A stretch of DNA of 64,000 nt from Dictyostelium discoideum (lineage: Eukaryota), in NCBI GenBank assembly GCA_000004695.1, contig CM000150.2, positions 4,800,001 through 4,864,000 on the forward strand. Reading direction: 5' to 3'. The first letter of the stretch is position 1, and each line of letters begins with the position of its first letter. Below, one piece after another: positions 1 to 64,000 of this stretch. The position numbers were made by a program, and so were the translations under genes. The notes under the pieces are model-generated. The model saw only the letters and a list, made by a program, of their open reading frames with translations. It made no database searches and was not told the DNA's origin.

Positions 1-33
1 TAATTTATAATAGTCCAGATTTTCCATTTTCCA

Positions 34-77
<44 letters not shown>

Positions 78-144
78 AATTTTTTTTTTTTTTTATGTTT
101 CACTTTTCATTATTTTCATTTTGTGAAATTAAAAAATAATCACA

Positions 145-1801
145 ATGAAATTATTATCAACTTCATCAAAATGTTTTAAACAATCATTAAAGATAAACTA
201 TAGAAATTTTAGCTCATCAAATAAAATTTTTAAAAACTATACAAACAATAGTAAAAATTATAATAATAACAATAATAATTCTTTTAATGAAAATAACTAT
301 AAATTAATTTCAGCAATTGGAGTCTCAACAATAGTTGGTTTAGGATTTGTAAGTATTTATTAAAATTAATTTATATTATTTATTTAAATTTTAATTCTAT
401 TTTATTTTATTTTATTTTATTAATAATAAAATAAAATAAATAAAAAAAAAAAAGTTTTCAATTTTAAATTTAGAAGAAGAAAAAAAAAATATTATAATTG
501 AAAAGAATAAAATTGATAGAATACCAGATGAAGCAAAAAAAGAATTGGTATTAATATTTTCAGAAAGATTTGTTACACATCCATCAGATTTGGAAGCACA
601 TGGTAAAGATTTTAGTTATCATGAAAGAGCATCACCAGATGCAGTTATTTATCCACATAATCAAGAGGAAGTTAAAAAGTTGGTAGATATCGCAAGAAAG
701 TATAGGATACCATTGATTGCATGTGGTGCAATGACAAGTTTAGAAGGTCACACTCTTTCAAACTATGGCGGTATTTCAGTAGATTTTAGAAATATGTCTA
801 GAGTGTTACAAATTTATAAAGATGATTTCTACGTAACCGTCCAACCAGGTATTTCCTACGGTGATTTAAATGAGGAATTGAAAAAGATTGGATTCTTTTT
901 CCCAGTTGATCCAGGTCCTGGTGCAACTATTGGTGGTATGATTGGAACAAGTGCATCTGGTACTCATTGTGTTCACTATGGTACAATGAAGGATAACGTC
1001 CTCTCGATGAAAGTTGTGCTCCCAAATGGTGATATTGTAACCACAAGAAGCAAAGCAAAGAAGTCATCAGCAGGCTATGATCTCAACCATCTCTTCATTG
1101 GGTCTGAAGGCACATTGGGTATTGTTGTCGAAGCATCATTAAAAATCCAACCAATTCCAACCTGTTCACAAGTCTCATTGGTAACATTTGATAGTATCAC
1201 CTCTGCATGTGATGCAGTAATTAAAACCATGCAATCGGGTGTTCAAATTGGTAGAGTTGAATTATTGGATGATGTTATGATGAATGCAGTCAATTTAGCA
1301 AGTAATACAAACTATTCAGAGAAACCTACTTTAATTTTCGAATTCTCAGGTCCATCGCAAGGTATGGTTCAAGAACAAATTTCAAAAGTTAGTGAAATCA
1401 CCAGAGAATGTAATTCTTTAGATTTTAAATTCTCAAGTACAAATGAAGAAAAAGAAAATCTTTGGATGGCTAGAAAGGTTGCATTATGGAGTTCAAAAGT
1501 TTTAAGACCATCATCTGAAGTTTGGATCACTGATGCTTGTGTACCAATCTCAAAACTCTCTAAAATTATAGATGAAACAAAAGTTGATATCTCTAAAACC
1601 TCATTATTAGCACCATTGGTAGCTCATGCTGGTGATGGTAACTTTCATCTTTTCATTCTTTTTGATCCAAATAATCCAAAAGAATTTGAAGAAGCTAAAT
1701 TCATAAATGATAATTTAGTTAATAGAGCAATTGAATATAAAGGTACTTGTACAGGTGAACATGGTGTTTCTTTTGGTAAAATTGTATTGTATTATTTTTA
1801 T

Positions 1802-1837
<36 letters not shown>

Positions 1838-2005
1838 TATTTAGATATTAACAAAGTTTTTTTTTTTTTTTAGAAATATTTGGATAAAGAATTAGGAAAA
1901 GAAGCAGTAGATTTAATGGCAACAATTAAAAGATCAATTGATCCTTCTAATTTAATGAATCCTGGAAAAATTATCACTGTCGAGAAATTTAATGAAAAAA
2001 AATAA
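145..2005 (+). CDS. FAD-linked D-lactate dehydrogenase (LDHD-like, mitochondrial). Proposed exons 145..348, 455..1783, 1874..2005.
   Basis: ORF 545..1807 has the FAD-binding PCMH-type oxidase fold, with IACGAMTSLEGH and GTCTGEHGV motifs. The upstream ORF 145..363 supplies an N-terminal presequence (MKLLSTSS...) ending at a GTAAGT donor at 349. An AG acceptor at 453-454 keeps phase 0. The 3' exon encodes KYLDKELGKEAVDLMATIKRSIDPSNLMNPGKII, the conserved LDHD/D2HGDH C-terminus, after a phase-0 donor gtattg at 1784. Confidence 0.85.
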
Positions 2006-2063
2006 ATAAACTAATAGATACATAAACAAAAAGATTTTAAATCGATAATTTCAAATTCTTTTA

Positions 2064-5588
<3,525 letters not shown>

Positions 5589-5980
5589 CAATAAAAAAAA
5601 AAAGAAAAAAAAGAAAAATTTAAATTGTAATACAAACACAATAAAAAATTAATTAAAAAAAAAAATAAAAAAAATATAAAAAAAATGAAATTAAAAAAAA
5701 TAAAAAAAAAATAAAAAAAAAATGAAAAAAAAAAAAAATAGATTCTAAAAAAATGAAAAATAAAATAAAAAGAAAATGTTTTTTTTTAACAATGAAAATT
5801 AATTAATTTTATTTATTTTTAATATGAATTTAGAATATATAAAAATAGAGCACTCAGAATCATATAAATTATAAAAAAAATGAATGTAATCAAAGAGGAA
5901 AAAAAAAAAAAAATAAAAAAACAGAACCTTTTTTGCATCATTTTGTTTTTTTAAATAAAATAATGAAAAACTTTAAAGAG

Positions 5981-6011
<31 letters not shown>

Positions 6012-6730
6012 TTCAAAATATCAACAAATTAGAGAAAAAAAAAAAATAATAATTAAAAAAAATAAAAATAAAAATAAATTAAATTTAATTGATATTTTTT
6101 GTAAATCTAAATTTTTTGAAAAATAAAAGATTTGTATACACAAAAGTAGTTTTTATTATAATAAAAATAACATCAAATAAACTCGTGGTGACTCTTTGTC
6201 AAATACCAATCACAAAAAAAAAAAATTTTTATCTAAACCACTGGGCAGTTAACTTTAGATTTCGTCGATCAAAAATTGAAAAAAAAAAAAAAAAAAAAAA
6301 AAAAAATAAAAATAAAAAAAAAAAAATAATAAAAAAGGTGGGAACCTTTTTAAAAAAAAAAAAAAAATAAAAAAAAAAAAAAAAAAAAGATTAATAAAAA
6401 TAATAATAATAAATCACTGAGGGTACCTCTATAATTGGGTTCACTTTATTAATGTTTTGGTGTGTTTATTTTCTTTTTTTAGATTATATTTGTAGAATAG
6501 AGGTTCTTGATATAAAGAAAAAAAATAATTATTTTAACTTTGAATTTTTTCGTTACCTTAAAAAAACACCTTGTTTTCAATATTTAAATAAAATTTACTA
6601 TTTTATTGTATTGTTTGAAACCCTACAGTGTAAATTGTACTGTTCTAAATTTAGACGCTGATAGTTTTTTTTTTTTTTTTTTTTTTTTTAATTTTTTTTT
6701 TTTTTCATTTTTTTTTTATTTTTTTTTTTT

Positions 6731-6764
<34 letters not shown>

Positions 6765-6976
6765 TTTTATTTTTTTTTGAGTGCAAATTTAACCTTTTAG
6801 CCCAATCTCACACACTAACAAATATATTTATTTTTACAAAAGGTAATTTTTTATCTCTTTTTTTTTTTATTTTTTTATTTAGTATTTTTATACCATTGTT
6901 CAATTATTTTTTTATTTTTTTTTTTTTTATTTATTTATTTTCACTTTTATTTTTAGTTTATTATTTTTATATTCAT

Positions 6977-7009
<33 letters not shown>

Positions 7010-7499
7010 AAAATAAAACAATTGGCTACTTTTTTTTTTTTTTTTTTTTTTTATTTTTTTTTTGGCCTCCCAATTTGGTATCGATATTTAATTTTTCCAT
7101 TTTAGATCTTAATTTTTTTTTTTTTTCTTTTTTTTTTAATTTTTTTTTTTTTTTTTTAATTTTTTTTTTCTTTTTTTTAAATTCATAATTTAATTTAATA
7201 TCCACACTGTTCACAAAAATAAAATAAAATAAAATAAAAAATAAAATTAAATTAAATTAAAATTTTTTTTTTTTTTAATAATAAAAAAAAAATATCATAA
7301 GTTTTATACAACAATAAACACAACACATCTATAAATAAATAAAATTTTGGTTATACAATTTGTATACACCCACATATTCACATGTATGTTATTAAAAAAA
7401 ATAGAAAAAAAATAAACCAAACTTAATTTTTATAATATCATATCATATTGTTATCATTTACTTCAAAAATAATCCCTTTGGGGTTTTAAAAACACATAT

Positions 7500-7537
<38 letters not shown>

Positions 7538-7872
7538 CCTTAAATTTAAAAAATATCAATTAACACACACACAAAACCCACCACCCACATTTTTTTTTTT
7601 TTTTTTTTTTTATTTTATTTTTTTAATTTAATTTTTTTTTATTTTTTATTTTTTTTTTCAACTTTTTTTTTATTAGTGATCATGAAATAATCTCTTGTTT
7701 GGATTGTAAAATAACCACAATATCAGTATTTGTATGTGTGATTTTATTATAATTCTAATTAAATATTTTTATTTTCTATTTTTAATTTTTTTTTTTTTTT
7801 TAAAAAAAAAGATTTTTTTTATTATTTTTATTTATTTTTTTTTTAATTTGATATTTAAACTTTTTTTTCAAA

Positions 7873-7905
<33 letters not shown>

Positions 7906-8203
7906 GTTTTTTGTTTTTTTTTTTTATTATAAAATTAAAATTTGTATGTATTTATATAAATCACCAATCCCATTAAATATTTATTTTTTTTTAATTTTTT
8001 TCTTTTTTTTAAAAAAATTTTCTCAATATATCTGACACAAACGCATTTAAATTTTTAATTTATTTTATTTTTATTTTTTTTTAATTTTTTTTTTTTTTTT
8101 TATTTTCTTTATTGGGGAATTTTTTTTTTCTTTTTTTAAAAATTTCTTTTTCCAATACCACATTCTCTTTAAATCAAATCAACCAAATCAAAAAAAAAAA
8201 ACA

Positions 8204-8242
<39 letters not shown>

Positions 8243-8483
8243 TTAATATAATTATTTTCTATTTATAGATTTTTTAAACATAAAATTTTTATATAAAATT
8301 AAACACAAACAAGAAAACAAAATTTTTGTATAATTACTTTTTTTTTTTTTTTTTTTTACACATAATTAATTAATTAATTAATCATCAACAACAATAACAA
8401 TAACAATAACAACAAAAAGCAAAAAACAAAAATATAAAAAAACAAATAAAATAATATAAATAAATAAATAAATAATATATAGA

Positions 8484-8769
8484 ATGGAGGCAATTACAAT
8501 TGAAATTAATCAAGAAGGTATTTTAGATTTTGTTAAAAAATCATCACTCTCAAAATGGAAGAATAGATATGTCAGATTAGTTGATGGTGGTATTTATATT
8601 TATAAAACTGATAAAGATGAAGACTTTAAATGTATAGATTTAGAATTTTCAGTTTTAGACTCCAACCCAAAAGAAGCAGGAAATAGACCAAACTCATTTT
8701 TAATTAGAGATTCACATAATAAAGCTTTTCTTTTCTCTGCAAATACATCACAAGGTAAATAATTTTTAA

Positions 8770-8818
<49 letters not shown>

Positions 8819-9557
8819 AAACATATTAATAATTTTTTTTATTTTTTTATTTTTTTTATAATTATTATTATTATTATTATTTATATTATTTAAAGAATAT
8901 AATAAATGGTTAGAAAATGTTAAAAGATCAACTGGTAAAAAGAATTCAGGATGTCCAACATTTGATTCAGCAGTTGCAAAGAGAGAAGGTAGAAATGATA
9001 TAATGTTTAGAGCAAAAAAGAATATTTCAGGTAAGATCGCTAGTTCAGGAGTTGGTAAGAGTGGTTTAAAGAAATTGATTCCAGAAGAGGGTCGTGAATT
9101 GATTGGATCAGTTAAAAAGATCATTAAGAGAGTCTCAAATGAAGAGAAAGCAAATGAAATGGAGAAGAATATCCTAAAGATTTTAATCAAAGTGTTTTTC
9201 TACATTGATTCTAAAGCAATTCAAATTGGTGATTTGGCAAAGGTTGATAGAGCTTTACGTGACGGTTTCAATCATTTAGATCGTGCTTTCAGATACTATG
9301 GTGTAAAGAAAGCCGCTGATCTCGTTGTAATCTTGGAGAAGGCTTCTACTGCCTTGAAAGAAGCTGAACAAGAAACTGTAACCTTACTCACTCCTTTCTT
9401 TAGACCACACAATATTCAACTCATTCGTAATACTTTTGCATTTTTGGGTTCTTTAGACTTTTTCACTAAAGTTTGGGATGATTTGGAAATTGAAGATGAT
9501 TTATTCTTATTAATTAGTGCTCTTAACAAATATACTCAAATTGAATTGATTTATTAA
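8484..9557 (+). CDS. PH domain fused to a TNFAIP8/TIPE-like (DUF758) domain protein. Exons 8484..8754 and 8896..9557.
   Basis: N-terminal PH domain (LSKWKNRYVRLVDGGIYIYK...FLFSANTSQ then EYNKWLENV after splicing, with a conserved C-terminal Trp helix). Phase-1 intron GTAAAT...AAAG. The C-terminal 185 aa align with the TNFAIP8 helical lipid-binding fold (ILKILIKVFFY / FAFLGSLDFF against TNFAIP8 LIKTVIKLAILY / FLAALYNPF). Confidence 0.7.
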
Positions 9558-9746
9558 ATAAATAATAATTAATTAATTAATTAATTAATTAATTAATCAA
9601 TCATAAAAAATAAAAAAAATAAAAAAAATATTAATCAGTAATAATTATAATAATAATAATAGTCAATAATATAAAATTCAAAAATCATAAACATATATAT
9701 GAAAATAAAATTTAATAATACACCAATCACAATAGTTTTATAGTAA

Positions 9747-9819
<73 letters not shown>

Positions 9820-10030
9820 AAAAATAAAAAGCTTTTAATTTTGTACAATATTTATAAAGTTGTTTATAGTTCTTAATTATTTCATTTTTTTTTTTTTTTT
9901 TTTAAATTTTTGTGATAAAAATAGAATTAATTGAAATAAAAAGTTGGAAATTTCCAGTTAATTAACAGAAAAAAAAAAAAAAAATGTTGAAAAAAAAAAA
10001 AAATTTTAAAAAAAAAAAATCATTTAAAAA

Positions 10031-11239
10031 ATGGAACAACAACAACATGATGATAATATAATTATAGAAGAAACTAATAATTCAATAACATTTAATGTTT
10101 GTAATACAATAAAAAGTAAAGTTAAATATGAAGATTTTTCAATAGATTCAATAATGAATTATCAAGAAATAGCAGAAGAGTTAGATGAAGAGGGTAATGT
10201 AATTGGTGAACCAGTTGAACAAGCAAAAGAAAAAGTAATAATAAATTCAAGTTTAAATGAAAACTCTAAATTTATTGGTTGTAATTCATTTTTTCATTCT
10301 GCTATCAAAGCATTTTCAGAACACCATCATTTAAATATACGTCCTGATGATATTTGGATGGCAATTTTAAATAATTTTTCAACTTTTATTAATAAATATG
10401 CACAAGATTTGAGAGACAAGTTGGTAGACTTTAAAGAGGGAAAGAAATTATTAATGGTTGAAACTGACTATCCAATTTTAAAAGCACCTCATGATAAATT
10501 AACATTAGAAATTAGTAAAGAAATTGAAAAAAATATAAAAGATCCATCAATTCGTGATTGGATAATACCAAATTTTTCAACAACCACCCAAACTGATAAA
10601 GTTGTTTTCGCATCTGCATTAATGTCAACTGTAAAATCTTTTTTCGATTTTAAATGTTATACAAGATGTGGTTTACCAAGTGTTACTCTTTTTGGTACTG
10701 TTGATGATTGGTTAAATTTAAAAGAAAGAATTGAAAGATTGAAAGAATTTGATATTATAAAAAATAAAAACCAAGAGGAAGAAGAGGAGGGACAAGAGGT
10801 AACTAATAAACCAATTATGAGTGAATGGGTATCAATGCTTCATCCAATCATTGATGAATTCATTTTAACAGCATCAGGTAAACCAAATATTGAATGGTGG
10901 TCATTAATTGCTAAAGAAAATGCAATAAGTGGTGGGCCTATTATAAATGGATGGATTACAGTTTTTTCAATTTTTAATAAAAAAAGTGTTTGTATATTTG
11001 ATAATCAACAATATTGGTCCAATGGAAGGGAAAAAAGATTATTAAATCCTAATACTTGGTTGAGAATAGGTTATCATATGGCTTTAAATGGTTATCTTTC
11101 TTCTCCAATTCTTTTGGTTGAAGGTCCCAATCAATACAACTCAACTTTATTTGGTGGACATATGGCAATTAAAATTGATGAAAATTCTCCAACAACAATT
11201 TCCCCTTCACTTGATTGGTGTTTGGTTATTGATAAATAA
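10031..11239 (+). CDS. DUF4419-family protein (uncharacterised), single exon, 402 aa.
   Basis: Intact ORF. The motif HHHLNIRPDDIWMAILNNFSTFINKYAQDLRDKLVDFKEGKKLLMVE and the later CGLPSVTLFGTVDDW resemble the DUF4419 signature as I recall it. Confidence 0.55.
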   Translation: MEQQQHDDNIIIEETNNSITFNVCNTIKSKVKYEDFSIDSIMNYQEIAEELDEEGNVIGEPVEQAKEKVIINSSLNENSKFIGCNSFFHSAIKAFSEHHHLNIRPDDIWMAILNNFSTFINKYAQDLRDKLVDFKEGKKLLMVETDYPILKAPHDKLTLEISKEIEKNIKDPSIRDWIIPNFSTTTQTDKVVFASALMSTVKSFFDFKCYTRCGLPSVTLFGTVDDWLNLKERIERLKEFDIIKNKNQEEEEEGQEVTNKPIMSEWVSMLHPIIDEFILTASGKPNIEWWSLIAKENAISGGPIINGWITVFSIFNKKSVCIFDNQQYWSNGREKRLLNPNTWLRIGYHMALNGYLSSPILLVEGPNQYNSTLFGGHMAIKIDENSPTTISPSLDWCLVIDK

Positions 11240-11395
11240 TAAATTTTTCCTGATATTACTAAAAAAAAAAAAAAAAAAATACCAAAAGAATATCATATTT
11301 TAATATAAAAATTTATTAATATGCATGAACGATAGAAAATTCAATTTTTATGGAGATCATTAATGATATTCTATTATTATTTTATTATATTATTG

Positions 11396-11430
<35 letters not shown>

Positions 11431-11939
11431 CCTCATACGTGTAAAGAGTAGTAGAATTGGTAATTATAACCATCATATTTTTCTTCTTATTTTTCTTTTC
11501 ATATCAAAACAAAAAATTACAATCAATTAAAAAAAATAACAAGGTTTTTGACTAAATTTGAAATTTTTTTTTTTTTCATTTTCATTCTCTATTTAATTAT
11601 TATTATAATTTAACTCACCAATTTTTTAATTATCTTTTATAATTATCCAATAATTCAATTTCCTAATCTTTTTTTATAACTCAAGATTTTATAAAATGGT
11701 TTATCAAACTCAATTCTTTTCTTGTCAAAATCAAAGTATGACACAATTGGCAATATTGCAGAAACTTAAAAAAAAAGAGAAAAATTTTTATAAATAAATA
11801 AAATTGTTTTTTTTATTTGTACAACTTTTTTTTTGTTTTTTTATTATTCTTTTTCTTAAAGTGTTATTGTTGTGTTTTTTTTTTTTTTTTTTTTTAGTAA
11901 TTTAAAAATTGTAAAAAGAAACTAAACTTTAAACAAAAT

Positions 11940-18335
<6,396 letters not shown>

Positions 18336-19084
18336 TTTATTCTATATATATGTATGTATGTGTATGTATGTAGGTGTTATGTGAATGTATGTGTGTGTTT
18401 ATATTTTTGAGGTGTGTATGATGTTGTTGTTGTTGTGGTTGTTTATTTTTACGACTATAATAATAATAACAATAATATTATTAATAATAATAATAATAAA
18501 AATTAGTATTAAAATATAAATATGAACAAAAAAAAAAAAGAAAACTATTTTAATTTACCTACCTTTTAACCTGCTTAAGATGTGTATAATTTATTTTTTT
18601 AGTGCTGATATATTACTATTGTATATGTACATGATCATGCCCTTTTATTTCTATAAATTTCCTCTGGATATATATATGTGATATAATCCTTTTTCTTTTT
18701 CTTTTTTTTTTTTTCCTTTAAAATAAAAAGTGATAGTAGTAGAAAATTTAAAAAAATAAAAAATAAAAAAAAAAAATAAAAATAAAAAAAAAGAAAACAC
18801 AAGAAATATCAATTGGTGTGTACTATATAAAAGAAACTTGTATGTTTTTTTTATATGTACAAAGAATATGAATATATGTAAGGTGTGAGAGAGTGAGTGA
18901 GTGAGTGAGTGTGTGTGTGTATGTGTATTCTATATAAAACAAAGGATGTTTATTTTATTTTTATTTTGTTTTTTTTTTTTTTTTTTTTTCTTTTTTTATC
19001 GGTTGGTATGAAGTAAAAAATAAAAAAAAATTTAAAAAAAAAAAAAAAAAAAATAAAATAAAATAAAAAAATTCAGAAAAAATG

Positions 19085-19118
<34 letters not shown>

Positions 19119-19721
19119 AAAAAAAAAAAAAAGCAACACATAGAATAAATTTCAACAAGTAATGATTACATTCAAATTCCCTATTTAGGTTTCAAATTTA
19201 CTATTATTACTATTTTTTTTTTTTTTTTTTTTTTCCTTTACTGTTATGATCTTTTTTTATTTTTTTTTTTAGAAACTCAAAGTTTTTAAAAATAATGATA
19301 ATGACCAAAAAAAAAAAAAAAATTTATGACCAAACTTTTAGTCGTAGAGTGTTAATAAAATATCTTTTTTTTAAAAAATAAAAAGAAAAAAAAAAAAATA
19401 AAATAAAATAAAACAAAATAATTATTTTCAGTATTTTTATAAATATCTTGCTAATTAGCACTTAATAAGATTGACTAAACACAAAATAATATCACCCAAA
19501 TCTATTACTGCTATTTTTGTAATTATTAAAAATAAAAAAAAAAAAAAAAATTTTTATTGTTTTTACTTCAGTAGTCCCACAACATTTCCATTTTTTTTTT
19601 TTTTTTTTTCCAATTTTTTTATTTTTTTATTTTTTTATTTTGTTTTTTTTAATTTTTTTTTTATTTTATTTTATTTTATTTTATTATTAAACTAATTAAA
19701 TAAATAAAAAAGAAAAATAAA

Positions 19722-20134
19722 ATGAGTTTTCTTAAAATTAATAAAATAGCATTAAAATCTTCAACAACTATTTTAAAATCTTCTTCACCTTTATCAGGCA
19801 AAACCAAATTTAATCATATTAATAGTCGTAGTAGTAGTAGAAGCAATGAAAATAATTATGAAAAAAGATATTATTCATCATTTAGTATGAAAGAAGATCC
19901 AGAACCATCAAAACCATTTGGTTTTAAACCATTAATTGCATTAGTATTGGTTGGTGGTATTAGTGCATATTTATACAAAGCTTGGGATAATCAAGATTTC
20001 ATGTTTTCTTCTAAGTTACCATACCAAAGAGAAGAAGTTGAAAAATTTAAAAAAATCATGAAAGAAATACATCAAGATTCACAAAGAGAAAATTTAAATA
20101 TTGAAAAAGAATCAAAAGAATCAAAAGAATCTGA

Positions 20135-20176
<42 letters not shown>

Positions 20177-21704
20177 TCAACAAGAAGAAGAAAAAGAAGA
20201 AGAAAAAGTAGGAGTAGAAAATACTACATTAGAAGATAATATTATAGAATCAATAAAAAATCATGAAGAAGAAATGAAAAATGAATTGGTATCATTAATT
20301 GAATCAGTTCAAGATAAATATGCACATTCAAATGATGATGAAATCAATGCAGATGAAAGAGAAATGGATTCAGAGACTGGTGTTAGTATTAGTGATGAGA
20401 TTTCAAAATTAATTGAAGAACATAAACAAAATGAAGAAGAGTCATTACCAGATTTACTTGATGTTAATTATGGTGTATTATCTATTATTCCAGAAGCTGT
20501 TAAATCTGCTGAAGAAACAGTTGAAAATGCATTAAAGAAATTCACTCATAGCAATGATGATGATGATGATACAACAACTACTTCAATCATTATTAATACA
20601 TCAGATGAATTAAAGAATCATAATATTAATATTGAAAATGGAAATGAAGAATCTTTAGTCGATTCATTAGATGTTAATTATAATGTATTATCAATTATTC
20701 CAGAGAAAGTTAAATCAGCTGAAGAAAAAGTTGAAAATGTATTAAAGAAATTTGAAGAACAATATTTGGAGAAAGTTGAAAAATTAATTTCTGAAAATAT
20801 GAAGTTAAAAGTTGATTTTGATAAACTTATCAATGGAAAAGATGATGAGTTAAAGAGAGTAGAGGAAGAGATTAGAGAAAAGTATAGATCATCATTAGAT
20901 GCAGCTATTGAAGAGTTGAATAAGGATTTGGATGAAAAGTTAAAGGATATGGATCAATTCATAAAGTCAAAGGTATTTGATAACCAAGCAGTGCTTCAAG
21001 AGACATTGGAAAAACAAAAATCAAATCTTATCAATATTTTCAAACAACAGGCTGAATCTATTAAACAATCTGAATTGGAGAAGAGGGCAATCACTCAATT
21101 GACTCAATGCATTGTGGATCTTCAAAAACTTTTACATGATAAATCAGCTATCGACGGTGCTAATGGTAAGGGATTGCTCGTTAGATCGTTCAAGAATTTG
21201 ACAGATCTTTCAAACTATGATCAGTTGATTAAGGAATTACTCTCGACTTTACCAGAAGGATTTGAAAAGAAGCCAGTCATTCCTCTCGATACATTGAATA
21301 ATCAATTCCAAGATATTGCAAAGAAATTGAGAAAGTCTCAATTAATCGATCCAAATGATAATTCTTTGCTTGGTAAAGCAGTCTCAGAGTTGGCTTCTTT
21401 ATTTATCATTCCAGAGAAAGGTATGGTTCAAGGTAATGATTATGATGCTATCTTGGCTCGTGCTGAAGATCACTTAAGAAAAAATAATCTCTCCTCTGCT
21501 ATCAAAGAAATGGAATCCATTCAACAACAATCCTCAAAATCATCAACAAACATCGATAATCATCACCTTTCAAAATTAACTTCCAATTGGATTAAACAAG
21601 CAAAAGAAAGAGATCAATTAGAAAATATTTCAAAATTATTAGAGTTAAAATTGGAATTAATTCATAAACAACAACAACAAATTAAAGAGGAACAACAAAA
21701 ATAA
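19722..21704 (+). CDS. MICOS subunit MIC60 / mitofilin, single exon, 660 aa.
   Basis: N-terminal presequence, then a TM segment (PLIALVLVGGISAYLY), a long coiled-coil region, and a C-terminal mitofilin-like domain (ILARAEDHLRKNNLSSAIKEMESI...WIKQAKERDQLEN). Confidence 0.65.
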
Positions 21705-22094
21705 ATAAATAAATAAATAAATAAATAAAAAAAAATAAAAAAAAAATATCTCATATTTTCATTTTTCATTTTTGGGTTGACGTGTTATCACTAATTAATT
21801 CAATGAAAAAAAAAAAAAAAAAAATTATTGCAACATCCAGATCCAAAAATGGGTTAAAAATGAGAATTAAAAAAAAAAAAAATTTTAAAATAATAAAAAA
21901 AAAAAAAATTTTGTGTGAAAATATGTGTGTTTTTCATAATAAATAGTGTTATTAAAACAATAAAAAAAAAAAAAAAAAATAAAAAAAATAAAAAAAAAAT
22001 ATATAAAAAAAAAAAATTTAATTTAAAATTTTTTATTTACAAAAAAAAAAAAAAAAAACAAAACAAATAAAATAAAAATAAATATAATATAATT

Positions 22095-22096
<2 letters not shown>

Positions 22097-22166
<70 letters not shown>

Positions 22167-22170
22167 AAAA
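22097..22170. repeat. (AAAT)n intergenic microsatellite of about 18 units.
   Basis: Visible directly. Confidence 0.9.
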
Positions 22171-22177
22171 AAAATAA

Positions 22178-23193
22178 ATGTCATCAATTAATGGAATTGA
22201 TAATATAAAATTTGATTATGAATTTAGTAATTCATTATACTATAGGAATTCAATTTTCTTTTCAATAATATTTTTCATTATATATAAAAAGTCAAGTTAT
22301 ATTACAGAGAACTTTTTTGGAGAATTAGTTAAAAAAGCATATACAACATTAACAGAAAAAAAAAAATTAGAATGGGATCAAAGAGTAGTTTCAATGATAC
22401 ATGCATTTTTAGTTTTACCATTTTGTATAATTTCAGCTGTTGAATCATTTAAAGTAATTATTATTTAAACAATATATATATAATTTTTTTTTTTTTTTTC
22501 TCTAAACATTTCTAATTAATAATTTAAATATTTAGTATGGTGATATTTTTTATTTTCAAAATGATTCACTTTTAATGGTTTTGTCAATTTCTTCTGGTTA
22601 TTTCATTTGGGATTTAATAATTTGTTATAAAGATCCTAAATTAGTTGGAACTCCAATGATTATTCATGCAATAATGGGTTTATCTTCAAATATTTATGTA
22701 GCTGTAAGTATTTTTTTTTATTTTTTTTTTTTAAATAAAATAGGTGATCTTTATATTAATATGAAAAAAAAAAAAAAAAAAAAAAATGAAAAAATGAAAA
22801 AATGAAAAAATAAAAAAGTTACCACATGGAAGACCATGTTTTGTTCCAATTGTTGCAATTTTATTAATAACAGAAATTAGTACAATTCCATTAAATATGA
22901 AAGGATTCATTCAGGTTGTAAATTCAAAATCAAAATATTATAATTGGTCATTGGGTGCATTTGTAATTACATTTTTAGTATCAAGATGTATTATTGGATT
23001 ACCATTTGATATTTATTTAGTTTATGGTTGTATTCAAAGATGGGACGTTTTTCCAATGGATAAATCATTGGTATTCATAACAGAGTGTGGAATTCAATTC
23101 TTTTTAAATAGTTATTGGAGTTTCTTATTAATAAAAAAACTATATCAAACTTATTTAAATCCAATTCCAAATCATAAAAAAAATGAAGATTAA
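22178..23193 (+). CDS. TLC-domain (TRAM/LAG1/CLN8-like, TMEM56/TLCD4-type) membrane protein. Exons 22178..22453, 22536..22703, 22819..23193.
   Basis: Three ORF pieces join in phase 0 through GTAATT...TTTAG and GTAAGT...AAAAG introns. The product is multi-TM with the FIWDLIICYKDP...IIHAIMG motif typical of TLC-domain proteins. Confidence 0.7.
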
Positions 23194-23346
23194 AGAAATG
23201 AAATAAAAAATAAAAAATAATGTAAAATAAAATTAAAAACTGGATTAAATTAAATTATTTTTTGGATTTCAATAATTTTTTTTTTTACTTTTTTTATTCA
23301 TTTTCAACAAAAAAACAAATTAAGGAGAAAAAACTTTTTTATTTTT

Positions 23347-23379
<33 letters not shown>

Positions 23380-23386
23380 CACAAAA

Positions 23387-23422
<36 letters not shown>

Positions 23423-23454
23423 CTTTGCACATGTAATCAAATAGATAATTACAT

Positions 23455-23934
23455 ATGGATAGTTTTAAAACTTCAGGTTTTGATATATATATTTTTCAAA
23501 AAAATGTTTTAGAAGCATCTCTTATTTTTTATAAATCTGGTTTTTCTTTTGAAAAGAATGGTAAGTTTTATTTTATTTAAATAGTTTAATAATATTTTAG
23601 AAAAATGCTAATTTGTTTTTTTTTTTTTTTAAAAAAAAAAATAAAAGATGAAGGTGAAATTGCACTTTATATTGAAAAATGGGGATGTAAAGAGATACCT
23701 TTTCAAAACAATGTTAAAAGTTTTAAAGTAAATGGTAATGATATAGATGACATTGACGAAAATGATTGTTTCAAAACTATAGAGATTTATTTTTTAAGTG
23801 GATATCATAAAGTTACAATTAAAGGTGAAATTTCTAAAGAGATATGGCCAGAGTTTAAACAATTCTTAAGAGATATATATGGTTGTAAATATATAGATAA
23901 TAGTAAATTTCAATCTCATTGTGAAACTACAATA

Positions 23935-23986
<52 letters not shown>

Positions 23987-26412
23987 GTAGTAGTAGTAGT
24001 AATAAACCTTCATTTTCACTTGGAGGTGGTAGCACCAACTCTAAAATATCAAAATTCTCTGTTTTATCAAATAGTAATTTAAAATCTATTGCTGGGAAAT
24101 CAAATACAACAAATGAATTATTTCAAAAAAGACATAACCTTGTATTTGGCAATTTAGGAAATAAAATAACCGAACAAAATAACAACAACAGCAATAATAA
24201 TATTAATATTAATAATAAAATAAAATCGAATACTTCAAATGAAACACAATCAAATTCAAACAACACCATCGATGTAAAAAAGAATTACGAATTTTTTCGG
24301 AAACAATATGATATTATAAAAACCAAAGAAAACACGGACAACTATGATTTTGGTATTTTTAATGATATTGGTGATAACGATGAAATTGAAGAAGTTGTAA
24401 ATAAAACAAATTTAACTAAAAAAAGGGAAAGAAACGATGAAATAGCTGATAATAACAAATTTCAAAGAAAAGAAACATATGAATCATCATCAAGTTCCAA
24501 ATCTATAAACAGTAATTACTATAATAGTAATAGTAGTAGTAGTAATAGTAGTATTTTTAGTAGTAGTAATGGTATCAGTGGTAGTGGTAGTAAGAGTAGC
24601 TTAGCGATATCAGGAAAACACAAAGGTTTAAATAACCTTGGAAATACGTGAGTGTTAAAAAAAAAAAAAAAAAATTAATAGAAAATTACTAATTGTATTT
24701 TTTTTTTTTTTTTTAATTTTAGTTGTTATATGAATGCAATTTTACAATCACTTTTTGGTATTAAAAAATTATATAGAGATATTAAAGAGTAAGTGAATAT
24801 ATATTTTTTTTTTTTTGTTTCAATAAATAGTTTATTAATATTAATATTTATTAAAGCGTAAAGAATCAATATTTTAAAGATGATATTAAACTATATAACC
24901 AATTATTAAAAGTTTGGGATTCAGTGAATGATGACGAAGATGATTTATATTCATCTTTATTATTATTTAAATCAAGATATAGTAGAGATATTGGGGTTGA
25001 CACAGAGGATTTAAAAGATTGTATTGATAGTTTAATACCATATTTTAAAGGTTACTCACAACATGATGCTCATGAATTTTTAGTTTCATTTTTAGATTTA
25101 TTAGAAGAACAATTTAAATCATTTTTAATAAAGAAATTTGGTGGTGGTGATGATAATAATAATAATAATAATAATAATAATTATTCAAATAATAATATTT
25201 CATTAACTCTACAATCTTCAAATGATTCTTCAACTAGCAATAACACAGTGAATGGGGATAAGGATAGCGATAAAGATAGCGAAGAAGATGAGGCAGAGAA
25301 ATCATTAGAAATTGAAAAAATTAAAAAAAAAGAAATTAAAGAATTGAATGAAACTGTAAATTCTATCATTAAAGATATTTGTCCAATAACTGCTAATTTC
25401 AAATCATCAATAACAAATATGTTACAATGCTGTAAATGCAATGATATTCAATATTCTGTTGAAGTTTTTAATGATCTATCTTTAAATGTTCCAAAAAATT
25501 CCTTTAGGTATGCAAAATATATTTTCTTTTTTTTTTTTTTTTTTAAAAAAGTATATTCTAGATATTAATACTTATTTATTTATATAAAGTGAAGAGAAGA
25601 ATTTAAATCTTAGTGATTTAGTTGAACAATATTTAAAAGAAGAGATCATTGAAAGAAAGTGTTCAAAATGTAAACATGAAAAATCAAAAATAGTAAAAGT
25701 ATTTTCAAATGTGCCAAATATTTTAGTTTTACACTTGAAAAGATTTAAATTTGATACTTCAAGAAATAAATTTCTAAAGAATAACTATATTACTGAGCCA
25801 CTAGAATCTATAGTTTTAGATCAATATTCAATCGATATCCCTGAAAATAATGATGGGAATGTAAATAATGATAATAATAATAATAATAACGAAAAAGAAA
25901 AAGAAAAAGAAAAAGAAAAAGAAAAAGAAAAAGAAAAAGAAAAAGAAAAAGAAAAAGAAAAAGAAAAAGAAAAAGAAAAAGAAAAAGAAAAAGAAAAAGA
26001 AAAAGAAAATGAAAAAGAAAAAGAAAAAGAAAATGAAAATGAAAAAGAAAAAGAAAGTTTAAATGATAAAAAAGAATTTGATATAGTAAATGTAAAAAAA
26101 GAAATAATTAATGAAAATGTAAATATTAAAAATGAAATACAAAATGAAAAATTGGAAGAAATGGTCAATACTGATAATGGTGCTCTAAAAGAAATCATTT
26201 TAAAATCAAAAAAACAAACTGTAAATTATTCACTTCAAAGTATAGTAAAACATGATGGTACGCTTGATATTGGACATTATACATGTTGTATGAATGTAAA
26301 TAACTCTTGGAAACAATTTGATGACTCTGAAGTTTCTTCAACCGATAGAAATCAAGTTTTTTCAACTAAAAATGGTTATATATTTTTTTATTTAAAACGA
26401 TCAAAAAAGTAA
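23455..26412 (+). CDS. Ubiquitin carboxyl-terminal hydrolase (USP family deubiquitinase). Exons 23455..23560, 23648..24647, 24723..24788, 24857..25507, 25590..26412.
   Basis: The Cys box GLNNLGNT|CYMNAILQSLFG is split by a GTGAGT intron. The QHDAHEFL box and the His box DIGHYTCCMNVNNSWKQFDDSEV are present. All introns have GT...AG with consistent phases. Exon 1 (MDSFKTSGFDIYIFQ...) is inferred from coding-like composition plus a GTAAGT donor and is the least certain exon. A (GAAAAA)n microsatellite encodes an (EK)n insert. Confidence 0.8.
25888..26052. repeat. (GAAAAA)n hexanucleotide repeat of about 27 units, encoding (EK)n inside the USP gene.
   Basis: A perfect hexamer run with a few GAAAAT variants. 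Confidence 0.9.
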
Positions 26413-26601
26413 TAACAATAAATAATTTTTTTTTTTTCCAAGTAATAAATATCAATCAAAAAAAAAAAAAAAATAATTTACAAAAAATAAGGAAAAAGAT
26501 GGAATTCTTTTTTTTTTTTTTTTTTTTTTAATAAAAATTTTAATTAAAATTTTATTTAGTGTATATTTATAATTATTATAATTATTGTAAATATATTTAA
26601 A

Positions 26602-26648
<47 letters not shown>

Positions 26649-26714
26649 GAGAGAAATTAAATATTTGGTTGTTCATTTTTAAAAAATGAATTATATAATT
26701 ATTTAAAATATTAT

Positions 26715-29700
26715 TTATAAATCATCGCCACATTTTCCAAATGTTTTGCATTGGGTCATTGGAACATGAATACATTTACCACCTTGTTTGATACTGCAGT
26801 AATCACAAGTAAGGACATTGTTATCATTACAATCCACTGGAGTATGGACGACACCGGTTGAATTGCAACAAGAGTCGACTGTACATGGGTTATTGTCATC
26901 AATAATAATTGGTGTATGAGTACAACCAGTTGAACAACATGAATCAAGAGTACAGAAGTTACCATCGTCGCAATTCATTGGGGTATGGACACAACCAGTT
27001 GAATTTGAACATGAGTCAATTGTACATGGATTATTATCATCACATTTCATTGGTGTATGAGTACAACCAGTTGAATTTGAACATGAATCTACAGTACATG
27101 CATTATTATCATTACATCCAATTGGAGTATGAGTTACACCACCTGATTGAGTACATTTATCTTCGGTACATGGATTATTATCATCAACATTGATTGGAGT
27201 GTGACAACAACCAGTTGAATTTGAACAGGAATCTACGGTACATGGATTATTATCATCACATGAAATTGGGGTGTGACAACAGCCAGTTGAGTTTGAACAT
27301 GAGTCAGCAGTACATTTATCTGTATAAATTATTAATTTATTAGTTAGTAAATTTTGATTTGTTAAATTTTTTTTTTTTTTCTTTTAAATAAAAAAACTTA
27401 CTATTATCATCGCAATTAATTGGAGTGTGGACACAACCGGTTGAATTTGAACATGAATCAGCAGTACATGAATTTAAATCATCACAACGAATTGGAGTAT
27501 GAGTAACACCACCATTTTGAGTACATTTATCTTCAGTACAGGCATTATTATCATCAACATTCATTGGGGTATGGACACAACCAGTTGAGTTTGAACATGA
27601 ATCTACGGTACATGGGTTATTATCATCACATTTCAATGGGGTATGACAACAACCAGTTGAATTTGAGCATGAATCTACAGTACAAGCATTTTTATCGTCA
27701 CAAGCAATTGGAGTATGAGTTACACCACCATTTTGAGTACATTTATCTTCAGTACATGCATTATTATCATCGACATTGATTGGGGTATGGACACAGCCAG
27801 TTGAGTTTGAACAGGAATCTACGGTACATGCATTATTATCATCACATGAAAGTGGGGTGTGACAACAACCAGTTGAATTTGAACATGAGTCTACGGTACA
27901 AGCATTTTTATCGTCACAAGCAATTGGAGTATGAGTTACACCACCTGATTGAGTACATTTATCTTCAGTGCAAGCATTATGATCATCAACATTGATTGGG
28001 GTATGGCAACATCCGGTTGAGTTTGAACATGAGTCAACAGTACATGGGTTATTATCATCACATGTAAGTGGGGTATGGACACAACCAGTTGAGTTTGAAC
28101 ATGAGTCTACGGTACATGCATTTTTATCATCACAGGCAATTGGGGTATGAGTGCAACCAGTTGAATTGGAACATGAATCCATTGTACATGCGTTGAAATC
28201 ATTACATGAGAGTGCAACATGTTGACATCCTTTTTCCCATGAGCAAAAATCTGAAGTACATGGGTTTCTATCATCACAAGACATTGGGGTATGGACACAA
28301 CCGGTTGAATTTGAACATGAATCAATGGTACATGGATTTTTATCATCACATGAAATTGGAGTATGAGTTACACCACCTGATTGGGTACATTTATCTTCAG
28401 TACAAGCGTTATTATCATCGACATTGATTGGAGTATGGACACAACCAGTTGAGTTTGAACAAGAATCTACTGTACATGCATTATTATCATCACATTTCAA
28501 TGGGGTGTGACAACAACCAGTTGAATTTGAACATGAGTCTACGGTACAAGCATTTTTATCGTCACAAGCAATTGGAGTATGAGTTACACCACCATTTTGA
28601 GTACATTTATCTTCAGTACATGCGTTATTATCATCGACATTGATTGGGGTATGGACACAGCCGGTTGAATTTGAACATGAGTCAACAGTACATGGGTTAT
28701 TATCGTCACAAGACATTGGGGTATGGCAACAGCCGGTTGAGTTTGAACATGAATCTACGGTACATTTATCTATAAAGTATTGAAAAAAATGTTAAATTAA
28801 AGTTAAAATTTTAGGATTTTAAAAATTTCCAAAAAACTTACTGTTATCATCGCAATTAATTGGAGTATGGGTTACGCCACCTGATTGAGTACATTTATCT
28901 TCAGTACATGCATTGTTATCATCGACATTGATTGGAGTATGGCAACAGCCAGTTGAGTTTGAACATGAGTCTACTGTGCATGGATTTTTATCATCACAGG
29001 CAAGTGGGGTGTGGACACAACCAGTTGAATTTGAACATGAGTCTACGGTACAGGCATTTTTATCATCACAAGCAATTGGAGTATGAGTTACACCACCTGA
29101 TTGAGTACATTTATCTTCAGTACATGCGTTGTTATCATCGACATTGATTGGAGTATGGCAACAGCCAGTTGAATTTGAACAGGAATCTACGGTACATGCA
29201 TTATTATCATCACATGTAATTGGGGTGTGGCAACAACCGGTTGAATTTGAACAAGAATCTGCGGTACAAGCATTTTTATCATCACAAGCAATTGGAGTAT
29301 GAGTTACACCACCTGATTGGGTACATTTATCTTCAGTACATGCATTATGATCATCGACATTGATTGGGGTATGGACACAGCCAGTTGAATTTGAACAAGA
29401 ATCTACGGTACATGCATTATTATCATCACATGAAAGTGGGGTGTGACAACAACCAGTTGAATTTGAACATGAGTCTACGGTACAGGCATTTTTATCGTCA
29501 CAAGCAATTGGAGTATGGGTTACACCACCTGATTGAGTACATTTATCTTCAGTACATGCGTTATGATCATCAACATTGATTGGGGTATGACAACAACCGG
29601 TTGAGTTTGAGCATGAGTCAACAGTACATGGGTTATTATCGTCACATGAAAGTGGTGTATGACAACAACCTGTAGAATTTGAGCAAGAATCTACGGTACA

Positions 29701-30014
29701 TGCATTATTATCATCACATGCAATTGGAACATGTTGACAACCTTTACCACATAAACAACTATCAGCTGTGCATGAATTACCATCATCACAGTTTACTGGG
29801 GTGTGAGAAATACCAGTTTTTGGATTACAAGTATCTACGGTACATTCATCATTATCATTGATATTAATTGGTGTATTTGAGCAACAACCGTTATTACATT
29901 TATCCAAAGTGCATTTATTACCATCATTACAATTTTCATCACATGTACATGATACTTCAGCTTTTTCAACGTTGGCTAAAAAAAAAATAATAATTAGAAT
30001 AAGTAAATTTTTTC

Positions 30015-30045
<31 letters not shown>

Positions 30046-30122
30046 AAACAAAACATTTAATCCATACCTAAAATTATACCAACAAAAGTGAATAAAATTA
30101 ATATTAAATATATTTTATTCAT
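26715..30122 (-). CDS. Secreted cysteine-rich protein, about 1050 aa, built from Dictyostelium-type CTDC repeats of 24 aa (CDDNNACTVDSCSNSTGCxHTP). Exons 30068..30122, 28842..29975, 27402..28769, 26715..27319.
   Basis: Signal peptide exon MNKIYLILILFTFVGIIL(A) followed by a GTATGG donor. Three large exons are made of about 40 near-identical 24-residue Cys-rich repeats, whose consensus matches the Pfam Dicty_CTDC repeat as I recall it. Introns 2 and 3 fall at the same repeat position (CDDN|N-K, phase 1) and have near-identical flanks (ACAGTAAGTTTTTT and TTTATAG|ATAAATGTAC). The plus strand is closed by stop codons every 216 nt. Confidence 0.8.
27400..29700. repeat. Tandem 216-bp super-repeat (three 24-codon CTDC units per copy) with very high copy-to-copy identity inside the CTDC gene.
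   Basis: Near-identical 71-codon antisense ORFs recur at 27564, 27780, 28206, 28428, 28932 and 29364. They differ by only a few residues, which shows DNA-level periodicity of 216 nt. Confidence 0.85.
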
Positions 30123-30869
30123 GATTGCAATTTTAATAAATAAATATTTGATTGGTTTTTTTTTTTTTTTTAGTTTTTTTTTTTTTTTTTTCTTTGTTTT
30201 TTATTTGTTTTATTTTATAAAAAATGAAGTGATAAAAAAAAAAAATTATTACTTCTATTTATACAAAAAAAAAATATATTTTAAAAAAATATTTTAAAAA
30301 TTAAAATAAAATAAAATATTATAATTGATCAATATTAATTATTTACCATATAAATGTGGTAATGATAACAGATGAAATTATAAAAAAAATAAAAAACAAA
30401 TTAAAAAAAAAAAACTACTACTATTGGAAGCTATTGCAACAGCTAATAGAAACAACAAAAACAGTTATCTACTTGACATCATCATATACATACTATGCCC
30501 AATTAAAAATATTTAATAAATAATTTGACAGCATTTTGTTTTTTTTAATTGAAATCAAATTGAAAATATCCAAAAATAAATTTTACTATGTAAAAAATAA
30601 CAATAAAACAATGTGATAAGTAAAATGAGATTTCCCAATGATTATGTATATAGTATTTTTATGGTGTATATGTATAAATATATATGTTGTTCAAAACAAA
30701 TCATATGATAATATTATTTTAAATTACAAATTATTAACCCCCCAACCCCCTATTAACACAGTAAAAAAAAACAAATAAAAAAAAAAATCTATTCTTTTTG
30801 TTATAAAATTTTAATTTATTTTATTTTTTATATTAGTGTTGATTATTTTCCTAATTGTAAAAATGGATT

Positions 30870-30902
<33 letters not shown>

Positions 30903-31513
30903 ATATTATTTATATAATAATTAGTATTTATTATAATAATTTACAAATCATACTATAATGATACGGGGTTAAAATTTTTTATTTCATCTCCTATTTCTAA
31001 CATTAAAAGGTTAAACCACAATTTAAAACCCACACTAACCCACTTGCTACTAAATTTTTAATTTTTTTAAAAAAAAAAAGTACCCAATGTGTAATTATGA
31101 TGATATTTTTTGTTTGCCAATTTATAAAAACTTATTTAAACAATTATCCATATATTTTTTTTTTTTTTTTTTTTTTTATGGTTAAATTATTTTATCGACA
31201 CAGACAATTTTGACATGAACTAAATTTCATTAAAATTGCAAATTTCTAAAATATTTCTGTGTGATTTAAATCCTATCTTTTATTATTTTATTATAATTTT
31301 TTTTTTTTTTTTTCTTACACATTTGTAAAAAAAACAAAATGTAATATACACCACATGATTGTTAAATTAAAAAACTTGTTATTATATTAATTTTTTTTTT
31401 TATATATTTATTTATTTATTTTATTATTTTTTTTTTTTTGTAATTTTCAAACTTAATTGGTTTTGTACAAATAAAAAATTGGTTGGTTTTGAAATAATTT
31501 TAAAATGGATTGT

Positions 31514-31544
<31 letters not shown>

Positions 31545-31596
31545 GTAGGAATATAAAGAACAAAAGAGTAATTTAAAATTTTAAATAGATTTTTAC

Positions 31597-31634
<38 letters not shown>

Positions 31635-31687
31635 TAAAAAAAAAAAGAAAAAATAATTTTCACTATTTTATAATATTTTAATATATT

Positions 31688-34473
31688 TTAATCACTATCA
31701 GAACTAGACTCTTCATTATCATAAAGATCATCATCATCACTGTCAGAATCTAAAAATGATAAAGATTTAGGTGGTGGTACTCTTGAACGAGTTGGACGAT
31801 TGGTTGGAGCCTTAATAACTTCATCATCACTGCTTTTATCATCGATTACTTTTGATTTTGAAGTTGTAGCTTTTTTAGTGGCGATGGTGGTAGGTTTCTT
31901 TGGAGGAGCCTTTGATCTCTTTGGTGGAGATTCTGGATCAGATCCTTGATCAGATTCTTGATCAGATTCTTGATCAGATTCATCTGATAACTCTATAACT
32001 TTTGAAGTTTTCTTTGGTGGAGCCTTTGGTTTTGATGATACAACTACATCATCATCGAAATCAGAATCTGAATCTAAACTAACCAAAGTTGATTTCTTAA
32101 CGGCTGGTGTTGGTTTCTTATCTTCTTTAGCGAAAAAAGATTCAATTGGTTTTGTATTTGAAGAGGTTGTAGTAGAGGTTGAAGTTGAAGTTGTATCATC
32201 AGACTTCTTTCTTTTTGAACCAGAAACATTTGAATCGGTGGTTGTTGGAATTTTAACGGTTGGTTTAACCAATTTAGTTAATGGAGCTTCTTTTGTATCT
32301 TTGACAACTTTAGCAGAGATTTTCTTTGCTCTTGGAAGTGCTTTGGTTTTAGTTCTCTTTTTGAGGGATTCAGTTTGATTTTTGAGTGATTCATCATAAG
32401 CATCTTGATCATCCAATGCTTTTTCCAATGCATCCAAATCTCTTTTGTAAATCTCTTGAATTGGAGTACTGAGTAAGATATCCCATTCCTTCTTTTTGGA
32501 ATCTCTTTCTTCGATTAATTTTTTAACTCTTTCCAAAGTAAGACTCCATAATGGTAAAGATAATAAATAGTCATAACCTTTGGTATCATCATCTTGTTCC
32601 TCTTGAGCACCATCTTTCTCTTCATCGGATGAAATTGCAGCATCTTCTTCATCGAAAGCATTCTTCTTTTTCTTTATTTTATCTCTAGCGGATTTATTAG
32701 AGTTTTTGTTTATAATTCTATCAAACTTCATTTCCTTTAATTTGTTAATGAGATCAACTTTTTTAACATTTGAAATTACCAATTCCTTATTTACAACGGC
32801 TAAAATGAAACGAGCTTTATTTGAAAGACGAGAATATTCTTCAGAGAGACGCTCAGAGAGGAAATCTTTTCTCATTTGATAGTGTTTGATTCTTAATGGG
32901 AAGAAATGTTCTTGTAAGGCAGTGGTGGTTGCAAATCTTTGAATACGACCTTCTTCATCGAATACTACCATATTGGTTTCATTAATTGTGGAAACGAGTT
33001 TAAAAACTTTTTCAATGTTAATTTCATCGACTGGTTGAATGGTGTCAATAATGAAATGAATAGTTGATTCAGAGGAGTAGTTGGTATATGATTTAACGGT
33101 TGCTTCAGTGACTTTTTCATTATCATCATCATCATCGACTCTCTTTGATCTCTTTGTAGTGGTTGGTTTTGCTTTAGTACCTTTTCTACTAGCAGCCTTC
33201 TTTTCTTTCTCTTCTTTCTTTTTCTTTCTAGTACCTGGAGTTTCTAATTCATCCAAGAGTTCTCTATAATCTTGAGTCCAAAAACCAATTGGTAACTCTG
33301 TGATTTCAAATCTATTATCGGATAATTTTTTCCAAATACCTTTGGAAAGATATTGACCACCTTGTACTTTGGAACCTTGATTTGCTTCGATGGAACCAAG
33401 GAAACCTCTATACCATGGTTTGATTGGTTTCAATGGTTTACCATCGATTGCTAATCTCATATTTTGAATTAAATCTCTTGGATTATAATTTGGAATTGTA
33501 CTTGACCAACCTGTACCAATACCAACACAACCATTTACTAAAATCATTGGAATAACTGGAATATAGAATTTTGGTTGAACTTTTTTACCATCATCTACTA
33601 CACAAGATAGAATTGGATCATCATCGGCATGATAAACTGCTCTGGCAATATCGTTCAATCTGGTATGAATATATCTTGCACTTGAACAATCTTTACCACC
33701 TGCAATTCTAGTACCATAGGAACCTGCTGGATTTAAAAGATTGATATTATTTGAACCGACAAACTCTTGAGCCATACCAACGATGGTAGAATATAAACTT
33801 GCTTCACCATGATGATATGCAGAATGTTCAGAGACGTAACCAATCAATTGAGCTACTTTGATTTCTTTCTTTAGATTTCTCTTGAAACAAGAATAGAGTG
33901 TTTTTCTATGTGAAGTTTTTAAACCATCTACAATGTTTGGAATGGATCTTTCACAATCGGCAATAGAGAACAATACCAACTCTTTATTGATGAAATCAGA
34001 GTATGTTAATTTCTTTACACCAAATTGTTCTAAAAAAGTGCCTTCAATATGTTCTGCCATCCATTTCTTTCTATCATCAGCTCTAGACTTTGAAAATGCT
34101 AATTCAATATTATCATTGGCACCTTCATCCCATTCGAAATCGATTTTATGTCTCTCTAAATCAGAGAAATACTCTTTACCTTCACCTGGTGTACTTGTAC
34201 CCAAACCCTTGTAATATTTGACATCCCAACCTTTATCATTGGTTTCTCTCCATTTCAAAAATTCTGGCATTGTATAAAATGAAATTGGTTTTTGATTATT
34301 CTTAAAAACTTTAACAATTGGTGTAATAAATTCAACTAAAAATCCTGGCATTCTTAATAATGTTGGCCAAAAATGATGAACCATATTAATAATTAAACCT
34401 TTAATATGTGAACCATCATGATCCTATTATTTTTTTTAAAAAATAAAAAATAAATAATAATAAAATGTTAAAT

Positions 34474-34516
<43 letters not shown>

Positions 34517-36350
34517 TACTTACTTGATCAGTCATAATCATTAAATGACCATATCTTAAATCTGAAAGAGTTTCATAAACTTTACCATATTTTAAACCAA
34601 GAATTGTAACAATATTATTGATTTCATCATTATTGATAACTTTTGTACTTTGATCTCTAACATTTAATAATTTACCTTTGAGTGGGAAAGCACCATAATG
34701 ATCTTTACCAACTACAGAAATACCAGCAGTAGCTAAAGATTTAGCACTGTCACCTTCTGTTAAAATGAGTGTACAATCTTCAGATTTTGTTCCACCAGCT
34801 AAATTGGCATCATCTAATTTTGGAATTGAAACTTTACCTTTTTTACCACCACTTGATGTCGATCTTTTGAGAGCACTTTGATCTTTAAATTGTGCAAACT
34901 CGAGAATTGAAGCGACAATACCTGATTTTGAATCTAATACTCTTTTAATGAATTTTTCAGATGGTTCACAACGAGAACCAAATGAAGAGATCTTTGATGT
35001 GAGAGTTTCTTTGGTTTGACTATCGAAATGTGGGTTTTCAATTAAACAATTGACAAAGACTGATAAATGATTTTTAATGAAAGCTGGTTTAATATCTGCG
35101 GAACCTTTATTCTTTTTATTTACTTGTTCTTGAATGGCGGTAACGATATTACTAAGAGCATGAGTTACATGTGTACCACCTTTGACTGTACAAATTGAAT
35201 TTACAAAACTAACTTGATTGAATTGACTCTCCTTTGAGAGAGTGACAGCAAGTTCCCATCTATCACTAACTTTTTCATAGTAAACTTTTGGTGCATTCTC
35301 TTCATCTGGAAAATAGAGATTAATATATTTTTCAAAGGATCTAATACCCAACTCTTCGTCGTTGAGGGAAACTTTAAGTGTTGGATTACAACCGGCAATA
35401 TCATAAACACGTTTGGAGAGTAATGCAACCAAATCATCATCAAATTCAACCATACCAAAACGATCGAGTTCTGGATAAAAGGTAATCTTTGTATAATCGG
35501 TTTTATTTTGATATGAGGTGATCTTTGGATCCTCTTTGGAACGCATGTTATTAGTGAAGGTTTGTTTATACAATTTCTTTGACTTTGAATCGGCACACTC
35601 TACAATGAATTTAGTACTGAAAATATTGGCCAACTTTGCACCGAAACCATTACGACCACCAGTTAATCTCTTTTCAGAGTCATCATAATGGCTACTTGTT
35701 AAGAGATTACCAAAGATTAATTCTGGAATGTAGATTTTATGTTCACTATGAACTTGAATTGGGATACCAGCACCATCGTTTGTAACCGAGATAAATCCCT
35801 TTTCTCTATCAATTACGACCTTGATGAATTTCATATTACCTTCTCTTTGTTTATTATCGGCAGCATTTACTAAAATTTCATCGAAAATCTTATAAATACC
35901 TGGTACGAATGATACCTTTCTATGTACCATTCTTTTGTCTTCCCATACCCAAAGTTCTTCTTCTTGTCTTTCAGTGGAACCAATATAAGTATCTGGACGT
36001 AAGAGAATTTGATCGAGTAATTCTTTCTTTTGATAAATTTCTTCAATTGATTTACCTTTTTTAGCACTAGATGCAATATTTTTAAATACATTTTCATTAT
36101 CTGATGAACTTGATTTATCATCTCCACTAAAATCATCATTATCTGATTCACTTTTCTTTGATGTTGTTGATTTTTTCGTGGTACTTGTGGTTGTAGTTGT
36201 TGCTTTCTTTGCTGCTGGCTTTCTTGTTGCTGATGCTTTTTTCTTACTACCTGCTGCTGCTGGTTTCTTTGGTGCTGATTTACCTTTTTTTACTGGTGAT
36301 TCATATTCTGATCCACTACTTTCATCACTATAATCATTTTCTGAATCAGA

Positions 36351-36353
<3 letters not shown>
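31688..36353 (-). CDS. top2: DNA topoisomerase II, about 1521 aa. Exons 34524..36353 and 31688..34423.
   Basis: GHKL ATPase and transducer region (EILVNAADN, GRNGFGAKL). The TOPRIM motif MIMTDQ|DHDGSHIKGL is split by a 100-nt GTAAGT...AATAG intron. WHD/tower with catalytic Tyr region, then an acidic and K-rich C-terminal tail. The poly-K N-terminal extension shown in the ORF track is read-through of a poly(A) tract; the true start is MSDSENDY. Confidence 0.95.
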
Positions 36354-36421
<68 letters not shown>

Positions 36422-36600
36422 TAACAAACACAAAATTAAATTAATAAAAAAAAAAAAAAAACAAATAAAAAAAAGATAGAAATAATTATAAAAAAAAAAT
36501 TATTTGACAGAATATAAAATAAATAATAAAAAAAAAAAAAAAAATTTTTGTTATTTTTTCATTAAAAAAAAAAAAAATTTGTGAATGAAAAAGAAAAAAA

Positions 36601-36612
36601 AATGGCGCCAAA
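36601..36612. promoter_or_regulatory. E2F-like palindromic site ATGGCGCCAAAA (TTTTGGCGCC on the other strand), about 250 bp upstream of the top2 start codon.
   Basis: The GGCGCC core with the TTTT flank matches TTTSSCGC. It lies in the promoter of an S-phase gene. Confidence 0.35.
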
Positions 36613-36980
36613 AATAAAAAATATTAAGAAAAATGAAAATTCTTTAAAATTAAAAACTTAAAAAACGATTAAAATAAAAAAAAAAACAACATTCGCTCTA
36701 TAATTCAAAAAAATAAAATAAAAATTAAGTTAAAATAAAAAAAACTCATTGCATTATTATTAATAATTAAAAGTTAGGTAAATCTAAAAATTATAAATAA
36801 AAAAAAAACAAATGTTTTTCTTTTGTTTATTTATTTTTTATAAATGTTTAATGTTAATCTTTCTTTTTTTTTTATTTTTTATTTTTTATTTTTTTTTTTT
36901 TTTTGAAATTCCAAATTAAGATGTTACTAAATAATCTAAAAAAAAAAACCAATAAAAATACAATTTGGAATTCTATTAAA

Positions 36981-37018
<38 letters not shown>

Positions 37019-37025
<7 letters not shown>

Positions 37026-39376
37026 TGATTTGATTTTTTTAAATAATTTAATAAAAATACATTTTCAATTTTTTCATAATCATATGAATAATTGAATGAA
37101 TCTTTTAAAAATTTAGCCAATTCAATACTACCATTTCTTTGAGATTCAGTAATGATAATTTCTTGGTATTGTTTAGTTGAAAATAGTTTTTTATAAGATG
37201 ATAATAATTGAAATCTATCATTTTGACAAGCATATTTAAAGAAAATTTTTCCTAAAGTATTTTTTATAGCCAAAACTTCGTTTCCCCCCTTTTTTTTATT
37301 TTCAGGAGTAAAAGAAATAATTCTTTTAATAATTAATTGAAAAGATATAAAATCACCTCTTTTACCAAGTTCCATTAATAAAGGTATTAATTTTGATATT
37401 GAAAAATTGAATAAAAAAAACATTGGTAATGTTGAAAGTCTAGATTCAAAACCACCTTGAAAATAATGATATAACAATGGAGGTTCATTTGAAAAACTTG
37501 GATCAATACCAAAACTACATCTACCAGATTCGATATCAGATTTCTTTGAATTCATTAACCAATGTATAATTTGATAATAATCAGGTCCAATAGAATTTGA
37601 ATCAAAATAACAACGATATAATTTATTGGATGGAGTTGATTCAACAAAGAATTTATAAGTTTCAAATGAATTATAAAGAAGAGCAGGTTGATTAATATCT
37701 GCAATTTTTAATGGTAACCAAATGTCGACTTCACGATAATGTTTTAAAAAATCATCAATATTTTTATAAATAAAAGTATATGCAGTAATTGTTAAAATCA
37801 TATTTGGCCATTCTTCAATTGATTCTATTGTTTGTTTATATTGTTTTTCATAAAATTCTTTATAATGATTTAAAATTATTAAATTAAATTTACAAGAATA
37901 AGTTATTAAATAATAAATTGGTATCATTGGTAGTGGTGATAATCTATTATAAAGATAATCAAAAACTTTAACTGATTTTGATTTACATAAACTAAAAAAT
38001 TGGATATCAATAGATTTAAATTCTTTTTCTTGTAATTCTTGATATTTATTAAACATAAACTCAATTAATTCTAATTCATCGAAAATTATTAATTCATTTA
38101 AAAGTTGTTGAATTGTAAAATTTTTAGGATTTGATGGATTTTTTAAAATTTCTTTTAAAACTATAGAAATATATTGAAATTGTAAGATTTTATCATATTT
38201 AAAATATTTAAATGGGAAAAGTAAAGAATCATGCCAAATTAATATATCTTGAAAATCTAAAACTATTGATTGGTCAATTGAAAATTGTGAGAATTTACAT
38301 TGATATTTTTTAAAATAAAATGAAATATTATCTTTATAAAAATTATTTCTTAATGATAATGATGAAAAGAAAGAGATTTCAGTCAATTCCTCTGTGAATG
38401 GTATTAAATTTAAAAATAATTTTTTAATATTTCCATTATATTCATATGAATTAAATAAGTAAATTTTAGTTGTTAAATCATTTTCATTGAATTTCATTTC
38501 ATCCAATTCATTTAATGTTAATAATGAAAAGTTTTCATTATTTACAATATTACAATTTGATTTTCTTTCAATCTCTAATAAATTGAAAACATTTTTAATT
38601 TTTAAAATTGTATAATTTGATTGTAACAATTGCAATAAATTTATATTTTCAATTTCAATTGGGTATAACCAATTTAATAATTCTGGTATCTCTTTAACTG
38701 GTTGGTCAATTTTTAATTGATTTAAAATAAAATCAATACTCGAATTAATTAAAAAAATTCTATTTTCATCATTAGTGTCACTAATATATTCTTTAAATTC
38801 AATTAATATTTCTTTCCAAAAATTATCAATATTAAAATTACTTTTTGAAATTAATTTAAATTTATCATTAATAAAATTTGAAATTTTAAATGAATTATTA
38901 ATAATTGATAATTTAAATAATTTATATAAATTATCATAATCATTTAATAATAATGATTCTTTATAATCTTTTAAATAATTATTATCATCATCATTATCAA
39001 AAAATAATTTGAAACCAGTTAAACAATCACATTTAATTAATAATTGAATACATTCATTTGATGATGGTAAAAAGTAATCTTTATAATTTTCAAATAATTC
39101 TATTAAAAATTCTAAATCTTCATTTAATTCATTATGTTTGAATATTAATTCTAAAGCTGATGGATTTCCAATTTCTTTAAAAAAGAAAAGATGTTCACTT
39201 CTTTTAACTTTTGATTTTAAAAGTGATGCATATTTATTTTTAATCATCCATTCAACACTAATAATTTCTTGATAACTATATTTATTATGTTTTGATTCAT
39301 TTTCATCTTTTATAAATCCTAATATTTTATTTAAAAGAAATTTATTTTTAAAAACTTTTGTTGTTGGATTATTCAT
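37019..39376 (-). CDS. Hypothetical protein, 785 aa, N/K/F/L-rich, no recognisable domain.
   Basis: A long intact ORF in AT-rich DNA, with non-repetitive coding-like composition and a start at MNNPTTKVFKNKF. I recognise no domain. Confidence 0.5.
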
Positions 39377-39905
39377 TTTTTTTATTATTATTTTTTATTA
39401 TTTTGACAATAAAAAAAAAAAAGAAAAAAAAAAAAAGAAAAAAAAAAAAAGAAAAAAAAGTAAAAAAAAACAATCAAAAAATAAAAAAAAAAACAATCCA
39501 AAAATAAAAAAAAAAAATTTGTAAATGTAAAAAAAAAAAAAATAAATAATCAAAAAGTAATTGATTGACAATCTGGGTGGGAATATTGGATATTTATTTT
39601 TTAAATTATTATTTTTTTTTTTTTTTTTTTTTTGGATATGAAAAAAAAAAAAAAAAATTAGATAATTAAAAATAAACTTAAGCAGTAAATTTAACACAAA
39701 GTTTGACTAAATTTTTTTGGTTGGTTAGTTTGTTGAGTTATATTTTTAAATTAAATTTAATTTCTAAAGTAATATCTCTGAACTTACTTGACATTGAAGG
39801 CATTTTATTGCTATTTGATGCAAAAATCTTGTGATCTGGAGGTTTTACAATTGTTATTTTTTTAGCCATTTTATGTTTAGTTATAAAAATGATTGAGATA
39901 TGAAG

Positions 39906-39941
<36 letters not shown>

Positions 39942-40356
39942 CTAACAACGAAAAAAAAAAATATAAAAAAAATAAAAATTAAAAAAATAAAAATAAAAAT
40001 ATAAAAATATTATCCGAAAAAATAAAAATATAAAAAAAAAAATTGATCATCTATTTTTGAAAAGGTTTGGGTTTCACCAAATTTTTTATTTTTTTTTTTT
40101 TTTTTTTTTTCATCATTTTTATCTTGAATTGCACAATATTTATTTATTTATTTATTTAAATATCATTTTTATAAAAATAATTTTTAAATAAATAAATATT
40201 AAGAATAAATTATTTTTATTAAATAAATCTAATATATTTTTTTTTTTTTTTTTTCCTTAACATTTTTTAATTTTAAATTTTAAATTATTATTATTTTTTT
40301 TTTATTTTAATTATTTTTTTTTTTAAAATTTATTTATTATAATGATAATATTTTTT

Positions 40357-41439
40357 TTAATGTTTTTTTTCTTTTTTTGGGATTTCAGTACCCATAGTAC
40401 CACGATGAAGTTTTTGAATGACTTCACCAGAGATTGTAGAATCAATGATTGAGGAGACATCATCAGGAGTTACATAACCATACCAGTTACCTGGTGGGAA
40501 AACCAAAACGTTACCAGCATATTTATGACCACCGACATGAGAGGTACCAAATACTTGAATTTCTTTTTCCAAAGATCTTTCTTTAATTTGATCTCTTAAT
40601 TGATCGACTAAAATTGGACCACAATAACCACAACGTTGATCTTTTTGTTTATGAGTACAAATAAAGATATATTTTCCACTCAATTGTTCAACTTGAATTT
40701 CCATTGGGAATGTTGAAAGATCAATAGTATCATTATCTTGGAAATAGGTTAAAACTTTTTCCATAGTGTTTGGAGTTAATCCAACCAATTTAACCATTTC
40801 TGGGAAAATGATTACATCTAAGCTATCCTTATTCAATGGTTGAATATCTGTTGCATTGATAATTTGATTCTTTCTTGGATTATTTTCATACTTTTTCATT
40901 ACTTGTTGAAAACTTTCTAAAAGTGGTGTAGCACTATATAATTTAGCTGGCCATTCTTCACTTGGAATACCAGTACAAATAAAATAATGTCTATGATATG
41001 TCGAAATAGAATTATTTGGTGTTTCTCTATTTGAATCTACCATTTCTGGTCTTTTTTAATTTTAAAAAATAAAAAAAAAATAAAATAAAATAAAATAAAA
41101 AAAAAATGTTAATAAATTTATAAATTTTATTTTATTTAATTTAATTTATTATTTTTAAAAAACTTACCTGCAAAAGCCACATTTTGCGATTAATTCTTCA
41201 ATATCTAATATTTGTGGTTGTTGTCTTTGACCTTTATTAACATTTGAATTAGTTGATGGTTCTGGAGCTGGTGTTGGTGTTGGTGTTGATTTTGTAGTTG
41301 GAGTATTATTTTCTTGGACGTTAAATGATGATAAATTATGATTATTATTTGAATAATATCTAAATAAAAAGGTAGTCACTGCAACTGAAAAACCAATAGT
41401 AGCAGCAAGAGTTAAAATCTTTAAATTTTCTCTACTCAT
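40357..41439 (-). CDS. Sucrase/ferredoxin-like (thioredoxin-like [2Fe-2S], Apd1/Aim32-type) protein. Exons 41168..41439 and 40357..41050.
   Basis: Exon 2 carries the CTHKQKDQRCGYCGP and SHVGGHKYAGN motifs of the sucraseferredoxin-like family. Exon 1 (MSRENLKILTLAATIGFSVAVTTFLF...AKCGFC) has a TM/anchor segment and ends AG|GTAAGT (phase 2). The acceptor AAAAAG|ACCAGAAATGGTA restores the frame. Confidence 0.7.
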
Positions 41440-42233
41440 TTTTTTTTTCTGTTTTTTTTTTTTTAATTTACAAAATAATAATAATACAATAATATTTAAT
41501 TTATTTCGAATTGGAATTAAATTTTTAATTTAAAAAAAAAAAAAAAAAAAATGAAAAATGAAAAAACAAAAAAAAAAAAAAAAATAAAAAAAAATAGAAA
41601 AAAAAAACAATAATGAAAATATTATTATTATTATTTTTTTAAAATTATGGATATTTAAGTAAAAATTATTATTTTGATTAAATACTAACATTTTGATATA
41701 GGTTGAAATAAAATTGACTTGTTATGACAATAATTATTAGCTAGTAACGAGCTTACAATTTTTGTTTTAGAAAATTTTGAAACAAATGAAATCATTTTTT
41801 AAAAAAAAGTGAAAATGAAAAATAAAAAAAAAAAAGAAACGTTTTTAAAAAAAAAAAAAATAAAAATAAAAATAAAAAAAAAAATAAAAAAAAAATATAA
41901 AATCAACACACGAATTCAGGTCACTAATTTGTCAATAAACTATGATCATATAATTTGTTAGGATGTACAAAAATTTAAAAAAAAAAAAACGTTTCTCTTA
42001 AAGTTCTACGGAACGTTTGGAAGAAAAATCATATCTTCTGAAATCACAAAAAAAAAAAAAAATAACGTTTTTTTAAAAAAAAAAAATAAAAATAAAAATA
42101 AAAATAAAAATACTTTTTCATTTCCCATCACATCTTGTTATTCAAAGATTCCATTATTTGAAAATTTAAATTCAAGATTTTTACTTTTTTAAAAAAATTG
42201 TTTAGAAAAAAAAAAAAAAAAAAAAAAATTTAA

Positions 42234-44540
42234 TTAATTATCTAATATATTTATTATAATTTTTTTAAAATATATTGGTAATAAATAATTTTTAATTGGA
42301 ATTAAAATTGTAAGAAATAATGGAAAGAATATTGTTAAATAAGGGTTTGGATAAAATGAGATAAAGCAAAATATAAGTAAACAAATGATTTGAAAAGTAG
42401 TGAATTTATGAATTTCCAATTTTGTACAATATCTAATCATATTTGAATTTGGTAGAAAAGTATTATCAGTTATTAATAATAATATTCTATACCAAAATTG
42501 ATTACCAACTGTTGCTTTCACACCTAAAAAGAAGAAAACACCATATAAAACTGGAATTGGAATATAAATTAAAATATTTGAAACCAAAAATATACAAATG
42601 AAAATTAAAAGATGAGAAAAGAAACCAGATGCACGAGTTTCTTGAACTGAAATGAAAATTTCTTTAGTTTCACCTGTTGAAGTATCGGTGAATGATTCAA
42701 TTGTAGCCAATGCTCTAACATGTAATGATGAATGTGGCAATGCTCCATGAAGCCATGGTAAACCAAGGAATGATAATACTATATTAATAAATGCAACTAT
42801 TAAAAGATCCAAATGGACACCACTCCATTTCTTTAAATTATGTGATGGTGTCGTAGCTAATGAGCATGAAATATTCTGATCTACAAAGTATAGTAATGAT
42901 AATAAGAAACCCAATGCCAAAGCTAAAAAATAAGCCCATACCGGTAACATTTTAATTTCAGTATTTAATAAATCATCTAAACCATGTGAAAAATGCTCAT
43001 CCTCCAGTGGTAAAAACACTGTCCAACGAATAGCAGATGATATTAAAACTCCTAAAAATAAAGCATAATCTGAAATTAAATTTCTAAATACACCATTGAA
43101 ATATTTTGTTTGATTAAAATTTGAAAGTTTAAAACAAATCCAAAGTGTACATAATGAAATTAGTAATGTGAAAACTGGTGTTTGATTTGTAAGTTGACAA
43201 TTATTATCACAACTATAAAGATTATCAATGAATAGAACTACTATTGGTTTTATACCATCATATAAGAATGCAATGGTAATAAAGATTGCAAATGTCTCTT
43301 CAATGAATCTTGATGAATATTTCATTAATCTACTTGCACCACTAATTGAATAAATTATTAAGAAAAACCCATTAAACAATCCAATCATTGAATATAATGA
43401 ATAAAAATCTAATCCATTCTCAATTGATATTGAATAAGTTATTTTTATAAAAATTGCCAATGGTGCTGTTGATAATAAAATCACCATTGGTTGACCTGAT
43501 AATAATGCAAATATCATACCACCAATTCCTTGAGCTATTATAGTTTTTGAAACTCCAAGTAATCCTTCAGTATTTGAATAATTTAAAACACCAAATGCAA
43601 TAGATGGTAATAAAATTGCAAAAAATAAAAATACCGTTGTTGATAATGTTTTTTGAAAACTTTTCCAATCTTTTAATCCATCTTTCCAATCTGATTTATA
43701 AATTTCAAAATCATATCTATATTTAATATCATTAATTAAATATTTAAAATTAAGTTTTGAATTTTCTTTATTATTAATATTAGTATCATCATTAATATCA
43801 TCATCATCATCATCATTATCATAATTTTCATGATCTAATCCATTTGAAACACTTTCAAGTGGTTTTAAAGATTCATTGTTTTGTTCTTTATAATTATTAT
43901 TATTCTTTATTGGCGGAATTAATTTTCTTTCAAATTGATTTTCATTATCATTTTCAATATTATTTAAAAATGTAACAAATGATTCGATAACTTCTTGTTT
44001 ATTTCTTGCTTGATGTAATTGATATTGAACTGATGGGTAAGAAATTGCTGATGAAAATGATTTTGCAATCTCTTCACTTGATTTACTTTGTTGAATTTGT
44101 GTTGGTCCAACAATTAATATTAAATATTCTAAATTATTTTTATTATTATTATTATTATTTTCATTATTATTATTATTATTATTTAATCTATAAAAACAAT
44201 ATGCATTTTCTTTTATATTATCTAGTGAACACCATAATATTAAATATTTTTCAATTTTAATATATTCTTTTAAACTATTTTTATTATCATTATTAAATAT
44301 ATTTGTTTTAAAAATATCCCTATTATTAATTTGATTTTTATTTTTATTTTTTATAAAATCATTAATTACATTATCATATAAAAAATATACAATATCAACA
44401 AGAGATTGTTGTTGTTGTTCGTTTGATTCTTGTTCAAAAAAGTATAAACAATCTTTTGATTGTTCTAAATCTAATTTTGACCTAGTATCTAACTTCCAAT
44501 TGATTGGTGAATGTTGAATATTTTTTTTTTCCACCAACAT
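42234..44540 (-). CDS. BOR1/SLC4-family anion (borate/bicarbonate) transporter, 768 aa.
   Basis: The TM region aligns with BOR1/Band3: IAFGVLNYSNTEGLLGVSKTIIAQGIGGMIFALLSGQPMVILLSTAPLAIF, SDYALFLGVLISSAIRW, and GNQFWYRILLLITDNTF against BOR1 GNQFWERILLLFT. The N-terminal 300 aa are poorly conserved and N-rich. Confidence 0.8.
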   Translation of the reverse strand: MLVEKKNIQHSPINWKLDTRSKLDLEQSKDCLYFFEQESNEQQQQSLVDIVYFLYDNVINDFIKNKNKNQINNRDIFKTNIFNNDNKNSLKEYIKIEKYLILWCSLDNIKENAYCFYRLNNNNNNNENNNNNNKNNLEYLILIVGPTQIQQSKSSEEIAKSFSSAISYPSVQYQLHQARNKQEVIESFVTFLNNIENDNENQFERKLIPPIKNNNNYKEQNNESLKPLESVSNGLDHENYDNDDDDDDINDDTNINNKENSKLNFKYLINDIKYRYDFEIYKSDWKDGLKDWKSFQKTLSTTVFLFFAILLPSIAFGVLNYSNTEGLLGVSKTIIAQGIGGMIFALLSGQPMVILLSTAPLAIFIKITYSISIENGLDFYSLYSMIGLFNGFFLIIYSISGASRLMKYSSRFIEETFAIFITIAFLYDGIKPIVVLFIDNLYSCDNNCQLTNQTPVFTLLISLCTLWICFKLSNFNQTKYFNGVFRNLISDYALFLGVLISSAIRWTVFLPLEDEHFSHGLDDLLNTEIKMLPVWAYFLALALGFLLSLLYFVDQNISCSLATTPSHNLKKWSGVHLDLLIVAFINIVLSFLGLPWLHGALPHSSLHVRALATIESFTDTSTGETKEIFISVQETRASGFFSHLLIFICIFLVSNILIYIPIPVLYGVFFFLGVKATVGNQFWYRILLLITDNTFLPNSNMIRYCTKLEIHKFTTFQIICLLIFCFISFYPNPYLTIFFPLFLTILIPIKNYLLPIYFKKIIINILDN

Positions 44541-44849
44541 TTTCTAATGATTTTTTTTTTTTTTATTCCTATTTTGTATATCTATTTTTAAAAAAAAAAA
44601 AAATAAAAAAATAAATTTTAAAATGGTGGGTAAAAAATTTGTCAAAAGTGTCAATACTAAAAAATAATAAAAAAAAATAAAAAAAATCATTTTGAGATTC
44701 GTTTTTTAATTTTTAGTTGTCTAAAAAAAAAAATAAAAAAAAATAAAAAAATAAAAAAATATTATGCCAAATTTCCTCGTTTATTGTCCGAAAATGAAAA
44801 ATTGTTTAATTTATATTTTTTTTGGTGGTTAAATGTTTATGTTTTTTAA

Positions 44850-44892
<43 letters not shown>

Positions 44893-45007
44893 ATAATAAT
44901 TGGTAAAAAAATAAAAAAAAAAAAGTAGGATAAAATGTTTGTGGTGTTTAATAACACTTTTTTTTTTTTTTTTTATTTTACACTCAATTTTTTTAAAAAT
45001 TAAAATT

Positions 45008-45418
45008 TTAAGCACGTTCACCTCTGATACGTCTTGCTAATTGAATATCTTTAACCATGATAGTAACACGTTTGGCATGAATTGCACATAAATTAGTATC
45101 TTCAAATAGACCGACCAAGTATGCTTCAGTTGCTTCTTGGAGAGCTTCAATTGCAGCAGCTTGGAAACGAAGATCAGTTTTAAATTCTTGTGCTATTTCT
45201 CTTACTAAACGTTGAAATGGTAACTTTTTAATTAAAAGATCAGATGATTTTTGATATCTACGGATTTCTCTAAGTGCAACAGTACCTGGTCTGAAACGAT
45301 GGGTCTTCTTTAAAACTTCATTAACAGGTTTACTTGGAAATGATGATTTTGAACTTAAATGTTTTCTTGGAACTTTAGCACCTGTTGATTTTCTAGCTGT
45401 TTGTTTTGTACGGGCCAC
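45008..45418 (-). CDS. Histone H3 variant, 136 aa, with an extended atypical N-terminal tail; intronless.
   Basis: [58 protein letters not shown]...the histone-fold core is canonical H3. It is one of two tandem paralogs. Confidence 0.95.
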
Positions 45419-46005
45419 TGTAAATTAAATAAAAATAATAAATTAGTAATCTTTTTTAAAATAATTTCTTTTTTTTTTTTTTTTTTTTTGATTTTACTTT
45501 TTAAAACTTAAAGATGGAAATTTAAATCAAATAATTTGAATGAGTGTAGGATTGGTGTGTGTGGATAATTAAAAAAAAAAATATTATTATTTATATTGAA
45601 TATGGGTGTTAGATTTTATTATTAAAAATTTGGAAATTAAAAAAATAGGGAAAAAAAATAGTTTTTTAAATATTTCCTTTTTTATTAATTCAAGATTGTT
45701 TTGAAAAAAAAAAATAATATATAAAATTATAATAATTAAAAATAAAATAAACATTACTATTTTGAAATTGAAAAATAAAATCTATAAAAATAACTTTAGA
45801 GAATTTAATTATTATTAATATTTTTGATTTTAAAAATAAAAATATAATTAAAGAAATCAAATAGAAATGAAATTAAACAAAAAAATAAAAAGAGATAGAT
45901 ATCCAATCAAAAGTTTTTGAAAAGAAATTGGTTTTTTGTGTGGTGTTAAAAAACACCTTTGGAGTGGTTACACTCTATTTGGTTCAATTGAAATTTGTAA
46001 TAATT

Positions 46006-46416
46006 TTAAGCACGTTCACCTCTGATACGTCTGGCTAATTGAATATCCTTAACCATGATAGTGACACGTTTAGCGTGGATGGCACATAAATTGGTATCTT
46101 CAAAGAGACCAACCAAGTAAGCTTCTGAGGCTTCTTGAAGAGCTTGGATGGCAGCAGCTTGGAAACGAAGATCGGTTTTGAATTCTTGTGCGATTTCTCT
46201 AACTAAACGTTGGAATGGTAACTTCTTGATTAAGAGTTCAGATGACTTTTGGTATCTACGGATTTCTCTAAGTGCGACAGTACCTGGTCTGAAACGATGG
46301 GTCTTCTTTAAACCTTGGGTTGATGGAAAAGATTTTTGAGAAGATTTGTTACCCAAATGTTTTCTTGGTACTTTAGCACCAGTTGATTTTCTAGCGGTTT
46401 GTTTTGTACGGGCCAC
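46006..46416 (-). CDS. Histone H3 variant, 136 aa, paralog of the gene at 45008..45418 with a different tail insertion ([17 protein letters not shown]).
   Basis: The core is almost identical, and the nucleotide sequence is nearly identical over the last 330 nt. It has the same orientation and lies 1 kb upstream of its paralog. Confidence 0.95.
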
Positions 46417-46802
46417 TATAAATATTTTAAAATTTTTTAATATTAGTATACATATTTTATTTTATAACACTCATTTGTTTTTTTTTTTATTATTATTGAA
46501 TTATTGATTATTTAATTTTATTTTATTATTGTTTTTTATTGTTTTTTTTTTTTTTAATTCTTACTCTTAAATTAAAATTGAGAATGTGAAATATATAATA
46601 TAAAGGAAATAATTATTTTCAATCGAGTGTAGTGTAAGTTTTTTTGTTATGAATGATAAAAATTTCAAATTTTTTTTTTATATGGCGTGGAGCCGTTGAA
46701 TTTCATAGGTGATGTTAATTTTTTTGCATATAAAAATTTTTTTTTTTTTGATTTTTACCTTTCAAACTGTTTTCAAATTTTTAAAAAAATAAAAAAAAAA
46801 AA

Positions 46803-46811
46803 TTTGGCGCC
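46803..46811. promoter_or_regulatory. E2F-like site TTTGGCGCC, about 390 bp upstream of the second histone H3 gene (minus strand).
   Basis: An exact match to the TTTSSCGC E2F consensus. CpG-containing 9-mers are rare in this 80-90% AT intergenic DNA. Confidence 0.35.
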
Positions 46812-47142
46812 CTGATATTTTAAACACAATTTGAAAATGTGAAAGTAACTGTTTAAATTTTTTTTTTTTTAAAAAAAAATCCTTAAATGGTTATTTTGAA
46901 TATATTTTTAATTTTCATTCATTTTCTTTGAAAAAAATAAATAAAACCAAAAATAAATAAAAGAAATGAAATGAAATTTTATTTATTGTTTTTTCCAAAC
47001 TCAATAATTATTTCTTAAAAAGTTAATTGTTATTCAATAATTTAAATTTAAAGTTAAAATAATCTTTTATTTTTATTTTTATTTTTTTTTATTTTTTTTT
47101 ATTTTTTGTTGTTTAGATAAAGAGTAGTTTTGATTTCCTAAA

Positions 47143-47656
47143 TTACTTAAAATTTGGGAGTGGGGTAGTAAAAGTTCTTTTAATTTGATATGGTTGGAAT
47201 GTTTGTTGTTGTTGCTGTTGTTGTTGTGTGTTATGTTGAATATGAATTTGTTGTTGAGTATTTATACTATTAGTAGTATTATTATTACTACTACTACTAC
47301 AACTATTAACACTGTTATTACAATTGAGAGAAAGATTACTAATTTGATGTTGTAATTGATTTTGTTGTTGTTGTTGTAATTGTTGATTCATGATATTGAT
47401 TCTACTTTGAGTTTCAAAGTTTTCTTTATCTAATAAAAGTTTCTCTCTTTGATTAATTTGTTGTTCTCTCAAGAGTAAATGTTGTTCTTTAACTTGGAGA
47501 TCTCTTTCAATATCTGATAATTTCTTTTCTTTAATCTTTAAATCTTCATCCATTTGTTTTAAACCTTGATAATAGATATTTAATTTTCTTTCTTTAACTT
47601 TAAATGAAATAAAAGAATATCCTAATAATTCATTTACATTTGGTCTTGATTTTGGC

Positions 47657-47689
<33 letters not shown>

Positions 47690-48042
47690 GAGACATGATT
47701 AATAAAAAGGATATATTAAGTAAATAAAAAAAAAAAAATAATATTAATAATAATTTACTTACATCAACATTAATCATTAAAGAGATAACTTTTGAAAGAT
47801 GTTCAGAATATTGTGATGGAATTGGGTTATATCTACCAACTTGAATTTTACTTGTTAATTGAGCTTGATTTGTTGCTTCAAATGGTGGTGATAATGTTGC
47901 CATTTCATAAATTAAACAACCAACTGACCAAACATCTGATCTTTCATTATATTTAAGTCCATGAATTTGTTCCTATGATAATGATAAAAAAAAAAAAATA
48001 ATAATAATTATAAAATTAGAATTGATTTTTAAAATAATAATA

Positions 48043-48098
<56 letters not shown>

Positions 48099-48761
48099 AT
48101 ATATACTTACAGGACTCATATAATATGGAGTACCAACAAAAGTATGAGCATAAAGTGATTCATTTAAAATTTTAGCTAAACCAAAATCACCCAATTTAAT
48201 ATTTTTATTTTCATCTAAAAATAAATTACCTGGTTTAATATCTCTATGTAAAATTACACCATCTTTTCTATTATGAATTTCTTGAAGTGCTGATAAAATT
48301 TGAAGTAATGTTCTCCAAATTACTTCTTCATCCATATATGTTCTAAAATAAATAAAAAAAAATAAAAAAAAAAAAAAAGAAATAAAAATAAAAAATAATT
48401 AATAAATTTAATTTAATTTAATTTAAATATTAAAATATTAAAAATTTTTATTATCATACCTTTCATTTCTACATTTTTTAATAAGTTGTGATAAATCACC
48501 ACCAGAACAATGTTCCATGATAATATATAATCTTGAAGATGGTTTATCAATGATTCTGTCATAATATCTAACAATATTTTGATGTTTTAATTTTTGAAGG
48601 ATATTAACTTCATTCACTAATAATTGTTTCTCTTTTTCTTGCATATTTTCATAACAAATTTCTTTCCAAACTAAAACTCTTCCATCTTCTTTTCTTTTGA
48701 TCTTTGAAACAACACCAAATGACCCTTTTCCTAATGCACCTAATATTTCATATTGATCCAT
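47143..48761 (-). CDS. nek2: NIMA-related serine/threonine kinase Nek2, about 418 aa. Exons 48460..48761, 48111..48342, 47763..47972, 47143..47655.
   Basis: Four ORF pieces join with consistent phases. The kinase is collinear with human NEK2: GKGSFG...[28 protein letters not shown]...GTPYYMSP|[24 protein letters not shown]...NVD|[11 protein letters not shown]. The C-terminal coiled coil is Q-rich. Confidence 0.9.
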
Positions 48762-49684
48762 AATAAAATTTTAATTTTTATTATATTTTTATTTTTTTTA
48801 TTTTTATATTTTTATTTTATTTTGATTAATTAATTTATTTATTTATTTAAATATTTGAGTGCCAAAAAAAAAAAAAAAAAAAAAAGAATGAAAAAAAAAA
48901 AAAAAAAAAAAAGCAATATAAAAAATTGACAATAAAATTATTTTTTTTTTTTAAAAAAAAAGGGGGGAAAAATCACTGTTTTTGGTCGTTTTTAATCCAA
49001 TATCTTTTTAAAAAAAATATCAATCTATAAACTATCGATTCCCATTTTGTTTTTATATATATATATTTTTTCCTTTTTTTTTTTTTTTTTTTTTTTCTTT
49101 CTTTCTTTCTTTCTTTCTTTTTTTTAACTTAAATGGTAATGCAATAAAAAAAGAAAATTAAACCAAATTCTCATTTTTTTTTTTTTTTTTTTTTTTTAAT
49201 ATTAAATTTTTATAAAAAAAAACAACAAAAATAAATTTATTTATTTTATTATCATTATTTACAATACTGGTTAAAAAAAAAAAAAAAAAAAAAAATCCTC
49301 TTTGGTTAAACAGAAATGTTAACTAAAAAAAAAAAAAAAAAAAAAAAAAAACGGTAAATTGTTTTTTTTATTGACCAATTTATTTATTATTTTTAAATAC
49401 TAAATTATTTATTTATTTATTTATTTTTATTTCTAATTAATTTACATTAAAATTTATTTAATTTAAAAATAGAAAAAAAAAAACAAATTAAAAAAAAAAA
49501 TAAAAAAATAAAAAAAAAAAAATAAAAAAAAAAATAAAAAAAAAAAAAATTATGTGATTGATTGTAACAAAATATGAAAAAATTTCAAAAAAATGAAAAA
49601 TTTATGAAAAAAAGCCGCATGCGTTTGACAAAAATTTTTTTTTTTTTTTTTGTCAGTTTTCGATAATTTAGCTCACTACATAAA

Positions 49685-50344
49685 ATGGAAAAGTATGTCA
49701 TTTATTACATTGAGATATCATGTATCTCTATTATTTTCATCATTTATCCATGTCAATCCATTATCAATCTTATCAATCTTTATCAATCTTTATCAAACCT
49801 TAAACTAACATTATTTATTTTTTAGGATTTACTCAAAAGGTGTCGTTTTAGGTTACAGAAGGTAAGTGGATATAATTATAGGTTATGAAATAAAATATCA
49901 ATCCCAATCAAATTATAAAGACAACAAAACAAAAGCAAAAGAGGATAGAGGAGAGAGCTTATAGAAAAGAGAAAAGAGAGAGAGGATTTTACAAAGAGGA
50001 GGGAGAGAGGATTGATTATAGAAAGTAAAGAGAGAGGATATTAATTCAAACCTACTTTTTTTTATATTAGATCACAAGCTACTCAATACCCAAACATCAG
50101 TTTAATCAAAATTGAAGGTGTTGTCTCACGTGAAGATTCAACTTTTTATTTAGGTAAAAAAGTCTGTTTAGTCAGCAAAGTTTCCAAATCAGCCAAAAAC
50201 CCAACTGGTCACAAAATTTCATGGGGTAAGATTTGCAAAACCCACGGTAGTTCAGGTGTTGTCCAAGCTCGTTTCGCCAGAAACCTCCCACCAAAAGCTA
50301 TGGGTGCCCCAGTCAGAGTTATGTTATACCCATCAAACATCTAA
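49685..50344 (+). CDS. rpl35a: 60S ribosomal protein eL33 (L35a). Exons 49685..49692, 49826..49861, 50071..50344.
   Basis: Exons 2 and 3 give IYSKGVVLGYRR|SQATQYPNISLIKIEGVVSREDSTFYLGKKVCLVSK...VRVMLYPSNI*, collinear with human RPL35A (RLWSKAIFAGYKRGLRNQ...IRVMLYPSRI). The ATGGAAAA micro-exon with a GTATGT donor is an inference and is the least certain part. Confidence 0.8.
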
Positions 50345-51385
50345 ATAAATCTTTAAAACGAAAAAAAAAATTATTTGAAAAAAACACCTTTATCTATCTC
50401 TTTTTTTTTTACAGATAAATTTATACTATTCAATTTTATTTATAATTTTTTTTTGTTATGGTTTTTAAAAATTATCTATAAATGTATATATAAATATTTT
50501 ATTTTAAAAATTGTCTATATGATATATTTATATAGTTAATTCCATTTGTAAATTCCGATTTCTTTAATCACCATTAATAAATTAATTTAGTAATTTGTAA
50601 AGTATAAATGTAATGGTTGGAATGTATTAAATATTTTTTTATTTTTTTTTATTTTATTTTAAAATATCCAATAATTTCTGAAATTCAGGGAGTAGATATA
50701 TATATATATATATATTTATAAATATCGATTAGTTGAAATTTTATTCAAATTATTTAAAATGTTTTTTACAGATATTACCAACATTTTTTTTTTTTTTTTT
50801 TAAAAAAAAAAAATAAATAAAAATGAAAATAATAAAAAATTTTAAAGATTTCCTACTCATTGGAGGTGTGTGTGTTTGAGCATGTGTTTATTATTTTTTC
50901 AAATTATTTTGTATGAGTTTTTAAAATAATTTTTTATTTTATTTTTTTTTTATTTTTTTACTAATTGCAATTTTGTAAAAATTTGTGTTAGTTTATTATT
51001 ATTTTTATTATTATATTTAATTTGTAGTATGTGACAGTGGTAAATGGGGGTTAATTTCCATTATAATTTATTTGTGAAAGAAAAAATAAAATCGTTAGGT
51101 ACTTTATCTGATCACAAACTACGTAATAAATATTTACTTTTTAATACATATCATAATTTGAATTTATTTTTAATTATTTTTATTAATATTTTTTTTTTTA
51201 TACACACTAAATCTCTCTCTCAAACCAAAAATTTTTTTTTTTTTTTTTTGATAACATATTAAAAAAACTAAAAAAAAAAAAAAAATATAAATAGAACTTT
51301 TTTTTTCCCTTCATTTTCATTAACCAAAAAAAAACAATTAACTATTAAACAAAAAAAATCAAAAAATCAAAATAATTTTTACAAA

Positions 51386-51959
51386 ATGAAAGTTTTAAAT
51401 ATATCATTTTTAGTTTTAATAATATTTTTTATTACACCATTAATTTTTTCTCAAGAATCAACTGCTCCACATTTCTTTTTTGTAAGTTTTAATTATTATT
51501 TCAATTTTTAATTTCTTTTTTCTAAACAAAATTTTTAATTTTCCAAAAAAAAAAAAAATATATAAATATATATTTTTATATAATCATAATTTTTAGGGAT
51601 CATTGGTAATTACACGTAAAGATCATTCAACTAATCAAATAAAAGCATTGGTATTGAATTTAAATTCTGGAACATTAATTAATTCTGATCATACAAGATT
51701 CCAAGTTTCAAAAGAAGATCTTGATAAGGTTGTAGAATTATTAAAGAAATTAGATATTTCAGGTGGTTCGTTAGATTTAAGAGATTCATCTTTACCATCT
51801 CAATATGATTATTTCATGGCAAATACTCAATTTGGAAAATCAATCATTTGGCAAGATGGTACTGAAGGTGATAATGAAATTCTTACTGAAGTTGAGGGTT
51901 ATTTCGATTCCTTTGCATCACAAAAGAATGCTGAAAATATTTTAAGAGGTGGATATTAA
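51386..51959 (+). CDS. Small secreted protein, about 153 aa, with a signal peptide and unknown function. Exons 51386..51481 and 51597..51959.
   Basis: Exon 1 MKVLNISFLVLIIFFITPLIFSQESTAPHFFF ends at GTAAGT. An acceptor TTTTAG joins it in phase 0 to ORF 51603..51959. Confidence 0.5.
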
Positions 51960-52184
51960 AGTTTTAAACTTTAATATTAATTTATTTTTTAATTAATTAT
52001 TTTATTTATAAAAAAAAAAAAAAAAAAAAAAATCATTTATATTTAATATATCAGTTACCATCACTTATCATCGCTTAACATTACAATAAAATAAAAATAA
52101 AAATAAAATAAAATAAAATTTATTTGAAAAATAAATTCAAATTTTTTTAATATGTACATTTTTTTTTTTTTATTTTTTTTTTTT

Positions 52185-52947
52185 TTAAGATTGAGATAAT
52201 TGTTGAAAATTAGTTTTAATTTGTTTTGAAAATTGATTTGAAATGAATAATAATTGTCCATTTGGTAAATAACTATTTAATAGTAATAGTATTTCATCTG
52301 ATCTTGGTAAAATATCCATTGGATTTATAGTTTTAGTTATTGTAGTTTTAAAAATATCAACAATTGCATTACTGAATAATGTTAAAAAGTTTGAAGCTAA
52401 TAATCTATTTTCATCATCTTCACATACGATTGTAAAACATACTCTATACATATAAATAAATATTAGAATATTTTTCATTTTTTTTATTTTTTTTTTCAAA
52501 AAAATCTAAAATTTACCCTAATATTTTTTTCCATATACAATATTTTGAAGTTGTTACATAAATTGAAGGATCATTTAAATTATCATCATTTTTTAAATAA
52601 TTATTTATTTGTTTATTTGGTATAATTCTAAAAATACCTTCTTTTGAACTATTTTCACCTCTAATATCAGTGAAATTTACATTGTTTCTTTGAGAATAAG
52701 AGAATGCCCAATCAGGAAATTGTTTTTCATCTGGTTTGGTATTTTCACATTGAAATTTGAATGAATAATCTTTAATAACTTTTTCAATAATTGAATTTTG
52801 TCTCTTTATAAAATCTTTATTATTCCCTTCTGATGTATAAAATTGTGATAAATAAACAATTGGTTGTTGTTGTGGCTGTTGTTGTTGTGGTTGTTGTTGT
52901 TGAAAATTTGTATTGTCAATTGAATGGATTATAAAAGCATATACCAT
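52185..52947 (-). CDS. Hypothetical protein, about 229 aa, with a possible longin/roadblock-like fold. Exons 52517..52947 and 52185..52443.
   Basis: Two adjacent minus-strand ORFs are joined by a 73-nt GTAAAT...TATAG intron in phase 2 (…WKKILG|VCFTIVCEDDENRLL…). The composition is coding-like, but I have no confident homolog. Confidence 0.45.
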
Positions 52948-53211
52948 TATATGTTTACTAATATATAAAACCCTGTGAATATTTACAATTACTGGGATCT
53001 GGATTCCAAAAACAAAAAAAATAAAAAAAAAATAAAAAATTGAAAAAAAAAAAAAAATAAAAAAATAAAAAAAAAATAAAAAAAAAAGTTTTAATTTTTT
53101 ATTTTATTTTATTTTATTAGTTGATAAGTTTGTGTATAAAAATAAACCATAGTTATTAATAATAAACCACAATTAATAATTCTGGTATTTACACATGTAT
53201 GTATTATTAGG

Positions 53212-53244
<33 letters not shown>

Positions 53245-53470
53245 TTAATAAAAAATAAATTATTAATTCTTTTTTTAAAAAAAAAAAAAAAAAAAAATCT
53301 TTAATTTCGTTTTCACCCCAAACACCTTTGCATTAAAATTAAAATAAAAATAAAAATAAAAATAAAAATAAAAAAAAAAAAAAAAAAAACTATCACACCA
53401 AAAATTTCTCTTATAGTTTCATTAAAAAAAAAAAAGAAAAGATCAACAACTATAAAACATTTACACAAAT

Positions 53471-54063
53471 ATGTCAGATAAATTAAAAAGTAATAAGAAG
53501 TTAGAAGGAGAAACCTTTATGAAAGAGGGTGATAAATTGTAAAGAAAACCAATCATTTTTTTACTCCTCCAAAAAAACATATTACATTATATTAATTTTT
53601 TTTATTATTAAAATTTATTATTATTATTATATTTTAGATCAAAAACAAATATATTCAGATGGAAGGCAGATTGGGATAGTGCAGCACTTGCATATGAAAA
53701 AGCTGGTATGTTTGTTTTTTTTTACCCTTTTCCATTTATAATTTATTTTTAGGATTTAGTTATTCTAACATTATTATTATTGTTTTTTTTTTTATAAATA
53801 AAGCTAATGCATTTAGAAGTGCAAAAATATATGATAGTGCAAAATATTGTTTCCTTAGATTATCATTATGTCAAACTCATATGGATGTTTATTATTTAGC
53901 AGCTAAAAGTATGGAAAATGCATCAGCAATGGCAAAGGAATTAAAAGAGACTCAAGAATGTGCAAATTTATTATTAGAATCATGTAAACTCTATAGAACA
54001 AATGGTAATAGTTTTCAAGCTGCTGATACAATGACAAAAGCTGCAAAGTATTTATTTTATCTT

Positions 54064-54117
<54 letters not shown>

Positions 54118-54871
54118 ATTTATAAACCTAATTCAAATTCTAATTTTTATTTGTTTATTTGTTTATATTATAGATTATTAGAAGATATAGATTTAAATCA
54201 AACAATTAAATTATTAACAGATGCATGTGAATTATTTGAATTGGATGATAAGGATCATTTTTCAGGTGATACATTTAAACAAACTATATCAATGTTATTA
54301 AAGCATAAGAAATATACAGAAGCAGTTGACTTAATGATTTTACAAAATAGAGTATTTGTTAAATTGGAACAAAATCATGATCTTCATAAATCATGTCTTA
54401 GTGTTATCACCATTTCATTAGCAACTGATGATATTGTTGCATCAAAGAAATATTATGAACAATTTTTAGATTATCCAAGTTTTATTCACAGTCAAGAGGG
54501 TACAACTGCTCAAGAATTAATTACTGCTTTTGATAATCATGATGTAGATGGTGTAAAGAAAATCGTTTCAAGACATATTTTCAATTTCTTGGATAATCAA
54601 GTATGTTATTATTATTATTTTTTTATTTTCTATAATTCTAAATTTTCAAATTGTCTTATTATTTATTTTATTTTTTTTATATTTTTTTTTTTTAATATTA
54701 TAGGTTGCCAAGATTGCAAAGAATTTATCTATCTCAAAAGATTCTCTTAATCCAACTATTAATTCAACAGCTCCACAACAACAATATAGCAATACTACTA
54801 CCACCACCACAAATAACACTAACAACAATAATCCTACTAGTCAACAAGATGATGATGAAGATGTCCTTTAA
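53471..54871 (+). CDS. Gamma-soluble NSF attachment protein (gamma-SNAP). Exons 53471..53538, 53638..53705, 53804..54047, 54174..54600, 54704..54871.
   Basis: Spliced N-terminus MSDKLKSNKKLEGETFMKEGDKL|SKTNIFRWKADWDSAALAYEKAG|ANAFRSAKIYDSAKY...matches human NAPG (KYLKTGFLKWKPDYDSAASEYGKAAVAFKNAK). TPR-like helices continue through exons 4 and 5. All five exons are phase-consistent with GT...AG introns. Confidence 0.85.
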
Positions 54872-54886
54872 ATTCAAAGTAATAAT

Positions 54887-54918
<32 letters not shown>

Positions 54919-56011
54919 AATTAGAAGTTCACATATTTTCATATTTTTAAAATCTATTTTTATTTTTTTAAAAGTTTTATTTCAATTCAATATTTTACAA
55001 TAAAAATAAAAAAAAAAAGAAAATACATAGATATTAATTAAAATATAATATAATAAGATCTTTTTTTTAAAATTGGAAATCTCTTTGTGTTTGAATTAGA
55101 ATTTTGAATAATAAATTTTTTTTTTTAATTTTAACAAATCATCTAATATATTTAAGAAAATTTTAATATATTTTTTTCTCTCAAGTGTTCCCACCAAAAA
55201 CACCCAAATGAGCACTCAAATGGCTACCTAAATAATGACAACCCAACCAATTTGAGTTGCTCGCTTTTAATTAACTCCATACACTGTTTTACATGTTATT
55301 TTGACAACAGTTGTGGGTTTATTATTTCCAATTTTAATAGCTACCTTGTAAACGATAAATTCACCATTAAAAAATTTCTTTAAGTTTTCAACTTTTTATG
55401 TAATATAATTCCATTCGTTATCCCCAATTTATCTAAATGTTTCTGTAAATATAGGGCCATCTCCATTCATTTTGGCATTTTTACCAACCACTGCCACTTT
55501 GTTAAGTGTTACTACTACTTCTGCCACAACTAGATTATTCAATATTCTTTTTACCCAACACCGTCTAGATAAATTATGTTATATTGAAAACCATTTACAC
55601 ACAGGGTTGAATGATAATCACCTGCTTAAACTTAAATAATAATTATTTTTATTAAATTTTGCTTTCTTTTTCATTTTCTTCAATTGTATTATCTGAAGCT
55701 GTAGTGGTTGTAGTGGTAGTAGTTGAAGTGGTTGTAGATGTTGTTGTAGATGTATTATCTTTATCTTGTTGAGTTGAAGATTTTTAATCCATATTCATTT
55801 TATTATATGTTGTAAAATTAAATTGATGTGTTGGGTGAAAAATATATTGGATTTGCAAGTTTTCATTTTTTTTTTTTTCATTTTTTTTTTTTCTTGGAGA
55901 AATTTTTTTTTTTTTAAAATTACAACAATGGTTTATTTTTATTTTTATTTTAATTATTTTTAGTTTTCTATGATTTTTTATATAATAAATTAAATAGTAG
56001 AAAATATATTT

Positions 56012-56057
<46 letters not shown>

Positions 56058-56091
56058 GTTTTTTTTGATTTTCTTTTTTTGATATTACCTT

Positions 56092-56685
56092 CTATCTCTT
56101 CATTGGAGGTGCAGGTGCTTGACGAGCACCAACTGGTGGAGGAGCCTTGAAAGATGGTGGAGCTGGTTTACTGGCAACTGGTGGTGGGGCTTTGAAAGAT
56201 GGTGGAGCTGGTTTACTGGCAACTGGTGGTGGAGCTTTAAAAGATGGTGGAGCTGGTTTACTGGCAACTGGTGGTGGGGCTTTAAAAGATGGTGGAGCTG
56301 GTTTACTGGCAACTGGTGGAGGTGGTGAAGCAGTATTTTTGGCAATTAATGGTGGTGGAGGCTTCTTCAAAGGTGAGGAAGTTGGTGGAGCAGGAGCTGG
56401 TGATTGCTTGGCAATTAATGGTGGTGGACCTCCTGCCTTTTTCAAACCACCTGGTGATGGTGTAAACATACCCATTGGTGGACCTCCCATTCCCGGTCTT
56501 GGCATTCCGCCTCCGCCACCTCCGCCAGATTTATCAGCTTGTAAAACTGGCTTTGATTTATCTACTGTTACAGTTTTTTTTAATTTTGCACCTTTTTGAA
56601 TTGAATTTAATAATGCACCTCTTTCAGCTGTTTTAGGTGGGGCTGGGGCCACTGGAGCTGGTGGTGGTGGTGGTGGTGGTGGCAT
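56092..56685 (-). CDS. WIP/verprolin-like protein, 197 aa, with an N-terminal WH2 actin-binding motif plus proline-rich repeats.
   Basis: MPPPPPPPPAPVAPAPPKTAERGALLNSIQKGAKLKKTVTVDKSKPVL matches the WIP/verprolin N-terminus (…GRNALLSDISKGKKLKKTVTNDRSAPIL). It is followed by a poly-Gly stretch and four perfect ASKPAPPSFKAPPPV units encoded by perfect 45-nt DNA repeats. Confidence 0.7.
   Translation of the reverse strand: MPPPPPPPPAPVAPAPPKTAERGALLNSIQKGAKLKKTVTVDKSKPVLQADKSGGGGGGGMPRPGMGGPPMGMFTPSPGGLKKAGGPPPLIAKQSPAPAPPTSSPLKKPPPPLIAKNTASPPPPVASKPAPPSFKAPPPVASKPAPPSFKAPPPVASKPAPPSFKAPPPVASKPAPPSFKAPPPVGARQAPAPPMKR
56160..56340. repeat. Four perfect tandem 45-nt repeats, each encoding one ASKPAPPSFKAPPPV unit of the WIP-like protein.
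   Basis: Identical 45-mers are visible directly. They produce spurious ORFs in several frames on both strands. Confidence 0.9.
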
Positions 56686-57326
56686 AGTTTTTTTTTAAAA
56701 ATTTATAAAATATAAAAAATGTCTAAACTAAATTTAAAATTATTTATTTTTATTTATTTGTATATATAAATAAATAAAAAATTATCTTTTTAATATTAAA
56801 AATTAAAATATTGATTTATATTTGGATTTTTTTTTTTTTTATAAATGTAAAAAGAAAAAAAAAATTTAATAAAAAAAAAAATTGATTGCTTTTTTTTTTT
56901 TTTTATAATAAAATTTGGTAATTAAGATATTTTTGGTGCGTGATTATTTGAAAAAAAAAAAAAAAAAAATCCAAAAAAAAAAAAAAAAAAATCCCAAAGA
57001 AAAAAAAAAATCAATTTAATAAATGTTTAAATCCATTATTTAAATAATTAACCCAAAAAAAAAGAGTTATATTTAGAAAAAAAAATAGTTTTTGACAATT
57101 GTATAAAAAAAAAAATAAATTGGATTTAAACATTTTTAAAAGTTTTACCACTTTTTGTTTCAAAACTTCTCAAAGGCAAACTATCCAAAAATAATTTTAT
57201 GAGTATAAAAAATAAATAAATATTTGTATATAATGATTAATTTTTGCAAATAACAAATTTTTTTTTTATTTATTTTTATTTTGATATGTTTAATAATAAA
57301 TAATAAATAATAAAAATAAATTATGA

Positions 57327-60262
<2,936 letters not shown>

Positions 60263-60700
60263 ATGGATATGACTTTGTTTTTTTTTTTTTCTTTTTTTTG
60301 TTTTTTTTTTTTTATTTTTTTTTTTTTTTTTGTCTGTGCCTGTTGTTAATAAAGTTGGTTTTAAAAAAAAAAATAAAAAAAAATAAAAAAAAAATTAATA
60401 AGGTTAAAATTTAAAAAAAAAAAATAAAAAAAAAATAAAATAAAAAATAAAAAAAAAAAAAACAAATAAAAAAAAATAAAAAAAAAAAAAAAAAATAAAA
60501 AATAAAATAAAATAAAAAAAAAAAATATTTTTAAAAAAAAATTTGGAATAAAAATAGAAAATTAATTAAAAAATTAATGCAACATTTTATTAATACCTTC
60601 ACATTTTAGAAATATCAACTGTTGACATTTAAATTTGTCACCAATCAAAAAAAAAAAAAAATTTAATATTTATAAAAAAATTAATAATTAAAGTAAACTA

Positions 60701-60731
<31 letters not shown>

Positions 60732-61575
60732 TTGATTTTTATTTTTTATTTAAACAGTTGAATAAATATTAAATTAAAATTATTGTTTATAATTTAAGTT
60801 ATTTTATTAATTTGATGATGGAAAATAACAATTTAAATATCTCTTTTATCTGTGAAATTCTGCTGGAAAATTAATTTGCGATACCTCATTTAAACCTATA
60901 AAAAATCCATATAATTAAATGGCCCTATATTTATATAACTTTGATGAATGAATTAATTTATTTTGGACAAAAAATTAAAAACATTTAATAACCTAAAAAT
61001 TTAATAAACTAAGAATTTATTATTTTTTTTTTTTTTCATTCTTTTTCATTTTCTTATTTTTATTATTTTAATTTGACGCATTATCACACCATCACAAAGG
61101 GGGGTCTTGTTTAATAATATTATTTTTTTTTTCTTTTTTTCTTTTTTATTTTTTTTTTTTATTGTTTTTTTTTTTTTATTTTTATTTTTATTTTTATTTT
61201 TATTTATTTTTTTTTTTTTTTATAATTTTTTTTTTTTTATTTTTTTTTTATATTTTTTTTTTCTTTGTTAAGTGAAAATTGAAAAAAAGAAAGTAAAAAA
61301 AAAAAAATAAAAACAAAAAAAAAAAAAAAAAAAGGTGATAAGTCTTTTTTTTATTATTATAATTTTTTTTTTTTTAAAAATATATATTTATATACACATT
61401 ATATAAAAAGGTAAATATCATACATCAATAATCTATTATATCATATCGACATTATTTAAATAGTTTAAACTATTCTTTACACATATTTTAAACTCGAGCG
61501 ATAGTAAATATTTATTTGTGTGTATTTTAAAAAAAAAAAATGAAAAATGCTCAAAAAAAAAAAAATTAATTATTT

Positions 61576-61640
61576 TTACAATTTTTTATTTTATTTTATT
61601 TTATTTTATTTTATTTTATTTTATTTTATTTTATTTTATT
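61576..61640. repeat. (TTTTA)n intergenic microsatellite of about 13 units.
   Basis: Visible directly. Confidence 0.9.
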
Positions 61641-62032
61641 TTATTTTATTTTTTTATTATTATTTTATTCATTCACAATTTTATTTATTTTCATTTTTTT
61701 TTATTTTATTTTATTTTGTTACTATAATTGTATCATTAAACAATAAAATATTTAAATAATTATATATATGGGAAATTAGGTTTTATCAATTTTCAAAAAT
61801 AAAAAAATAAAAAAATAAAAAAATAAAAAAATATATAAATATAATAATAATAAATAATAATACAACTTAATATCATAACCATAATCGTAGATTGTGCCAA
61901 TCACAACGACACAAAGTGTCATTTTATTTTTAATTTTTATTTTTTTTAATTTTTTTTTTTTTTTTTTTTTTTCAATAATCCATTTCGTGCATGGCAAAAT
62001 AAAGGGGTTGTTGTTCCCAATAATAATCTTCA

Positions 62033-62085
<53 letters not shown>

Positions 62086-62382
62086 TAAAATTGTTTTGAC
62101 TTTTCAGTTGATTGAGATATTTTTGATTCGCACAAAAAAAGAAAATAAAAAAATATAAAAAAATAAAAAAAAATAAAAAAAAATAAAAATACTAATTTTT
62201 TTTTTTTTTTTTTTTATTCGGGTTCAAAATTTTTTTTTTTTTTTCAAAGTTTACATATAACAAATAACAACAACAATACATTTTACATATATATTTAGAA
62301 TATTCAAAATTTCTTATCGATACCCTTTATATATATACAGTTTTACAATATTGTTGTAAAATTAAGTCAGATACAAACAAGA

Positions 62383-62620
62383 ATGAATATAAATCAAATT
62401 ATGTCTCTTTTTGTTTGTTTTTGTTTATTTTCGTCAATATACTTAATAAATACTGTTCATTCACAAGGACCTTTCCCATATAATACTACTGAGGGTTGTT
62501 CGATGAATGGTTTAAATGCAAGTTATATTGAAAGTGGTCTTTATCCACCTGTAAGTAGAGGAGAATAAAATAAAATAAAATAAAATAATTTTGTTAATTT
62601 TTTTAAGCAAAAAGTATTAA

Positions 62621-62658
<38 letters not shown>

Positions 62659-64000
62659 TATCATAATCAAATTTTAGCTCCAGGTACATGCCAATATTCA
62701 CATCCAGAATATTCAGAAACATCATGTTGTACAAATGGTCAAACACTTGTTTTATTATCAAACATGGTAATGGGATCTGCAGTATTTGCACGTTGTCCAG
62801 CATGTTTATTTAATGTATGGGATTTGTGGTGTGCATCATCATGTTCACCATATCAACAATCATTTATGGTACCAACAAGTATCGATAGTAAAACAGGACA
62901 AATCTTAAGCGTTGATTTCGTCATTCATCCCGATTACGCTTGGGGTTTATATAATTCATGTAGTGGTGTAAATTCAGATGGTGCACCACCTTTTGGTACA
63001 ATTTTTCATACACCTCAAGATTTTTTTAGTGGTATCTTTGCACTTAATCCAGCATTTTCAATCAATTGGGTTTTCAATGAAACAGGTTATATAAGTCCAA
63101 CTGCTCCATGCGCTGAATCTTGTTCATGTGATCAATGTGGTGATGCTTGTGGTCCACCACCTACTGTTGGTGAAATTGGTTTATTTAATAATTCTTTACC
63201 ACAAACTTATTTGTTTAATCATGAGTAAGTAGTATTTTTTTTTAAAAAAAAAAAAAAAAATCAAATGATTATCATTTTTAAATACTAAATTTAATTTTTT
63301 TTTTATTTATTTAATTAGAATTCCATTTTTATCAGTTTGGATGATTTGGACATTTATTATGTTTACATTAGTTTTAACATATGGTACTAGTATGGGATTA
63401 GTTTTATTTGGAAATGTAAAGTTTTTCGATTCAACTAAAGTAAAAGTAATAGCATCATTAGTTTTATCAATTTCATTTATTAGTGCAATTTTAATTCCAT
63501 TCATTTCTGGTAAAGTACCACTTCATGATAGTTCATGTCAATGGAAAATGCCATCCGATCAACTTTGGAATTGTTCATTAGCTTTGGGTGTTGGAATTTA
63601 TGAGCTTATTACTTTTATTTTCTTATTTGTCATCTCAATTGTTATCATTGTTCTTTATCATATTGGTTCAAATAATCGTCCAATTCCAGGTTCCTCTTCA
63701 AATGCCTCAGTTGTATATGATGCATTAATTTCTTCCAATAGTAGTAATAATGATAATAGTAATAGCAATAACAATGAACAACAACAACAACAACCATCAA
63801 CAATTATTCAAAGATTCTTTTATTGGTATGGTCATAAAGTTGCATCAAAACCACTTATTGTAATTTTAATTTGTATTATAATAACAGCAGGTTTAGGTAT
63901 TGGTATTATAAAATTAGAAATTGAACAAGATCCAGTAAAATTATGGGTTGCACCAGATAGTAGAGCAGCATTAGATAAAACTTATTTCGATAATAATTTT
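62383..64000 (+). CDS. Niemann-Pick C1 (NPC1)-like sterol transporter; only the 5' part is in the window. Exons 62383..62550, 62659..63224, 63319..64000 and onward.
   Basis: Signal peptide, then an NPC1 N-terminal domain (CCTNGQTLVLLSNMVMGSAVFARCPACLFNVWDLWCASSCSPYQQSF against human [47 protein letters not shown], and CSCDQCGDACGPPP against CSCQDCSIVCGPKP). TM1 and the start of the SSD-type region follow (VKLWVAPDSRAALDKTYFDNNF against [22 protein letters not shown]). Introns are GTAAGT...AAAG and GTAAGT...TTAG. The reading frame is still open at position 64000. Confidence 0.85.

Follow-up and report, generated by a model that had tools for sequence, protein, structure and literature searches.

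The authors of the work on Gip1 of Dictyostelium discoideum, the product of gipA (DDB_G0271086; PMC8369479), present this protein as the first solubilisation factor that acts on heterotrimeric G proteins (PMC6219514). [quoted passage not shown] According to the 2016 study, as it is cited in these two papers, gip1-null cells lose the cytosolic pool of G proteins and fail in chemotaxis at high, but not at low, concentrations of cAMP. The C-terminal region alone is reported there to be enough for G-protein binding and sequestration, while rescue of the developmental phenotype requires the PH domain, as does the movement of G proteins to the membrane that cAMP triggers. The PH-dependent release of G proteins is given in the same citing papers as independent of Ras, PIP3 and F-actin.

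The structural study (PMC6219514) showed that residues 146-310 of Gip1 form helices alpha-0 to alpha-6, of which alpha-1 to alpha-6 make a cylinder round a hydrophobic cavity that is 22 Å deep and 10 Å wide and has a negatively charged entrance. In the recombinant, crystallised domain this cavity was occupied by a bacterial (E. coli) PE/PG phospholipid. The G-gamma subunit carries a geranylgeranyl group on Cys66, and G-gamma without its CAAX sequence keeps its pairing with G-beta while losing the binding to Gip1; geranylgeranyl pyrophosphate competes for the Gip1-G protein complex, farnesyl pyrophosphate does so slightly and myristic acid does not (PMC6219514). Gip1 function is abolished when the cavity is filled by tryptophan substitutions. 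Glu307 is also required in vivo, as are the Asp208 hydrogen bonds by which the C-terminal tail is held in place. No binding of Gip1 to RasG, Rac1A, Rap1 or other Ras proteins was seen by pull-down. Gip1 is mostly cytosolic; a cell contains about 157,000 molecules of it, compared with about 60,000 molecules of cytosolic G-beta-gamma (PMC6219514). Gating of the cavity by the PH domain is a published proposal, and in the Gip1 literature we found no citation of a structure for Gip1 in complex with a G protein. Others have shown, on a protein identical to the one encoded at the locus analysed here, that binding depends on the prenyl group, that the cavity is required, that G proteins are sequestered in the cytosol and that chemotaxis is defective at high cAMP.

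This locus lies in a 64,000-nucleotide stretch of D. discoideum DNA, referred to here as the window, which has a G+C content of 23% and long homopolymer runs between genes and is dictyostelid-like in both respects. Positions 8484-9557 of the plus strand hold two exons and one intron, which give a spliced product of 310 amino acids. The features of the gene are as follows.

8484..8754, plus strand: gipA exon 1, 271 nt, with the ATG at 8484; codes for aa 1-90 and base 1 of codon 91.
8755..8895, plus strand: gipA intron, 141 nt, phase 1, with GT at 8755-8756 and AG at 8894-8895.
8896-9557, plus strand: gipA exon 2; coding resumes at 8896 and TAA terminates.
8896..8930, plus strand: start of exon 2 and end of the PH domain, the remainder of the PH C-terminal helix to aa 102 (end of the Pfam match; AlphaFold2 helix 89-102).
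8931..9059, plus strand: linker, aa 103-145, containing FRAKKNISGK (aa 128-137); from Pfam, AlphaFold2 and the alignment.
9060..9554, plus strand: G-protein-binding TNFAIP8/TIPE-like domain, aa 146-310; from identity to 5Z1N/5Z39, Foldseek against 5Z39 and published biochemistry.
9555..9557, plus strand: gipA stop codon, TAA.

An exact-sequence look-up matched the spliced product, at 310 of 310 residues, to XP_646779.1 / EAL72893.1 (DDB_G0271086) of D. discoideum AX4; the 90% cluster of this protein also holds members of 310 aa from D. citrinum and D. firmibasis. In the PDB, a sequence search found residues 146-310 to be 100% identical to 5Z1N_A / 5Z39_A, which are entered as "G-protein interacting protein 1" (E=1e-102). 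The residues discussed in the structure paper (Asp208, Arg212, Tyr303, Thr304, Glu307 and Leu308) occupy the same positions in the protein encoded in the window, all of them within the segment 9060..9554. Positions 8484-9557 are almost certainly gipA, encoding Gip1, the solubilisation factor for heterotrimeric G proteins, and there is no evidence against this identification. Earlier publications cover the gene and its PH-TIPE architecture, a crystal structure for the TIPE-like half, and the role in chemotaxis.

Both domains were detected with Pfam profiles. The PH profile (PF00169) matched aa 17-102 with 49.2 bits against a cut-off of 25.1 (E=8.6e-13), and the TNFAIP8 profile (PF05527) matched aa 123-306, over profile positions 3-180 of 181, with 137.2 bits against a cut-off of 22.5 (E=7.4e-40). 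Judged by these profile scores, the two matches are far above chance. An AlphaFold2 model, built on an alignment of 11 sequences and with a mean pLDDT of 75, predicted seven strands (aa 10-85) and a capping helix (aa 89-102), as in a PH sandwich, followed by a helical bundle at aa 145-305. The linker between them (aa 116-145) is predicted to be disordered, with a low-confidence pLDDT of <50, and with a pTM of 0.47 for the full-length model the arrangement of the two domains relative to each other is unusable. Foldseek searches of the PDB with this model matched the helical bundle to 5Z39 and 5Z1N (TM 0.94 and 0.93) and, at lower similarity, to human TIPE2 (3F4M; TM 0.74, 19% identity), while the N-terminal part matched many PH domains, among them those of PLEKHA7, TAPP1 and ArhGAP9 (TM ~0.8).

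These data bear on an initial annotation of the locus, which was made from the sequence alone and had assigned a PH domain to exon 1 and a TIPE domain to exon 2. Both domains are real and occur in that order, and structure prediction of the two halves returned the expected PH sandwich followed by a TIPE-fold bundle. The contrary case, in which the C-terminal half would belong to another fold family, is contradicted by the PF05527 match and the similarity to 5Z39. The division by exons does not stand, however. Exon 1, which ends in ...ACAAG, carries most of the PH domain, including all of the predicted beta strands, but the C-terminal helix of this domain runs into exon 2. As this helix spans the splice site, the exon boundary is not a domain boundary.

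With the gene identified as gipA, the published work and the features above combine into the following mechanism. The deep hydrophobic, TIPE-like cavity takes up the geranylgeranyl group that G-gamma carries on Cys66, and additional protein contacts near the C-terminal tail, where Glu307 is positioned by Asp208 and Arg212, make Gip1 select G proteins and not Ras, Rac or Rap. Sequestration by Gip1 maintains a cytosolic reserve of G-alpha2-beta-gamma. Action of cAMP on the receptor cAR1 then frees the G proteins to move to the plasma membrane, in a step for which the N-terminal PH domain is required, and this release from the reserve allows the range of chemotaxis to reach high chemoattractant concentrations. 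A relevance to chemotaxis in an amoeba had been suggested in the initial annotation and is borne out, as Gip1 acts in amoeboid chemotaxis (PMC6219514, PMC8369479).

It is also conceivable that Gip1 has a dual function, either as a GDI-like factor for other prenylated proteins in addition to G proteins or by accommodating both the myristoyl group of G-alpha and the geranylgeranyl group of G-gamma in its large cavity. The slight competition by farnesyl pyrophosphate is in keeping with such a broader cargo. However, the lack of competition by myristic acid argues against it, as does the absence of RasG, Rac1A, Rap1 and other Ras proteins from the pull-down (PMC6219514), and we consider a dual function unlikely.

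A second alternative is that Gip1 is brought to membranes by its PH domain and uses its TIPE domain to extract and shuttle PIP2 or PIP3 in the manner of mammalian TIPE2, TIPE3 and TNFAIP8, phosphoinositide carriage having been reported for the mammalian TIPE proteins. Canonical phosphoinositide-binding PH domains have a basic motif, K-Xn-(K/R)-X-R, in the beta1-beta2 region. The D. discoideum PH domain has basic residues at K18, K26 and R28, and this pattern (K18...K26-x-R28) speaks for a phosphoinositide shuttle. The arginine of the motif is not conserved, however, orthologues having S, C, N, V or another residue in place of R28; K18, K19, K24 and K26 are kept in close homologues only. The shared fold also favours a shuttle (Foldseek; r.m.s.d. 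of 2.0-2.7 Å to the TIPE proteins, PMC6219514), and so does the PE/PG found in the crystal cavity (PMC6219514), which indicates that the Gip1 domain is able to hold two-tailed lipids. Binding of free lipid is physically possible, since the cavity can hold phospholipid. Against a shuttle, Gip1 is predominantly cytosolic, G-protein binding needs the prenyl group of G-gamma and is competed by geranylgeranyl pyrophosphate, and the negatively charged entrance of the cavity disfavours polyanionic head groups (PMC6219514). In addition, the PH-dependent step is independent of PIP3, Ras and F-actin (Kamimura 2016, as cited in PMC6219514). Loss of R28 in orthologues and the negative charge at the cavity entrance would agree with a cargo other than phosphoinositides, and no report of phosphoinositide binding or transfer by Gip1 was found in the Gip1 literature. 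We regard a PIP2/PIP3 shuttle as highly improbable and would give very little weight to the handling of phosphoinositides or free lipids as the main function of Gip1. Two proposals of the initial annotation are not supported. The cargo is the geranylgeranyl group of G-gamma instead of a phosphoinositide, as seen from the failure of CAAX-less G-gamma to bind and from the competition by geranylgeranyl pyrophosphate (PMC6219514). Targeting of the protein to membranes through its PH domain does not agree with a mostly cytosolic Gip1 (PMC6219514), whose PH domain acts in a cAMP-triggered, PIP3-independent release.

A word-indexed search detected proteins with both PH and PF05527 domains in Heterostelium, Cavenderia, Tieghemostelium and Acytostelium (64-80% identity), that is, in every major dictyostelid lineage. 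The same search returned four homologues of 35-37% identity from environmental contigs of ~1 kb, in which uninterrupted ORFs encode both domains. The G+C content of these contigs (44-48%) is not dictyostelid-like. An exhaustive search with HMMER, over 1.84 billion cluster representatives, produced 240 hits at E<=1e-3. When the best 150 of these 240 hits were sorted with PH and TIPE profiles derived from our own alignment, 75 had both domains, with the PH domain on the N-terminal side in every case, and 75 matched the TIPE profile only, the latter having a median length of 225 aa and including several clear fragments. Public proteins with the PH-TIPE architecture make up at least 75 clusters at 50% identity. 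The representatives with a named source come from four Amoebozoa (Ceratiomyxa fruticulosa, Physarum polycephalum, Mastigella eilhardi and Phalansterium solitarium), the unicellular holozoan Syssomonas multiformis and the nucleariid Lithocolla globosa; Pfam detected both domains in each of the six. Two variants of the architecture were observed. One (P0070, a eukprot TRINITY record) has an N-terminal dual-specificity phosphatase domain, giving DSPc-PH-TIPE in 471 aa, and the other (P0036, from a JGI metagenome) has two PH domains in 412 aa.

In the alignment of the dictyostelid proteins with the homologues of 35-37% identity, D208, R212, Y303, T304 and E307 are invariant, as are the C-terminal SA[LM]NKYTQIE and the linker sequence FRAKKNISGK. 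In the wider set of eleven aligned homologues, Asp208, Arg212 and Tyr303 are still invariant. Dictyostelia, Physarum, Ceratiomyxa, Mastigella and Lithocolla also share E307, which is absent from Phalansterium, Syssomonas and P0063. The FRAKKNISGK sequence (aa 128-137, within the segment aa 123-145 at 8991-9059) lies at the start of the PF05527 match and upstream of the crystallised region, 146-310. Its K131 and K132 are kept in the wider set of homologues, and no role for FRAKKNISGK in Gip1 was found described in the Gip1 literature.

The PH-TIPE architecture is thus widespread in Amorphea and not specific to dictyostelids. The TIPE domain of Syssomonas matches Gip1 with E=1.7e-13 and human TNFAIP8 with E=3.6e-4, and that of Physarum matches Gip1 with 3e-33 and TIPE3 with 2e-5; both are nearer to Gip1. 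It is possible, although we would put this forward only tentatively and with more doubt than conviction, that PH-TIPE is ancestral to Amorphea and that the animal TIPEs are derivatives that have lost the PH domain; the fold could then have served originally to sequester the prenyl anchors of G proteins and not to transfer phosphoinositides. The taxonomic distribution of PH-TIPE was not found stated in the literature. This taxonomic breadth is the only new element of our analysis and is a modest comparative observation.

The homologues also bear on the integrity of the gene model. With an exon 1 of 271 nt, the intron is in phase 1; it is 98% A+T and contains a long poly(A) run. The phase-1 junction proposed in the initial annotation (ANTSQ|EYNKWLENV) was reproduced exactly by splicing 8754 to 8896. 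The sequence across this junction aligns without gaps to homologues from uninterrupted short-contig ORFs and from transcriptome assemblies, and both gipA exons must therefore lie in one transcript. Assignment of the exons to separate transcripts, which the initial annotation had considered as a case against its fusion, does not agree with these two-domain ORFs or with the annotated protein, the exact match to which, at 310 of 310 residues, settles the gene model and the splice. An artefact in which the PH exon and the TIPE exon are two genes and the fusion is merely apparent has a single point in its favour, an ATG ORF at 9003-9557 inside exon 2, and can be dismissed with near certainty in view of the identity of the spliced product to the annotated 310-aa protein, the published numbering (146-310), which needs the full-length product, the use of purified full-length Gip1 and an anti-Gip1 antibody in the experiments (PMC6219514), the coverage of both domains by uninterrupted homologue ORFs and the same domain order in 75 of 75 two-domain homologues.

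On the minus strand, an ORF at 8600-9190 (196 aa) lies antisense to gipA, from exon 1 through the A/T-only intron into the start of exon 2; it encodes low-complexity poly-F and poly-N and was taken to be a shadow ORF. Microsatellite runs of the (TAAT/TTAA)n type ending in ...AATCA flank gipA, one upstream at 8366-8384 (aattaattaattaattaatcatc) and one just past the stop codon at 9565-9603 (taattaattaattaattaattaattaattaatcaatcat). They are probably ordinary A/T-rich low-complexity sequence. Poly(A) tracts of ~40-55 nt were seen at 8777-8815 (in the gipA intron), 8190-8240 and 9762-9818 and are typical of dictyostelid non-coding DNA. The neighbouring genes with Pfam matches are the following.

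545-1807, plus strand: FAD-linked oxidase (FAD_binding_4 and FAD-oxidase_C; Pfam).
2064-5135, minus strand: protein of 1023 aa with a partial match to a protein-kinase domain (Pfam).
10031-11239, plus strand: downstream neighbour, a single ORF of 402 aa with a full-length DUF4419 domain (PF14388, E=1.6e-92), a family of no known function.
15417-18335, minus strand: PHD-finger protein (Pfam).
19722-21704, plus strand: mitofilin/MIC60 homologue (Pfam, E=4.8e-138).

The FAD oxidase, kinase-like, PHD-finger and mitofilin neighbours have no evident functional link to gipA. A 1,086-aa ORF at 11940-15200 on the minus strand had no Pfam match at E<=1e-3, and a tRNA scan of the window found none.

Gip1 explains how amoeboid chemotaxis can operate over a very wide range of concentrations, and this has already been published. 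Raw sequence has here led correctly back to a gene whose genetic characterisation dates from 2016 and whose structural characterisation dates from 2018.

In comparison with known systems, the gene in the window does not differ from Gip1/gipA of D. discoideum (5Z1N, 5Z39; Kamimura 2016, Miyagawa 2018), being gipA itself. The mammalian proteins TNFAIP8 and TIPE1-3 (5JXD, 3F4M, 4Q9V) share with Gip1 the helical cylinder and its central hydrophobic cavity, and both families act in directional cell migration. The differences lie in architecture, cargo and structural detail. The solved mammalian TNFAIP8/TIPE chains (154-198 residues) contain no PH domain, as the initial annotation had stated for metazoan TIPE proteins, whereas Gip1 has one. 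The reported cargo of the mammalian TIPE proteins is phosphoinositide, while that of Gip1 is a geranylgeranyl group attached to a protein. The C-terminal tail of Gip1 runs along helix alpha-3 whereas in mammalian TIPE proteins it points into the cavity, and the orientation of the alpha-0 helix differs between them (PMC6219514).

In its activity Gip1 resembles RhoGDI, RabGDI, PDE-delta and UNC119, all of which use a hydrophobic pocket to hide a lipid anchor and thereby keep a peripheral membrane protein in the cytosol; the capture of cargo by Gip1 was likened to that by PDE-delta by its authors (PMC6219514). [quoted passage not shown] The cargo also differs, in that Gip1 binds a heterotrimeric G protein while the RhoGDI, RabGDI, PDE-delta and UNC119 group binds small GTPases. 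Finally, loss of Gip1 leads to more cargo on the plasma membrane, whereas knock-down of PDE-delta has the opposite effect (PMC6219514).
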